64,000 nucleotides of DNA, taken from NCBI GenBank assembly GCA_965215125.1, contig OZ244052.1, positions 1,856,001 through 1,920,000 of the forward strand, in the 5' to 3' direction. A model generated the notes under the pieces. It did no database searches. It had not been told where the DNA came from and worked only from the letters and a program-made list of their open reading frames with translations. Every line of letters begins with the position of its first letter. Within the stretch, counting starts at the first letter, position 1. The DNA comes from an uncultured candidatus Porisulfidus sp. (GTDB lineage Bacteria > Pseudomonadota > Gammaproteobacteria > Poriferisulfidales > Oxydemutatoraceae). A program made the translations under genes and the position numbers. Below are positions 1-64,000 of the stretch, piece by piece.

Positions 1-1
1 T

Positions 2-289
2 TTTTGCAGAGAGATTGTTCGATCTCAGGATGGTAGACCCTTACATATGGATACAGAATACTATGGTGCCGAACAAATGAAAGACGCACTAATGGATATC
101 TTAATCCTATCAAAGGCGAAACTAATTTATACGACAGGGTCATGGTTTGTAGATGTAGTTAGATTTTTTAATCCATCGGTCAAAATTATTTCTTTATCAA
201 GATGTAGTTATCACCGGAAAATTGACAACTTCATTTCAGTACCTAAAGCACATCTTATAAGCATAGACAATAGAGAAAATACCGAATAA
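2..289 (+). CDS. C-terminal part of a probable fucosyltransferase/NodZ-like glycosyltransferase (runs in from the left edge)
   Basis: The frame is open from base 2 (FCREIVRSQDGRPLHMD...). The DALMDILILSKAKLIYTTGSWF segment resembles the C-terminal 'D-x-x-L-L-S...S-x-F' motif of GDP-fucose transferases. Confidence 0.45.
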   Translation, partial: FCREIVRSQDGRPLHMDTEYYGAEQMKDALMDILILSKAKLIYTTGSWFVDVVRFFNPSVKIISLSRCSYHRKIDNFISVPKAHLISIDNRENTE

Positions 290-331
290 TTTTAACTAAA
301 ATATCTATCTATTAAATTTACGGACACCATA

Positions 332-375
332 ATTCCCCTCTGTGGGGGGGGCAGGCGTAGCCTGACGGGGTGGTC
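332..375 (+). repeat. Family A double-hairpin intergenic repeat (variant)
   Basis: ATTCCCCTCTGTGGGGGGGGCAGGCGTAGCCTGACGGGGTGGTC, matching the copies at 4743, 6990 and 49575. Confidence 0.85.
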
Positions 376-408
376 GCTAAAGGTCGGCACGATTTTATTC
401 CTCCCCTA

Positions 409-1119
409 CTACAAAATTTCGCTAAGCCAGCGTGTCCAAGCATCTAGCACGCGTCGGTCTATGCTGTGCGCCAGTTCGTCGAATACGTGCGACTGCACAT
501 GAAAGCCGGCATCTTCCAACAATTTCGGCATTGCGCTTACGGCTCTGTGCGGGATGATCGGGTCTAGGGTGCCGTGGGTTAATAACACCGGTGTGCCGCT
601 ATCGTCGGGTATCGGCTCTCCGCGCGGCAAATAACCCGACCACGAGAAAGCCCCGGCGAAGTGCTTCGTTTCGTTGAATAGACTATACATTGCAAGTGCG
701 CCGCCTTGTGAAAAACCTCCGACGATGATTTTATCTTCGGGCACTCCGTCGGCGATCAATTCATCGACCAATTGCCTGATTAGTTTTAAGGATTTCTCCA
801 GACCCACTTTGTCCTCTTGCGGCTGAGCGTCTTCCAATGCAATGATATCAAACCATGCCGGCATTTTCATTCCACCGTTCAATGTCACCGGTTGTATCGG
901 TGCCTGTGGTATGAAGAAAGAAATTCGGTCCTTATCGGGCAGAGAGACCATAGAAAGACCGGCAGCGAGGTCGTCGGCGGACGCACCCAAGCCGTGCAAC
1001 AGAATGATGCCGCCGATAGCGTTCTGCTTGGCAGGTTTTTTAATGCCTTGCCAATTTCCTTTGGGGTTTGTAGGGTTCAATGTTTGTGTCATAACTAAGT
1101 CCTTTATATGTTCATTCAT
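409..1119 (-). CDS. Phospholipase/carboxylesterase (alpha/beta hydrolase)
   Basis: LLHGLGA, PAWFDI, the GGFSQGG nucleophile elbow, HGTLDPII and a catalytic His in LAHSI. Confidence 0.93.
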   Translation of the reverse strand: MNEHIKDLVMTQTLNPTNPKGNWQGIKKPAKQNAIGGIILLHGLGASADDLAAGLSMVSLPDKDRISFFIPQAPIQPVTLNGGMKMPAWFDIIALEDAQPQEDKVGLEKSLKLIRQLVDELIADGVPEDKIIVGGFSQGGALAMYSLFNETKHFAGAFSWSGYLPRGEPIPDDSGTPVLLTHGTLDPIIPHRAVSAMPKLLEDAGFHVQSHVFDELAHSIDRRVLDAWTRWLSEIL

Positions 1120-4100
1120 TATCGAGGTTCACCGAATCCACCGCCACCGGGTGTTGCAATGATTAGGGTGTCGCCGGCCCGCATCGCAACGGTGGTGTTT
1201 GCCGCTAATAGCTCCATGCTCCCGTCTTTGCGCCGTACACTATTTTGTCCGCATAATCCGGGTTTGCCTCCGTTTAGTCCGAAAGGTGCTATTGTACGAT
1301 GACTCGACAATATCGACGCACTCATGGCTTCTAAAAAAGTTATTTTGCGAACGACACCGTCGCCGCCACGATATCTGCCGTCGCCGCCGCTACCGATACG
1401 GATACCGAAGTTTTCTAACAATACCGGGAACCGTGATTCTAGAATTTCGGGGTCGGTGAGTCTGGAATTCGTCATATGGGTGTGAACCGCACTCGCACCG
1501 TCAAAGCTCGCGCCGGCACCGGCACCACCGCACAATGTTTCGTAATATTGGTATTGTTGGTTACCGAAACTCAGATTGTTCATCGTGCCTTGCGAGGCGG
1601 CGAGGATGCCCATCGCACCGTACAGTGCGTTGACAATTGCTTGCGAGGTTTCAACATTACCGGCGACGACCGCAGACGGATAGTTCGGGTTCAGCAGGCT
1701 ATCTTCGGGGATAACGAGTTGTATGGGTTTTAGGCAACCCTCGTTTAGCGGTATGTCGGCGTTGGTCAAGGTGCGAAAAACATATAATACCGCTGCCCGA
1801 GCGACCGCAGCCGGCGCATGGAAATTAGTATCGGTTTGCCCGGATGTGCCGGTAAAATCGACGATTGCCGATCGTTTATCCTCGGCAATGGAAATTTGAA
1901 CCTTGATGACGGCATCGTGTTCCAAAGGATAGACGAATTGTCCACCATGCAAAGTTTTTAGCGCATCGCGCACCGCAACCTCGGCGTTATCCTGTATATA
2001 TCGCATATACGAGCAAACCGTTTTTAGACCGAAATCGTCTATCATGTTTTTGAGTTCGCTAACACCTTTTCGGTTTGCCGCAATCTGTGCCTTCAAGTCG
2101 TCTATATTAGTGTCTATATCGCGTGCCGGCCAAGCAGTGCTTGCCAGTATCTCCCGAAGTGCCCGTTCATCAAAATAACCGTTGCGTACCGCTAAAAAGC
2201 AATCTATCAAAACACCTTCTTCCTCTATGTGATGGCTGTTCGGTGGCATAGAACCCGGTGTGGTGCCACCTATGTCGGCATGATGTCCGCGGCAAGCGAC
2301 ATAGAATAACGGCTTTGTGTTATCGGGAGTGATGTTTTGTTGATAGAACACCGGCGTGATAACGGTGATATCGGGCAGATGTGTGCCGCCTTGATAGGGG
2401 CTGTTCAAGACATAGGCATCGCCGTCTTGCATCGTTGCCCGGCATTGTTTGATGACCGCACGCACCGTCTCCCCCATAGAACCTAAATGCACCGGCACAT
2501 GCGGTGCATTTGCTACCAAACCACCGTCCTGATCGAATATCGCACAAGAAAAATCCAGCCGCTCTTTGATATTAACCGAGTGTGCGGTGTTTGCAAGCGT
2601 GATACCCATTTGTTCGGCGATGGACATATAAAGGTGATTGAAAATTTCGAGCTTTACCGGATTCGGTTTAGCCATATCATCTTTGCTTAAACTTGGTGAA
2701 TGTTTGCTCAACGATTTTTGTTTTTTAAGCAATAGATTATTTTGGCCGGTAATTTCCACTTGCCATTGTGGTTCTACTACGATGGTCTGGGTTTGTTCTA
2801 CGATCAGGGCAGGCCCCTTTATAGATTGATTGAGAGATAGTGTGCTGCGTTCGTATAGTGTAGCTTCCTGCAGACCGTCGCTCGTATGAAAATCGATTTG
2901 CACCGGTTTTATTTCCTTTGTTGGATGATCTGCCGAAGCGGTGTGCGATTTTACCTCGCCGCTCATTGTGGTAATTGCTTCTACCGATAGGCTGGCGATA
3001 ATAAGCGGGGTCTCGGGTAATATAAAACCGAATCTTTGTCGATGCAGTGCTTCAAATGCCGTACGTAAATTGTCATGCCGATTGAAATCAAGTTCTAAGC
3101 TAAAGTCGCTGCCTTGATAGCGGATGTGAATACGCCTAATAATACGGACCGGATTTGAGTCGGTGTTGTGTGCGGTGATTTCAGTTTTAGCTTGTGTTTC
3201 CAGTGTCTGCCATATAGGATCCAATGCTGCGCTGTCGGCTTCCGCTATCGGTCGTTCAACGCTGCAGGTGCGCAGTGCGCTTGAGTTGGCAAGTCCTATG
3301 CCGTAGGCGGATAGCACGCTTGCAAGCGGATGTATCAATATCTGCTTGATGCCCAATAGGTCGGCAACACGACACGCGTGCTGTCCGCCGGCACCTCCGA
3401 AGCAACACAAGGTATAGCGGCGTATGTCATGCCCGCGCTGCACCGATATTTTTTTTATCGCTTGTGCCATATTGTTGACCGCAACCGAAAGAAAGTCCGA
3501 TGCGACCTCGGTGTAAGTGCGGTGTTCGTCGTCGGCAGCGTTGATCCTTTCGGTTAGGGCTAGAAATTTTTTCAAAACGATGTCCAAATCCAAACTTTGT
3601 TTTCCGTCGTTGCCGAACAAAGACGGGAAATAATCGGCTTGTATGCGACCTAAAATCAGGTTGCAATCGGTTACGGTTAGAGGACCACCTTTGCGATAAC
3701 ACGCAGGTCCCGGGTCGGCTCCTGCCGACTCCGGCCCCACTTGATAACGCCCGTTGCGAAACTGGATAATAGAGCCGCCGCCCGCTGCGATTGTATGTAT
3801 GTTCAACATCGGTGCTTGCAAATGGATGCCGGCAACTTGACTATCAAAAGTGCGCTCGTAGTGTCCCGAGTAGTGCGAGACATCGGTTGAAGTGCCACCC
3901 ATATCAAAGCCGATGATACGCTTACATCCCGATTGCAAGCCGGTTTCCACCGCACCGACGATACCGCCGGCGGGACCCGACAATAAGCTATTCACGGCTC
4001 TAAAGTTATTGGCATCGCTCAGCCCGCCGCTTGACTGCATGAATGAAATTTTCACGCCCGGCAGTGCCTCGGATATGCGGCGCACATAGCGTAGCAATAC

Positions 4101-4820
4101 CGGCGATAGATACGCATCAACTACGGTCGTGCCGCCGCGTCCGACGAACTTTATCATCGGACTCACCTCGTGCGATGCCGAGATTTGTGTGTATCCTATT
4201 TGTTCGGCGATTTCGCACAAGATTTTCTCGTGAGACGGGTATTTATAGCTGTGCATCAAACAGATAGCACAAGTGCGTATGCCGTCGCGATATGCCGATT
4301 CGAGCAGGTGCTTTGCCGCCGCCGTATCAACTTCGGTCAGCACATTGCCGTTTGCATCTACACGCTCGTCTATTTCTACGACGCGTTCGTAAAGCGGATC
4401 GGGCAGTTTGATATGGAGTGCAAATAATTCGGGGCGCGCCTGATAAGCGATGCGTAATACATCGGCGAAGCCTCGGTTGACGAGTAGCACGGTTCGATCG
4501 CCTTTGCGTTCCAACAATGCATTGGTTGCCACGGTTGTACCCATGCGCACCGCGGCAATCCGTTCGCCGGGTATGGGTGCGTCGGGAACCCCTAACACAT
4601 CCCTGATACCTTGCAAAGCCGCATCGGAATAGTGCTGCGGGTTTTCCGAAAGCAGTTTATGGACGATTAATTCACCGTCGGTATTTTTTGCAACGATGTC
4701 GGTAAAAGTGCCGCCTCTATCAATCCAAAAATGCCATTTACTATTCCTCTCCTGTGGAGGGGTGTCAGGCGCAGCCTGACGGGATGGTTGTGTAATCGTC
4801 TGCACCAGTCTATTCCCCAT
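1119..4820 (-). CDS. oplA: Fused 5-oxoprolinase (hydantoinase A/B domains)
   Basis: [60 protein letters not shown] and TPGGGGFG; 1233 aa. Confidence 0.95.
4743..4789 (+). repeat. Family A repeat lying inside the 5' coding region of oplA
   Basis: ATTCCTCTCCTGTGGAGGGGTGTCAGGCGCAGCCTGACGGGATGGTT, two mismatches from the intergenic copy at 49575. Confidence 0.9.
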
Positions 4821-4862
4821 TCGTTAAGGTTCTGCACAATGTTACGCCACCTGCGCTATCGC

Positions 4863-6275
4863 TTAATCGGGAAGTTTTTTTGCAAGATACGCACGGGCAT
4901 TCGCAATTTGTTGCCGAACACCTGCGCTACCGCCGTGGGTGCGTTTATTCTGCAATGCGGTTTTAGGGTTCAACACCTTAAATGCGCTACTATCCAATGC
5001 CGAATGTAAGGCTTGCAATTTTTCTACGGGAAGTGCATCTAGGGAACAATCCTCCTGTATTGCGAGCTTGACCGCTTGCCCGACTATTCGGTGCGCATCC
5101 CGAAACGGAACTTGCTTGCCGACCAAATAGTCTGCTAAATCGGTTGCCGTAGAGAATCCACTCTGTGCCGCCTTGAGCATGTTCTCACGATTCACCTTGA
5201 GTGCCGGTATTATCTCGGCGAGAATCAAAACCGACGGCAAGGTTGCATCGAGCGCATCGTAGACGCATGCTTTGTCCTCTTGATTATCTCGGTTATACGC
5301 CAAAGGCTGTGCTTTCATCAATACCAGCAATGCCGTCAACGCACCGGTCGTACGACTACTCTTGCCGCGTATCAGTTCGGCTATATCGGGATTTTTCTTT
5401 TGTGGCATGATCGACGAACCCGTACAATGGCGATCCGCCAAAGTGATAAAATCAAATTGTTGCGACGACCACAATATCAGCTCTTCGCAGACGCGTGATA
5501 GATGCGACATCAACAACGCACAACACGAGCAGAACTCTATCGCAAAGTCGCGATCCGAGACCGCATCCAAAGAATTATCCGAGATCGCTTCAAAACCGAG
5601 TAATTCGGCTGCGTAGAGTCTATCCAAATCATAGCTGGTTCCGGCACAAGCAGCACTTCCCAAAGACAACACATTGACGCGACGACGCGCATCGTGCAAG
5701 CGAGCGGTGTCGCGCTTCAACATTTCAAACCACGCCAATAGATGATGTCCGAAACTAACCGGTTGAGCAACTTGCAAATGCGTATACGCCGGCATCACGG
5801 TTTCCGCCTCGTTCTCGGCAAGGTCGACCAGACTTTGCTGAAGTTTATCCGTTGCTTCCAGCAACAGGTCTATTTGACCGCGTAAATAAAGTCTAAAGTC
5901 TGTTGCTATCTGATCGTTTCTGGAACGCCCGGTGTGCAATTTCTTTCCGACTTCGCCCAGACGCTCGGTCAAACAAGCCTCTATATTCGTATGTATATCC
6001 TCAAGCGAGACATCCCAATTAAAGCGGTCTTCCGCTATTTCCTCTCTAATTTGATACAAACCCGAAATCAGAGACTCTGCCTCTTGGTCGGTCAACACCT
6101 GCGCCTTGAGTAGCACCTTGACATGTGCCACCGAGGCTTCTATATCCTCGACATAAAAACGTTTGTCGTGTTCCAGCGAGGCGGTGAAAAGCTCAACCTG
6201 CCGTTCAGTCGATTCTGAGAACCGTCCACCCCATAATTTGTCTTTTGTTTGTTTTTCACTCATCGCACTATTCAA
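4863..6275 (-). CDS. argH: Argininosuccinate lyase
   Basis: LWGGRF, LHTGRSRNDQ and the GSSIMPQKKNPD fumarate-lyase signature. Confidence 0.98.
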   Translation of the reverse strand: MNSAMSEKQTKDKLWGGRFSESTERQVELFTASLEHDKRFYVEDIEASVAHVKVLLKAQVLTDQEAESLISGLYQIREEIAEDRFNWDVSLEDIHTNIEACLTERLGEVGKKLHTGRSRNDQIATDFRLYLRGQIDLLLEATDKLQQSLVDLAENEAETVMPAYTHLQVAQPVSFGHHLLAWFEMLKRDTARLHDARRRVNVLSLGSAACAGTSYDLDRLYAAELLGFEAISDNSLDAVSDRDFAIEFCSCCALLMSHLSRVCEELILWSSQQFDFITLADRHCTGSSIMPQKKNPDIAELIRGKSSRTTGALTALLVLMKAQPLAYNRDNQEDKACVYDALDATLPSVLILAEIIPALKVNRENMLKAAQSGFSTATDLADYLVGKQVPFRDAHRIVGQAVKLAIQEDCSLDALPVEKLQALHSALDSSAFKVLNPKTALQNKRTHGGSAGVRQQIANARAYLAKKLPD

Positions 6276-6411
6276 TGTTTAATCATCGGATTATAAACTA
6301 ACATCTGCCGTGTTTGACTACAAATATTTCGGGTATCCCGACGGTGGTTAATCATTGCATGATATCGCCGTAGCTTTATACTAAGATACTCCTATATAAC
6401 CCTAAATTATT

Positions 6412-6975
6412 ATGCTAGTGAATTTACACGAACAACTAAACGGTGCCTGCGAGCTGATTAAAAGCGGCGGTGTCGTTGCGTATCCGACCGAAGCGGTATT
6501 CGGTTTGGGCTGCGACCCTATGAACGAACATGCCGTACGACGTTTATCGGAGATTAAAAAGCGACCGCAAAACAAAAGCTACATTCTAATCGCCGATAAC
6601 TTTGCCCGATTGCATCCTTTTTGCGCGACTATAGACGACTCACGATGGCAACAGGTTAAACGGGATTGGCCGGGACCGTATACTTGGGTGTTTCCGGCAA
6701 CCGAATTATGCCCTTGTTGGCTCTGCGATAAAGAAATAGGTATCGCAGTTCGGGTGACCGCGCACCCTGTTGCGGCTGCATTATGCAGTCTTTGTGGACA
6801 CGCCCTAGTTTCTACGAGTGCCAATCTCAGCGGTGAACCACCCGCTAAAACATGGCAAGAAGTAAAGGCGACATTCAACGATACGGTTGATTATATCGTT
6901 TGTGCCGATGTCTCCGACCCGACCGGAAAACCTACGGTTATTCACAATGCGACGAGCGGCGAGAGAATCAGATAA
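6412..6975 (+). CDS. tsaC: Threonylcarbamoyl-AMP synthase (Sua5/YrdC)
   Basis: VAYPTEAVFGLGCDP, KKRP, WPGP and STSANLSG. Confidence 0.95.
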   Translation: MLVNLHEQLNGACELIKSGGVVAYPTEAVFGLGCDPMNEHAVRRLSEIKKRPQNKSYILIADNFARLHPFCATIDDSRWQQVKRDWPGPYTWVFPATELCPCWLCDKEIGIAVRVTAHPVAAALCSLCGHALVSTSANLSGEPPAKTWQEVKATFNDTVDYIVCADVSDPTGKPTVIHNATSGERIR

Positions 6976-6989
6976 TGATTGTATGTAAC

Positions 6990-7111
6990 ATTCCCCTCCT
7001 ATGGAGGGGTGGCAGGCTTCGCCTGACGGGGTGGTTTATTCCCCTCCTGTGGAGGGGCGGCAGGTGCAACAGAACCCCCGATTGAACCAGTTGAGTAAAT
7101 GGCAGTTCTAT
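6990..7111 (+). repeat. Family A copy, then a second half-copy joined to a degenerate family B palindrome
   Basis: ATTCCCCTCCTATGGAGGGGTGGCAGGCTTCGCCTGACGGGGTGGTT, then ATTCCCCTCCTGTGGAGGGGCGGCAGGTGCA followed by ACAGAACCCCCGATTGAACCAGT...GTTCTAT. Confidence 0.85.
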
Positions 7112-7149
7112 TTCCAATAACTCCTTTATATACCTTATAATCTATTAGC

Positions 7150-9891
<2,742 letters not shown>

Positions 9892-9899
9892 AGGCAGTT

Positions 9900-10035
9900 A
9901 TTCCCCTCCTGTGGAGGGGTGGCCTATGCATTTTGCAATGCATGCGTTTAGCAGTCATGTTGAGGTTCTGAACAAAGTCACGCCGATTGACCTACTGGTT
10001 CAATCGGCGGTTCTATTCAGCCTGACGGGGTGGTT
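9900..10035 (+). repeat. Composite repeat: family A split by a ~95 bp long-form family B element
   Basis: A left half ATTCCCCTCCTGTGGAGGGGTGG, then an insert ending CGCCGATTGACCTACTGGTTCAATCGGCGGTTCTAT, then A right half CAGCCTGACGGGGTGGTT. The insert is almost identical to 20590-20681. Confidence 0.88.
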
Positions 10036-10130
10036 GCAGCGTATCTGCACCATTCCAATCGCTACCCACCGATATAGCAAGTGATGCGACTTTCTGCTAC
10101 GATAGCCGTTTATACCGAACAGGAGAAGCA

Positions 10131-10564
10131 ATGAAAGAAGTTATAGATAAGGAATTATTCGGATGGGTCCCGCTCTACGAAGGGATAGCCGACCCTTTTA
10201 GAGGTCGTCGGAGAAGAGCCATCGACGGAACCGAAGCCAAAGAAAGATGAGTAGACATCTTTTTGGGGGAAAGTTTATTAAGAAGCTACGCGCTTCTAAT
10301 CCTAGACTTAAACCGGACGAGAGCCGGACCGACAAGGCGACTATTCGTAACTGATCTAACGGCTATTACAGCTGGGAGCTTCTCTCCGATGGCGATAGCT
10401 ACGAGGAATATCTTAAAAAGGGCGGAAGGGATAAGGATCTTCTTTGGGACTATAACCACGGCTTTATAGCTTTAAGCGATACGAGAGAAGAAGCTTTAGC
10501 TAAAGCTCTTTCGCCGACGCAAGCCGAAGCGGAAGCCGAATATAAGCCCGATGATCTGTCCGGT
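10131..10564 (+). pseudogene. Disrupted N-terminal (specificity) region of mcrB
   Basis: AGGAG RBS and ATG at 10131 (MKEVIDKELFGWVPLYEGIAD). Reaching the mcrB frame needs at least one frameshift, probably two. In that frame, MSRHLFGGK...TIRN is followed by an in-frame TGA at 10352, then SNGYYSWELL... reads straight into the AAA+ ORF. Confidence 0.65.
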
Positions 10565-11461
10565 TTGAGCGGACCCTACGGGGTTGGCGACATCGTTGAA
10601 GACGGTTGCTTTATGACTCGTGAAGAATTGGAAAACATTCTCGGACGGCTACGAAGCAAAAAAAACATCGTTCTACAAGGTCCTCCCGGCACGGGGAAAA
10701 CTTGGCTAGCCAAACGGTTGGCGTATGCTTTGATGGGAGTCCAAGATAGCGATAAATTAAAAGCCATACAATTTCATTCAAACATATCTTACGAAGATTT
10801 TGTTATCGGATACCGCCCTTCAGAGGAAAAAGATTTAAAGCTTAAGGACGGTCTATTTCTGGAGATGATACGCAAAGCCGAGAATGACGACAAAAATAAA
10901 TATGTTGTCGTGATAGAAGAAATCAACAGAGGGAATCCTGCCCGGGTATTCGGAGAAATGTTAACCCTTTTGGAAGCTGATAAAAGAAAAGCGGGGGAAG
11001 CATTGCAACTGATTTATGGTGAGGAAAAGGTGTTTGTACCACCCAATCTTTTCGTTATCGGCACCATGAACATTGCCGATCGCTCGTTGGCATTGGTTGA
11101 TTTTGCGCTGCGTCGCAGGTTTGCTTTTATAGATTTGCAACCTAATTTTGGAGATAAATGGAAAAACTGGGTTCATGCGGAAAGACATATCCCCGAAGAA
11201 TTTTTGGAAAAAATAGGACAGCGAATGAGAGAACTAAACGACACAATCGCAGATAGCTCCGGTTTGGGTGAACAATTTAAGATAGGGCATAGTTATTTGA
11301 TACCGACCGGCAATACGATAGAAGCGGACTATAAAGGGAGTCATACGGCGTGGTATAGAGAGGTGATAAAAACCGAGATAGAACCGTTGCTCAGAGAATA
11401 TTGGTTTGATACACCGGAGACTGCCAAGAAGGAGGCGGAAAAACTTAGCGAAGGGATTTAG
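10565..11461 (+). CDS. mcrB: McrB-family AAA+ GTPase domain
   Basis: Walker A GPPGTGKT, QFHSNISYEDF, IEEINRG, GTMNIADRS (NxxD), ALRRRF, IGHSY and PLLREYWFD. Confidence 0.9.
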   Translation: MSGPYGVGDIVEDGCFMTREELENILGRLRSKKNIVLQGPPGTGKTWLAKRLAYALMGVQDSDKLKAIQFHSNISYEDFVIGYRPSEEKDLKLKDGLFLEMIRKAENDDKNKYVVVIEEINRGNPARVFGEMLTLLEADKRKAGEALQLIYGEEKVFVPPNLFVIGTMNIADRSLALVDFALRRRFAFIDLQPNFGDKWKNWVHAERHIPEEFLEKIGQRMRELNDTIADSSGLGEQFKIGHSYLIPTGNTIEADYKGSHTAWYREVIKTEIEPLLREYWFDTPETAKKEAEKLSEGI

Positions 11462-12567
11462 TGGCAGTGTCGGCAACCGAGGCTATACTCACTGTAGGCA
11501 AGATTCCGATTCGCAATTTATGGCTACTGATATTCTACGCCTCCGACCTTCATCACCACGACGAGACGGCTAGAAAAAACCTCGAAGAAAATCCCGACGA
11601 CATTGCCGATATCGCGGCGGAGATACTTTGCTATCATGTAGAGCGGCAGCTGATGCGCAATCTGAGTTTTGGTTATCAAAATAAGGTTGCCGTTCTGAAC
11701 AGAGTGCGAGGACGTATAGACCTGCTCTATACCGAGTCTCGTCAACTATTGAGCAAAGCCGAAGTCTGTTGCCGTTTTGCCGAACTTAGCATTGATACAC
11801 CGCGCAATCGCTATGTGCGTGCGGCATTGCAACATCTAGCTTCGCTAAAACAGCTTGATAGAGAGCGAAAACACAAATGCCGTTTGCTCGCTATGCAACT
11901 TGAAGCCATAGGTGTGGGACGACAAAAACCACCCAACTATGGTGCGAGGAGCGAGCGTTTCGGCTTACACGACTACGCAGACCGAGTCATGCTATACGCT
12001 GCCGACTTGGCATTTAGCTTAGCCTTGCCGACCGATATAGACGGCGACCATTACCTGCTATCTCCCGATAAAGATATCAGCTGGTTGCGAAAGTTATTCG
12101 AGCGCGCAGTGCGGGGTTTCTATGCGATTAGACTTAAAGATATATGCGAGGTGAAATCGGAAAAATTGAAGTGGGATAGACAAAACGAGACCGATAAAAT
12201 TAAAGACATCTTGCCGGAAATGCAAACCGATATAAGCATTAAAAATAAATCATCCGGCGAGTGTTTAATCATTGATACCAAGTTTAACGAAATAACTACC
12301 AAAGGACGGCATAGAGGCAAGGCACTGCGCAACAGTTATATCTACCAAATATACGCTTATGTAAGAAGCCAAGAGCGATACGAAGACCGGTCGTCGCGTT
12401 CAACGGCAGGGATGTTGTTGCATCCCTCGGTTGGCGAAGATTACGACGAATCGGTTACTATTCAGGGCCACGAGTTCAAGTTCTGCACCGTCGATCTCGC
12501 AGCTACGGCAAAGCAGATAACTGCCCGATTATTGGATCTGCTGCCCGCATATTTCAGGGAAGTGTGA
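11461..12567 (+). CDS. mcrC: McrC restriction nuclease subunit
   Basis: IPIRNLWLL, RGRID, LFERAV, the PD-(D/E)xK-type MQTDI...IIDTKF motif and YQIYAY; translationally coupled to mcrB. Confidence 0.93.
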   Translation: MAVSATEAILTVGKIPIRNLWLLIFYASDLHHHDETARKNLEENPDDIADIAAEILCYHVERQLMRNLSFGYQNKVAVLNRVRGRIDLLYTESRQLLSKAEVCCRFAELSIDTPRNRYVRAALQHLASLKQLDRERKHKCRLLAMQLEAIGVGRQKPPNYGARSERFGLHDYADRVMLYAADLAFSLALPTDIDGDHYLLSPDKDISWLRKLFERAVRGFYAIRLKDICEVKSEKLKWDRQNETDKIKDILPEMQTDISIKNKSSGECLIIDTKFNEITTKGRHRGKALRNSYIYQIYAYVRSQERYEDRSSRSTAGMLLHPSVGEDYDESVTIQGHEFKFCTVDLAATAKQITARLLDLLPAYFREV

Positions 12568-12619
12568 ACGATACGCGAAGCGCATATCGTTTAACCGCCG
12601 TTAATTTTGAGTTAATAAG

Positions 12620-12880
12620 CTAGTCGGATGTAGATTGTTTACCTCTGTTCTTGAGGCGATCTCTGAGGTCCATAAAAGCGTTGATGAGCTTTACGAGGAA
12701 GAGTACTATGGTCAGAACCAACAGAACCAACCCACCGGCATAATAGATGGGGTCTTCTATTACTAAACCTCCCAAAGTTATTGCCATCACAATACCTCCC
12801 AGTATTATTAGCAATATGAGTTCGGCTAAGCTACCGTTCTCTTCCCATGTTGTCGATTGAAATGAATCGTGATCTACCAT
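12620..12880 (-). CDS. Small hypothetical membrane protein (two TM helices)
   Basis: 86 aa ORF with two long hydrophobic stretches and a basic C-terminal tail. Confidence 0.55.
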   Translation of the reverse strand: MVDHDSFQSTTWEENGSLAELILLIILGGIVMAITLGGLVIEDPIYYAGGLVLLVLTIVLFLVKLINAFMDLRDRLKNRGKQSTSD

Positions 12881-12953
12881 TGTGGCTATCTCAAATTTTC
12901 CTTGTTATATCAGTTAATGCGAACATCATAGCACAAGACATTATCCATACCGG

Positions 12954-13661
12954 CTAGAACAAAAGAGCAAGACCGAGGGTGCCGATAAAAGCACCACTAT
13001 CTTCGTCGTTGCTTCGGGCAATAGACGAGGTCTCTCCGAGTTTGCGTTCGTATTTAATTTCCAAGTAGGGTGCGACAGAACGCGCAATCTCGTAGCGCGT
13101 TTGTATGCCGAGTTCAATGCTTGAAAAACCCGCACCTATATCTAGCTCCGACACATCTTGTGCGTAAAGTTCTATTTCAAAATAAGGTTCTGCGATAAGT
13201 CTTTGCGTGAACAGAAGTTCGTTTTCTTGTCGAAGGCGCGCACTGAAGTCGCCGTCTTCACTAACAAACAAATGTACTTCGGTCTCGAAGAAATAGGGTG
13301 CCAATCCGTCAAAGCCGACCACTGCATAGGTCAATGAACGGGGTTGGGTATCGTGCCGTACGCCGACTTGAAAATCCCAAAAGCTAGAGATATTGCGGCT
13401 ATACATTGCCCAAAACTCGGCTTGTTCGGTTTCGCTGTCGCTACGCTCACCCTCGGATTTAAGCCATAGTTTATTTTCGTCGGTGCCGATCCAGCCGTCG
13501 AAGTCCCAGTCGGAAAAATTACTGCCGTCGTCGGTTGCGCCGATACCTATTTCCAAGTCAAAAGTATGGAATGTGCCACCACCGTGTGCATCGTCGGCAT
13601 GAACTAAAGGGAAAGATAAGATCGTCGCCAAGCCGGCGACGCTTATATATTTAATGAACAT
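12954..13661 (-). CDS. copB: Copper resistance protein B (outer membrane)
   Basis: Signal peptide, GWIGTDENKLWLKSEGE, GLAPYFFE and RYEIAR..APY; lies directly downstream of copA. Confidence 0.93.
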   Translation of the reverse strand: MFIKYISVAGLATILSFPLVHADDAHGGGTFHTFDLEIGIGATDDGSNFSDWDFDGWIGTDENKLWLKSEGERSDSETEQAEFWAMYSRNISSFWDFQVGVRHDTQPRSLTYAVVGFDGLAPYFFETEVHLFVSEDGDFSARLRQENELLFTQRLIAEPYFEIELYAQDVSELDIGAGFSSIELGIQTRYEIARSVAPYLEIKYERKLGETSSIARSNDEDSGAFIGTLGLALLF

Positions 13662-13666
13662 CGTTT

Positions 13667-15436
13667 TTATAGCGGGGCATCGCCCGTTCGGTAGAGCGAG
13701 TGATGTTTCTCTTCTTGTGCTTTAGGTGAATAAGGTTCAGCCGACACTTTGGCCGGCTCCAGTTTGGCAACGATAACTTTGTTCATCATGCCCGACATCA
13801 TGTGATATAGAAGATGGCAATGAAATGCCCATTCGCCGGCTTCGTCTGCGGTGAGCAGTGCCGAATAGGTATCCCCCGGTGCCACATTCACGGTATGCTT
13901 GTTAGGGAGTTTGGATATCGGCTGTCCGTTTTCTAACTGGACGAACATACCGTGCAGATGCATCGGATGCGCCATCATCGTATCGTTGATAAAGGTCAAG
14001 CGGACGCGTTCGCCGTATTCCAAGTGTATCGGTCCGGAGTCTTCGTATTTGTTGCCGTTCAGTGTCCATATATAACGTTCCATATTGCCGCCCAAGCGGA
14101 CGATAATTTCTCGTTTCGGCAATCGCCGATCCTTTTGAACACCGTAATAGCGTAGGTCTTTATATGTCAATGCCTTATGTCCTTCGGGTGTATCTGCATC
14201 GGCCCATCCACTGCCCGGTGTACCGGTATCGAAGTCGTCGCCCGGCGGATGATACATGTCGTGCTCCTTGTGCGATGCGTGTTCTGCGTGATCCATATTT
14301 GTCGCAGAGTGTTCGCTATGATTCATATCTGCCATATCGTGTTGGCTATGATCCATGCCGGACATGTGATGCATCTTATGCGCCACGCCCATATCCGCCA
14401 TCGTCAGTGTTGCGCGTTTGCGTTGACGAGGTGGTTCTCCGCGCATTCCTTCGCGAGGTGCTAAAGTAGCCAGAGCGAAGCCGGTTCTATCGATCGGTTC
14501 GGCAACAATCGTATAAGCCTTATCTTCCGATGGTTCAACGATGGCATCGTAAGTCTCCGCCACACCGAAGCGGAACTCGTCGACGACCACCGGTTCTATA
14601 CGCTGACCGTCGGTAGCCACCATCGTCATTTGCAAACCCGGAATTCGCACATCGTAAAAAGACATCGCCGAGGCATTGATAAAGCGTAGCCTAATACGCT
14701 CGCCGACCCCGAAAAGCCCCGTCCAGTTTTGCTCGGGTGTTTTACCGTTGACCAAAAAGGTATAATTGCCGATATCCGTGAGATCGCTCGGCATCATCCG
14801 CATCCTGCCCCACATTTTGGCATTTTCCCATGCTTTGCCGAAACCTTGCTTCTTTGCGTCGGCAAAGAAATCACCGACGGTGCGCCGAACATAAACATAG
14901 TATTCGGATGATTTTTTGAGGTTTGCCATAATCGTGTTCGCATCGTCCTCGTGGAAATCGGAAAACAAAATCACATAGTCACGATCAACCTTGATACGAT
15001 CCTCGTCTTGGGGATGAATAACGATAGACCCGTAAAGACCGTCTTGCTCTTGCCCTTTAGAGTGAGCGTGATACCAGTAAGTCCCGCTCTGCCGAACCCT
15101 GAAACGATAAGTAAATGTTTCACCGGGCTTGATACCCGGAAAACCGTTAAAATCGGGCACACCGTCCATTTGCCCGGGCAACAACACCCCGTGCCAATGA
15201 ATGGAAGTATACTCGTTCATCCTATTGTTAACATGAATAACCGCTTCTTCACCTTCGTTGAATTGCAGGGTCGGAGCGGGGATACTTCCGTTGACAGTAA
15301 CTCGCTCAAGCGGTTTCCCGGTTATATAAACTTGCGCTTTGGCAACGACTAGGGAATACTCCCGCGTCTCGGCAACGCACGGCAAAGCAACAAGCACCCC
15401 TGCTATCATCAGTATACTCAATAGATATTTAACCAT
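13667..15436 (-). CDS. copA: CopA/PcoA-family multicopper oxidase
   Basis: HWHG, YWYHAH, HPMHLHG and HCHLLYHM copper sites, plus a Met/His-rich insert. Confidence 0.96.
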   Translation of the reverse strand: MVKYLLSILMIAGVLVALPCVAETREYSLVVAKAQVYITGKPLERVTVNGSIPAPTLQFNEGEEAVIHVNNRMNEYTSIHWHGVLLPGQMDGVPDFNGFPGIKPGETFTYRFRVRQSGTYWYHAHSKGQEQDGLYGSIVIHPQDEDRIKVDRDYVILFSDFHEDDANTIMANLKKSSEYYVYVRRTVGDFFADAKKQGFGKAWENAKMWGRMRMMPSDLTDIGNYTFLVNGKTPEQNWTGLFGVGERIRLRFINASAMSFYDVRIPGLQMTMVATDGQRIEPVVVDEFRFGVAETYDAIVEPSEDKAYTIVAEPIDRTGFALATLAPREGMRGEPPRQRKRATLTMADMGVAHKMHHMSGMDHSQHDMADMNHSEHSATNMDHAEHASHKEHDMYHPPGDDFDTGTPGSGWADADTPEGHKALTYKDLRYYGVQKDRRLPKREIIVRLGGNMERYIWTLNGNKYEDSGPIHLEYGERVRLTFINDTMMAHPMHLHGMFVQLENGQPISKLPNKHTVNVAPGDTYSALLTADEAGEWAFHCHLLYHMMSGMMNKVIVAKLEPAKVSAEPYSPKAQEEKHHSLYRTGDAPL

Positions 15437-15541
15437 AATCCAACATCCGCTTAGCGGTCATAACATTGTGAGAGGGATAAATTCATCGTAAGCATAGCCA
15501 TACTTGCTTATTATAGGCTACTTTGTCAGCGACGATAACAA

Positions 15542-15632
15542 TGGCGGAGAGAGAGGGATTCGAACCCTCGATACGGGATAACCGTATACACGCTTTCCAA
15601 GCGTGCGCCTTCGACCGCTCGGCCATCTCTCC
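15542..15632 (-). tRNA. tRNA-Ser (anticodon GGA)
   Basis: The reverse complement reads GGAGAGATGGCCGAGCGGTCGAAGGCGCACGCTTGGAAAGCGTGT...GAGGGTTCGAATCCCTCTCTCTCCGCCA, with a long variable arm and an encoded CCA. Confidence 0.97.
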
Positions 15633-15735
15633 GCAATCAGAGGCTATATTCTATTACACTTGCACAGCAGTACACAGTTTGTATTTTCAGGTGATCATAT
15701 CCCGTAGGTTGTGCGTATCTATGAAAATTGCCGGA

Positions 15736-16572
15736 TTACCGGTTGTAGAAACGGCAGATTTTTTCAACACCTTCTGCGATGCGTAGCGAGGGTCGTTGTA
15801 TTAAATCCGATTCTATATAGTGGGTCGGTATTTGTTTTCCGAATAGATCGGCAATCGTTCCCTTATCTACGCCCGATTCAAAACTATGGAATATATAATC
15901 GGGTTTTGATAACAACAGTGCCTCTCTGCCGAGCCGCACGACTTGCGGTTCCAAATCTGCATAGATGTTGGTGCCGCCGCAAAGGCTAATCGCTTTTGAT
16001 ATCCAACTCGTGCGGTTGACGCTGAGCGTAGGTTTGAGCCATAACAAATAGGCGGTTTTGTGATTGGTCTGCACGGTGCGGCGTAGCGATGCCAAAGTTT
16101 GCTCGAACCTATCGGCTAAAGCAGATGATTTTTCGGGTTGTCCTATCAATACGCCTACATCTCTCAGCGTCTTTGCGATGTCTTCAAAATCATTCGGTTC
16201 GGAGATGTAAAAATCGTAGCCGGTGTCATTCAATCTCCGAAATACCGGTTGTTTCAGCATCACACCCCAAACGAGGATTAAATCGGGGGCAAGTTTGAGC
16301 AATAATTCACGGTTAAAAGTACGGTAATCGGCAACGACGGGTAGTTCAAGTGCCTGCGGTGGATAATCGGAATATTCCGACACGCCGACCAAATACGGAC
16401 CACCGCCTGCCGAGTAGACTAACTCCGTCAGATGCGGTGCCAGTGTGATAATACGGCGCGCCGGATTTTCCAATGAAACCGTTCTTTGCCAATCGTCTAC
16501 GACGACGATTTCGTCTGCATCAACCGTCGCACATAAACCGAGTAGTATGAAAATTATTATTTTATGTTTCAC
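15736..16572 (-). CDS. btuF: Periplasmic cobalamin/iron-chelate-binding protein (BtuF-like)
   Basis: VDDWQRTV...PARRIITLAPHLTELVY..G, VGVSEYSDYPP and RPSLRI; signal peptide. Confidence 0.8.
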   Translation of the reverse strand: MKHKIIIFILLGLCATVDADEIVVVDDWQRTVSLENPARRIITLAPHLTELVYSAGGGPYLVGVSEYSDYPPQALELPVVADYRTFNRELLLKLAPDLILVWGVMLKQPVFRRLNDTGYDFYISEPNDFEDIAKTLRDVGVLIGQPEKSSALADRFEQTLASLRRTVQTNHKTAYLLWLKPTLSVNRTSWISKAISLCGGTNIYADLEPQVVRLGREALLLSKPDYIFHSFESGVDKGTIADLFGKQIPTHYIESDLIQRPSLRIAEGVEKICRFYNR

Positions 16573-16673
16573 GGCTGTTTATTGTATTAGTCCGTCTATG
16601 TGGGTGCAAATGTACCACTTGATTATGTTGATGTGTTGGTGGCGCATACTGTACCTTGTGCAGATACTTCTGC

Positions 16674-16800
16674 AACCACCCCATGGAAAGGCTTTACATT
16701 TTGTAATATGTATCAAGACTCTGGACAACGTTACGCCGATTGACCTACTGGCTCAATCGGCGGTTCTATTGCGCCTGCCACCCCTCCATAGGAGGGGAAT
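16674..16800 (-). repeat. Reverse-oriented family A copy interrupted by family B
   Basis: CAACCACCCC ... CGCCGATTGACCTACTGGCTCAATCGGCGGTTCTAT followed by TGCGCCTGCCACCCCTCCATAGGAGGGGAAT. Confidence 0.82.
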
Positions 16801-16943
16801 TGGTTAAACGCGTTAATTGGACAGGTGCGATAAGTTTGAGCGGATATATAATTCCTCTACGGCACGAGGCAAAAAGTTATTTAGTACTCGCTAAGACTAT
16901 GTATAATAAGCATTTGGCGAAAAAAGCAATAATTTATATTTCA

Positions 16944-17273
16944 ATGACAGGTTTCATAAACAAAGTATACGCACAAGAAGCGGGCGCGCCGGCATCTTCG
17001 GCAGGTTATGAATTGCTGTTCATGGTGGTGATATTTTTCTTGATTATGTACTTTTTGGTGATACGCCCTCAGAACAAGCGCAATAAGGAACACAAGGCGC
17101 TATTGAGTTCTCTATCCAAAGGCGACGAAATTTCTACTTCAGGAGGCATCTTGGGCAAGGTTACCGAAGTGGAAGATAGCTTTGTGCATATAGAGGTGCA
17201 GAAGGGCGTAGAGTTGAAAATACAAAAGCACTCGGTTTCGTCGGTATTGCCTAAAGGCACATTGAGTAGCTAA
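16944..17273 (+). CDS. yajC: Preprotein translocase subunit YajC (start moved to the ATG at 16944)
   Basis: MYFLVIRPQNKR, LSKGDEISTSGGILGKV and VLPKGTL; precedes secD. Confidence 0.95.
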   Translation: MTGFINKVYAQEAGAPASSAGYELLFMVVIFFLIMYFLVIRPQNKRNKEHKALLSSLSKGDEISTSGGILGKVTEVEDSFVHIEVQKGVELKIQKHSVSSVLPKGTLSS

Positions 17274-17286
17274 TAATAATTCTATA

Positions 17287-19152
17287 ATGCCCAATCGTTA
17301 TCCCTTGTGGAAGTATATATTACTGATTGCGGTAGTCACGCTTGCAATCGTTTACGCATTACCCAATGCGTATCCTGAAGATCCGACTATAGAAATCTCC
17401 GGCGACGATGTTCAGGTCACCGAAAACACCAAAAAGCGAGTAGAAGCATTTCTAGCTAAGCAGAATGTCGCCTACAAAGAAATGGAAATCACCGAAAACG
17501 GCAAATTACTGATTCGCTTTGCCGACACTACAAGCCAACTGTCGGTTGCCGAAAATCTGCGTGAACTCATGGGTAGCAATTATATCACTGCATTGAATTT
17601 AGCAGCGGCAACACCTCAGTGGTTGCGGGATTTTGATGCGACCCCGATGAATCTGGGCTTGGACTTGCGGGGCGGTGTTTATTTTTTGTTGCAAGTTGAT
17701 GTAAAAGCCGCACTCGATAAGGCGATGATCAGTTATAGAGATGCGATCCGCGGGATGCTCCGCGAGGAGCGTTTGCGCTATACCGAGTTTGATGTAGACG
17801 ATCGAACTTTGAAGATACAATTCTCCGACGAGGAAACCCGAGATGCGGCTTGGGAGCAGGTACGTTTAGAGATGCCGTTGGTTTTTTCCAATGAAAGTTA
17901 CGAGCGAGGCAATAGGGCAATGCTCGATCTCACGATTAGCCGAGACGAGATTAAATCTATACAGGATTTTGCGGTGCAACAAAATGTTTTAACGCTTAGA
18001 AAGAGAGTCAACGAATTGGGTGTTGCCGAACCGAGCATCGCTCGGCAGGGTGTAGACCGCATCGCCGTCCAACTGCCCGGTGTGCAAGACCCTACTCAAG
18101 CCAAAGAGATTTTGGGTGCCACCGCAACTTTGGAATTTCGTATGGTTGCAGAGCAATACGATGCGGCACGCGTCGCACGAAACAGGCGTATTCCGCCGGG
18201 CACCGAACTGCTATACGAAGGTAGCGAACCGGTATTGCTCAAAAGGGAAGTGATATTGAGCGGTGAGCATATCGTCGATGCGTCTTCCGGTTTGGATCCC
18301 GAGACCAACCAACCGGATGTCAATATCACATTGGACGGGCAAGGGTCGCGTATCTTTAGCCGTGTTACCGGACAGAACATCAAACGTCTGATGGCGGTTG
18401 TTTTTATAGAAAACAAAAGCTATACCTATCGCGACGACGACGGCGAACTCAAACGCAGAACCAAGACAACCGAGGAGGTCATCAGTGTTGCACGCATCCA
18501 AGCCCAGCTCGGCAAACGATTTCACATCACCGGATTGGATTCGCCTCAAGCGGCGCGCAAGCTCGCGTTATTGTTGCGCGCCGGTGCGTTGGCGGCACCG
18601 ATAGAGATCATAGAGGAACGCACCGTAGGACCCAGCTTGGGGCAGCAAAATATAGATCAAGGCATGAATGCCATAGTCTTGGGTTTTATACTCGTTATTT
18701 TGTTTATGATAGTTTATTACCGTGTTTTCGGGATTTTTGCAAACATGGCTTTGGTGCTTAATCTGTTACTCATCATTGCAATTATGTCCTTGATACCCGG
18801 TGCGACGTTGACGTTGCCGGGTATCGTCGGTATCGTATTGACCGTCGGTATGGCAGTGGATGCGAATGTACTGATTTTTGAGCGCATACGACAAGAACTA
18901 CACGTCGGTAGTAGCATACAAGCGAGTATAGACAACGGCTACAGACAAGCATTATCGACGATTGCCGATGCCAACATCACGACTTTGATTGCAGCGATCG
19001 TGTTGTTTGTTTTCGGTAGCGGTCCTATCAAAGGCTTTTCGGTGACCCTGTCTATCGGTATCTTGTGTTCTATGTTCACTGCCATTTTCGGCACCCGTGC
19101 GCTGGTCAATCTGATGTACGGTGGCCGCAGACTCAAGCAAATCGCGATTTAA
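17287..19152 (+). CDS. secD: Protein translocase subunit SecD
   Basis: NRYPLWKY, LGLDLRGG, RVNELGVAEP, GPSLG, GMAVDANVLIFERI and DANITT. Confidence 0.98.
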   Translation: MPNRYPLWKYILLIAVVTLAIVYALPNAYPEDPTIEISGDDVQVTENTKKRVEAFLAKQNVAYKEMEITENGKLLIRFADTTSQLSVAENLRELMGSNYITALNLAAATPQWLRDFDATPMNLGLDLRGGVYFLLQVDVKAALDKAMISYRDAIRGMLREERLRYTEFDVDDRTLKIQFSDEETRDAAWEQVRLEMPLVFSNESYERGNRAMLDLTISRDEIKSIQDFAVQQNVLTLRKRVNELGVAEPSIARQGVDRIAVQLPGVQDPTQAKEILGATATLEFRMVAEQYDAARVARNRRIPPGTELLYEGSEPVLLKREVILSGEHIVDASSGLDPETNQPDVNITLDGQGSRIFSRVTGQNIKRLMAVVFIENKSYTYRDDDGELKRRTKTTEEVISVARIQAQLGKRFHITGLDSPQAARKLALLLRAGALAAPIEIIEERTVGPSLGQQNIDQGMNAIVLGFILVILFMIVYYRVFGIFANMALVLNLLLIIAIMSLIPGATLTLPGIVGIVLTVGMAVDANVLIFERIRQELHVGSSIQASIDNGYRQALSTIADANITTLIAAIVLFVFGSGPIKGFSVTLSIGILCSMFTAIFGTRALVNLMYGGRRLKQIAI

Positions 19153-19159
19153 TCAAACT

Positions 19160-20068
19160 ATGCAGATTATCAAACAAAGCAACCTAGAATTTATGAAATA
19201 TCGCAATGCGGCACTGATCGTCTCGGCGGCACTCATAGTTCTGAGCATAGCTTCTCTGGCTTATCGGGGATTAAACTTCGGCATAGATTTCACCGGCGGC
19301 ACTCTGGTAGAAGTAGGTTATCAACAAGTTGCCGACTTGGCGAGCATCCGCAAGCAACTTGATGATGCCGGTTTTGAAGACGCACAGCTACAGCATTTCG
19401 GCACCGCAAAAGACGTGCTGATACGACTGGCTCCGCGTACCGAGGTTTCGCAGAGCGAGCTGAGCACACAGATTTTGGATGCATTATCGCAACAGCAACA
19501 AGCCGAAGTACGGCGGATTGAGTTCGTAGGGCCGCAGATAGGCGAGGAGCTTCGCGAGGACGGTGGTTTTGCCGTTCTCTATGCTTTGCTGGGCATATTA
19601 ATCTATGTCGCTTTCCGTTTTGAATATCGCTTTGCCGTCGGTGCGATTATCGCGCTCGTCCATGATGTATTGATTACGCTGGGTTTCTTCTCTTTGTCGG
19701 GCATAGAATTCAATTTGCCGGTGCTCGCTGCGATACTTGCGGTAATAGGTTATTCGTTGAACGATACGATCGTGATTTACGATAGAGTTCGCGAGAGCTT
19801 CATCAAATTCAAAGATGCTGCCGAGAAAGTCATCAATAAATCCATCAATTTGACATTGGCGCGCACCTTGATTACCTCGCTTACTACGCTCTTGGTGCTT
19901 ATCGCTTTGTTTATATTCGGTGGCGAGATTTTAACCGGCTTTACCGTCGCTTTGATAGTCGGCGTTATCATCGGTACCTATTCCTCTATCTATGTTGCGA
20001 GTCTGTCTATATTGATGATGGGGATTAACTACAAGCACGTTGTTCCGGCAAAGAAAGAAGGTGTCTGA
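19160..20068 (+). CDS. secF: Protein translocase subunit SecF
   Basis: GIDFTGG, VGPQIG, HDV, GYSLNDTIVIYDRVRE and GTYSS. Confidence 0.98.
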   Translation: MQIIKQSNLEFMKYRNAALIVSAALIVLSIASLAYRGLNFGIDFTGGTLVEVGYQQVADLASIRKQLDDAGFEDAQLQHFGTAKDVLIRLAPRTEVSQSELSTQILDALSQQQQAEVRRIEFVGPQIGEELREDGGFAVLYALLGILIYVAFRFEYRFAVGAIIALVHDVLITLGFFSLSGIEFNLPVLAAILAVIGYSLNDTIVIYDRVRESFIKFKDAAEKVINKSINLTLARTLITSLTTLLVLIALFIFGGEILTGFTVALIVGVIIGTYSSIYVASLSILMMGINYKHVVPAKKEGV

Positions 20069-20115
20069 GCGATGCGCAAAGACCTTATAAAACTCATACC
20101 TACCGAGGTAACACG

Positions 20116-20553
20116 ATGAGCGATAACGATTTTAACGACGACGATATTACATTGGCGAGTGGACTAGCCGCCTTTGAAGCTAAGCACTTTGCCAGAGCGA
20201 TCCAGATACTCGGCCCGTTGATCGAGAAAGGTAATGCCGAGGCGATGTACCGCAGCGCGATTATTTACCAAAACGGGCTCGGTGTGCACGCCAACGAAGA
20301 AGCGGCACTGCGTATGATGTCTGCGGCGGCGGAGCAAGGACACGCCTTGGCGCAACACGGTTTAGGTTTTATGTATATGCAGGGCGAATGTGTCGCACGC
20401 GACGGCGAGAAGGCGGTTGAATGGTTTAGCAAGGCGGCGGAACAGGGACTGGCAGGATCTCAAACGACGCTGGCAATGATCTACGAAGAGGGTACTTTGG
20501 TACCTAGAAATACCGAATTAGCAAGCTACTGGTACAAGAAAGCCGGTTTTTAG
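20116..20553 (+). CDS. Small Sel1-repeat protein
   Basis: Three Sel1-like repeats (AEQGHALAQHGLGFMY..G, AAEQGLAGSQTTLAMIY..G). Confidence 0.9.
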   Translation: MSDNDFNDDDITLASGLAAFEAKHFARAIQILGPLIEKGNAEAMYRSAIIYQNGLGVHANEEAALRMMSAAAEQGHALAQHGLGFMYMQGECVARDGEKAVEWFSKAAEQGLAGSQTTLAMIYEEGTLVPRNTELASYWYKKAGF

Positions 20554-20566
20554 ACCGCAACAGTTA

Positions 20567-20769
20567 ATTCCCCTCCTTCGGAGAGGTGGCCTATGCATTT
20601 TGCAATGCATGCGTTTAGCAGTCATGTTGAGGTTCTGAACAAAGTCACGCCGATTGACCTACTGGCTCAATCGGCGGTTCTTGCATTTCGTGATGTATGC
20701 GTCACCAACGCTCTCAGTTTCTGCACAAAGTCACGCCGATTGACCTACTGGCTCAATCGGCGGTTCTAT
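20567..20769 (+). repeat. Family A left half followed by two tandem long-form family B units
   Basis: ACAAAGTCACGCCGATTGACCTACTGGCTCAATCGGCGGTTCT occurs twice (about 20639 and 20725). The first unit matches 9923-10015. Confidence 0.88.
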
Positions 20770-21278
20770 CATAGCTTTCTAGAATCGTAAGCCCAATGCA
20801 ACAACGCTTGCCGTTGCCGAGGGCGACAATTTATATCGCCGCGTCTGCAATATTTTTTGATGGCACCTACATGCCGTTTGATTGCACGCCATCGTTTGAT
20901 CTGCCTTGCGTCTTCCGAAGGAATACGCCGCCCCATATAATAGCGGCAGTACCATTGAAACCAACCGCGCGGATCATAAGGATAAATCCAACCTTTCTTT
21001 CTCCATTCCTGCAACGGCAACGAAGCGTCCACTTTGAAATAATTTAATGCAGGGTCTTTATGCAGTAATGCGAGTTTGGCATCCTTGAACCAAGTGTACG
21101 GAAATTCGTCTTGGCAATCACACATGTATTTGCCACCGAAAATTCCCAGCTTCAGCAATTCTCTGGGTTTGAGTTGTGGTTTGAAGTCCTCGTCAAAATT
21201 ACGACCTACGGGTTCTACCAAGTAATAGACATAATTTCTCTGCATTTTGTCGTTGACCACGACTTTTTTTCGTGTCAT
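20769..21278 (-). CDS. Conserved hypothetical protein (basic; W/C-rich C-terminus)
   Basis: 169 aa with LGIFGGKY, DPRGWFQWYCRYYMGRR and RQRQALLHWAY. It looks like a conserved family, but I cannot assign a function. Confidence 0.75.
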   Translation of the reverse strand: MTRKKVVVNDKMQRNYVYYLVEPVGRNFDEDFKPQLKPRELLKLGIFGGKYMCDCQDEFPYTWFKDAKLALLHKDPALNYFKVDASLPLQEWRKKGWIYPYDPRGWFQWYCRYYMGRRIPSEDARQIKRWRAIKRHVGAIKKYCRRGDINCRPRQRQALLHWAYDSRKL

Positions 21279-21354
21279 GTATCAGCCCAACGTATTGTGC
21301 GTATGTAGGAGTGCAATATATGCAATCCACCTGGTCATTATCTATGCATCGTAG

Positions 21355-21840
21355 CTACAGGACGGTAGGGTTCGGTTGGTTGTGATAGACCACATCGGGG
21401 TCGAAGGCTTTGTGCTTTTCGGTGAATTGCAGTTTGGGTTTTTCGGGTAAATAGGCACCCAAAGGGATTTCCCTATAAAAGCAAGAGCGGTATCCGACAT
21501 GGCAGCTTGCATCGCCGACGACTTCTACGCGCATCCACAGCGCGTCCTGATCATCGTCGATCAGCAGTTGCTTGACTTTCTGAACCAGCCCACTCACATC
21601 TCCTTTGTGCCATAGGCATTGTCGGCTACGGCTCCAGTAATATGCCTCGCCGTGCTCGATCGTCTTCAGCAATGCTTCTTTATTCATATAGCCGTGCATG
21701 AGTATTTCGCCGCTTTTATAGTCGCTGGTGATTACCGGCACCAGTCCGTCGGCATTGAATTTAGGAGCCAAGTCGGTTCCCTCTTCGACTTGCTCTACGT
21801 TTTTGCGTTCGGCAAAGTTATAGTCTTGTGTATCGGTCAT
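21355..21840 (-). CDS. hisI: Phosphoribosyl-AMP cyclohydrolase
   Basis: YWSRSR..LWHKG..SG, IDDDQD and [12 protein letters not shown]. Confidence 0.96.
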
Positions 21841-21890
21841 GATATTTCCTCGGCTTTGCGTTTGTCGGGGTGTCTCAAAAAGCTATTTTA

Positions 21891-22151
21891 TCATGTTCGT
21901 TTATCGGGTGGCGGAACCGGATCCCAGCCACCCGGTGCAAATGGATGACAACGAAGCAGGCGTTTGACAGTTAGCCATCCCCCTTTAATCGTACCGTACT
22001 GTTCAATCGCCTCGAGCGCGTATTCCGAGCAACTCGGGCAGAAGCGGCAGTGCGATGCGAATAGCGGCGACAGCAGATAGCGATAGGCTTTGATTAACGC
22101 TAAAAATGATTTGCGGACTATGGTGCCGATTATTTTCACTGTCGCAACCAC
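21891..22151 (-). CDS. yidD: Membrane protein insertion efficiency factor
   Basis: [18 protein letters not shown] and [17 protein letters not shown]. Confidence 0.93.
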
Positions 22152-23512
22152 TGGGTGCCGGAATCGTCGTCTTCTAAAACGATGCCGGCTGTGTTTAGAT
22201 AGTCTCGTATCTCGTCGGCGGTTGCAAAATCTTTACTGCGACGAGCTTGATTTCGTTTGGCAATCAAGGCTTCTATTTCTTGTTCGGATATTTGTTCTGC
22301 GACTGCTTTAGTCGGTGCTTGCCAGCGCAACCATTGACGCGGCTCTTCGTGCAGTAAACCGACGAAATTAGCCGAGGCTCGCAACACTGCAGCGTTGGCA
22401 TCGCGTTCGGATTCCGAAGCGAGACTCACTTCACCTGCCAAACGGTGCAACTCCGAGATTGCCAGAGGGGTATTTAAGTCGTCGGCTAGTGCTTCGCTAA
22501 CTTTGGCGTCTACGGTTGCCGGTTGTGATCGGGTGGAAAGCAACAAGCGATACCATTTGTCTAGATTATTGCGAGCTTGGTTTAATGCATCGGGTGTCCA
22601 ATCCAAAGGCTTCTTATAGTGAACGCTCATCAATGCCAAACGCACACATTCACCGTGAAAATTTTGTAGCACATCGCGCAGCGTGACAAAATTGCCTACC
22701 GATTTTGCCATCTTGTCGCCTTTGACAGTGATATAACCGTTGTGCATCCAATAACGCACGAATTGCTTGCCGTCGTGAGCGCACTCGCTCTGAGCGATTT
22801 CATTTTCGTGATGAGGAAAAACCAGATCCATGCCACCGCCGTGAATGTCTATGGTATCTCCCAGCAGTGCCTCGACCATCACCGAACATTCCAAGTGCCA
22901 GCCGGGGCGTCCTCGTCCCCAAGGACTATCCCAACCGATTTGTTCCGGTGTCGAAGGTTTCCATAAAACAAAATCCGATGGGTTCTTTTTATACGATGCC
23001 GGCTCCACTCGCGCCCCCTCTATAATTTCGTCCAGACTTTGGTGCGATAGGCAACCATAATTTTCGGCAGTCGCTATCTCGAATAATACATGTCCTTCGG
23101 CTTCGTATGCGTGCCCTTTTTGCAATAGTCTTTCGATCATTTTCATCATATCCGAGATGTGTTCGGTTGCGCGCGGCTCGCTATCCGGTGCTAAGACATT
23201 TAAGCTGTCTATATCATGATGGAATGCTTCTGTATAGCGTTGTGTCAGATCGTCTACCGTCAAGTTTTCGGCACTCGCCGCGTTGATAATTTTATCGTCC
23301 ACATCGGTGATATTGCGCACATAAGTTACTTCTTTGTATTGTTGTTTGAGCAATCGGTACAATAAATCAAATGTAACGATGGGTCGCGCATTACCGATAT
23401 GTATATAGTTGTAGACCGTCGGACCGCAGACATACATAGATACTCGGTCGGGGCGATGAGGTTTGAATATCTCCTTGGTACCGGTCAGTGTATTCGATAA
23501 GCGAATCTTCAT
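22136..23512 (-). CDS. cysS: Cysteine--tRNA ligase
   Basis: [30 protein letters not shown] and KMAKS. Confidence 0.98.
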
Positions 23513-25827
23513 TTTGAGTCGTTATCGGTTCGGGTCTTGGTTTCTATTTGTATTAGCTTGGATTTCCCCTCTTTGATTTGGGGTGGTTTGGGCTTAAATA
23601 CATTATCGGGCTTAAATTTTGTTTTAACTGTTTGTGGTTTATCCGAAGGTGGAGTATTTCTGCCGCCGTGATGAGGGGTTCGTGGGAGTGTTTCTTTAAT
23701 AGAGTCCCTGGTTGTTTTAACCGTCCGTGTTGTATCGGCAGGTTGCGTATTGACATCGCTACGGTGGGAGGTTTGCGGCGATGTTCTTTTGATAGAGTCT
23801 TTGCTCGTATAGCTACGGCGGTTGGACGATGTGTTTCGATTACGGTCATTTTTATAGTTCGCTTTAGACCTCCGATATTGTCCGTGTCTTTCTTTAGACG
23901 AACTATACTTTGTTTTATTCCCGGTATTTTGTTGCTGTGTACTACTCGGCTTTGAGTGTGAATCGGTGCTCGTCTGCACCGGTTTTTTGTAACCCGACTG
24001 TCTTTTATTCGAATAACGCGTTTGCGTTTTTTGGTATCGGCTACGATTCTTATGCAAACTTCCGGATTTCCCGTCAAAACGTCTGCTTTGTTTTCCATAT
24101 GTCCGGTGCGCTTGTTTATGCGACCTTTCCTTAGGTGTGAATATAGACGTTAATTTTTTCCACCAGCTTCCGAAGATCTCGGATAATGTTGCTTTTTCCA
24201 TTGCAACGACGGTCGGAATGACGGCTGTTTCTTTTTCTAATCCTTTCTCTACTTGGTTTTGTTTTTCAAACAAGTTATGTTTGGGTAGCGACGAGCGTGT
24301 AGACGCCGGCTCATTGTTGTATCCGATACCCTGATTTTCCCTATAGCGCATGATTTTATAATGAGGAGTTTCTATTTGCGAATCGTGATTTATAGTTACT
24401 TTTACATCGTAGCGTTTTTCTATTTCTTTCAATTCGGCACTTTTCTCTCTGATTAAGAATTGATTAACTTCGATAGGTACCTGACCTACGACATGTGAGG
24501 TTTGAGGTTTCCCGGCTTCTCCTTCTATTAATCGTAACACGACTAGAGCGCAGGATTTTACGGTTCTTATAAAGCCGCGTCCGTTGCAACGCGGGCATAG
24601 TATCTCGCTTTCGTTTTGCAGAGAAGGGCGTAGACGCTGGCGAGACATTTCCAATAAACCGAAATCGGATATGCGCCCCAATCGCGTCCGCGCACGATCG
24701 GCTCTCAATAACCCTCGCAGACGCTCTTCTACTTGACGCCTGTTCTGATGCGGTTTCATATCTATAAAATCTATTACCAATAATCCTCCCAAGTCTCGCA
24801 GACGTAATTGCCGTGCAATTTCGTCGGCTGCTTCCAGGTTGGTTTTTAGTGCGGTCTCTTCTAAATCTTGTTGTCGTGTCGAGCGTGCCGAATTAATATC
24901 TATGGTGGTCAATGCTTCGGTGTGATCCAAAACGATAGCTCCGCCGGACGGCAATTCTATTTCGCGTTGGTACAAAGTTTCAATTTGTGTTTCTATATGC
25001 ATACGGTTAAACAACGGGATATCGCCGCTGTATAACTTTAGTTTTTTCTTGTATCTCGGTAGTACCATAGATACGAATTCTCTGGTTTCTTCGTAGATTT
25101 CTTGGTTGTCTATAATGATTTCATCTATATTTGAACCTAGATTGTTCTGTATAGCTTGCAACACAATGTTGGCTTCTTGGTAGATTAAAAAGGGAGCCGA
25201 GCGTTCGTTAGAGGTTTTTTGTATTTGTTTCCACAGATAACGTAAATAATCAAGATTCTTTTGTAAGTCTCTTTTTTCGGCATTCAAGCAAGCGGTGCGC
25301 AAGATCAAGCCTTCATTTTTTTCTGTGACAAGTTGACGGCTTATATCAAGCATCCGTTGACGATCTTCTCCTGAAATACGCTGTGATATGCCGTGCGTGC
25401 GTGGCTTGTCGGGTAATAGAACCATATAAAGTCCGCTCAAACTTACATAACTACTGATAGAAGCTCCTTTGTTCGATATCTCTTCGCGGGCAATTTGCAC
25501 AATGATTTCTTGCCCTTCTTCGATCAGTTCGTGTACGACTTGCTTGCGAATAGGACCCTTAAAATCAGCGGTAAAATACCGAGGGCATATCTCCTTAGTG
25601 GGTAGGAATCCTTGGCGTGCGCCGCCGTAGTCTACGAATACCGCATTTAAGCTCGGTGCTATAGAAGCAATAACACCTTTGTATATATTTCCTTTTTTCT
25701 GTCTCTTAGTTGCCGCCTCGATATCCAGATTGTATAATTTCTGACCATCTACTATGGCAACACGCAACTCTTCCTGTTGCGTTGCATTGACTAAAATTCT
25801 TTTCATTATCAACTCTTGTTCTTGCAT
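23509..25827 (-). CDS. rne: Ribonuclease E (start may be MKRILVNA, a few codons downstream)
   Basis: RILVNATQQEELRVA, S1 domain, IDINS, LRDLGGLLVIDFIDM, CPRC Zn-link, a membrane-targeting helix and a disordered basic tail. Confidence 0.95.
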   Translation of the reverse strand: MQEQELIMKRILVNATQQEELRVAIVDGQKLYNLDIEAATKRQKKGNIYKGVIASIAPSLNAVFVDYGGARQGFLPTKEICPRYFTADFKGPIRKQVVHELIEEGQEIIVQIAREEISNKGASISSYVSLSGLYMVLLPDKPRTHGISQRISGEDRQRMLDISRQLVTEKNEGLILRTACLNAEKRDLQKNLDYLRYLWKQIQKTSNERSAPFLIYQEANIVLQAIQNNLGSNIDEIIIDNQEIYEETREFVSMVLPRYKKKLKLYSGDIPLFNRMHIETQIETLYQREIELPSGGAIVLDHTEALTTIDINSARSTRQQDLEETALKTNLEAADEIARQLRLRDLGGLLVIDFIDMKPHQNRRQVEERLRGLLRADRARTRLGRISDFGLLEMSRQRLRPSLQNESEILCPRCNGRGFIRTVKSCALVVLRLIEGEAGKPQTSHVVGQVPIEVNQFLIREKSAELKEIEKRYDVKVTINHDSQIETPHYKIMRYRENQGIGYNNEPASTRSSLPKHNLFEKQNQVEKGLEKETAVIPTVVAMEKATLSEIFGSWWKKLTSIFTPKERSHKQAHRTYGKQSRRFDGKSGSLHKNRSRYQKTQTRYSNKRQSGYKKPVQTSTDSHSKPSSTQQQNTGNKTKYSSSKERHGQYRRSKANYKNDRNRNTSSNRRSYTSKDSIKRTSPQTSHRSDVNTQPADTTRTVKTTRDSIKETLPRTPHHGGRNTPPSDKPQTVKTKFKPDNVFKPKPPQIKEGKSKLIQIETKTRTDNDSK

Positions 25828-26169
25828 GGGACAAATACATGGCGCGGCACATTACGAATCTGTGCAAGAGGGCATACGAACACCTAATTCGCGTTTCTAA
25901 ATTTTTGATAAATAGTATTTCCGCTAAATTAAACATGTGTCAAAGTCCTATAAATCATCGGTAAATCTGCTACAAGCGGCACTCGTCTTTGAACGCATGC
26001 GCTTGAAATTCAATTCAATCTTATAATTCGGTATTTATATTTATTTATTCAACCGAATGGATTTTAACATTATAACATATTCTTGACCCACCGATTTTAT
26101 CATCTGAACATTGCTTTCTACGCATGGTTTATTGGGTAGAACAAACCATTATCATATATAATAATCCTC

Positions 26170-26808
26170 ATGAATTATTACCATAAACTTTTTATACGCG
26201 TTAGGCAGAGTGCGATGTTTTTGCTGTTGATAAGTGTGCTTGCCCAACCGGTGTTTGCGCAAAGTTACGAAGACGCGAGAGATTTTTTATCCGTTTTAGT
26301 GGACGGCGTTATTTCCGAGATCAAAACCAACAAAGCTGCATACCGGAATGATACCGAAAAACTATACGAACTGATAGATCAGCGTATACTTGCTGCGGTT
26401 GATATGGAATTGTTTGCCAAGTTAACTTTGGGTTCTCACTGGAATGGTGCCTCTGTAACACAACGCCAATCGTTCACCGAAGCCTTGCATAGGACAATGG
26501 TGCGTAGTTATGGGAAATCTTTGTTGCTACTTTCGAGAGTAGAGAAGATAGATTATCCGATACCCGAGACCGTTAAGCAGGCGCGTTATCAAATAGTAAA
26601 AACGATGCTATTTTTTGTCGGCGGTCAAGCTCCGGTTTCTATCAACTACGCGATGTTGTTTAAGGAAGACAAGTGGGTGATTTTTGATTTGATAGTGGAT
26701 GGTTTAGGCGTAGGTAAACAGTTTAGGCAAAACTTTGATTTGGAGATTAAAGATAAAGGCTTGGATGCATTGATAGCACGCCTAAGCCGAGATGGCGAGA
26801 GCCTTTAG
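26170..26808 (+). CDS. mlaC: MlaC/Ttg2D phospholipid-binding protein
   Basis: Signal peptide, LG..W..AS..QR..F, WVIFDLIVDG and GLDALI; upstream of murA as in other gammaproteobacteria. Confidence 0.85.
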   Translation: MNYYHKLFIRVRQSAMFLLLISVLAQPVFAQSYEDARDFLSVLVDGVISEIKTNKAAYRNDTEKLYELIDQRILAAVDMELFAKLTLGSHWNGASVTQRQSFTEALHRTMVRSYGKSLLLLSRVEKIDYPIPETVKQARYQIVKTMLFFVGGQAPVSINYAMLFKEDKWVIFDLIVDGLGVGKQFRQNFDLEIKDKGLDALIARLSRDGESL

Positions 26809-26828
26809 AATATCCACCCGATTAATAA

Positions 26829-28091
<1,263 letters not shown>

Positions 28092-28106
28092 ACCGGAGAA
28101 GAAATT

Positions 28107-28727
28107 ATGACCGGACTTAGAATTGCCTTAGCAAAGGGGCGCCTACTTAAGGCCACGTTGCCGTTGCTCGACCGTGCCGGTTTGGGCTTACAAGGCAGTT
28201 CCGAGGACGAGCGCAAATTGATATTGCTAAGCAAAGACCGAAAGATGGAATTTGTGGTATTGCGCGCCGCCGATGTAGTGACCTATGTAGAATACGGTGC
28301 TGCCGACCTCGGTATAGTCGGCAAAGATATGTTGATGGAAGAAGAAAGTAACAGCATCTACGAGTTATGCGATTTAGGTATTGCAAAATGTCGCCTATCG
28401 GTAGCCGGTTTGCCCGACCGGCAGCCGAAGTACCGTCCCCGAATTGCAACCAAGTATTGTGTTTCGGCAAAACGATATTTTGCCGAGCACAATCGTCAAG
28501 TTAGCATCATAAAGTTATACGGTTCAATGGAAATGGCACCGGTTTTAGGACTTGCCGATTTGATAGTTGATTTGGTCGATAGCGGCAAAACCCTTGCTGC
28601 GAATGGTCTGCAAGAGCTTGAAAAAATCAGAGATATTAGTGCCCGATTGATTGCAAACAATGCCTCGATGAAAATGAAGGATCAAAGCATGAAAGAACTA
28701 ATAAAAAAAATAACCGACTGTATCTAA
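28107..28727 (+). CDS. hisG: ATP phosphoribosyltransferase, short form (HisZ-dependent)
   Basis: IALAKGR, ADLGIVGKD, IATKY, LYGSMEMAP and IVDLVDSGKTL; 206 aa with no C-terminal regulatory domain. Confidence 0.96.
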   Translation: MTGLRIALAKGRLLKATLPLLDRAGLGLQGSSEDERKLILLSKDRKMEFVVLRAADVVTYVEYGAADLGIVGKDMLMEEESNSIYELCDLGIAKCRLSVAGLPDRQPKYRPRIATKYCVSAKRYFAEHNRQVSIIKLYGSMEMAPVLGLADLIVDLVDSGKTLAANGLQELEKIRDISARLIANNASMKMKDQSMKELIKKITDCI

Positions 28728-28819
28728 GGTGCTTCGGAAATGTATAGGCTAACCCCAACCGCCTATCCGGCAACCGACAAAGTTTCTATGATTTATATGG
28801 ATAGGCTACAATAGGGCAA

Positions 28820-29896
28820 ATGAAATACCCAACAGACGACTTAAGAATAAATGAGATTAAAGATCTTATTGCTCCGCAAGATTTGACGAACCGCCTGCCG
28901 ATTACCGAAGCGGTATCGGAGTGCGTCTACAAATCTCGTCTAGCGATTAAAAATATCCTGCACGGTGAAGAGCCTCGCATGCTCGTAATCGCAGGTCCTT
29001 GCTCGGTTCACGACACGAAAGCGGCACTTGAATACGCCGGCCGTCTGCAACCTTTGATAGAACAATACAAAGATAAGTTACATATAGTAATGCGTGTGTA
29101 TTTTGAAAAACCACGTACCACGGTAGGCTGGAAAGGCTTGATCAACGACCCCGATTTAGACAATAGTTTTCATATTAATAAGGGTGTGGAAGTTGCCCGC
29201 CGGCTTTTGCTGGATTTGAATACCAAAGGCGTATCGGCGGCGACCGAATATCTAGATTTGATCAGTCCGCAATATATATCGGATTTAATCGCTTGGGGTG
29301 CGATAGGTGCTCGTACTACCGAGAGCCAAACTCACCGCGAACTAGCTTCCGGTTTATCTTGTCCGGTCGGATTCAAAAACGGCACGCACGGCAACATACA
29401 AATAGCCGTAGACGCAATGCGCTCGGCATCGCAACCGCATCACTTTTTATCGGTAACCAAAAGCGGACACTCGGCTATTTTTTCAACAGCCGGCAATAGT
29501 GATTGCCATATCATCATGCGCGGCGGAGGCGGTAAAACCAATTACGACAGCGATAGCGTCGAATACGCAGCGACTTTGCTCGCCAAGAGCAAACAAACCG
29601 AAAAAGTGATGATTGATTTTAGCCATGCCAATAGTAGCAAACAATTCAAACGGCAGAGGATAGCTGCCGAGGATGTTGCGCAGCAATTACGAGCAGGCGA
29701 GCGACGCATTATGGGTGTGATGATAGAAAGCCATTTAGTAGAAGGTCGGCAAGACCTCAAATTCAATTCGGACGGCACGCTCGACAGAGAAGGATTGGTC
29801 TACGGGCAGAGTATTACCGATGCGTGCATGGGTTGGGACGACACCACCAAAGTATTGGAGATACTTGCCTCGGCGGTACAAACAGGACCGGCTTAA
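28820..29896 (+). CDS. aroG: Class I DAHP synthase (AroG/F/H family)
   Basis: GPCSVHD, RVYFEKPRTTVGWKG, IGARTTESQ, DFSHANS and SITDAC. Confidence 0.95.
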   Translation: MKYPTDDLRINEIKDLIAPQDLTNRLPITEAVSECVYKSRLAIKNILHGEEPRMLVIAGPCSVHDTKAALEYAGRLQPLIEQYKDKLHIVMRVYFEKPRTTVGWKGLINDPDLDNSFHINKGVEVARRLLLDLNTKGVSAATEYLDLISPQYISDLIAWGAIGARTTESQTHRELASGLSCPVGFKNGTHGNIQIAVDAMRSASQPHHFLSVTKSGHSAIFSTAGNSDCHIIMRGGGGKTNYDSDSVEYAATLLAKSKQTEKVMIDFSHANSSKQFKRQRIAAEDVAQQLRAGERRIMGVMIESHLVEGRQDLKFNSDGTLDREGLVYGQSITDACMGWDDTTKVLEILASAVQTGPA

Positions 29897-31203
29897 TGAC
29901 ACTAGCCCTGCAACAGCTGGATGCTTCCGACGCAGACTTCAACGAGCAGATTAAAAAATATGTGGAACACGCGCGGATTATCGGTACCGATATTGAAAGT
30001 TCGGTACGCTCTATCATCGACGATGTGCGTGATCGCGGCGATGAAGCGATACTGGACTACACCGAGCAACTCGATCGAATCAAAGCCGAATCGGTATCGG
30101 CTTTGCGCATCTCTGCAGAACAAAGATCGCAACTTGCCCAAAGCGTATTGCCCGAATGGTCGGACGCACTCGACAAAGCGGCTGCACGTATCCGCCGCTA
30201 CGCCGAAAAACAACTCGGGCAAGATTGGGAATTCGTCGACGAAATCGGTGTGCACTTAGGACAAAAAATCGGAGCAGTAGATGCAGTAGGGCTTTATATA
30301 CCGGGCGGCAAGGCTGCATATCCGTCGTCGCTTTTAATGAACGCAATTCCTGCCCAAGTCGCCGGTGTAGAACGTATCGTTGCAATGTTGCCTGCGCCCG
30401 GTGGTCACCTCAACCCGTTATTGATGCGTGCGCTGGAGTTGATGCAAATAGACGAAGCGTATACCATCGGTGGTGCGCAGGCGATTGCCGCCCTTGCCTA
30501 CGGCACCCGAACGATTACCCCGGTTTCTAAAATTGTGGGGCCCGGAAACGCTTATGTCAACGAAGCCAAACGTCAAGTATTCGGCAGAGTGGGTATAGAC
30601 ATGGTTGCCGGACCTTCCGAGATTTTAATCATTGCCGACGGTACTACGCAAGCCTCGTGGCTCGCACTGGATTTATTTTCACAAGCCGAACACGACGAAC
30701 AAGCGCGTGCGATATTGCTATGTCCCGATGCCGACTATCTAGCTCAAGTGCGTTCCGAAATAGATTGCCTGCTACCGACGATGGCGCGCAATGCAGTCAT
30801 AGAAGCTGCGCTCAATAATAACGGCTTGCTGGTCAAGGTTGGCAATTTGCAACAAGCGATACAAATAGCCAATACAATTGCCCCCGAGCATTTGGAACTC
30901 GCGGTGGATAATGCCGAACAATGGATAGACCACATAAAAAATGCCGGGGCAGTTTTTATAGGTTCCTATAGCTGCGAGGTGTTGGGTGATTATTGTGTAG
31001 GTTCAAACCATGTGTTGCCTACCGGCGGCAGTGCGCGCTTCTCTTCTCCGTTGGGTGTCTACGATTTCCAAAAACGCACGAGTATCGTGCAATGCAATGC
31101 AAAAGCTGCGGCGTATCTAGCCGAGATAGCCGAACCACTCGCTACTGCCGAAGGTTTGCATGCCCACGCCGCCGCCGCGCGAAGCCGTATAGTTGAACCA
31201 TGA
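29896..31203 (+). CDS. hisD: Histidinol dehydrogenase (start at ATG 29896, overlapping the aroG stop)
   Basis: YIPGGKAAYPSS, GPGNAYV, AGPSE, SQAEHD, APEHLEL and NHVLPTGG. Confidence 0.97.
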   Translation: MTLALQQLDASDADFNEQIKKYVEHARIIGTDIESSVRSIIDDVRDRGDEAILDYTEQLDRIKAESVSALRISAEQRSQLAQSVLPEWSDALDKAAARIRRYAEKQLGQDWEFVDEIGVHLGQKIGAVDAVGLYIPGGKAAYPSSLLMNAIPAQVAGVERIVAMLPAPGGHLNPLLMRALELMQIDEAYTIGGAQAIAALAYGTRTITPVSKIVGPGNAYVNEAKRQVFGRVGIDMVAGPSEILIIADGTTQASWLALDLFSQAEHDEQARAILLCPDADYLAQVRSEIDCLLPTMARNAVIEAALNNNGLLVKVGNLQQAIQIANTIAPEHLELAVDNAEQWIDHIKNAGAVFIGSYSCEVLGDYCVGSNHVLPTGGSARFSSPLGVYDFQKRTSIVQCNAKAAAYLAEIAEPLATAEGLHAHAAAARSRIVEP

Positions 31204-31955
31204 CTTCGTTGAACGATATTGCAAGTTATGCCGATCGCTATTTGCAGATAGAACGCTTTAAGGATTATGCCCCGAATGGTTTACAGGTCGACAGCACACG
31301 TACTATTCGCTGCATAATATCGGGGGTTACCGCCTCGCAAGCCTTGATAGATGCCGCAGTGGAAAACGACGGTGATGCATTGTTGGTACATCACGGTTAT
31401 TTTTGGCGCAACGAAAATCCTACGATACTCGGGATGAAAGCGAAGCGACTGCGTGCCCTGTTAAAGAACGACATCGGGTTGCTCGCTTACCATATTCCTT
31501 TGGACGCTCATGACGAAGTCGGCAACAATATGCAACTGGCAAAAAGATTGGATATTTCCTTAAAAGGTGCCTTTGGTGATTTAGGTGGTATACCGTTGGC
31601 GAGGTACGGCACCGTGCCACCGTGCGGTGCCGATGCCCTAGCGAGAAAGATAGAACAGGTTTTGTCCAGGCCACCGCAACTGATAGCCGGTGGTGGCTCA
31701 CAAATTGAAACCGTGGGACTTTGTACCGGTGCCGCACAAGACTGCATAGAAGACGCGGCGCGCTTAGGTTTGGATGCTTATATTAGCGGCGAAATATCCG
31801 AGAGAACGGTACACATCGCTAAGGAAGAGGGTATACATTACTACGCTGCCGGGCACCATGCCACCGAACGCTACGGAGTACAAGCCCTAGGCAAACATCT
31901 AGCCGAACATTTTCGGATTGATCACCGCTATATAGAGATAGACAACCCGGTATAG
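31200..31955 (+). CDS. Nif3-like dinuclear metal-centre hexameric protein (YbgI)
   Basis: DYAPNGLQV, VHHGYFW, YHIPLDAH, GNN and AGHHATERYG. Confidence 0.95.
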   Translation: MTSLNDIASYADRYLQIERFKDYAPNGLQVDSTRTIRCIISGVTASQALIDAAVENDGDALLVHHGYFWRNENPTILGMKAKRLRALLKNDIGLLAYHIPLDAHDEVGNNMQLAKRLDISLKGAFGDLGGIPLARYGTVPPCGADALARKIEQVLSRPPQLIAGGGSQIETVGLCTGAAQDCIEDAARLGLDAYISGEISERTVHIAKEEGIHYYAAGHHATERYGVQALGKHLAEHFRIDHRYIEIDNPV

Positions 31956-31982
31956 ACCAGCATTACAAGTATAGAGGTGGTC

Positions 31983-32098
31983 CATTCCCCTCCTATGGAG
32001 GGGTGGCAAGCTCTGCTTGACGGGGTGGTCCATTCCCCTCCTATGGAGGGGTGGCAAGCTCTGCTTGACGGGGTGGTCTATTCCCCGCCTGTGGAGGG
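31983..32098 (+). repeat. Tandem array of family A (two identical 48 bp units plus a partial third)
   Basis: CATTCCCCTCCTATGGAGGGGTGGCAAGCTCTGCTTGACGGGGTGGTC twice, then ATTCCCCGCCTGTGGAGGG; lies between convergent genes. Confidence 0.92.
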
Positions 32099-32111
32099 AA
32101 ATGGTTTGTCC

Positions 32112-32822
32112 CTACGGTTGTATGATAGGGATGAAAGCGGCTGCGGTACCGATTAGGGTTTTGTTGATTATTCGACTGGTTTTATCGGAAATAATGCGCG
32201 ACATGAGATCTTGGGTGGTGCTGATTTTTTCTATTAAGGCGTAGACATTGTTGGCTTCACCGTAATTCGTATCTATATGAAATAGCTGCGGTGACATATT
32301 TGCTAATTTTCCTTTTAGCAGTTGCAAGTTGTAACTGCTGTTGTATAGTTTTTGAGGATCTATGGTATCGGGGATAAAAAATTCTCGCTGATTGTCGTAT
32401 GAATTCCGGATCATGCTACTAATACCGACCATCAAAGCAAAGACTCTATCACCGTCGTAAGAGTTGTCCAACGCCAGTTCGATCGCTTTAATTTGCTGTT
32501 TGTTGTCAATTTCTCTGTAGGCGACTTCAACGGGGTAATCGACGATTTGATTGAGACGTTGTTCCAAGCCGATACTCGGTGATTTGGCTAATTCTTTAGG
32601 GTTTGTTCTATATAACTCGTGTGCCAATCGTCCGATATAATCGTCCAGACTTCTGACTATGGTGTCGGCGGCCATGTCTATATCGCTTTTAGCGAGGTTT
32701 TTGACTTTGCCTCCACTACACCCGTTGAGTATGAGTGTCATTATCAGGACAAATAGACAAGCGTATATTTTTCGGTGTGCCATTGTTCGGAGGGTTATAA
32801 TATAATAAATTAATTTTATCAT
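32112..32822 (-). CDS. Hypothetical lipoprotein
   Basis: Hydrophobic N-terminus with an LNGC lipobox; the start may be the internal MAHRK. Confidence 0.7.
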   Translation of the reverse strand: MIKLIYYIITLRTMAHRKIYACLFVLIMTLILNGCSGGKVKNLAKSDIDMAADTIVRSLDDYIGRLAHELYRTNPKELAKSPSIGLEQRLNQIVDYPVEVAYREIDNKQQIKAIELALDNSYDGDRVFALMVGISSMIRNSYDNQREFFIPDTIDPQKLYNSSYNLQLLKGKLANMSPQLFHIDTNYGEANNVYALIEKISTTQDLMSRIISDKTSRIINKTLIGTAAAFIPIIQP

Positions 32823-32835
32823 TATTCAGAAAACC

Positions 32836-33204
32836 ATGAAAGCACTTTTACTTATTGCACACGGTAGCAACCGGCAATATTCAAACGATGAAATCCGTAG
32901 TTTGACGGATAAATTAAGAGCCAAGATAAAGACACATTTCGATCGTGTAGATTGCGTGTTTTTGGAACTTAGCGAACCTTCCATAGCCGATGGCATACAA
33001 CGATGTGCCGCCGACGGCATCGACGAAGTAACCTTGTTGCCTTATTTTTTATCGGCGGGCAAGCATATTGCCGAGGACATTCCCGGAATAGTGGCCGAGC
33101 AACGCGAGCGTTATCCACATATCAGCATGCAGATATGCGACTATGTCGGCAAGCAGCCCGAAATGGAAGATTTATTGAAACGCATCGCATTGCACCATGA
33201 ATGA
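32836..33204 (+). CDS. CbiX/SirB-type single-domain chelatase
   Basis: LLIAHGS, FLELSEPSI and PYFLSAGKHIAEDIP. Confidence 0.9.
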   Translation: MKALLLIAHGSNRQYSNDEIRSLTDKLRAKIKTHFDRVDCVFLELSEPSIADGIQRCAADGIDEVTLLPYFLSAGKHIAEDIPGIVAEQRERYPHISMQICDYVGKQPEMEDLLKRIALHHE

Positions 33205-33604
33205 AATGCAAACTACGACGGATAATCGGTCAATCAAAAGCTGGTTCATTTTGCTGATCGGGCATCTCTCTTTACTATTCGGGTTGATCGCATTAATATT
33301 ACCGGTGATTCCGACTTCACCTTTTTTGGTGGTCGCCGCCGCCTGCTATGCGCGCACTTCACCTAGATTTCGCAAACTCATTATAGAGAATCGCCATGTG
33401 GGACCGGCAATACTCGAATGGGAGCGTAATAAATGCTTGGAACTCAAACATAAGATTTTATTCGTTTTGATACTGGCGATAGCGTTTTCCTCGTCTGCAT
33501 TTCTATTTATGGAAACGCAATTTGCGAGGCTGATCATGTTAAGTGTGGGTTTGATTGCAATCGTTTATGTAAGTTCTATAAAAACATGCAAGCAAAATCA
33601 GTGA
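33197..33604 (+). CDS. YbaN/DUF454 inner-membrane protein
   Basis: LPVIPTSPFLVVAAACYARTSPR and GP.I.EW. Confidence 0.85.
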   Translation: MNEMQTTTDNRSIKSWFILLIGHLSLLFGLIALILPVIPTSPFLVVAAACYARTSPRFRKLIIENRHVGPAILEWERNKCLELKHKILFVLILAIAFSSSAFLFMETQFARLIMLSVGLIAIVYVSSIKTCKQNQ

Positions 33605-33650
33605 CGATATTAAAAAACCTTGCATAGCGCGAGACAGGGGATAAATAGCG

Positions 33651-34790
33651 ATGGAAGAAAACGCAGTCTACATTCCTCCGGCAACAAAGTGTATCAAATT
33701 GTCCGGCGATTACGGAACCAGCGACTTTTTAATGTACCGAGGCGGACGATTGCCCGAAGTGCAAGTTGCATACGAAGCCTGGGGTGAGTTGTCGCCTAAT
33801 CACGACAATGTCGTATTGCTATTCACCGGCTTGTCGCCGACTGCACACGCCTGCTCGTCGCCCCAGGATACTTCCATCGGATGGTGGGAATATGTAGTAG
33901 GTCCGAACAAGCCCATAGATACCAACCACTTTTATGTAATCTGCGTCAATTCTCTAGGAAGTTGCTTCGGTTCCACATCGCCGAGATCGGTCAATCCACA
34001 GACCGGTAAAGCATACGGTATTGATTTTCCCGAACTGAGTATAGAGGATATCGCAAAATCCGCGCACCATGCGCTGAATGATCTGGGAATAGACCATTTA
34101 TTCGCGGTGGTCGGTGCTTCTATGGGTGGAATGAGTGCTCTGGCTTATGCGTTGCAGTATCCGGAAGAGTTGGATTATTTTGTTTGTATTTCTGCTGCGG
34201 CCAGAGCGTTACCTTTTACCATTGCGGTGCGTTCTTTGCAGCGAGAGATCATACGCTGTGATCCGAACTGGAACGGCGGCGACTATCCTATGGATGACGA
34301 GCCTAGTTGTGGGATGGTATTGGCGAGAAAACTGGGTCTGATGTCGTATCGCTCGGCTTCCGAATGGCGTCATCGCTTTAACCGAGCTAGAGTTTCCGCC
34401 AAGCGACATTCACCTAAGCCATTCGGTTTAGAGTTTGAGATAGAGTCTTATTTGGATTACAACGCCAGAAAATTTGTTTCTCAGTTTGATGCAAATTGCT
34501 ATCTTTATTTATCGCGCGCAATGGACTTGTTCGATGTTGCGGAACACGGTGGTTCGGTCAATGCCGGACTTGCGCAAATACATGCCAAGCACTCTTTGAT
34601 TATCGGGGTCGGCACCGATATACTGTTTCCTTTGGAGCAACAACGCGAAATCGCCGAAGGTCTTCAAAAAGCCGGCAAGTCGGTAGACTTGGTTGAACTG
34701 GACTCAAGCTACGGACACGACTCCTTTCTCATAGATGCTGAGCATTTTTCACCGATAATCAAAAACTTTTTCGACGGCATCAAATTATGA
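33651..34790 (+). CDS. metX: MetX-family acyltransferase, probably serine O-succinyl/acetyltransferase type
   Basis: FTGLSP, GWWE..VGP, NSLGSCFGST, GASMGG, RSLQRE, ARKLG, SYRS and GHDSFL. Confidence 0.88.
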   Translation: MEENAVYIPPATKCIKLSGDYGTSDFLMYRGGRLPEVQVAYEAWGELSPNHDNVVLLFTGLSPTAHACSSPQDTSIGWWEYVVGPNKPIDTNHFYVICVNSLGSCFGSTSPRSVNPQTGKAYGIDFPELSIEDIAKSAHHALNDLGIDHLFAVVGASMGGMSALAYALQYPEELDYFVCISAAARALPFTIAVRSLQREIIRCDPNWNGGDYPMDDEPSCGMVLARKLGLMSYRSASEWRHRFNRARVSAKRHSPKPFGLEFEIESYLDYNARKFVSQFDANCYLYLSRAMDLFDVAEHGGSVNAGLAQIHAKHSLIIGVGTDILFPLEQQREIAEGLQKAGKSVDLVELDSSYGHDSFLIDAEHFSPIIKNFFDGIKL

Positions 34791-35080
34791 TTCGTTATTG
34801 TAACTGTTGCGTGTAATACCGGCGGTCGTCGTTTCTGTGGTCAAAGCCGCATGGCGTATTATTTCACAATCCAACCGTCGGGCACCTTTTATATACTCGA
34901 ATACAACCGTTCATCGGATAATGAATTCTCGGGCTTTGATATCGGCTAATATTTGGAAAGGTTGTGTGTACAAGAACTATTTACAATTTTTGAGCAATGG
35001 GAGAAAATGGTGTCTAAATTGTTGAAACTTATAAGCATGGTAAAGAAACGATGGATAAATACATCCAACAAGGATAAGAC

Positions 35081-36163
35081 ATGAGTTCTTTTGTAGAATT
35101 AGAAAAATCTAAAAAGGGTCTTTCACATAAAAGCCGGATGAATTGCCTGATAGATTCAATACAGTGTGGAGATGCCGCTTTTTTACTGAAACAGTTACCG
35201 GATAATAGTATTGATTTAGTAGTGACATCCCCACCGTACTATATGCAGCGAAATTATAACGGGACAGGGATCGGGACCGGGCATGAAAAAACAGTTGAGT
35301 CTTATATTGACTCCCTACTTGAAGTATTTTCGGAAATTGTCAGGGTAGTAAAGCCTTCGGGAAATATCGTTTATAACATCGGTGATAAATATCTGAATGG
35401 TTCACTTTTACTTGTGCCGTACAGATTTGCCGTAAAAGCAACTAATGACCATAGTGTGAAGCTTGTCAATGAAATAACTTGGGTAAAGAGAAACCCTACA
35501 CCGAGGCAGTTCGGGCGGCGTCTGGTAAGTAGCACGGAACCATTTTTTCATTTTGTAAAAGGTGCAAAATATTATTACAACCCCGATGAATTTTTTAACG
35601 AGATAGATGAAAGAAAACGGCATAAGCCTTCAAATAGATTAGGAGAAAGATATAGGACATTGATTGAAAATTCGGACTTATCTTCGGAACTGAAAAGAAA
35701 AGCGCATAAATCTCTCGACGAGGTTATTGAAGAAGTAAAAGAATCTAAGATAGAAGGATTTCGTATGAAGATTCGCGGAATACACGCAGAGGCTTTCGGG
35801 GGGCAAGAAGGGGGGCGTAAAAGCCAGATCGAGAAGAACGGTTACACCATTATTAAAATACATGGAAAGAAAATGAAAAAGGATGTGATTATTTCGTCGG
35901 TTGAGTCAATTCCCGGAAATAAACACAGTGCTATATTTCCTCTCTCAATTATCAAAGAAATTATAAAACTGCTTTCACCTAAGAACGGCATCGTTCTAGA
36001 CCCGTATAGCGGGAGTGGCACAACGGCTATTGCCGCTATGGAAGAAGACTGCCATTATCTGGGTATTGATATAGACTCCGCTTATTGTGAGCTCTCAAGA
36101 AAGCGGTTAGCAGAATGTCAAGCGAGAATGAGCGAACATCAAAAAAAACAACAGTTGTGGTAG
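35081..36163 (+). CDS. Beta-class amino-DNA methyltransferase (SPPY, probably N4-cytosine)
   Basis: Motif IV TSPPY at the N-terminus, HSAIFP, and motif I VLDPYSGSGTT at the C-terminus; AT-richer than the flanks. Confidence 0.93.
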   Translation: MSSFVELEKSKKGLSHKSRMNCLIDSIQCGDAAFLLKQLPDNSIDLVVTSPPYYMQRNYNGTGIGTGHEKTVESYIDSLLEVFSEIVRVVKPSGNIVYNIGDKYLNGSLLLVPYRFAVKATNDHSVKLVNEITWVKRNPTPRQFGRRLVSSTEPFFHFVKGAKYYYNPDEFFNEIDERKRHKPSNRLGERYRTLIENSDLSSELKRKAHKSLDEVIEEVKESKIEGFRMKIRGIHAEAFGGQEGGRKSQIEKNGYTIIKIHGKKMKKDVIISSVESIPGNKHSAIFPLSIIKEIIKLLSPKNGIVLDPYSGSGTTAIAAMEEDCHYLGIDIDSAYCELSRKRLAECQARMSEHQKKQQLW

Positions 36164-36244
36164 TCATAAAAAAGATTATAGCTTTCTCTAGAGATTAATA
36201 TAGAAATCATCGCTGAAAGTACTTAAGAGAAAACAGATAATAGA

Positions 36245-37357
36245 ATGTCAAACGAGAACGAAAAAGCACTGGACATACTAAATCAAGTACTGGATATTTC
36301 ACTCTCGGAGCGGACTTGGGCTAATCTTGATAGCGAACATAGATCAAATCTTTCCATTATTGTTGATAACGCATGCAAGGGAAATAGTAGATCCGTTCTT
36401 GCCGTTGTTATAACATTGATATTGAAAAAAACACTTTCTCCCGAGCAAGATATTCGTTTTCATCAAAAGAATATGAATCAAGGCTTTTCGGGTAGAGGGC
36501 TCGATCAAAGAATAGTGACTCCCTTTTTAAGAAAAAACAAATTTCCCTATATGCAAGCTGGTTCCGGGTGGTTAACAAGGTCATTAGAGCAAAAGCATCC
36601 ATATACATACGACTATCCCGGCGTAATTACCCCTCCAAATCTCAAAGAGGCATTTTTAGAAGTCGTCAATTCGGTGGAAGAGCAGAAAATTTCTGCTAGG
36701 GCATGTCTGGCCTATATTCTGCATGAATTAGTAGTTTGGAGAAAAAGACATGCTTCTATTACACTTTCAAAGCCGACGGGTAGACGAATTGAAGATATTG
36801 TGAGTTTTGTTCAAAGACATTGGCAATGTGATATTTCCGGGACGGCACGATTACCCGTACTGGCTGTTTACGCCGTGTATCAATGCCTCATATCCGAAGT
36901 ATTTAAGTATAAGAATTGTCGGTTGCTTGAGTTACTCTCTCACACCAGTGCCGATTCTAGAACCGAGCGGATTGGAGATATTGATATTAAAAGTGGAAAT
37001 AATACAATCGAATCCGTAGAAATTAAACACAACATAGCTATTACCGTGGAGTTGATAGAACAGTTAAAAGAAAAAATTGCTGGAGCAGGTCTTAAAACAT
37101 TTTATATTTTAAGCACTAATGAAAATATACATCCCGATGAGATGAATAAAATAACAAATTTATTATTGGACATACGCCGAAACTACGGTTGCCAAGTAAT
37201 AGTAAACGGGGTTTCCTGCACTATTAAGTATTACTTACGTTTATTAATGGATATAGACAGGTTTTTGTATAAATATGTATCGCTTGTAGAAGCCGACAAA
37301 GAACTTGGTTTTGAACTTAAAATCAAGTGGAACGATATAGTAGATGGAATTGAATAA
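36245..37357 (+). CDS. Putative type II restriction endonuclease
   Basis: Follows the MTase, contains the PD-(D/E)xK-like GDIDIK...ESVEIK, and shares the low GC. Confidence 0.7.
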   Translation: MSNENEKALDILNQVLDISLSERTWANLDSEHRSNLSIIVDNACKGNSRSVLAVVITLILKKTLSPEQDIRFHQKNMNQGFSGRGLDQRIVTPFLRKNKFPYMQAGSGWLTRSLEQKHPYTYDYPGVITPPNLKEAFLEVVNSVEEQKISARACLAYILHELVVWRKRHASITLSKPTGRRIEDIVSFVQRHWQCDISGTARLPVLAVYAVYQCLISEVFKYKNCRLLELLSHTSADSRTERIGDIDIKSGNNTIESVEIKHNIAITVELIEQLKEKIAGAGLKTFYILSTNENIHPDEMNKITNLLLDIRRNYGCQVIVNGVSCTIKYYLRLLMDIDRFLYKYVSLVEADKELGFELKIKWNDIVDGIE

Positions 37358-37384
37358 CTGAAGAGAGAGGTGATATTCTCTGCT

Positions 37385-37485
37385 ACGCCGATTGACCCTG
37401 ATATATGTAATGTTTTTCATAGACACAATATTTAGATCCCGTACGACGTAACGCCGATTAACCTACTGGCTTAATCGGCGGTTCC
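37385..37485 (+). repeat. Family B variant with a compensatory stem change, plus an upstream half-site
   Basis: ACGCCGATTGACC at 37385 and ACGCCGATTAACCTACTGGCTTAATCGGCGGTTCC at 37451. Confidence 0.8.
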
Positions 37486-37499
37486 ACTCGGCGGTTCCA

Positions 37500-38807
37500 T
37501 TATCTGTCCGATACAGCGATATAATCTCTGCGCGTATAGCCGGTATAGAGCTGTCTGGGTCTACCGATACGAGTTAGCGGGTCGCCGAGCATTTCATTCC
37601 AATGGCTAACCCAACCGATAGTGCGAGCGATGGCGAAGATGACGGTATACATATCGCGTGGTAAGCCCATCGCATTGAGGATAATCCCGGAATAGAAATC
37701 TACATTCGGATAGAGTTTGCGTGAGATGAAATAGTCGTCTTTTAGTGCGATGTTTTCTAGTTCCTTGGCGGTATCCAGCAAGGGTTTGTCGGTATAGTCC
37801 TTGTTGAGTTCGGATAGCAACTCGTGACAGATAGTACTTATAATTTTTGCGCGTGGATCGTAATTTTTATAGATGCGATGCCCGAAACCCATTAGCCGAA
37901 AATGACTGTTTTTGTCTTTGGCTCTATCTATATAAGACTGCAACGGCTGTCCCGATTCAACTATACTTTCCAACATGTCTATAACCGCTTCGTTAGCCCC
38001 GCCGTGTGCAGGTCCCCACAAAGAGGCAATGCCTGCGACCAAGGCCGCATAAGGATTGGTTTCCGTGCTACCGCTCAAGCGCACCGTAGAAGTGGAAGCA
38101 TTCTGTTCGTGGTCTGCGTGCAACAGCAATATCAAATCCATTGCCGCCGTGTATTTTTGGGATAAAGACGATTGCGGATTGAAGTCGTCCAGTATCATAT
38201 CCAAAAACCTTTCGGTATAAGATAAATCGTTGTTCGGTTTTTTGAATTTCTTAGCTTGTTTATAACGAAGTATGCATGCGGCAATCGTCGGCACTTTGGC
38301 GATTAAGCGGTGAGCGGATCGCTCTCGGTATGTTTCGTCGCGAATCGCTAATTCATCATGATACATTGCAGCGAGATGGCAGAGTGCTGCCATCAACATC
38401 GCCATAGGATGTCCGTGTCTATCAAAACCGTTAAGTAACGCGGTTATTTTTTCCATATCTAGGTTTGCATGTTCGTTCAGACTTGCATTAAAACTTTGCA
38501 ACTGGTCGGTAGTCGGTAATTCACCGTATAAAATTAAATAACAAACCTCGGGATAATTACTTTTTTCCGCCAGCTGCTCTATCGGATAACCGCGATAATA
38601 GAGTAGCCCGGCATCGCCGTCTATATAAGTGATTTTGCTCTCACAGCTTGCCGTTGAAACAAAACCCGGGTCAAAAGTAAAATAGCCCAACTGTTCGTAG
38701 ATAGAACGGATATCGATGATATCCGCACCGCTGGTCGCATCCATAATAGGAAGTTCTATTTCTCTATTCGATCGATAATCCTTTAAGTCAACGTTCTTAT
38801 TTTTCAT
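37500..38807 (-). CDS. gltA: Citrate synthase (hexameric Gram-negative type)
   Basis: FDPGF, YRGYPIEQLA, HADHEQNASTS, GPAHGGANE, MGFGHRIYKNYDPR and YPNVDFYSG. Confidence 0.98.
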   Translation of the reverse strand: MKNKNVDLKDYRSNREIELPIMDATSGADIIDIRSIYEQLGYFTFDPGFVSTASCESKITYIDGDAGLLYYRGYPIEQLAEKSNYPEVCYLILYGELPTTDQLQSFNASLNEHANLDMEKITALLNGFDRHGHPMAMLMAALCHLAAMYHDELAIRDETYRERSAHRLIAKVPTIAACILRYKQAKKFKKPNNDLSYTERFLDMILDDFNPQSSLSQKYTAAMDLILLLHADHEQNASTSTVRLSGSTETNPYAALVAGIASLWGPAHGGANEAVIDMLESIVESGQPLQSYIDRAKDKNSHFRLMGFGHRIYKNYDPRAKIISTICHELLSELNKDYTDKPLLDTAKELENIALKDDYFISRKLYPNVDFYSGIILNAMGLPRDMYTVIFAIARTIGWVSHWNEMLGDPLTRIGRPRQLYTGYTRRDYIAVSDR

Positions 38808-38989
38808 CGTGTCTTGAGTTATATAATTTTTAGAAATCTTGGTAGTAATGTTTATGAGAGAGAATAGCTATTATACATCACCCCACACCTGTCGGAGATT
38901 TGCATGAATTCACCCCCCTTTACACCGCTGAAGGCAAACCTGAGTTTATCCGACCTACATTCCCATATAGAGATGGATACGATAGTTCG

Positions 38990-40330
38990 TTATCTACTCA
39001 TCGGCACTTTCAATATCTGTCCGATGTGAATAGTATCGGTGCCGAGTCCCGAGAATTGTTTAATGCGATTGACTGAGCTGTTGAAACGTCTGGCGATGCC
39101 GTAGAGGGTGTCGCCTCGGGCGACGGTGTAGTTGCGTATTGCGGTATGGGCGAGGAGCATATCGGCGGTCGCGTAGTCGTTTAGGTAGCGTTTGATGCCG
39201 GTCATAATATTTTTTGCCAGTTGTATTTGATGGCTATGTTGTCTAAGTAGTTTTTCTTCCTCGGGATTGGTGAGATAGCCGAGTTCCACCAGTACCGACG
39301 GTACATCGGGGGACTTTAGAACCAGAAAGCCTGCCGATTCTATATTTCTGCTTCTTACATTTTTTCCGAAGGCATCGAGGATATAGTTGCCGAGTACATT
39401 CGCTCGTCCCATCGATGCGGTTTGCGATAAATCCAGAAGTATAGAGGCGAGGGCGTTATCTTTGTCGTCTATGCTAACACCACCGATAACCGCTTCGTTC
39501 TCGCGTTGTGCGAGTATGCGTGTGGCTTCGCTGGACGCACCTTTATCCGATAACACATAGACCGATGCGCCGCGCACATCGCTGTGATGAAAGGCATCGG
39601 CATGTAGCGAGATAAACAGGTCGGCTTGATGGGTGCGCGCAGCCTCCAATCTTCTGCGCAAGTCTATGAATCGATCATCGTTGCGCGTCAACAGTGCTTT
39701 GATGCCGTATTCTCGGTTGAGCATGCGTTGCAAGGTGATTGCGGTTGATAGTACGATATTTTTTTCTCGGGTTCCGGACACTCCGATTGCGCCGGGGTCT
39801 TTACCGCCGTGTCCGGGGTCTATCATGATCAGTGCTTCGCGCAACCGTGTTTTATCTATTTGTTTTACAGTGGCAGGTTTAGCCGGTGGTTCGCCGATTT
39901 GTTCGGGGGTGCGGGGTTCGGTGCTAAACCATGTCGGATAGTTCAATTTGAAAGAGAGTTGCACGGTATCCGAAGAGAGTGTTTGTAGCGACGATCTCTG
40001 TATGCCGGCAACGAGGTCAAAGACGACTCTATAGTGTTTTCCCTCTTTGGGTGCGGTGCGTATGCCTTTGACAAAAGTATTCTTAATTCCCGACGCAAAG
40101 TTTCGTCGGGCAGGCACCGTGTTAAACAGGTCGATTACGAAGCGAGGCGGGTTTGCAAGGATAATGGTTTTATATTGCGGACGGTTATCAAAGTTTAAGA
40201 CGATGTGTGTGCTTTGATCTATCTCGTTGATTTGCAGACCGAGCAGTGTTGCTGCGTGTACGCCGCTAGGAACTATGCACGGCAATGTGCATAGATATAG
40301 AAAATATAAGTATCTTATGTATTTACTCAA
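38990..40330 (-). CDS. amiB: N-acetylmuramoyl-L-alanine amidase (AMIN + Amidase_3 + LysM)
   Basis: NPPRFVIDL, IDPGHGGKDPGA, SLHAD, VLVELGY and a C-terminal YTVARGDTL LysM domain. Confidence 0.93.
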   Translation of the reverse strand: MSKYIRYLYFLYLCTLPCIVPSGVHAATLLGLQINEIDQSTHIVLNFDNRPQYKTIILANPPRFVIDLFNTVPARRNFASGIKNTFVKGIRTAPKEGKHYRVVFDLVAGIQRSSLQTLSSDTVQLSFKLNYPTWFSTEPRTPEQIGEPPAKPATVKQIDKTRLREALIMIDPGHGGKDPGAIGVSGTREKNIVLSTAITLQRMLNREYGIKALLTRNDDRFIDLRRRLEAARTHQADLFISLHADAFHHSDVRGASVYVLSDKGASSEATRILAQRENEAVIGGVSIDDKDNALASILLDLSQTASMGRANVLGNYILDAFGKNVRSRNIESAGFLVLKSPDVPSVLVELGYLTNPEEEKLLRQHSHQIQLAKNIMTGIKRYLNDYATADMLLAHTAIRNYTVARGDTLYGIARRFNSSVNRIKQFSGLGTDTIHIGQILKVPMSR

Positions 40331-40788
40331 GACTTAAAATCCTCAATTATTTTTTCCACGGAGTATTCCGAGTTACTTGTTATTTTAAGCTGTCGCGAGT
40401 GTTTTTCTATTGCTAAGTTAATAGATAGTGTGGGTTGGGGTAGCATCGCCTCGGCGCGTTCCGGCCATTCAATAACACAAAAGGCGTTGCTTGCGAAGTA
40501 GTCACGACCTCCGATTAAGTCAAATTCATAAGGGTCGCAAACCCTATAAAAATCAAAATGATGCACGAGCAACCGTCCTATAGTATAACTATTTACCAGC
40601 GTGAAAGTCGGGCTTTTTACCGCTTGCTTGCAGCCGAGTCCTTGAATCAATCCCTGACACATGGTTGTCTTGCCTGCTCCCAGCGGACCTTGGAGCCACA
40701 GCGAGGTTGCCGGGCGCACGTGTTTTGCAAGGCAAGCACCCAAATATTTCATTGCCGACGCATCTTTGATATGCAGTTCATAAGTCAT
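40327..40788 (-). CDS. tsaE: tRNA threonylcarbamoyladenosine biosynthesis ATPase
   Basis: GPLGAGKT, SPTFTL, HFDFYR and IEWP. Confidence 0.96.
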   Translation of the reverse strand: MTYELHIKDASAMKYLGACLAKHVRPATSLWLQGPLGAGKTTMCQGLIQGLGCKQAVKSPTFTLVNSYTIGRLLVHHFDFYRVCDPYEFDLIGGRDYFASNAFCVIEWPERAEAMLPQPTLSINLAIEKHSRQLKITSNSEYSVEKIIEDFKS

Positions 40789-40789
40789 C

Positions 40790-42250
40790 TTATCTACTCG
40801 TGATAGCCGCCGGTAGATGTTCTATCACGACTTCGGCACTAAAACCACGTGGCGACTTAGCCGCTGCAAGGTCGCCGGCGCGAGCGTGAGCACAAGTGCC
40901 GAGCAGTGCAGCTTTTATTTCGGTGAGTCCTTGTCCTTGTAGCGATGCAATGACACCGCTTAACACATCGCCCATGCCGGCACTCGACATACCCGAGTTA
41001 CCGCCTTCGCATACTACGGTTTGTTCATCGCTTGCAACGACCGTGCCGGCACCTTTGAGTACGCACACACCGCCGTAGCACGCATGTATGTTTTGTGCAG
41101 CGGCAAAGCGATCCTGCTGTATTTCGTGCGTTGTCGTATGCAATAAATGCGCCGCTTCACCCGGGTGTGGGGTGAGTATCCAGCGTTCCGATGCGAGTGG
41201 GTCTTTCGCTAATAGGTGTAGCGCATCGGCATCCACGATTAGAGGCTTGTCGCTGTCCAAGACTTCGGCCATTAAGGCGAGTGCCCAAGAATCGATACCT
41301 AACCCAGGACCGATTATAACGATGTCGCAATGATTTATTAGTCTTTTTGTCGTCTTCGAACACGCTGCGTCGTGTGCCATTAACGGTGGACACACCGTAG
41401 TGACTGTAGTGCTATTTTGTGCGTGGCTGAGTACGCTGACCAAGCCGGCACCGCTATACAGAGCAGCTTTACCGGCAAGACAAACAGCCCCCGCCATGCC
41501 GTGATTGCCGCCGATTATCAAAACATGACCGAAATCCTTTTTGTGCGTATTGCGCCGGCGGGGCGGTAGCCATTTGATTGCCTCGTCGTGGTTAAGCAGT
41601 CGGCAGTCGGGTTTAATTTGTGCAACGATGTCATCTTGGCTTTGTAGGTCTTCAAAGATAACTTTTCCGCAATAATTTTTACCGTCGGCGGTGTACATGC
41701 CGCGCTTGCGAACAATAAAGCTGACCGTGATGTCGGCGTTTACCGCAATAGGTCGTACGCATCCTCGGCCTGCATCCAATCCCGAAGGAATGTCCACCGA
41801 AAGCACCGGTAGCCGCAGTCGGTTGATTTGTTCTATCCAAGCCAGTGCCGGTTCCGATAAATCTCGGTTTAAGCCGCTGCCGAACACCGCATCGACGAGT
41901 AGGTCGGCTTCAATGGTTTCGTCTGCGCCGATCCTTTCACCGCCGGCGGTAAGATAGGCATTACACGCTTGCAGTGCGTCGCCTTTGATATTGTTCGTAT
42001 CGCCGAGTTGACACACTTTGACTTGCCGTCCTGCTCGGCGAAGCAGATCGGCGACGATATAGCCGTCGCCGCCATTATTGCCGATACCGGCGTGAACGAC
42101 GATACTGCGTGCTTGCGGCCAGTGTTTGATTAAATGATTAAAGCAAGCTCGCCCGGCACGTTGCATCAGTTCGTACCCGACAATAGGCGTTTGTGCGATA
42201 AGCATTCGGTCTATGTCGCGGCTTTGTTCGGCGGTGTAGAGTGGGCGCAT
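40790..42250 (-). CDS. nnr: Bifunctional NAD(P)H-hydrate epimerase/dehydratase
   Basis: LMQRAG, GNNGGDG, DIPSG, HKKDFG, GPGLG, VDADAL, LTPHPGE and GMGDVLSG; likely start MRPLYT at 42250. Confidence 0.95.
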   Translation of the reverse strand: MRPLYTAEQSRDIDRMLIAQTPIVGYELMQRAGRACFNHLIKHWPQARSIVVHAGIGNNGGDGYIVADLLRRAGRQVKVCQLGDTNNIKGDALQACNAYLTAGGERIGADETIEADLLVDAVFGSGLNRDLSEPALAWIEQINRLRLPVLSVDIPSGLDAGRGCVRPIAVNADITVSFIVRKRGMYTADGKNYCGKVIFEDLQSQDDIVAQIKPDCRLLNHDEAIKWLPPRRRNTHKKDFGHVLIIGGNHGMAGAVCLAGKAALYSGAGLVSVLSHAQNSTTVTTVCPPLMAHDAACSKTTKRLINHCDIVIIGPGLGIDSWALALMAEVLDSDKPLIVDADALHLLAKDPLASERWILTPHPGEAAHLLHTTTHEIQQDRFAAAQNIHACYGGVCVLKGAGTVVASDEQTVVCEGGNSGMSSAGMGDVLSGVIASLQGQGLTEIKAALLGTCAHARAGDLAAAKSPRGFSAEVVIEHLPAAITSR

Positions 42251-44055
42251 TACCCTGTTGCTCCCGTCGGTATAGTGCTTTGTCGGTCTAGGTGCGTTTG
42301 TAGCCACATTTCAAGCAACGCGCAATGCCAAAGTTTGTTGCCTTGTATCGGTGTCAGTTGGTTTTCCTCCGAATTAAGCAAGTGTGTTATGTAGTTGCGC
42401 TGAAATAATTCGCGTTCGCGGCAAGCATTTGAGTTTAGGGTGTCGCACATCATTTCGTAAAACATTCCTTGCACATATTTTAGAGCAGGAACCGGAAAAT
42501 AGCCTTTTTTTCGATCTATCACTTCGGGTGGCAGATAGCGGCGAGCGATTTTTTTAAGGCTATATTTGCCACCGTTGCCGAGCTTAAGTTCGGGCGGCAT
42601 GGCACAGACGGTTTCTACTAGATGCTGATCCAAAAAAGGCACTCTCGCCTCAACACCCCACGCCATCATCATATTGTCCAATCGTTTGACCGGATCGTCG
42701 ACGATTAAAGTTTCTATATCAAAGCATAAAACGGTGTTTATATAGTCGGGTAATTTGACTTTTCCGAGGCGATTTGCGACTAAAGGCGAAGTGCTGTCGG
42801 GTATGTGCAAGCACGGTGCAACGGTTTTTAAGTATTCGTCGTGGCTGCGGTCGAAATAATGTCGCCTAAATCGTTGCAACGGCGTACCCGAGGCACGGTG
42901 CATCTCGGGATACCAAAAATAGCCGCCGAACACTTCGTCGGCACCTTGTCCGCTCTGCACGACCTTAATGTCCGCACCGACTCGCTCGGCGAGCAGATAA
43001 AAAGCGATGCAATCTTGCGCCGGCATTGGTTCCGCCATCTTTGCAATCGCCTCGGGCAGCCGCTTATATAATTGTGTATCGGATACTCTAAAGCGATGAT
43101 GGTGTGTGTTGAAACGTTTGACGACCGCATCGGAGTAGATGAACTCGTCGCCGATCTCCTTACCTTTGCTCTCGAAACCGATCGTATAAGTCTTGATATT
43201 AGAAACATTTAGCTTGGCGAGCAGTGCTACGAGTAGACTGGAGTCCAATCCACCCGACAGCAAGACACCGACTTCTACATCGGCTATTTCAAAACGTTTT
43301 TTAACGGCTTTCAACAGTTCGGATTCAATTAGTTCTATCCATTCGTCCTCTTGCATATCGGAAAATCGCGCCTGCTCGGATAAGGACCAATAACGATGCT
43401 TAACAAAAGCCCCGCTGCGCTCAATCGACATTGTATGCGCAGGTTCGAGCTTGCGTATGCCGCACAACAAGGTACGGGGCGCGGGGATGACTGCGTGCAA
43501 ACTCAGATGACGATGTAGCGCGACCGCATCGATTTCGGTATCAATCTCACCGGCTGCCAGCAACGCCTGCGGGTTTGAGGCAAAGCGAAAAAACTTCGCG
43601 GTGCGCGCATAATAAAGTGGTTTGATTCCCAAACGATCGCGAGCAACAAAAAGAGAACCGTGTCGACGATCCCAAATTGCAAATGCAAAGATACCGTCCA
43701 GCCTTTGAACGCAGGCTTCCCGCCAGCGATGATAGGCTTTTAGGATAACCTCGCTATCGCTGGTGCTAAAGAAGCGATAACCGTAGGATTCCAAGCGAGT
43801 GCGTAGCGTGCGATAGTTATAGATAACCCCGTTGAACACCAACACTAAATCCAAATCGGGATCCACCATAGGTTGGGATCCGGTAGCCGATAAATCTATG
43901 ATCGCAAGCCGTGCATGGGCAAAACCTATTTGCCCGTCAAGCCAAGTCTGTCGACTATCGGGACCGCGAAAGTCAATATGCGCTAACATCCGCTGCAGAC
44001 TCCCGGCACTTGCCATCCGACCCCCGAAACAAAATTCACCGGCAATACCACACAT
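42250..44055 (-). CDS. Class II glutamine amidotransferase of the asparagine synthase family, NAGGN (N-acetylglutaminylglutamine amide) amidotransferase-like
   Basis: N-terminal MCGIAGE (start 44055), RGPD, LSGGLDSS, VQSGQGADEVFGGYFWYP, DDPVKRLDN and KGYFPVPALK. Confidence 0.85.
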   Translation of the reverse strand: MCGIAGEFCFGGRMASAGSLQRMLAHIDFRGPDSRQTWLDGQIGFAHARLAIIDLSATGSQPMVDPDLDLVLVFNGVIYNYRTLRTRLESYGYRFFSTSDSEVILKAYHRWREACVQRLDGIFAFAIWDRRHGSLFVARDRLGIKPLYYARTAKFFRFASNPQALLAAGEIDTEIDAVALHRHLSLHAVIPAPRTLLCGIRKLEPAHTMSIERSGAFVKHRYWSLSEQARFSDMQEDEWIELIESELLKAVKKRFEIADVEVGVLLSGGLDSSLLVALLAKLNVSNIKTYTIGFESKGKEIGDEFIYSDAVVKRFNTHHHRFRVSDTQLYKRLPEAIAKMAEPMPAQDCIAFYLLAERVGADIKVVQSGQGADEVFGGYFWYPEMHRASGTPLQRFRRHYFDRSHDEYLKTVAPCLHIPDSTSPLVANRLGKVKLPDYINTVLCFDIETLIVDDPVKRLDNMMMAWGVEARVPFLDQHLVETVCAMPPELKLGNGGKYSLKKIARRYLPPEVIDRKKGYFPVPALKYVQGMFYEMMCDTLNSNACRERELFQRNYITHLLNSEENQLTPIQGNKLWHCALLEMWLQTHLDRQSTIPTGATG

Positions 44056-44165
44056 CGTGGGTAAATTATACCTTGTGAGAGTAGAATAGAATCGCCTTAA
44101 TTGACGGAAGCCACAATCCCGCGATACGGCGGTAATCAAAATATGAATACGCTACCGAGGAAGAG

Positions 44166-46268
44166 CTAACTATTCGGTACATCCTTGTCTTTAACATCCC
44201 AAACACCCGGTGCTACACAAACTAAAGACGGGTGCGCCGGTATATGTAAAATTTTATTGATACCGGCTACTTTTTGTAATCGTTCTTTGATCTCGCTTAC
44301 CGTCAACGGGTGTCCGGCCTCTTTGATAATGGCAATGATTGCTTGAGTTTTGTTAAAACGTTGCTCGCCTTTGTTATAACCTTCCGTCGCTGTCCAAGTC
44401 ATTCTATTGAGACAGGTCAGTCTTTTGGATTTAGAAAGCACGATGTTTAGCAAATGGATGCCTAATTTGTCGGAGACTTCGTCTGCTTGTTCCGACAATT
44501 TAGAGAGTATTTCAAAACAATGCCATTGCTTTTTTGTCTTATCGGCGTAGACGATAGACTCGGCTTCACGGCAGATACGGGCAATCTGTTCGTCGGAGAA
44601 GGGTATATGTTTGTCAAGGCCGTATACCCCTTTTCTAAAAGAAAAACCAACCCTGTTTGCCGTAGGACATACTTGTAGTGGAGTTAGATTTAATCCCAGC
44701 TTAAGTTTTATCGCCTTGATAATTTCATGATGGTGCATCGGCGAGTCGGATTCGGAAAGGATTACTTTGATGGTTCTATGTAGCCCTCTGCCGTAGTCTA
44801 CAAATGTACGCGTACCGTCGGGGTTAATCTTAAAGTAACATAAATCGGAGACATGATCCCACAATAGATTTTTGAATTTCTCTGCACTATCGGGCAATAA
44901 TCTCCGTACATGTGAGAAAGCCTCGGTTTCGCTCCACCCTTTATCTACGGACGAAGATAATAATGCTTTTGCTGCCTCTACGGTACGCTTCCAAACAGAT
45001 TGCTCGATTGAGCTGAGATAGTATTTATTGCCGATTTTAATCACTCGTATATTGTGTTCTTTCATTGCGTTAATTAGATTTCCGAGAAATGTTTGATGCG
45101 AGTGGATGCCGCTGAACCATAGATCGTTAGTTTCTATGTGATCTAGAGATAACGGAAAGTCCGCCTCATTTGATAATCGGATAATTTTTTGCCTGAAGAT
45201 ATACCCCAAAAGAGAATTTCTAAAATTCTTTATCATCGCAGCATGGGTCAGAGTGATATATATGATTGACTTGGCGCAGGTGTTCGAGATTTTTTGCATG
45301 GTTTGAGAGGTAGCCTCGAATTCCATCCGACGCGTAAAAATATAAAGATCGGTAGGATAGAGCGACGATAGAAAACGTCTTATACTTTCAATGAAGGTGA
45401 GCTTAAGGTGTATGGAGACCCTCGAGTTCGGTATCAAAGCGATATTTACGGGGCAATCTATATCGGATAATAGCTTTCCGAGTAGCGCGGTATTTAAGCA
45501 ATTTAGAATATTTTGCAAAGATTGACGTCCGAACATTCTTTTACCGAGTAATCTTTCCGGTGAGCATGTTGCAAGATCCGAAATTGTTTCAATACCGGCT
45601 TCCTTCATAATGCAAACGGGTCCTTTCGGGAAATTTATGTCTATCAGCTTCCATTTACCTAGCCACGGGAGAGCTAAATGCGCCAACTTACACGGATCTT
45701 TGCAGTTATCTGCGTAGCGTAGTACTTTCATCAGCTGTTGGATTTTGTCCGGCTCGGCTATTGCGTCGCGTATAAGATCATCGTCAATATCACCATCCCG
45801 AGGTTGTTTTTCATCGGGTATCGGATTATCGTCGAGAATTTTGTTTAAGAAAATACACAGACTATACAGAGTTTTGTAGCCGAAAGGTGTTTGCTTGTGC
45901 AATTTTTCGGTTGTCCAAGTGGCAAGATCTTCAACTGTTTGTATATTGTTTTTTTGCAGAGCTTTGTAAATTTTAGGCGTGGTATTCGAGCTGGTCAATT
46001 TTTGTTTTGCCAACCACGGTGGTGCGGCGCGCGCAATCGCGCATGGATCTTTGCGGTTTCCACCGGTTAAATGACGTACCCGAAACATACTCAGTTTTTG
46101 TCGGGTAATCCGATCCAAATCATGCTCGGCATTGAGATATGAAACATCGTTATAGATTTTATGCGTGTTCAATATCTCTATGGCTTCGGGATTTTCTTTT
46201 ATATACAAAGCGACCCAATCTTGTGGTGCTTTGATGACGGTATTTGTTTTAGATCTATAAGTTTCCAT
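44166..46268 (-). CDS. Large hypothetical protein with two RNA-polymerase alpha-CTD-like repeats and C-terminal winged-helix-like segments
   Basis: Internal duplication DPC...PWL...NIQTVEDL...FGYKTL / DPC...PWL...GIETISDL...FGRQSL; AGGAGG upstream of the ATG at 46268. Confidence 0.7.
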   Translation of the reverse strand: METYRSKTNTVIKAPQDWVALYIKENPEAIEILNTHKIYNDVSYLNAEHDLDRITRQKLSMFRVRHLTGGNRKDPCAIARAAPPWLAKQKLTSSNTTPKIYKALQKNNIQTVEDLATWTTEKLHKQTPFGYKTLYSLCIFLNKILDDNPIPDEKQPRDGDIDDDLIRDAIAEPDKIQQLMKVLRYADNCKDPCKLAHLALPWLGKWKLIDINFPKGPVCIMKEAGIETISDLATCSPERLLGKRMFGRQSLQNILNCLNTALLGKLLSDIDCPVNIALIPNSRVSIHLKLTFIESIRRFLSSLYPTDLYIFTRRMEFEATSQTMQKISNTCAKSIIYITLTHAAMIKNFRNSLLGYIFRQKIIRLSNEADFPLSLDHIETNDLWFSGIHSHQTFLGNLINAMKEHNIRVIKIGNKYYLSSIEQSVWKRTVEAAKALLSSSVDKGWSETEAFSHVRRLLPDSAEKFKNLLWDHVSDLCYFKINPDGTRTFVDYGRGLHRTIKVILSESDSPMHHHEIIKAIKLKLGLNLTPLQVCPTANRVGFSFRKGVYGLDKHIPFSDEQIARICREAESIVYADKTKKQWHCFEILSKLSEQADEVSDKLGIHLLNIVLSKSKRLTCLNRMTWTATEGYNKGEQRFNKTQAIIAIIKEAGHPLTVSEIKERLQKVAGINKILHIPAHPSLVCVAPGVWDVKDKDVPNS

Positions 46269-46360
46269 AATGTCGATAATTCCTCCTAATCGTTTGATCA
46301 AATAAATTAAATGAAAGATTAGTCCGATTTTGGCACATAAAAAAGGTGTTTTGTTATATT

Positions 46361-46393
46361 TCCGACAAACGGTAGCTGAAATCCGACGAAAGC
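46361..46393 (-). promoter_or_regulatory. LytTR/AlgR-like direct-repeat pair upstream of the alpha-CTD gene
   Basis: On the minus strand, GCTTTCGTCGGA and CCGTTTGTCGGA exactly 21 bp apart. Confidence 0.6.
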
Positions 46394-46453
46394 TACTTTG
46401 AGGTTGTTAAAACCGTAAAGCGTCCCTGTGTCACATATTCCCTTTTTATAAAA

Positions 46454-46559
46454 CCGTTCGTCGGGTATTTAGGGCTGTTCATCAAAATTAGGAAAATCGT
46501 GCTACAGGGTGGGATAGGGTATACCTTAGTTTGCCCTAAGGCATTAATTCACATATAAT
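46454..46559 (+). promoter_or_regulatory. LytTR/AlgR-like box pair plus sigma70 promoter
   Basis: CCGTTCGTC (46454) and CTGTTCATC (46475) 21 bp apart; TTGCCC (46531)-17 bp-TATAAT (46554). Confidence 0.7.
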
Positions 46560-46573
46560 TCAGAGGAGTAAAA

Positions 46574-46846
46574 ATGAATACAATGATCAACCGAAGAACG
46601 GAGACTTTTAACACGATGCACGAATTGGAACAAGCGGGAATGTCGAGAACGCAAGCGGAGATAACGGCGCGTGCGATTGACCGACAAGTATCGATGTCAA
46701 TGCAAGAAGTATTAGATAAAATAGACGCTCGTTTTGATGCCGTTGAGAGGAGATTATCGTGGCTATACATAGAAAGCATTGTGGCTATATGTGTTATAGG
46801 TGCCGGTTTTACCGGTGTCATCATTGCGTTGTTGCGCATGGGTTAA
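46574..46846 (+). CDS. Small DUF1640/CCDC90 (mempromCC)-like protein: head, coiled coil, C-terminal TM anchor
   Basis: FNTMHELEQAGMSRTQAE head, IDARFDAVERRL coil, a hydrophobic C-terminus and a GAGGAG RBS. Confidence 0.72.
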   Translation: MNTMINRRTETFNTMHELEQAGMSRTQAEITARAIDRQVSMSMQEVLDKIDARFDAVERRLSWLYIESIVAICVIGAGFTGVIIALLRMG

Positions 46847-46856
46847 ATTACCAAAG

Positions 46857-46988
46857 CTACTCAAAGCTATTTTTTGACGCTTCATAGGTCAAGCAACGCC
46901 AGCTACCTCCATGTCCAGTTGCGGTATTCCCGGCTGCCATAATGTTTAACGAAGCATTTACATCCGCATTGTCATCGTGTCCGCAATC
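46857..46988 (-). pseudogene. Orphan 3' fragment of an IS200/IS605- or IS607-type tnpB with its overlapping omega-RNA/right-end region
   Basis: The minus strand translates to (D)CGHDDNADVNASLNIMAAG..., the end of the zinc ribbon plus the RuvC-III motif. It continues GGACATGGAGGTAGC...ACCTATGAAGCGTCAA. Confidence 0.75.
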
Positions 46989-46989
46989 A

Positions 46990-47205
46990 TCATAGAAACT
47001 TGATCATCAACCCGACACCTGCAAGGGTTATTCCTACAGCTCCATATATCTGCTTGATCAGTCGTGCTTCTAGTTTTGCTATGGTCGTTTCTAAATCTTT
47101 ATGAGTTACTAAATTATCGGTTTTGCGCAATTTGGTAGCAACCTCTAAAACCTCCTCATTAGAGGCACCGGGGATTTTTTCTAATAACGATATCACTGTA
47201 TTCAT
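46990..47205 (-). CDS. Small DUF1640/mempromCC-like membrane-anchored coiled-coil protein (paralog 1)
   Basis: NLVTHKDL neck-like motif, short coil, C-terminal TM and an AGGAG RBS. Confidence 0.72.
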   Translation of the reverse strand: MNTVISLLEKIPGASNEEVLEVATKLRKTDNLVTHKDLETTIAKLEARLIKQIYGAVGITLAGVGLMIKFL

Positions 47206-47220
47206 TGTTTTCTCCTATAG

Positions 47221-47328
47221 ATTATATTTGAATCGATACCCTAGGGCAAATCAGTGCATAGGGTATCCTTTTTCGAAATATGTAGCTTTACTAAATTCAA
47301 TGAGTGGTAGCAAATATCCGACGAACGG
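47221..47328 (-). promoter_or_regulatory. LytTR/AlgR-like box pair plus sigma70 promoter
   Basis: On the minus strand, CCGTTCGTC (47328-47320), CCACTCATT 21 bp later, and TTGCCC-17 bp-TATAAT (47249-47221). Confidence 0.7.
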
Positions 47329-47375
47329 CACCTTGGGCTGTAGGAACAGACTATTTCCCTACTGTGGAGGGATGT

Positions 47376-47667
47376 GAGGCTGTTGAAAAAGTGCGGACAT
47401 CGCACAAATCCAACCGCTGTACGCCACATAATTATCCAAACCACCTGTAGGGGCAGGACAAAGCCGCCGATTGAGCCGGTAGGTCAATCGGCAATTCTAA
47501 TGTCTGCCCTTAAGTACCGTTCTGCACAGCCGTAACCGCTTGCGCCGTATGGTTTTGGTTTCCATAAATTGGATGAATGAATGTATAAATCGTGCAGGCG
47601 CAACGCGTTACGGGCGGACATATAAGTCCGCCCCTACCACTCTATGAAATACTTTTTCAACAGCCCC
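47376..47667. mobile_element. MITE-like non-autonomous element (~290 bp) containing a REP doublet
   Basis: Terminal inverted repeats G(A/G)GGCTGTTGAAAAAGT at 47376-47392 and 47651-47667; no transposase ORF inside. Confidence 0.75.
47447..47637. repeat. Inverted pair of GTAG-type REP hairpins (REPIN-like); the left one carries family B in its loop
   Basis: GTAGGGGCAGGAC[B]ATGTCTGCCCT at 47447-47510, and GTAGGGGCGGACTTATATGTCCGCCCG on the minus strand at 47611-47637. Confidence 0.75.
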
Positions 47668-47673
47668 ACGACA

Positions 47674-47736
47674 CAACCACCCCGTCAGGCTGAATAGAAC
47701 CGTCGATTGAACCGGTAGGTCAATCGGCGGTTTTAT
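47674..47736 (-). repeat. Family A right half joined to a full family B palindrome
   Basis: CAACCACCCCGTCAGGCTGA followed by ATAGAACCGTCGATTGAACCGGTAGGTCAATCGGCGGTTTTAT. Confidence 0.82.
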
Positions 47737-47748
47737 GGTATCACTTCA

Positions 47749-47976
47749 TTATAAAAACTGGATCATCAATCCGACACCTGTGAGCGTTATTGCAACGGTT
47801 AATCCACCCACCGCATACATCTGCTTGATCAGTCGTGCTTCTAGTTTCGCTATAATTGTTTCTAAATCTTTATGAGCTACCAAATTATCGGTTCTGCGCA
47901 ATTTGGTAGCAACCTCTAGAACTTCCTGATTGGAAGCACCGGGGATTTTTTCTAATAACGATATCACTGTATTCAT
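47749..47976 (-). CDS. Small DUF1640/mempromCC-like protein (paralog 2, recent duplicate of 46990-47205)
   Basis: Nearly identical N-terminus (MNTVISLLEKIPGASN.EVLEVATKLR.TDNLV.HKDLET), with a 4-aa difference in the TM region. Confidence 0.72.
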   Translation of the reverse strand: MNTVISLLEKIPGASNQEVLEVATKLRRTDNLVAHKDLETIIAKLEARLIKQMYAVGGLTVAITLTGVGLMIQFL

Positions 47977-47991
47977 TGTCTTCTCCTATAG

Positions 47992-48099
47992 ATTATATTT
48001 GAATCGATGCCCTATGGCAAATCGGTATATAGGGTATCCCTTCCCGAGATGTGCCTGTTCACTAAACTCAATAAGCGGTAGCAAATATCCGACGAACGG
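47992..48099 (-). promoter_or_regulatory. LytTR/AlgR-like box pair plus sigma70 promoter
   Basis: On the minus strand, CCGTTCGTC (48099-48091), CCGCTTATT 21 bp later, and TTGCCA-17 bp-TATAAT (48020-47992). Confidence 0.7.
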
Positions 48100-48178
48100 T
48101 CATAGAGGGTGTGTATACTAGATATATGTAGAGGCAGATTTTGTATTCTGCAATCGGCAAACAAGTTAGGATAATAAA

Positions 48179-48454
48179 ATGACTAAGCAAACGGAAATAG
48201 TGAAAGCGTATCTAGAACGACACTTTGTAGGCACCGAAATAGACATTACCGAGGTACCCGAGGAGCACGGTTGGGGTTATAAAGTATCGTGCGAGGAGGG
48301 GCAATTCAATTTGTTGGTGCTCGACGAGGCTTTTGAAGGGTTAGACGACGAGCAAGCGGCAAGCCAAATGGAAACCTTCCAAGTTGCGGATGTGATGCGC
48401 GACATGGAAGGTTTTACTATTACCGTCACGAATAGCGGTTGTATTTTCAGATAA
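48179..48454 (+). CDS. Small acidic hypothetical protein
   Basis: 91 aa ORF with an AGGA RBS and protein-like composition. Confidence 0.7.
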   Translation: MTKQTEIVKAYLERHFVGTEIDITEVPEEHGWGYKVSCEEGQFNLLVLDEAFEGLDDEQAASQMETFQVADVMRDMEGFTITVTNSGCIFR

Positions 48455-48469
48455 AGGCGAAATCGCCGG

Positions 48470-48742
48470 CTATTCTGCGGTAGTCGGGTCTATAGTCGCT
48501 TTGATCTCGGAAATTTTATTTGCAGGAAACCCGCCCTCTTCGGCGTGCTTCTTGATGCTTTCTATATCGGGTGCGATATAGGTGCAATAGACTTTGTCGG
48601 CGGTGACTTGGCTTTCAACCCACTGAATCTGCGGTCCCATATTTTTTAGAATACCGCATGATTTCTGCGAGATGCCTTGCAGGTCATCCGCCGATAGATT
48701 ACCCGCACCGGGGATATCTCTTTCTATAATGTATTTAGGCAT
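48470..48742 (-). CDS. DUF4242 / SCO4226-like nickel-binding protein
   Basis: MPKYIIER.IPGAG, IQW.ES, DKVYCTYIAPD and HAEEGGFPA. Confidence 0.88.
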   Translation of the reverse strand: MPKYIIERDIPGAGNLSADDLQGISQKSCGILKNMGPQIQWVESQVTADKVYCTYIAPDIESIKKHAEEGGFPANKISEIKATIDPTTAE

Positions 48743-48818
48743 AATTTCCTCCGTTGTTATAATTTGAGATTCAACTAATTTGCGATATTATACCGCTAAT
48801 TATCTTAAACAGAAGAGA

Positions 48819-49514
48819 ATGGTCGTTTTATTTAACAGAATCCGAGAAAGCAAAACTTTTCAAATAATCGTCGTAGCACTAATCGTTGCCTCGGCTTTAT
48901 TGATCGGTGCCGACACTTTTAATCTGGAGTATAGATACAAGGCCACTATTCAGGTACTTAGTCAAGGCGTGACAATTTTCTTTTTAATTGAAATCATAAT
49001 CCGCTTTATCGGTGAACCGCATAAAAAAACTTTTTTCCGAGATGGCTGGAATGTATTCGATACGGTTGTCGTTGGGATTTCTTTGGTTCCCATAGGACCG
49101 GGTCCTTCGGTATTAATCGCACGCTTACTGCGTATCTTTAGAGTACTCCGTATTATATCGGTGATGCCGGAATTAAAAGTGCTAATTGAATGTTTGCTCA
49201 AATCTTTGCCGCGTATACTTTATACGAGTCTGTTGCTGTTCATCATTATGTATATCTACGCAGCGGCGGGTTCGTTGTTGTTTGAGTTCACCGACCCGGA
49301 ACGTTGGAAGGATATTGCGACCGCTTTATTCACACTGACCCAAGTACTCACACTATCCAGTTGGGAACAGGTATTTTTGCCGTTGCAGGCGGTGCATTGG
49401 TGGGCGTGGATATACCTTTATAGCTTTATTGCAATCGGTTCTATCACTATCTTAAACTTAATTATTGCAGTGCTGGTAGATGTCGTGATGGAACTCAAGG
49501 GTGATAAAGAGTAA
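48819..49514 (+). CDS. Bacterial voltage-gated cation channel (BacNav-like ion transporter)
   Basis: FFRDGWNVFD, S4 RLLRIFRVLRII, pore TLTQVLTLSSWE and S6 LNLIIAVLV. Confidence 0.9.
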   Translation: MVVLFNRIRESKTFQIIVVALIVASALLIGADTFNLEYRYKATIQVLSQGVTIFFLIEIIIRFIGEPHKKTFFRDGWNVFDTVVVGISLVPIGPGPSVLIARLLRIFRVLRIISVMPELKVLIECLLKSLPRILYTSLLLFIIMYIYAAAGSLLFEFTDPERWKDIATALFTLTQVLTLSSWEQVFLPLQAVHWWAWIYLYSFIAIGSITILNLIIAVLVDVVMELKGDKE

Positions 49515-49574
49515 TACGAACCATTCCCTCGACGGGGTAGTTGTGTCGTATCTGTACAAGTTTTGTGCTGGTAC

Positions 49575-49621
49575 ATTCCCCTCCTGTGGAGGGGTGTCAG
49601 GCGCAGCCTGACGGGGTGGTT
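49575..49621 (+). repeat. Family A canonical copy (an internally deleted copy lies at about 49523-49542)
   Basis: ATTCCCCTCCTGTGGAGGGGTGTCAGGCGCAGCCTGACGGGGTGGTT, with stems CCCCTCC/GGAGGGG and GTCAGGC/GCCTGAC. Confidence 0.92.
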
Positions 49622-49678
49622 GTGGCGTGTTTGCACACTGTCGCGTCGTCTGTGCAACTGCAACAAACGGCGGTTCTA

Positions 49679-50494
49679 CTAAGCATAAGGCACCAATACT
49701 TCACCCTTACCACCGACGGCGAGGTCGCCTATGTATCTTCGGATCAGCTTCTTGCGAGGAAGGTTTTGCAATGCCGGCATCAGTTGACCGATATGCTTGT
49801 AGAGTAGTATCAAAAAATCCATATTGTAATTAGAAGGTTGGCTGATGAAGGTATCGCCGAGCGTTTCGGCGGAACTCGCATCGCCGAGTAGCACGGTGCC
49901 GCGATGCATGCCATAAGCGCAGCGACTGCCGTTTTGTTTGAGCACGACGAGGTTTCCGGCTTTCATATGTGTAGCACCGTAGTCTCCGTTGTTGCCGCGC
50001 ACGACGATCAGACCGCGACGCATCAAATTGGCGGTACGGTCGCCTGCATTACCCATGATTAGCACGGTGCCACCGGACATTCCTTGCACCGCACCGATAG
50101 AAGCACCGCCGGTTGCATCGCCGGCATTGCCCTCGACGATGACGGTGCCACCGGACATGCTACATGCGGTATAATGACCGCTATCCCCGGTAATCTCCAA
50201 CTGTCCGCCGCCCAAAGTCGCTGCCGCATAATCTCCTACCGAACCCTCTACTTTGATTTGGTTTGCTTCCATTTTTGCGCCTACATAATCAAACTGCGTG
50301 CAGTCACCGTTAATCAATAAACTTTTGCTTGAGTCCTCTGCTATGTTGAATAAGTCGCCTACTGCAATATCGCCTTCCGAACTCGGTAGTGTTTGCTTTG
50401 CCAGTTGCTTTGCGGAGAGGCTATTGCAATAATCCGGCGTGAGCGTCTCGGCATTGATGCGCATCGTCGGGGAGGATTTTAATGTGAGTCTCAT
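49679..50494 (-). CDS. fhcC: Formyltransferase/hydrolase complex subunit C (FwdC-like GXGXG beta-helix)
   Basis: Gly-rich M.GG.V.V.GNAGD repeats, MRRGLI and GDLAVGGKGE. Confidence 0.92.
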   Translation of the reverse strand: MRLTLKSSPTMRINAETLTPDYCNSLSAKQLAKQTLPSSEGDIAVGDLFNIAEDSSKSLLINGDCTQFDYVGAKMEANQIKVEGSVGDYAAATLGGGQLEITGDSGHYTACSMSGGTVIVEGNAGDATGGASIGAVQGMSGGTVLIMGNAGDRTANLMRRGLIVVRGNNGDYGATHMKAGNLVVLKQNGSRCAYGMHRGTVLLGDASSAETLGDTFISQPSNYNMDFLILLYKHIGQLMPALQNLPRKKLIRRYIGDLAVGGKGEVLVPYA

Positions 50495-51411
50495 GCGCCT
50501 ATAATCTCCCACAAATGAAATTGATATTTTCCTAGATTCCCACCGTAATTGCCTGCCGAGATTGTCGTGATTCCCTCGGATAATCCCAACTCGCAGACTG
50601 CGGTAATGCCGACTCGCATCGCATCTATAATGTCCTGTACGTTGAGCCCGTCTATTACGATTTCCATCACCGCACCGGTATTGGCGCGTAGTTTGCTATC
50701 AACCATGCCTTTTAGGGTAGGACAATACTGTTCGTTCGTAGATGCACCGAGAAACTTATAGCGAGAGCCGACCTTGGAACCCGAGCGCACGCCGCCGCCG
50801 GGAAACGGCAAAACAAGATTCGGCAAGTCCGAGATGCTATCGATTGCGGCTTCGCATGCTTGCAGTGCTTGCGACGACGAGCGAGCAAAGATCAAAAAAT
50901 TACCGCCGCCGATCCCCGATGCCACGCCGGTATCGTCCTCGCAAATAAACTCGCCGTCCATCACCGGCACCCGCCAATAGCGTGTTTCTCCTATCACTTT
51001 GGAAGACTGATAGCCGTCTCCGAAATAACGAACATAGCGTCCGAGTGCAATTCTACGCTCGCCGTCCATGCCGGCGAATACCGCGCTGGTAGGGCAGGTC
51101 AACACGCATTGGGCGACTCGTCGCGTCAGTTGATCGCTTAGATTTCTGGTAGAAGTCGCAAACAGCAAAACCGAATAGCCCGGTCTGCTGTCGGGTGTCT
51201 CGGAGGATTTGTAGCGGCGTTCTATGCCGGCTTCTACATTGCAACCTATCACCGAAGTTGCAAAACCGACCGTCGTGCTTGCCGCATAGTGCGCCCATTT
51301 GTAGTTGATCGCAGTAATGATAATACGGGTTGCTCTCATGCCAAAAGCCTCGGCGTAGGTATTCTCTATCTCTACGCCGTTGATAGTAATGCCTTCTATG
51401 GGGTTCGACAT
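50491..51411 (-). CDS. fhcD: Formylmethanofuran:H4MPT formyltransferase (Ftr)
   Basis: NTYAEAF, GFATSVIGC..EAG, QCVLTCPT, FGDG, GGGN, RSGSKVGS and SAGNYGG.LG. Confidence 0.96.
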   Translation of the reverse strand: MSNPIEGITINGVEIENTYAEAFGMRATRIIITAINYKWAHYAASTTVGFATSVIGCNVEAGIERRYKSSETPDSRPGYSVLLFATSTRNLSDQLTRRVAQCVLTCPTSAVFAGMDGERRIALGRYVRYFGDGYQSSKVIGETRYWRVPVMDGEFICEDDTGVASGIGGGNFLIFARSSSQALQACEAAIDSISDLPNLVLPFPGGGVRSGSKVGSRYKFLGASTNEQYCPTLKGMVDSKLRANTGAVMEIVIDGLNVQDIIDAMRVGITAVCELGLSEGITTISAGNYGGNLGKYQFHLWEIIGA

Positions 51412-53021
51412 GGGTGTTCGACGACCGGGCTACCTATTTGTTCGGCCATCTCGGTGTTGCTAATTTGACTGTTTTCAAAACCGACGGTGCGATAGTCTTC
51501 ATAGTGTGCCTTGATAATTTTCTCAACTCCGGAATCGTATTCGGGTTTAACGACATGGGTGTAAGAAGGCGGTATTTTTATCACTTTGCCGTCTTTGACC
51601 ATCAATTCCCCGTTTTTGAATACATAACGAGGGTGTGCAAACATCTGTTCTACATTTTGCGAGGGTATGTAGACGACGACATCGGCATCGGCACCGACCC
51701 CTAAATGTCCTTTATTGCGAAGCCCCAAACTACGCGCCGGTGCTGCACGGGTCATTATGGCAATTTCGTACAGAGAATATTCTCTTTTGATACTGTCTAA
51801 AGTTGACATTTTTCTGGCTTCGGGGTGTAATCTCGAGAACATATCGATGCGATAACTGCGATCCATCAGCAAGCGTATCAAGTGCGGGTAACTCGTAAAA
51901 GGTGCGCCGTTCGGATGGTCGGTGGTCAAGAAAACACGCCACGGATCTTTGATTAACAGGAAAATTTCCAAGCCGATCGCCCATTGTAGTGCATTGACGA
52001 ATTTTTTATCTTGGTAATGAAACGGCACCACCCCACAACCGGCTTCGGCTTCTATATCCATCACCGTCCATTTATCCGGCGAGGCATGCCGATGGTGTGC
52101 ATATTGCATCATATTATCGCCGGATGTAGTGACAGTCTGACCGAACATAATCTGCCCGACATCGGTAGTCAAATGAGGATTGTTGTTGATGGCTTCGGAG
52201 ATCTCGGCGGCAGCGGATGAAAAACGTTGATCACCCTCGGTGCCGTAGCTATGAAATTGTATATGCGTCAAATGCATCGGATAACCGTCGGCAGCCTTGA
52301 TCGTGTCCAGCGTCGTTCTATAATTTCCCGGCACCCCCAAATTGCTGGCATGGACATGCAAGGGATGCGGTGTATTAAGTTCGTTGAGTGTTCGCGTCAG
52401 ACATTCTACGATTTGACGCGGTGTGACACCGTAAGGAACCGAGGCCTCGTCTATATCGAGCTTGCGCTGATTGAACTTGAACGCGTTGATGCCGCCGGGG
52501 TTGACTATTTTAACCGCGATCGCTTGGGTTTTGTCTATCATCCAAGCGACATAGTCGCGTATGGTTTTGGGGTCGGCTTTGGTTGCCAACAATTTCAAAA
52601 ACAGATCGGTATTTCCGACCATGATATAAGCACCGGTATCGACGCAAGGCGTATCCGCCATTTCCAAGTGTGCTTGCCGCGCATTGCAAGCGAGCATCGC
52701 CGGTTCAAAACCGGCGGTGTATCCCATCTCGGCATAGCGGATACCGGCATTGTGAGTATCGAGCGCATCGCCTTCGCACCCCGCTCCGTGTACATCGTTC
52801 ATCATACAGCGTGCGATATTGACTTTGCCACCGCCGATATGCGTGTGTATATCGATCGCCCCCGGCATCACCACGCTGCCGGCGATATCATATACGGTAT
52901 ATTTATCGGTATCGTTCGGAGACGGAATAATTTTTCCATCCTTTACATAAATATCGGCAACCGTACCGTCGACCCCGTTGATCGGATCGTAGATTTTGCC
53001 GCCGGTTAATTTAATCGTCAT
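51396..53021 (-). CDS. fhcA: Formyltransferase/hydrolase complex subunit A (FwdA-like amidohydrolase)
   Basis: IDIHTHIGGGK, K.VNPGG, HVHASNLG.PGN, QWAIGLE and TTDHPNG. Confidence 0.96.
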   Translation of the reverse strand: MTIKLTGGKIYDPINGVDGTVADIYVKDGKIIPSPNDTDKYTVYDIAGSVVMPGAIDIHTHIGGGKVNIARCMMNDVHGAGCEGDALDTHNAGIRYAEMGYTAGFEPAMLACNARQAHLEMADTPCVDTGAYIMVGNTDLFLKLLATKADPKTIRDYVAWMIDKTQAIAVKIVNPGGINAFKFNQRKLDIDEASVPYGVTPRQIVECLTRTLNELNTPHPLHVHASNLGVPGNYRTTLDTIKAADGYPMHLTHIQFHSYGTEGDQRFSSAAAEISEAINNNPHLTTDVGQIMFGQTVTTSGDNMMQYAHHRHASPDKWTVMDIEAEAGCGVVPFHYQDKKFVNALQWAIGLEIFLLIKDPWRVFLTTDHPNGAPFTSYPHLIRLLMDRSYRIDMFSRLHPEARKMSTLDSIKREYSLYEIAIMTRAAPARSLGLRNKGHLGVGADADVVVYIPSQNVEQMFAHPRYVFKNGELMVKDGKVIKIPPSYTHVVKPEYDSGVEKIIKAHYEDYRTVGFENSQISNTEMAEQIGSPVVEHPCRTP

Positions 53022-54285
53022 TTTGTCGACCCAGTTGAAGTTGTATGTCTCGTAGTATTTCGTGCAAGGCCGGAAGTGCGCTGTCTCGCAGTTTGCGGAG
53101 CGGCAGTATTATAACACCGTCGGTGCGATAACTATAGCCGGTATGGTCTACGCCGGGGACACCGCACGGCACGACTAAATCGTTTGTTAATTCTTCGGCA
53201 ATCTTAGGATGTGCAAAAACAATCGTCGGCAAGTCGCTCGGCGGCGGTGGTTCGGGATGGATGGAAGCGATCCAAACGAGTAGATCGGCGCGGCGGTTTT
53301 TTAGTAGCTCGGGCGTGCGGTTATGTAGCGGGTTGTAGTATGTCTGCTCGGAATTAAACGATAGACAGCCCGGATAACCGCTCTGCCATAAACAGACGCT
53401 CTGCGCGTTACCTGCTCCGCGATTACCGCTCAATACCAAGCTGACGCAACGTTTTCTCAAGTTTATTTTTTTGATTACTCGGGCGAGTAACAGGATGCCT
53501 AAATCGGCATGTGGATAATCCATATCCTTAGCCGACCAAACGAAAGCCGGATACTCGGCGCGTTCTATATCGGCTGCGAGTGTTGCATAGAGCGTGCTAT
53601 CGTCTTTATCGTTTTCAGGCTCGGCTTCCGAGTGTTGCTCGAATTGTTTGCCAAATTGTCTATCGATGTGCATCCCGAGTTTTTGTATCACATCGGGGAA
53701 TGCTTCGGGTGGAGTATTCACGATATCGCAGTCCGCCTTCAAAATATCCGGTATGTTTTCAGGTTGCCAAGGACCGATTAAAACCGATTTTTTTTGAGTT
53801 TTATTCTTATAGATTCTCTGAAGCAATCGTGGGTAATCGTCGAATAAACGGCTGCCTACAAAGATAAGCAAATCGGCACGGCGATGTATTTCCGAGAGTG
53901 TGGCACCGACGATGCCGAAACCATGCATTATTCTAAGGTTGCGTAAAGTTTTATCGCTGTCTGCATGATCTAAAGTTGCATTGCACTGCCTAGCCAAAGG
54001 CACCAAGGCGCGCATCGCTTGTATGTCGGTAATCAACCCGCCGAACAAAGGATGTTTGGCTCGTTTGAGCATTTTACTCGCCTCGGCAACGGCTTCGGTT
54101 TGCGTAATCTCTTTGCCTTTATGGCGAGGTTTGGTCGTAGAGATTTGAGATGCGTTTTCGTAGCTCGTACGGCAAAATGCCGGTAAGTTTTCGTCTACGA
54201 TGAGTTTGCCGTTGTTGCTTTTAATGTTTAAGTCATCGCATGTCAAAGCACAAAACGGACAAGTCGCATGATCAAAAGTCTTCAT
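53011..54285 (-). CDS. fhcB: Formyltransferase/hydrolase complex subunit B (FwdB-like)
   Basis: CPFCALTCDDL, RADL, WQSGYP and PG.DH.G..YRTDG...LPL; first gene of the fhcBADC order. Confidence 0.9.
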   Translation of the reverse strand: MKTFDHATCPFCALTCDDLNIKSNNGKLIVDENLPAFCRTSYENASQISTTKPRHKGKEITQTEAVAEASKMLKRAKHPLFGGLITDIQAMRALVPLARQCNATLDHADSDKTLRNLRIMHGFGIVGATLSEIHRRADLLIFVGSRLFDDYPRLLQRIYKNKTQKKSVLIGPWQPENIPDILKADCDIVNTPPEAFPDVIQKLGMHIDRQFGKQFEQHSEAEPENDKDDSTLYATLAADIERAEYPAFVWSAKDMDYPHADLGILLLARVIKKINLRKRCVSLVLSGNRGAGNAQSVCLWQSGYPGCLSFNSEQTYYNPLHNRTPELLKNRRADLLVWIASIHPEPPPPSDLPTIVFAHPKIAEELTNDLVVPCGVPGVDHTGYSYRTDGVIILPLRKLRDSALPALHEILRDIQLQLGRQNDD

Positions 54286-54433
54286 TCGGTTTATTTCTAT
54301 GAGTTAGGGGTTATTGTGCATATCGGGGAACTATTATATAACATCATGTGGGGATAAATCATTCTTATCGGCAAATGTTTTATATGCCACGCCGTATAGG
54401 TATCTATTACATAGACATCCGGAGGGACAAATC

Positions 54434-54454
54434 ATTCCCCTCCGTTGGAGGGGA
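54434..54454 (+). repeat. Family A first hairpin only
   Basis: ATTCCCCTCCGTTGGAGGGGA. Confidence 0.65.
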
Positions 54455-54664
54455 TTACTGCCTGAAGGTGTTGTATTATGTGACTCATATCATTATCCGC
54501 TTATACGAAATGTCAAAAAAAAATAAAGATATGCAAATATAGTATAATACGCTAAATGTATATCGTTGTTCCATGAACCGTATTAAATGAGTTTATATAT
54601 CATTTTGTTTTAATTAAAAAAAGGGAAATATAGTTATAATACGATACATGTAAATTGTTGCTCT

Positions 54665-57600
54665 ATGAACCATATTAATAAATTTATATATATCATTTTA
54701 TTTTCATTCACATTGTTTGCAAGTGAAGGAAATGCACAGACATCTACGCCTACGATAACGGTTTCTATTTCGTATGATGGTCCTGCTTCTGTATACGAGA
54801 GTACGGTTGAGCGGCAATCTCGGGTAGATAACCAAATCATCTCGGACCTCGGAGACAACAAAATAGGATTCACCCTTTCTTTAAGTCGCGCGTTGACCGG
54901 CGGCGAGGCCTTAGATGTGGGGTTGAACATCATCGGTGAGCGTGGTTTTGATATAAACGATTTAGTTACACCTAGTTTGACCCTTGCGACCGGTCGCTCC
55001 GGCGTGAGCCTAGCCGATACCGATATGCTCAATCCTTATGTTCGCTTCAGGGGTGGAAGTCCAACAACCGCCGGTTTAGTGTTGCGCATAAAAAACGACA
55101 ATATACTCGAAGAGGATATCAATTTGAGCGTTGTTATCGGGGCAACGAGTGCTACGAATATCGGGGCAACGAGTGCTACGAATATTCCCCTTGTTACCAA
55201 AGATAACACCGCCGACCGTTTTAGCGTAAGACTGATGGACGATGAATACACTTTTTGTTTTGATCGGAACAGCCATGTATTCGCCGAGAATATCGGTACC
55301 GCAGAATTGGGTTTGCGAGTTGCAGGTCCGGACGGGGTGCCGAGGCGATTACCTAGAGATAGCAGCATAAATTTTGCATACCGAAACATTACCGCTAACA
55401 CATACAACAATCTTGATCGGGTTCCTTCCCGCCGGGTAGATTATCAGGCAATACACTCGGGGTCCGATTACTTAAACCTTGATATGGGAACCACCGAATA
55501 TACTTTGGCGATTCCGATAACCAACGATACTCGGGCGGAGCCGGATGAAAGGTTTGGAATTGCCGTGGTTGGTCTTTGTGACGACGAAACGATAGTCACT
55601 ATCCGCGACGACGACAGAATTGCAGCCGACATCAAAGCAGACCGGCCTTCAATAGCCGAGGGTGGCGATGTGACATTCACGATTTCGCTACGAAGCAGGA
55701 CCAGCAGCGAACTTGCAATGCCGACCCCGCTGCCGAATAGTGTTCAAATCACCGTCTCGGACTATCCGGGCAGCGATTTTATACCGCAAGCATTCGAGAG
55801 TACCCGGCACATTGCGCTCAATACGATGCCGGGACAGACTATGGTCACTGCTTCTTTCACCGTTCGTACCGTCGATAACAACCAAGACGATAGGGTGCAC
55901 CGAATACGTGCCGAAATCTCCGAACCACCCGATTATGACTCTATCATCGGGAGCGTTGCTACGGTTAGCGTTCTAGACGACGAGCCTAGAGTATCCATCA
56001 CTGCCGCCGCAGAAGGAATCTACAAAGGCGAGGATGCGGTATTCACGGTGGAATTAGACACACTTACGGAAAACAATACAACGGTGGGTTTGAGGGTCGC
56101 AGAAAGCGGAGACGAAGATTTTATAGACGACTCGCAGTACGAAGGCATCCGCACCGTTATCGTTCCTGCGGGCAGGACGCAAGCGGAATATACGATTCCC
56201 ACTGCACCGATAGACGACGGCAACAGTTCGGCTGTCGGCGGTGTCACCGTAAGCATAATCGCCTCGTCTAACGAAACTTACACCTTAGGCGACCCCAATT
56301 CCGCAACAATCGCTATCGTAGATGTCCAATGCGGTTATATCATCGATGTCGATGCCGACGACGACGGCTTAATAGAGATTTGCGATTTGGACGGCTTGAA
56401 CGAAATCCGATATTCCCTAGACGGCAGTGGACATAAAGCGAGTCCCGATGCGCCATTGAACACCAGAGGTTGCGACGAGGACGGAGATAACGATGGTGTG
56501 TGTAGAGGCTACGAGCTCAACGGAGATTTAGACTTTAACGATGCGGACAGCTATCGTTCGGGTGTTGTAAATCGCGGCTGGATCGAGAGTGTAGGTTGGC
56601 CACCGATCGGCACTATACTTGAGAGGTTCTCCGGGCAATTTGAAGCGAACGGTCGCAACATTGCCAATCTTTATATAAACCGTCCGACGATTAACAATGT
56701 CGGTTTGTTCAGAGAGACTGCACCGTCGGCGACGATTAGGCTTCTTAGATTGTCCAATGTCAATATCACGGGTAGGTCGGGAGTCGGTGCCTTAGTCGGT
56801 ATCAACGAAGGCATTGTCGGTGCCGTAGATATCATAAACGGTCGTGTGATCGGTCGCGGCGACAACATCGGCGGCGTGGTCGGCATCAGCGAGGGTGCCG
56901 TCGTCGGTGTCAATATATTGCTCGAGGCGGTTAGCGGTGGCATTGTTGAAAGACGTTGCCGAGACAACCTTGAAGCAACGAATTGTGCCGAAGCGGAGAA
57001 AGTTGCAACGGTTCTGGAAAACGGCATCAATGTCGGTGGTTTAATCGGTGATAACAACGGCAATGTTGCCAACAACTTCGTCTCCATCAATGTATTGGGT
57101 GCGAGCCGTGTCGGTGGTTTGATCGGTTTTAGTTCGGCAGGCGTGCAAGGCGGCAATGTAGTCAACGGCAGTGTGCGTGGCAACGAATACACCGGTGGCC
57201 TGATAGGCTACAGTATCCATTCCGTCTTAGATAGCATATCAAGAGCCGATGTCGTGGTTAACGGTTCCTACGCCGGCGGCTTGATCGGTTATGCTTGCCG
57301 GCTCAGGTCCGGCACGCGTCGGTGTCTATTGCCCGGCGAGGTTTTAGATTCCGCCGGCGCGGCACTTCAAATCACCGGCAGTTCGTCACCACGCGGCGAT
57401 GTAGAAGGCGGTGATTATACCGGGGGTCTAATCGGTTTTAGTAGCATCGCAATCACCGGCGGTTCGTCACGCGGCGATGTAACAGGCGGCGATTATAGCG
57501 GCGGTTTAGTCGGTTATAGTAGCGACGACATCGTCGATAGTGTCGTCGAAGAAAGCACGGTTTCGGCTAAGGACTATGTCGGAGGTCTGGTCGGTTTTCA

Positions 57601-60600
57601 TTCCGGTAGGCAAATTATCAACGGCAAGGCAACCGGTATTACGCTGACCGGTGGTAGCAATCTGGGTGGTCTGGTCGGCATGTCGGAAGTAACAACCGCC
57701 GTTAGTGTAATTACCGATGCAGTCGCCGAAGGCAGTATTGTGGGTGATACCGTTATCGGCGGCTTGGTCGGCCACGCTTCTGCGTTGCGAGTCACCGATA
57801 GCACGGCAGATGTTCCGGTCACGGCGATGGATAGCGATGCCGAGAATGTCGGCGGATTGATCGGCAGAGTAGAAAGCGGTAGCATCACCGGCAGCCGTGC
57901 AAGCGGCGATGTTCGAGGTAGTTTCCACATCGGCGGCTTGGTCGGCAATGCCGGACAAGCGGAGATCGGCGATAGCCATGCAACCGGTAATGTCAACGGC
58001 ACCGCCCATAACGTCGGCGGTTTGGTCGGTAGCATAAACGGCACTCGCATCGAAGACAGCTATGCAACCGGCGATGTGCGCGGGAGTTATCATATCGGTG
58101 GCTTGGTCGGCATCGGCGAACAATTAAACATCGGTCGTAGCTATGCGATCGGCAATGTAAACGGTAGTGCTTATAACATCGGTGGTTTGGCAGGCTATCT
58201 AAACCGTGGCAATATCACCTTCGTTTATGCAACGGGTTCGGTGATAGGAGACAATAGTGCCGACCCCGGCGTAGATAATAATGTAGACAATGTCGGTGGC
58301 TTGGTCGGCAGGGCAGACGCTATCTCGCTCGTCAACGGCTATGCTATCAATCCCACGGTATCCGGTGTCGACAGAGTCGGTGGTTTAATCGGTATTAAAT
58401 CCGGGGGTTCGGTGCGCATCGCGTATGCCCGAAGTTCGGTTTTAGGTACTAACAGAGTCGGTGGTTTGATCGGCGATAACAACGGGCGGGTTGCTACCAC
58501 CTATGCGGCGGGCAGGGTTTCGGCAAGCGGTAGCGATGTCGGTGGCTTAATCGGTCATAACCAAGCGAGTAGGGTTAGAGTCTTTACCGACGGCGAAGTA
58601 GAGGATAGCTACTGGGATATCACCGAGAGTGATACCGCATCGAGCGATGCCGGGATAGGCTTTAGCGATCTCAAAGTCGCAACCGGGCCCAGCCGACTTC
58701 CCGACGGTATTTTTTTCCGCTGGCGTAATGAAGATTGGGATTTCGGTACTGCCGAGCAATATCCGTGGCTCAGAGATGCTAGCGGCGAGGTTTCTCTACG
58801 GCAAAGTGGGTTGACCGATATCACTTTCAACAATACCGCATTAACACCACCTTTCGATTCGGGCATATCCGAATACTATGTGCTGTTAAGCCAAAATTTG
58901 CAACAAGCCACACTGAACATCCGCTTGAACTCGAGCGATGACGTTGTCGGTGTCGTCAAAGTCGGCGACACCGCACCACCTACCCAAGTGCGAGGTGGGG
59001 GTGATGTGGCTATTACCCTGAACACCGATCTTGAACCCACCGTCTTTATCGTCGCCCAACGTTATCGGGTACAAATCGTTAGCGAGTTGAGGGTAAATAT
59101 CGCTACGGATCGGCAAGACCGAACCGTAGAAGAAGGTCAACCCCTGCGCTTGACCGTTGAAGACAACATCGTCAATGCACTTCCGCTGACTTACACTTGG
59201 CGGCAAACCGCCCCGAGCAATAGACTATTGGCGGATGCACTGGAGACGGGCATCACCGTCGATCAACCCGAGTTTGTTATCACGGTTCCCCCCGCTATCG
59301 TGCCGCCGTTGGAAAACGAACTCGCTATCACCTTAGAAGTAACAGCGAGTGGTGATATCGCCGGTTCCCCGCAAAGTAGCACCGTGCAACTGCGTGTTCT
59401 AAAAGCCGATAACGGTGTTGGCGTTTTAACCGCGCCGAGTTATGTCGCAGAGACTTCGGCATTGGAAGTGCCTAATTTTATGCAAGATATCGCCACCGAC
59501 CCCGACGGCGAAGCCGACGATGCCGATCAAAACATCCGCTATCAATGGCAATACGACAGAGACGGTTCGTGGGAAGACATAGACGGTGCGCGCGATGCTC
59601 GCTACGACACCTCCGAGCGCAATGTGCCGCCGCTTACTCGATATCGACTGCAAGCACGCTACATAGACGGGCAAGGTTACGATAACACCGTGATATCGCA
59701 AGCGTCGGAGCAGATCGTAGACGGAGATAGAGACGGCATGATAGATATCTATCATCTGGAGGATCTAAACTTGGTCAGATACCGGCTCGACGGTGGTGCC
59801 TATACGACACGACCGGATGATGCCGGATTAACCGGCGGTTGTCCCGGCAGCGGTTGTTTCGGCTACGAACTCACCAGAGACTTGGATTTCAACGACTCGA
59901 ACAGCTATGCTTCGGGCGTAGTCAATTCGGACTGGACGGTTGAAGACTTCGGCGTCCCTGCCGATACCGGCTGGCAACCGATAGGTGAGGAGGACTTGAA
60001 TGTCTGCGACTCTTCACCGAACAGCTGCTTCACCGGCGTTTTCGACGGCAACGGCTATACGCTATCCAACTTGCAGATCAACAGAAAAGGAATATCGGAT
60101 AATGCCAATATCGCCTTGTTTGTCGGGGTGTCCGGTGATAATGCCGTCATACGCGATATCGGTTTAGTCAACGCAAGGATAGAGTCTTTTAGTACTAGGA
60201 TACTGCCCTTTCTTAAAGTTGCCGGTTTGGCAAGTATCAACGAAGCCAAAATTATCAACAGTTATATACAAGGTCGAATTGCCATAGAACATGCCGTAGT
60301 AGGCGGGATTAGTAGTTTGAGTAGGGGAGAGATTATCAACAGCTACGCAGACATCGACATTCGTGTCGAACAGAACCTCTTTTTTCAAAATTATGTCGGT
60401 GGCTTGGTCGGAACCGTCGTGTCGGGTCTGGTCGTCAATAGCTATGCAATCGGTCGTATCGGCGGTGGTCATATAAACACCGCAGGTGGGCTGGCGGGAG
60501 CTAACGATTCGGGTAGAATTATCAATAGCTATGCATCGGTTGACTTCGACTCGCAAACTCGAGATGATGCTTTTTATACGGTAGGCGGTTTGGTGGGACG

Positions 60601-63600
60601 TCTGATAGAAGGAACAGACGGTGAGGGTGCCCTCATTCACAATAGCTATGCGTCGGGTGCAATCATCTCCCGAATCAATGTTCCTCGGGACAGCCCGGAC
60701 TCGGTAGATATCGGTGGCTTGGTTGGTTCTGTAGGTGGCGGTGGACATACGATCAGTAATAGTTATGCGGCAGGTCTCGTTGCCCCCCAAATCACAATCA
60801 CTCAAGCGGGTACCGATGTGAGTGACTATTTAGAGATCGGCGGTTTAGTCGGTTCGGAAATAAGCGGCGATGCTTCGTTGGCAACCATAGCGAGCTATTG
60901 GGACTCCGATGCCGTGGGGCAGAGAGACTCGGCAGCCGGTATCGCACAACTACGCGTGCAGATGCAACAAGGTAGAGCGCAGTCCAGTGACATCGATAGG
61001 GTGTACTTTAGGTGGCGCGATGCCGACTGGGACTTCGGTTCGGTCAATCAATATCCGATACTCAAATACACCGCACACCCCGACACCGATCGCGACCCGA
61101 TCTGCGATGCGCCGGGAATGCCCAGATGCGGCGCGCTCATTGCGCCGCTGTTTCGCAACGGCTTGGAAAATTTAAGAATAGTCGGCACCGAATTATTCCC
61201 ACCGTTTGCAAGCGGGAGTACGGACTATACGGGTACCGTCGATCTATCCAGGGATTCGCCCGTTGTCAGCTTGGTTGCCACTGCCTTCGACGCCGATGCC
61301 CGTATCGATATTTACGAAGCCGACGGTGAAACATTGTTGGTGTCCGATCTCGCAAGCGGCGAACCCAGTAGCTTGTTTCCGTTCACCACGCAAAGTCGCC
61401 GTTTTGTGATAGAAGTCAGAGGTGTAGAAACGGTACGCCAATCCATCACACTCAATCGCCGCCTCTATAGCATTATCGACTCTTTGGAAGATCTTAACGC
61501 AATACGCAACTCATCCGAAAACTATCGTTTAGTCGGAGATTTAGACTTCGAGGACGATGCCAGCTACGAAAATCCTGATACAAACAAAGACACATGGACA
61601 GTGGATAATTTCGACGTCCCCGGCGATACCGGTTGGCAGCCGATCGCTTCCTTTAGCGGCACTTTAGACGGCAACGGCTATACGATATCCAACTTGCAAA
61701 TCAATAGAGATAATTCCGATAATGTGGGCTTATTTACTGAATTACTAGGAGAAAATGTCGTTGTAAGCAACCTCGGTTTGATAGATGTCGAGATAGAAGG
61801 TAGAGGAACGGTTGGCGCATTAGTGGGTCGGAATGGTGCCGGTGCGACGATAGAAAACTGTTTCGTCATTGGCAGCAGTGCCGGAAAGAGTAAAGTCACA
61901 GGAACGGATATAGTCGGTGGTATGGTTGGGCGCCATGACGAAAAATTTGCCAAAATCATCGATAGTTATGCCGATGTTTCCGTAAAAGGGCAAAATGAGG
62001 TAGGCGGGTTAGTCGGCCTCGTAGCAGCTGCCGGGATAGTCATCAATAGCTATGCCACCGGAAATGTCCAAGGGAGAGAAGATATAGGGGGTTTAGTCGG
62101 CACATTGAACCAAGCTTTTGGGTTCCCCCCGCTCTTTGCGCTCACAATGATTATCAATAGTCATGCCACCGGCGATGTTACCGGCCTGCAGAGTATCGGT
62201 GGTCTTGTCGGGGATTCAAATGACAGGATCATCAATAGTTATGCGACCGGCAATGTTGAAAGCACCTATAACGGCACCGACCCGGTATCCATAGGTGGAT
62301 TGGTGGGTAATAATCGGACCGGTGGCACAATAGTGAACAGCTATGCCACCGGCGATGTCGCAGTCACCAATACCGTATCTGCACGCGCCGCTACATCATC
62401 GATTTTACTCGGTAGTTTGGTTGGTGACCCTGGCAATGGTACTGTTAGGAATAGTTATGCAACGGGCAACATACCCGGAGTTATACGACAAAGAGTAAGC
62501 GGCAGAAACAATTACGACGGGTTTATCGGCGATAATGATAGTGGCCCGAGAGTCACCGCAAGCTACTGGGATAGTCGCATAGACAGCACTGACCAGCAGA
62601 TAAGAAGCCAAATCAGTCGGCGAAGAACGAGAGATTTACAGGATCCTACCGGTCCAAATTATAGTGAAGGTAATATAACGGTTTATACCAACTGGAGTAC
62701 CGACGATTGGGATTTCGGTAGCAACACGCAATACCCGATACTAAAATACGCCCAAAGCCCTGCCATAGGCGATACCGGGGGAAGTTGCGGCGATGACGGT
62801 CTGCCCTCGTGTGGCACCTTGATCTCGTCCGAACTACGCTACGGCTTGAGTGAAATTGTGCCACTCGACGGCGAGCTGCTCAGTCCGCCATTCAACGGTA
62901 GTCGTAGATACTATTACGGGACGGTCACCCTCGACCCGGACGGCAAAATCAGGCTGATAGTCAGATCGTCGGCTATCACTGCGGGCAACATCGCTATTTT
63001 CGCCGGTACTGAAGAAACACCGGTGGGTTCCGAGTTTTCGGTCGGCGATGTCAGCGACGAGATCACTCTGGTTGCCGGCATCAATCGCATCGTCGTGGAA
63101 GTCAGCTTGCTCGATTCGGCAACACTGCCGTTCAGATATCAACTCTATCTCGTATCGGAAGGGGCAACGGATGCCGTTGCTTCTCAAACGCCGATCAACT
63201 ATTTGGAAGACCTCAACTTAATATCCAACGCATCACGCGACGGCAAACGCGACAACTACATATTGAACAGAAATCTGGATTTTGAAGATCCCGACAGTTA
63301 TCGCAACGCTGCTATGAACATGCGTCGTTGGGTTGTGCGAGACTTCCGTAGTACGACCGATACCGGCTGGACACCTATACCTCTAGGAACCAGAGACAAC
63401 CCTCTTGATCAGTTTATCCTTGACGGCAACGGCTACACGATATCCAACTTGCAGATCAATAGAGATAATGATGTTAATATAGCTCTATTTTCTAGAATTT
63501 TTTCTGTCGACGAAGACGTTTTCGGCGAAAACGTTTTCCATGTAATACGCAACCTCGGCTTGATAAATGTCACCGTAGAAGGCAGTCTGAATGTTGCTGG

Positions 63601-64000
63601 TATTGTCGCCAATATGGCTGGAACTAGAGTGTACAACAGTTATGTCACCGGTTCGGTTACGGGAATCCATCGAGTCGGTGGTTTGGTCGGTATCAGTCAA
63701 GGGATAATCGGTAACAGCTATGTAAAAGGCACGATTATCGGTAGGGATGGTGGTATTTTTGACCATTACATCGGAGGTCTAATCGGTGAGCAATTGGGTA
63801 ATTTTTTAATTTTCAATAGTTATGCCGATGTTAGCCTCACCAGCACACACCAGAGAGGATCCGGAGGACGCGGCAACCGACAAATCGGTGGTCTGGTCGG
63901 ACGTAATATCTTTAGCGATATTCACAACAGCTACTCGGCAGGTAGTGTAGAAGCTCTCGGTCGCATCGGGGGCACTGTCGGTGGATTAGTAGGCTACGGC
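54665..64000 (+). CDS. Giant secreted/surface protein (at least 3112 codons, incomplete at the 3' end) with Calx-beta-like domains, GLUG-type 'VGGLVG' repeats and cadherin-like beta-sandwiches
   Basis: ATG at 54665 (MNHINKFIYIILFSFTLFASEGNAQ, a signal peptide). The last bases of the window read ...GGTVGGLVGYG in the same frame. It is absent from the ORF track, which fits there being no stop before the window edge. Confidence 0.9.
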   Translation, partial: MNHINKFIYIILFSFTLFASEGNAQTSTPTITVSISYDGPASVYESTVERQSRVDNQIISDLGDNKIGFTLSLSRALTGGEALDVGLNIIGERGFDINDLVTPSLTLATGRSGVSLADTDMLNPYVRFRGGSPTTAGLVLRIKNDNILEEDINLSVVIGATSATNIGATSATNIPLVTKDNTADRFSVRLMDDEYTFCFDRNSHVFAENIGTAELGLRVAGPDGVPRRLPRDSSINFAYRNITANTYNNLDRVPSRRVDYQAIHSGSDYLNLDMGTTEYTLAIPITNDTRAEPDERFGIAVVGLCDDETIVTIRDDDRIAADIKADRPSIAEGGDVTFTISLRSRTSSELAMPTPLPNSVQITVSDYPGSDFIPQAFESTRHIALNTMPGQTMVTASFTVRTVDNNQDDRVHRIRAEISEPPDYDSIIGSVATVSVLDDEPRVSITAAAEGIYKGEDAVFTVELDTLTENNTTVGLRVAESGDEDFIDDSQYEGIRTVIVPAGRTQAEYTIPTAPIDDGNSSAVGGVTVSIIASSNETYTLGDPNSATIAIVDVQCGYIIDVDADDDGLIEICDLDGLNEIRYSLDGSGHKASPDAPLNTRGCDEDGDNDGVCRGYELNGDLDFNDADSYRSGVVNRGWIESVGWPPIGTILERFSGQFEANGRNIANLYINRPTINNVGLFRETAPSATIRLLRLSNVNITGRSGVGALVGINEGIVGAVDIINGRVIGRGDNIGGVVGISEGAVVGVNILLEAVSGGIVERRCRDNLEATNCAEAEKVATVLENGINVGGLIGDNNGNVANNFVSINVLGASRVGGLIGFSSAGVQGGNVVNGSVRGNEYTGGLIGYSIHSVLDSISRADVVVNGSYAGGLIGYACRLRSGTRRCLLPGEVLDSAGAALQITGSSSPRGDVEGGDYTGGLIGFSSIAITGGSSRGDVTGGDYSGGLVGYSSDDIVDSVVEESTVSAKDYVGGLVGFHSGRQIINGKATGITLTGGSNLGGLVGMSEVTTAVSVITDAVAEGSIVGDTVIGGLVGHASALRVTDSTADVPVTAMDSDAENVGGLIGRVESGSITGSRASGDVRGSFHIGGLVGNAGQAEIGDSHATGNVNGTAHNVGGLVGSINGTRIEDSYATGDVRGSYHIGGLVGIGEQLNIGRSYAIGNVNGSAYNIGGLAGYLNRGNITFVYATGSVIGDNSADPGVDNNVDNVGGLVGRADAISLVNGYAINPTVSGVDRVGGLIGIKSGGSVRIAYARSSVLGTNRVGGLIGDNNGRVATTYAAGRVSASGSDVGGLIGHNQASRVRVFTDGEVEDSYWDITESDTASSDAGIGFSDLKVATGPSRLPDGIFFRWRNEDWDFGTAEQYPWLRDASGEVSLRQSGLTDITFNNTALTPPFDSGISEYYVLLSQNLQQATLNIRLNSSDDVVGVVKVGDTAPPTQVRGGGDVAITLNTDLEPTVFIVAQRYRVQIVSELRVNIATDRQDRTVEEGQPLRLTVEDNIVNALPLTYTWRQTAPSNRLLADALETGITVDQPEFVITVPPAIVPPLENELAITLEVTASGDIAGSPQSSTVQLRVLKADNGVGVLTAPSYVAETSALEVPNFMQDIATDPDGEADDADQNIRYQWQYDRDGSWEDIDGARDARYDTSERNVPPLTRYRLQARYIDGQGYDNTVISQASEQIVDGDRDGMIDIYHLEDLNLVRYRLDGGAYTTRPDDAGLTGGCPGSGCFGYELTRDLDFNDSNSYASGVVNSDWTVEDFGVPADTGWQPIGEEDLNVCDSSPNSCFTGVFDGNGYTLSNLQINRKGISDNANIALFVGVSGDNAVIRDIGLVNARIESFSTRILPFLKVAGLASINEAKIINSYIQGRIAIEHAVVGGISSLSRGEIINSYADIDIRVEQNLFFQNYVGGLVGTVVSGLVVNSYAIGRIGGGHINTAGGLAGANDSGRIINSYASVDFDSQTRDDAFYTVGGLVGRLIEGTDGEGALIHNSYASGAIISRINVPRDSPDSVDIGGLVGSVGGGGHTISNSYAAGLVAPQITITQAGTDVSDYLEIGGLVGSEISGDASLATIASYWDSDAVGQRDSAAGIAQLRVQMQQGRAQSSDIDRVYFRWRDADWDFGSVNQYPILKYTAHPDTDRDPICDAPGMPRCGALIAPLFRNGLENLRIVGTELFPPFASGSTDYTGTVDLSRDSPVVSLVATAFDADARIDIYEADGETLLVSDLASGEPSSLFPFTTQSRRFVIEVRGVETVRQSITLNRRLYSIIDSLEDLNAIRNSSENYRLVGDLDFEDDASYENPDTNKDTWTVDNFDVPGDTGWQPIASFSGTLDGNGYTISNLQINRDNSDNVGLFTELLGENVVVSNLGLIDVEIEGRGTVGALVGRNGAGATIENCFVIGSSAGKSKVTGTDIVGGMVGRHDEKFAKIIDSYADVSVKGQNEVGGLVGLVAAAGIVINSYATGNVQGREDIGGLVGTLNQAFGFPPLFALTMIINSHATGDVTGLQSIGGLVGDSNDRIINSYATGNVESTYNGTDPVSIGGLVGNNRTGGTIVNSYATGDVAVTNTVSARAATSSILLGSLVGDPGNGTVRNSYATGNIPGVIRQRVSGRNNYDGFIGDNDSGPRVTASYWDSRIDSTDQQIRSQISRRRTRDLQDPTGPNYSEGNITVYTNWSTDDWDFGSNTQYPILKYAQSPAIGDTGGSCGDDGLPSCGTLISSELRYGLSEIVPLDGELLSPPFNGSRRYYYGTVTLDPDGKIRLIVRSSAITAGNIAIFAGTEETPVGSEFSVGDVSDEITLVAGINRIVVEVSLLDSATLPFRYQLYLVSEGATDAVASQTPINYLEDLNLISNASRDGKRDNYILNRNLDFEDPDSYRNAAMNMRRWVVRDFRSTTDTGWTPIPLGTRDNPLDQFILDGNGYTISNLQINRDNDVNIALFSRIFSVDEDVFGENVFHVIRNLGLINVTVEGSLNVAGIVANMAGTRVYNSYVTGSVTGIHRVGGLVGISQGIIGNSYVKGTIIGRDGGIFDHYIGGLIGEQLGNFLIFNSYADVSLTSTHQRGSGGRGNRQIGGLVGRNIFSDIHNSYSAGSVEALGRIGGTVGGLVGYG
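55136..55183 (+). repeat. Exact in-frame 24 bp tandem duplication (IGATSATN x2)
   Basis: ATCGGGGCAACGAGTGCTACGAAT twice. Confidence 0.95.

Follow-up and report, generated by a model that had tools for sequence, protein, structure and literature searches.

What controls three small membrane-anchored protein genes that share a leader but not a protein sequence, and which other genes answer to the same signal? The genes, referred to here as w1, w2 and w3, lie close together in a 64,000-nucleotide stretch of DNA that was analyzed as a whole (the window). A sequence-only reading of the window had proposed that they represent a portable unit, composed of a regulated promoter and a small surface protein, that was amplified and may make up an undescribed LytTR regulon.

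The w1-w3 leaders could be aligned over about 125 bp, whereas the proteins could not. When the boxes were masked, local alignment of the leaders gave scores of 25-59, compared with a shuffled mean of 8.6 (maximum 14); the shared leader of about 120 bp described previously is still alignable without them. Every element that had been described was located in all three leaders, namely a perfect CCGTTCGTC (9/9), a degenerate copy 21 bp downstream, TTGCC(C/A)-17-TATAAT, GGAG and ATGAATACA. Comparison of profiles built from the w1 and w2/w3 families by hhalign gave a probability of 1.9%, in agreement with the claim that the first protein is unlike the other two. The positions of these features are given in Table 1, where P1 denotes a candidate promoter with a -10-like hexamer 39-42 bp past the start of the proximal box, and P2 denotes TTGCC(C/A)-17-TATAAT near the ribosome site. 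A MITE-like element with at least 89 matches in the genome is located between w2 and w3 and contains no box. The divergent box pair on the minus strand was absent from the sequence-only description, although it lies inside its start coordinate.

Table 1. Genes, boxes and putative promoter elements at the w1-w3 locus (window coordinates)
Feature	Position	Strand	Description
711-aa protein gene	44166..46301	-	Two RNA-polymerase-alpha-CTD-like helix-hairpin-helix domains; HARE-HTH match sub-threshold; box-preceded neighbour
Divergent tandem boxes aimed at 711-aa gene	46364..46393	-	GCTTTCGTC (46385-46393, 7/9) then CCGTTTGTC (46364-46372, 8/9), 21 bp apart
Distal AlgR-type box, w1 leader	46454..46462	+	CCGTTCGTC, 9/9
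Proximal box, w1 leader	46475..46483	+	CTGTTCATC, 7/9, 21 bp from distal box
Candidate P1 -10 of w1	46515..46520	+	TAGGGT within GGGATAGGG, 40 bp past proximal-box start; weak TAnnnT
P2 of w1	46531..46559	+	TTGCCC-17-TATAAT, 15 nt before ATG
w1, 90 aa	46574..46846	+	Helix-turn head (FNTMHELEQAGMSRTQAE), short ARFDAVE coiled coil, C-terminal membrane segment; remote DUF1640 relative by profile
w2, 71 aa	46990..47205	-	KIPG head, VTHKD neck, short coil, C-terminal membrane segment
P2 of w2	47221..47249	-	TTGCCC-17-TATAAT
Candidate P1 -10 of w2	47260..47265	-	TACCCT within GGATACCC, 42 bp past proximal-box start; weak
Proximal box, w2 leader	47299..47307	-	CCACTCATT, 5/9, exactly 21 bp downstream of distal box
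Distal box, w2 leader	47320..47328	-	CCGTTCGTC, 9/9
w3, 75 aa	47749..47976	-	Tandem duplicate of w2
P2 of w3	47992..48020	-	TTGCCA-17-TATAAT
Proximal box, w3 leader	48070..48078	-	CCGCTTATT, 5/9, exactly 21 bp downstream of distal box
Distal box, w3 leader	48091..48099	-	CCGTTCGTC, 9/9

The genome was scanned for the box and the downstream genes were listed, as the sequence-only reading had proposed. This analysis revealed 21 exact copies of the 11-mer CCGTTCGTCGG, compared with 1 in a reversed-sequence control, and 20 of the 21 were located 53-190 bp upstream of a co-oriented gene. The 13-mer ACCGTTCGTCGGA, allowing at most one mismatch, occurred 29 times in the genome and was absent from the reversed control; 23 of these sites preceded a gene start in the same orientation. 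At 21-bp spacing, 22 box pairs reached 15/18 or more, compared with 0-4 at each of the other spacings between 15 and 30 and 3 in the reversed control. The orientation of the boxes was strictly directional relative to the genes. Behind the 20 exact sites we identified 15 small tail-anchored coiled-coil genes, comEA, a type IV pilin gene, a lytic transglycosylase gene and two DNA methylase genes. Weaker tandem sites were found upstream of radC, a secretin operon, six PD-(D/E)XK genes and the 711-aa gene, and the target families comprised comEA, Pilin, RadC, SLT, Secretin, PDDEXK_2, N6_N4_Mtase and a PilL2-like protein. Judged by gene content, these targets suggest a programme for pili, DNA uptake and DNA handling. 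No co-oriented tandem boxes were detected at dprA and comEC, so the DNA-uptake reading is only partial.

The genome encodes 36 tail-anchored paralogues, of which 17 are preceded by a box and 19 are not; the amplification of the unit that had been postulated is therefore evident beyond this locus. The first box was perfect in 15 of the 36, despite unlike surrounding leaders between families. Leader types also do not follow protein types, as would be expected if the promoter unit moved by recombination, in keeping with its description as portable. The suggestion of a LytTR regulon fared well with respect to the sites, which resemble the AlgR core and are paired at 21 bp in a genome with one such regulator, but less well with respect to its scope: the regulon mostly concerns genes other than w1-w3, since comEA, pilin, radC, secretin, nuclease and methylase genes are included.

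A single LytTR (PF04397) match was found in the genome, in a 251-aa response regulator with REC and LytTR domains. The ORF of a 345-aa AlgZ/FimS-like membrane histidine kinase (PF06580, E 1.5e-16) overlaps the regulator start, and the pair is located at 714.7-716.5 kb of the genome. A LytTR regulator, as anticipated, is thus present, together with an adjoining His_kinase-type sensor. JGI and NCBI sources apply the name AlgR to homologues of the regulator with 39-45% identity; NCBIfam contained no AlgR-specific match for the regulator itself, and its best match there, BtsR, was below the cut-off (138 vs 246 bits). As a check for autoregulation the 600 bp upstream of the kinase gene were searched, and no box of at least 7/9 was identified. 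A copy of the 13-mer with one mismatch occurs within the kinase coding sequence and was taken as chance. No pheromone locus adjoined the kinase/regulator pair, and PilM_2, a link to the minor pilins, was not found. The 9-mer CCGTTCGTC is identical to the AlgR core of Pseudomonas aeruginosa, as the initial reading had stated; it occurs both in the footprints of algD, algC and rhlA and in the consensus derived from ChIP-seq (PMC4064291, PMC4787818). We consider it probable (roughly 0.7) that w1-w3 belong to the regulon of this single LytTR-family system of the AlgZ/FimS-AlgR type.

Conservation of the regulator and its sites was examined across genera. LytTR was present in 18/18 genomes of the family and in 0/12 genomes of sister families; the exact 13-mer was present in 10/18 and 0/12, respectively. 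Among the 31 genomes searched, the motif was confined to those with a LytTR regulator. Tandem boxes were identified upstream of 17 of 20 comEA orthologues from five genera. In these 17 leaders the ATG was at +77 to +90 and a -10-like hexamer followed the proximal box by 40-42 bp; the upstream DNA was otherwise unalignable and much more GC-rich. The three orthologues of one genus were box-less, although that genus has a LytTR regulator. The boxes were also retained upstream of orthologous radC genes across genera, and one sister genus has the same box ahead of a gene whose product exceeds the Pfam DUF1640 cut-off (42.5 vs 33.5 bits). This pattern suggests that comEA is under LytTR control in a Gram-negative lineage; among the papers listed from a literature drawn largely from outside subscription journals, we found none describing AlgR/LytTR control of comEA or natural transformation in Gram-negatives.

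In the mechanism we favor, the phosphorylated regulator would bind two direct 9-bp repeats of the CCGTTCGTC type, separated by a 12-bp spacer, and from there activate transcription. For most members the activated promoter would be P1, which would lack a -35 and place its -10 31-33 bp behind the proximal repeat, in the classical LytTR layout. The small-gene leaders would additionally carry P2 as a near-consensus sigma-70 promoter just ahead of the ribosome site, either for basal expression or itself boosted from upstream. A -10-like hexamer was present at +39 to +42 in 17/26 leaders (10/16 leader families) compared with a background of 12%, with a binomial tail of 2e-6 for a window picked after the data were seen. 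The leader of the 711-aa gene has CAAAAT 40 bp past the proximal-box start on the minus strand. At w1-w3 the P1 position contained only TAnnnT (TAGGGT or TACCCT), short of a strict -10 match. P2 of w1-w3 represented the top three sigma-70-like matches in 46250-48200 (10-11/12), and its -35 starts 77 (w1), 79 (w2) and 79 bp (w3) after the first box. The 77-79 bp first described between the box and this promoter is confirmed for these three leaders, but in most other members the box pair keeps a fixed distance to a different, nearer -10.

The same regulator may instead act on P2, from about -108 and -87 in an upstream, enhancer-like manner, for w1-w3 and possibly for the small-gene leaders in general, leaving P1 unused there. 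P2 is the sole good promoter match in the three leaders, and its -10 positions are in helical phase with the boxes across seven leader families (R 0.68, P 0.03). AlgR sites of P. aeruginosa are also known to act far from transcription starts, for example at -94 (the movable ABS1 of algC) and at -470 and -394 (algD). However, P2 lies anywhere from 58 to 89 bp from the box pair, whereas 17/26 leaders keep the P1 hexamer at a constant 39-42 bp; comEA and pilA have no P2 whatsoever; and a near-consensus promoter has no need of an activator. We regard action through P2 as possible but doubtful.

The palindromes at these leaders overlap the P2 -35 and are followed by T-rich sequence; one of the three leaders has a mismatch on the sense strand that would pair in the antisense only. 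Folding of the three putative P1 leaders was no better than that of shuffled sequences (z -0.32, -0.57 and -0.23), so a leader RNA hairpin or attenuator at w1-w3 was dropped, and Rfam gave zero matches at E <= 1 within 44000-49000.

The boxes at w1-w3 could also be functionless baggage of a duplicated promoter cassette, with constitutive expression from P2. This is consistent with the degenerate second boxes of w2 and w3 (5/9), the 19 box-less paralogues and the recent tandem duplication of w2/w3, in which 47791-48090 is 87% identical to 47020-47319 and which is represented by a single small-gene copy at the same locus in the sister species. Against this, all three leaders have a perfect first box, as do 15/36 paralogues with leaders that differ between families, and the segment from the box through GGATATTT is better conserved than its flanks. 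Loss of function of this kind appears quite improbable. We consider it very unlikely that a factor other than a LytTR protein reads ACCGTTCGTCGGA, for example through its CCG-N5-CGG symmetry: the 13-mer is longer than the AlgR 9-mer and its CCG...CGG is partly palindromic, but the sites keep a strict orientation relative to genes, the motif was confined to genomes with a LytTR regulator among the 31 searched, and direct repeats at exactly 21 bp are the LytTR signature in the AlgZR review. The notion that the repeated unit represents the terminus of a MITE or other mobile element, prompted by a repeat-rich genome and the element between w2 and w3, was rejected because boxes are conserved at a constant distance to the start codon ahead of single-copy orthologous comEA and radC genes in several genera, and the MITE itself lacks one; we give it hardly any credence.

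The three proteins possess a head, a stalk and a membrane anchor. None has an N-terminal signal and the sole hydrophobic segment is C-terminal, so a cytoplasm-facing tail anchor is likelier than the surface protein that was first envisaged. All three scored below the Pfam PF07798 cut-off of 33.5 bits (w1, 14.8 bits; w2/w3, no match), and paralogues scored 14-18 bits. A w1-family profile gave 27 hits that included the head, of which 16 matched PF07798 at E <= 1e-3 and two exceeded the cut-off. By hhalign the w1 family matched DUF1640-like proteins with a probability of 99.1% (E 6e-19), a partly circular comparison because the set was drawn from hits of the same profile; the w2/w3 family matched at 71% (E 4e-5) over 34 columns only. 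MATKADIKD nonads were identified in paralogues, an ATK neck in w2/w3 relatives, VTHKD in w2/w3 and no such neck in w1. The kinship to DUF1640 that had been suggested thus holds for w1 at the profile level, where it is a remote relative, but for w2/w3 it is only suggestive.

Modeling of three copies of w1 residues 1-64 produced a trimer with contacts in register and a score of 0.73, compared with 0.00 for the best control; at least 92% of contacts were common to the runs and the partner pLDDT was at least 80. A score of 0.73 was reached by 20/30 proteins whose solved structures are pairs of one chain and by 1/23 whose solved structures are single chains; these are rough counts because the calibration used two copies and its own alignments, and solved DUF1640 trimers may be remembered by the model. 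Monomer models reached a pLDDT of 70.6 for w1, with a low-confidence head, and 54 for w2, in both cases too low in confidence to justify searching by fold. NCBIfam contained nothing specific to w1, w2 or w3. The nearest ESM Atlas clusters are unnamed, and PF07798 is found on 10% of the members of one of them, which serves as a lead only.

On the reading that w1-w3 are members of the LytTR regulon, their products would be small inner-membrane proteins with a C-terminal anchor and, extending into the cytoplasm, a helical head on a coiled-coil stalk that would be parallel and probably trimeric. These miniature DUF1640-like proteins would be made together with type IV pilin, ComEA, RadC, the secretin operon, lytic transglycosylase, PD-(D/E)XK nucleases and DNA methylases. 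A more speculative proposal, which we think rather unlikely to be correct in full, is that in this lineage a programme of type IV pili and natural transformation (pilin, secretin, ComEA, RadC, nucleases and methylases) is switched by the AlgZ/AlgR-type system, with the expanded set of miniature DUF1640 trimers as working parts of that programme: cytoplasm-facing inner-membrane stalks of variable length that scaffold the pilus/DNA-uptake machinery or feed back on the membrane kinase. In Pseudomonas, minor pilins have been proposed to feed back on the membrane kinase (PMC5979040). If true, such a scaffold or feedback role would be the first function for bacterial DUF1640 proteins; the literature examined gives none.

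The system most similar to that described here is AlgZ(FimS)-AlgR of P. aeruginosa, which uses the same 9-bp core, with the variants CCGTTTGTC and CCGTTCATC also among its known sites. It likewise consists of a REC and LytTR regulator beside a PF06580-type membrane kinase, and a link to type IV pilus genes is common to both. In contrast, the sites here are mostly direct repeats with a 12-bp spacer and a fixed distance to the -10, which P. aeruginosa sites do not necessarily share; an AlgR-type regulator with this textbook LytTR layout is not the rule in Pseudomonas according to the AlgZR review. The targets also differ, with the minor-pilin operon and alginate genes in P. aeruginosa and the major pilin, comEA, radC, secretin, nuclease, methylase and DUF1640-like genes here. 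The putative orthology of the regulator to AlgR is based on source names at 39-45% identity. Its downstream ORFs were read by eye as transhydrogenase, and the downstream neighbours of algR in Pseudomonas are haem genes.

Gram-positive LytTR regulators offer comparable distances, with their repeats just upstream of the promoter, and ComE likewise turns on competence genes. The peptide-pheromone regulators AgrA, ComE and PlnC/D also recognize a pair of 9-bp direct repeats, separated by a 12-bp spacer, ahead of a promoter without a good -35. Unlike these, the system here belongs to another phylum, employs another kinase type and has no adjoining pheromone locus. The Gram-negative CRP-S/Sxy competence regulons have comEA, pilin and radC in common with our box set, but the cis element and the class of regulator are different here, and dprA and comEC are unmarked.

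DUF1640/CCDC90-like proteins (PF07798; MCUR1, CCDC90B and yeast Put6/Put7), for which we take 'mempromCC' to be a name although the literature searched did not contain the term, share with our proteins a head with an AG...QAE motif, an ARFDxVD-heptad stalk and a C-terminal anchor. The beta-layer motif [aliphatic]-A-T-K-x-[DE], known for DUF1640 and nonad coiled coils (PMC4786415), recurs here as the MATKADIKD nonads. The proteins here differ in having 71-90 aa compared with a 175-position profile, in scoring below the Pfam cut-off, in the lack of an ATK neck in w1, and in the presence of 36 copies with very variable stalk lengths in one 2.2-Mb genome. Taken together, the site data would connect a single identifiable regulator, along with a coherent group of co-marked pilus/DNA-uptake genes, to bacterial proteins related to mitochondrial MCUR1 and CCDC90B; this connection recurs in sister genera and once involves a bona fide Pfam member. 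Through this link a family of unassigned function could be approached by a short list of ordinary experiments.

The genes w1, w2 and w3, three small genes of the window, are contained in 46302-48178, and each is preceded by a perfect copy of the AlgR-type box CCGTTCGTC (positions are collected in the table). A second box lies exactly 21 bp downstream in each leader (7, 5 and 5 of 9 matches), TTGCC(C/A)-17-TATAAT precedes each gene, and GGAG and ATGAATACA are common to the three leaders. With the boxes omitted, the leaders of w1, w2, w3 and of two w1-type genes elsewhere aligned with local scores of 25-59; shuffled sequences averaged 8.6 and reached at most 14. No likeness was detectable between the w1 and w2/w3 protein families (hhalign 1.9%). 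The sequence-only reading had described these boxes, the 21-bp copy, the promoter, the ribosome site and the leader homology; since the elements are present, the leaders align and the proteins are unlike, its observation was correct in every detail. The w2/w3 pair is a tandem duplication (87% identity) separated by a MITE-like repeat, and the conserved locus in sister species comprises w1 and one w2/w3-type copy. A second, divergent box pair, also 21 bp apart, occupies the same intergenic region as the w1 leader and is directed at the gene of a 711-aa helix-hairpin-helix protein.

Several other features of the locus were recorded. The MITE-like element (~300 bp) has inverted ends that are 95% complementary. 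A 4.7-kb query including it matched this genome 89 times and three of four sister genomes 77-139 times each; the MITE-like part, which matched many places per genome, accounts for most of the listed matches. A REP-like palindrome (CCGATTGAxCCGGTAGGTCAATCGG type) occurs twice here; elsewhere in the genome it directly precedes the box pairs of comEA and radC. No box was seen at a 91-aa ORF that matches SbcC Walker-B below threshold or at the gene of a 90-aa SCO4226-like nickel-responsive protein. Two further ORFs, read by eye, resemble formylmethanofuran dehydrogenase subunit C and formyltransferase, which would suggest a methylotroph.

Positions of features in the window and elsewhere in the genome
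Feature	Frame	Position	Strand	Product
w1	window	46574-46846	+	90 aa
w2	window	46990-47205	-	71 aa
w3	window	47749-47976	-	75 aa
Perfect box before w1, first base on gene strand	window	46454	+	
Perfect box before w2, first base on gene strand	window	47328	-	
Perfect box before w3, first base on gene strand	window	48099	-	
Divergent box pair	window	46385-46393, 46364-46372	-	
Helix-hairpin-helix protein gene	window	44166-46301	-	711 aa
Duplicated segments (w2, w3)	window	47020-47319, 47791-48090		
MITE-like element	window	47370-47730		
Inverted ends of MITE-like element	window	47374-47392, 47651-47669		
REP-like palindromes	window	47460-47499, 47695-47734		
ORF, SbcC Walker-B match	window	48179-48454	+	91 aa
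SCO4226-like protein gene	window	48470-48742	-	90 aa
Two formyl-enzyme-like ORFs	window	49679-51411	-	
Third methylase gene	window	35081-36163		
Single box and third methylase gene (N6_N4 DNA methylase)	window	34907-36163	+	360 aa
PDDEXK_2 genes behind tandem boxes	genome	70027, 565721, 1005357, 1216840, 1432412, 1433737		
w1-type gene with methylase-like leader	genome	1988152		
w1-type paralogue with 2-nt deletion	genome, outside window	2045727-2046193		

The genome, a single contig of 2,220,706 bp rated 99% complete, contains CCGTTCGTCGG 21 times, compared with once in the reversed sequence. Twenty of the 21 sites are co-oriented with a gene and lie 53-190 bp upstream of its start codon; the remaining one is antisense within a radical-SAM gene. 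Fifteen of these 20 genes encode small coiled-coil proteins that carry a membrane segment at the C-terminus, and the others are comEA and genes for a type IV pilin, an SLT lytic transglycosylase and two N6_N4 DNA methylases. The extended box consensus was tACCGTTCGTCGGAwAT. Sites of the 13-mer with at most one mismatch numbered 29 compared with 0 in the control, 23 of them upstream of and co-oriented with a gene. Box pairs scoring at least 15/18 occurred 22 times at a spacing of 21 bp (3 in the reversed control) and 0-4 times at each of the remaining spacings between 15 and 30 bp. At a threshold of 14/18, applied to sites outside long ORFs, tandem sites also preceded radC, the gene of a PilL2-like protein, the 711-aa protein gene, a secretin gene with a T2SSE ATPase gene 4 kb downstream on the same strand, and six PDDEXK_2 genes (PD-(D/E)XK 'transposase'-type nucleases, assigned by Pfam for two of the six and by N-terminal similarity for the others). 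No tandem sites of this kind were found for dprA and comEC. The third methylase gene has one 1-mismatch 13-mer upstream, not a pair. This single box before the 360-aa methylase reads ACCGTTCATCGGA, and the methylase leader is homologous to that of a w1-type gene; at this locus a small gene was apparently replaced or lost.

Among 18 further genomes of the family Oxydemutatoraceae, 10 contained the exact 13-mer (4/4 and 4/4 in two genera, 2/5 in a third). None of 12 genomes from three sister families contained it, and, one exception apart, the controls of this survey gave no matches. Of 20 comEA orthologues, 17, spanning five genera, keep a box pair at the 21-bp spacing upstream. In these leaders a -10-like hexamer (TAAGAT, TATCGT, TATTTT, TATGTT and similar) follows the proximal box, 40-42 bp from the box start, and the start codon is at +77 to +90; the spacer DNA varies from AT-rich to almost pure GC. 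The other three orthologues, all of one genus, show no part of this arrangement. The radC gene displayed a comEA-like but less complete box pattern across genera. In two other genera, the box preceded tail-anchored coiled-coil proteins at 7 of 18 fetched sites, with one of the seven above the Pfam DUF1640 cut-off (42.5 bits) and three more at 23-32 bits. The boxes are kept where the surrounding DNA is not, and these data argue strongly that the box is a functional protein-binding site, and strongly disfavour a mere duplicated cassette or mobile-element end. In the 17 genomes an anti-Shine-Dalgarno stretch, complementary to the ribosome site, opens the predicted comEA 5' leader (CCTTT/AAAGG for the genus of the window, CCTCCTT/AAGGAGG for GC-rich genera); the pairing is kept and the letters differ, and it may be a translational control element.

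The promoter-proximal box served to align 26 leaders, which were scored for a -10-like hexamer, defined by A2, T6 and 4 or more of 6 matches. Such a hexamer started 39-42 bp after the box start in 17 of 26 leaders, or 10 of 16 by leader family; the background for this four-position window, which was picked post hoc, is 12% (binomial tails 2e-10 and 2e-6). The 17 leaders belong to comEA, pilA, the PilL2-like gene, the 711-aa protein gene, one methylase gene, two small-gene families in full (four genes each) and four further small genes. This candidate promoter, P1, would have the boxes at about -74 to -45 and no -35 element. Boxes close upstream of a -35-less promoter are the usual LytTR layout. 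The w1, w2 and w3 leaders failed the criterion because their P1 position holds only TAGGGT or TACCCT, within a conserved GGGATA(G/C)CC common to the SLT leader. Small-gene leaders also carry a second candidate, P2: TTGCnn-16/17-TATAAT, close to consensus and located about 15-19 nt ahead of the ATG (21-25 nt when counted from hexamer start); comEA and pilA are without it. The proximal box and P2 are 58-89 bp apart, and the phase of P2 modulo 10.5 bp was clustered across seven leader families (R 0.68, P 0.03), which would fit action on P2 from upstream.

Profile searches within the 2.2-Mb genome identified 36 small tail-anchored DUF1640-like ORFs in four groups: A (160-170 aa), B (65-87 aa), C ('KIPG' or 'SEIALYN' head, including w2 and w3) and D (including w1). 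A perfect box precedes 15 of the 36, and two more have a 7-of-9 box where their family usually carries it; the 19 paralogues without an AlgR-type box are all of the 'SEIALYN' type ('MSEIALYN...VATKxD', 47-90 aa) and have their own promoters. One of these 19 lies ~320 bp before a T2SSE ATPase gene. The small proteins had earlier been read as surface proteins; because the sole hydrophobic segment of all 36 is at the extreme C-terminus, with none at the N-terminus, we infer instead tail-anchored inner-membrane proteins with a cytoplasmic head and stalk. In one w1-type paralogue a 2-nt deletion lies ~11 codons in, and either the N-terminus is frameshifted or an internal ATG would be the start.

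In the w1-family alignment the head is conserved (F.TMHKLE.AGMSR.QAE.TARAID), the stalk has 0 to ~10 RFDAV-type heptads gained or lost as whole repeats, and the anchor is present. Searched against 1.84 billion representatives, its profile gave 183 matches at E <= 1e-3; 27 that include the head were picked by eye among the 150 listed, and 16 of these fit PF07798 (DUF1640) at E <= 1e-3 with a match that begins at the first positions of that profile; two of the 16 exceed the cut-off. An hhalign comparison with 12 of these proteins reached 99.1%, which is partly circular as they were found with the same profile. For the w2/w3 family 30 proteins were found, all from close relatives; the family has head, VATKxD neck and anchor, and gave 71% against the DUF1640-like set (E 4e-5, 34 columns). 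Several members repeat the neck as IKDMATKSD nonads, the beta-layer motif that PMC4786415 describes for DUF1640 and nonad coiled coils. None of w1, w2 and w3 scored above the Pfam cut-off. A three-copy model of w1 residues 1-64 scored 0.73 compared with 0.00 for the best of three controls. Among proteins solved as one-chain pairs 20 of 30 reach this mark, and among those solved as single chains 1 of 23; the counts are only approximate, since the calibration used two copies and other alignments and solved relatives may be remembered. Model runs shared at least 92% of contacts, with pLDDT at least 80 and predicted in-register contacts at residues 31, 35, 39 and 46.

Leader and protein types are mosaic: the w2/w3 leader is common to w1-type genes, and another w1-type gene has a leader in common with a methylase gene. 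This argues that the promoter unit has been exchanged between genes. The amplified unit is a predicted regulated promoter joined to a mini-DUF1640 gene. Papers naming DUF1640, in a literature with most subscription journals outside, yielded no bacterial role for the family; our low-confidence guess is that they act in the putative pilus and DNA-uptake programme as a scaffold or spacer at the cytoplasmic membrane face, or that they feed back on the membrane kinase.

A single LytTR domain is encoded in the genome, within a 251-aa REC + LytTR protein whose gene overlaps the end of a 345-aa membrane-protein gene with a PF06580 His_kinase domain. Homologues outside the lineage (39-45% identity) are called AlgR by their sources; NCBIfam gave BtsR and LytR only, both below cut-offs. 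LytTR and comEA each occur in 18/18 genomes of the family compared with 0/12 of sister families, weak evidence because the genomes are kin. Taken together, w1, w2 and w3 are most likely members of an AlgZ/AlgR-type LytTR regulon (probability about 0.7), whose remaining members suggest type IV pili, DNA uptake and DNA handling as its functions. A literature search, again with most subscription journals outside, found no paper linking AlgR/LytTR regulators to comEA in Gammaproteobacteria. According to PMC4064291 and PMC4787818, CCGTTCGTC is the core AlgR-binding sequence of P. aeruginosa, with sites in algD RB1/RB2, algC ABS1 and rhlA; it dominates the AlgR ChIP-seq consensus, and CCGTTTGTC and CCGTTCATC are also bound. 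The AlgZR review among these gives direct repeats with a 12-bp spacer as the LytTR hallmark. The 9-mer core of the P. aeruginosa AlgR sites is the same as the box described here, where binding is predicted from sequence.
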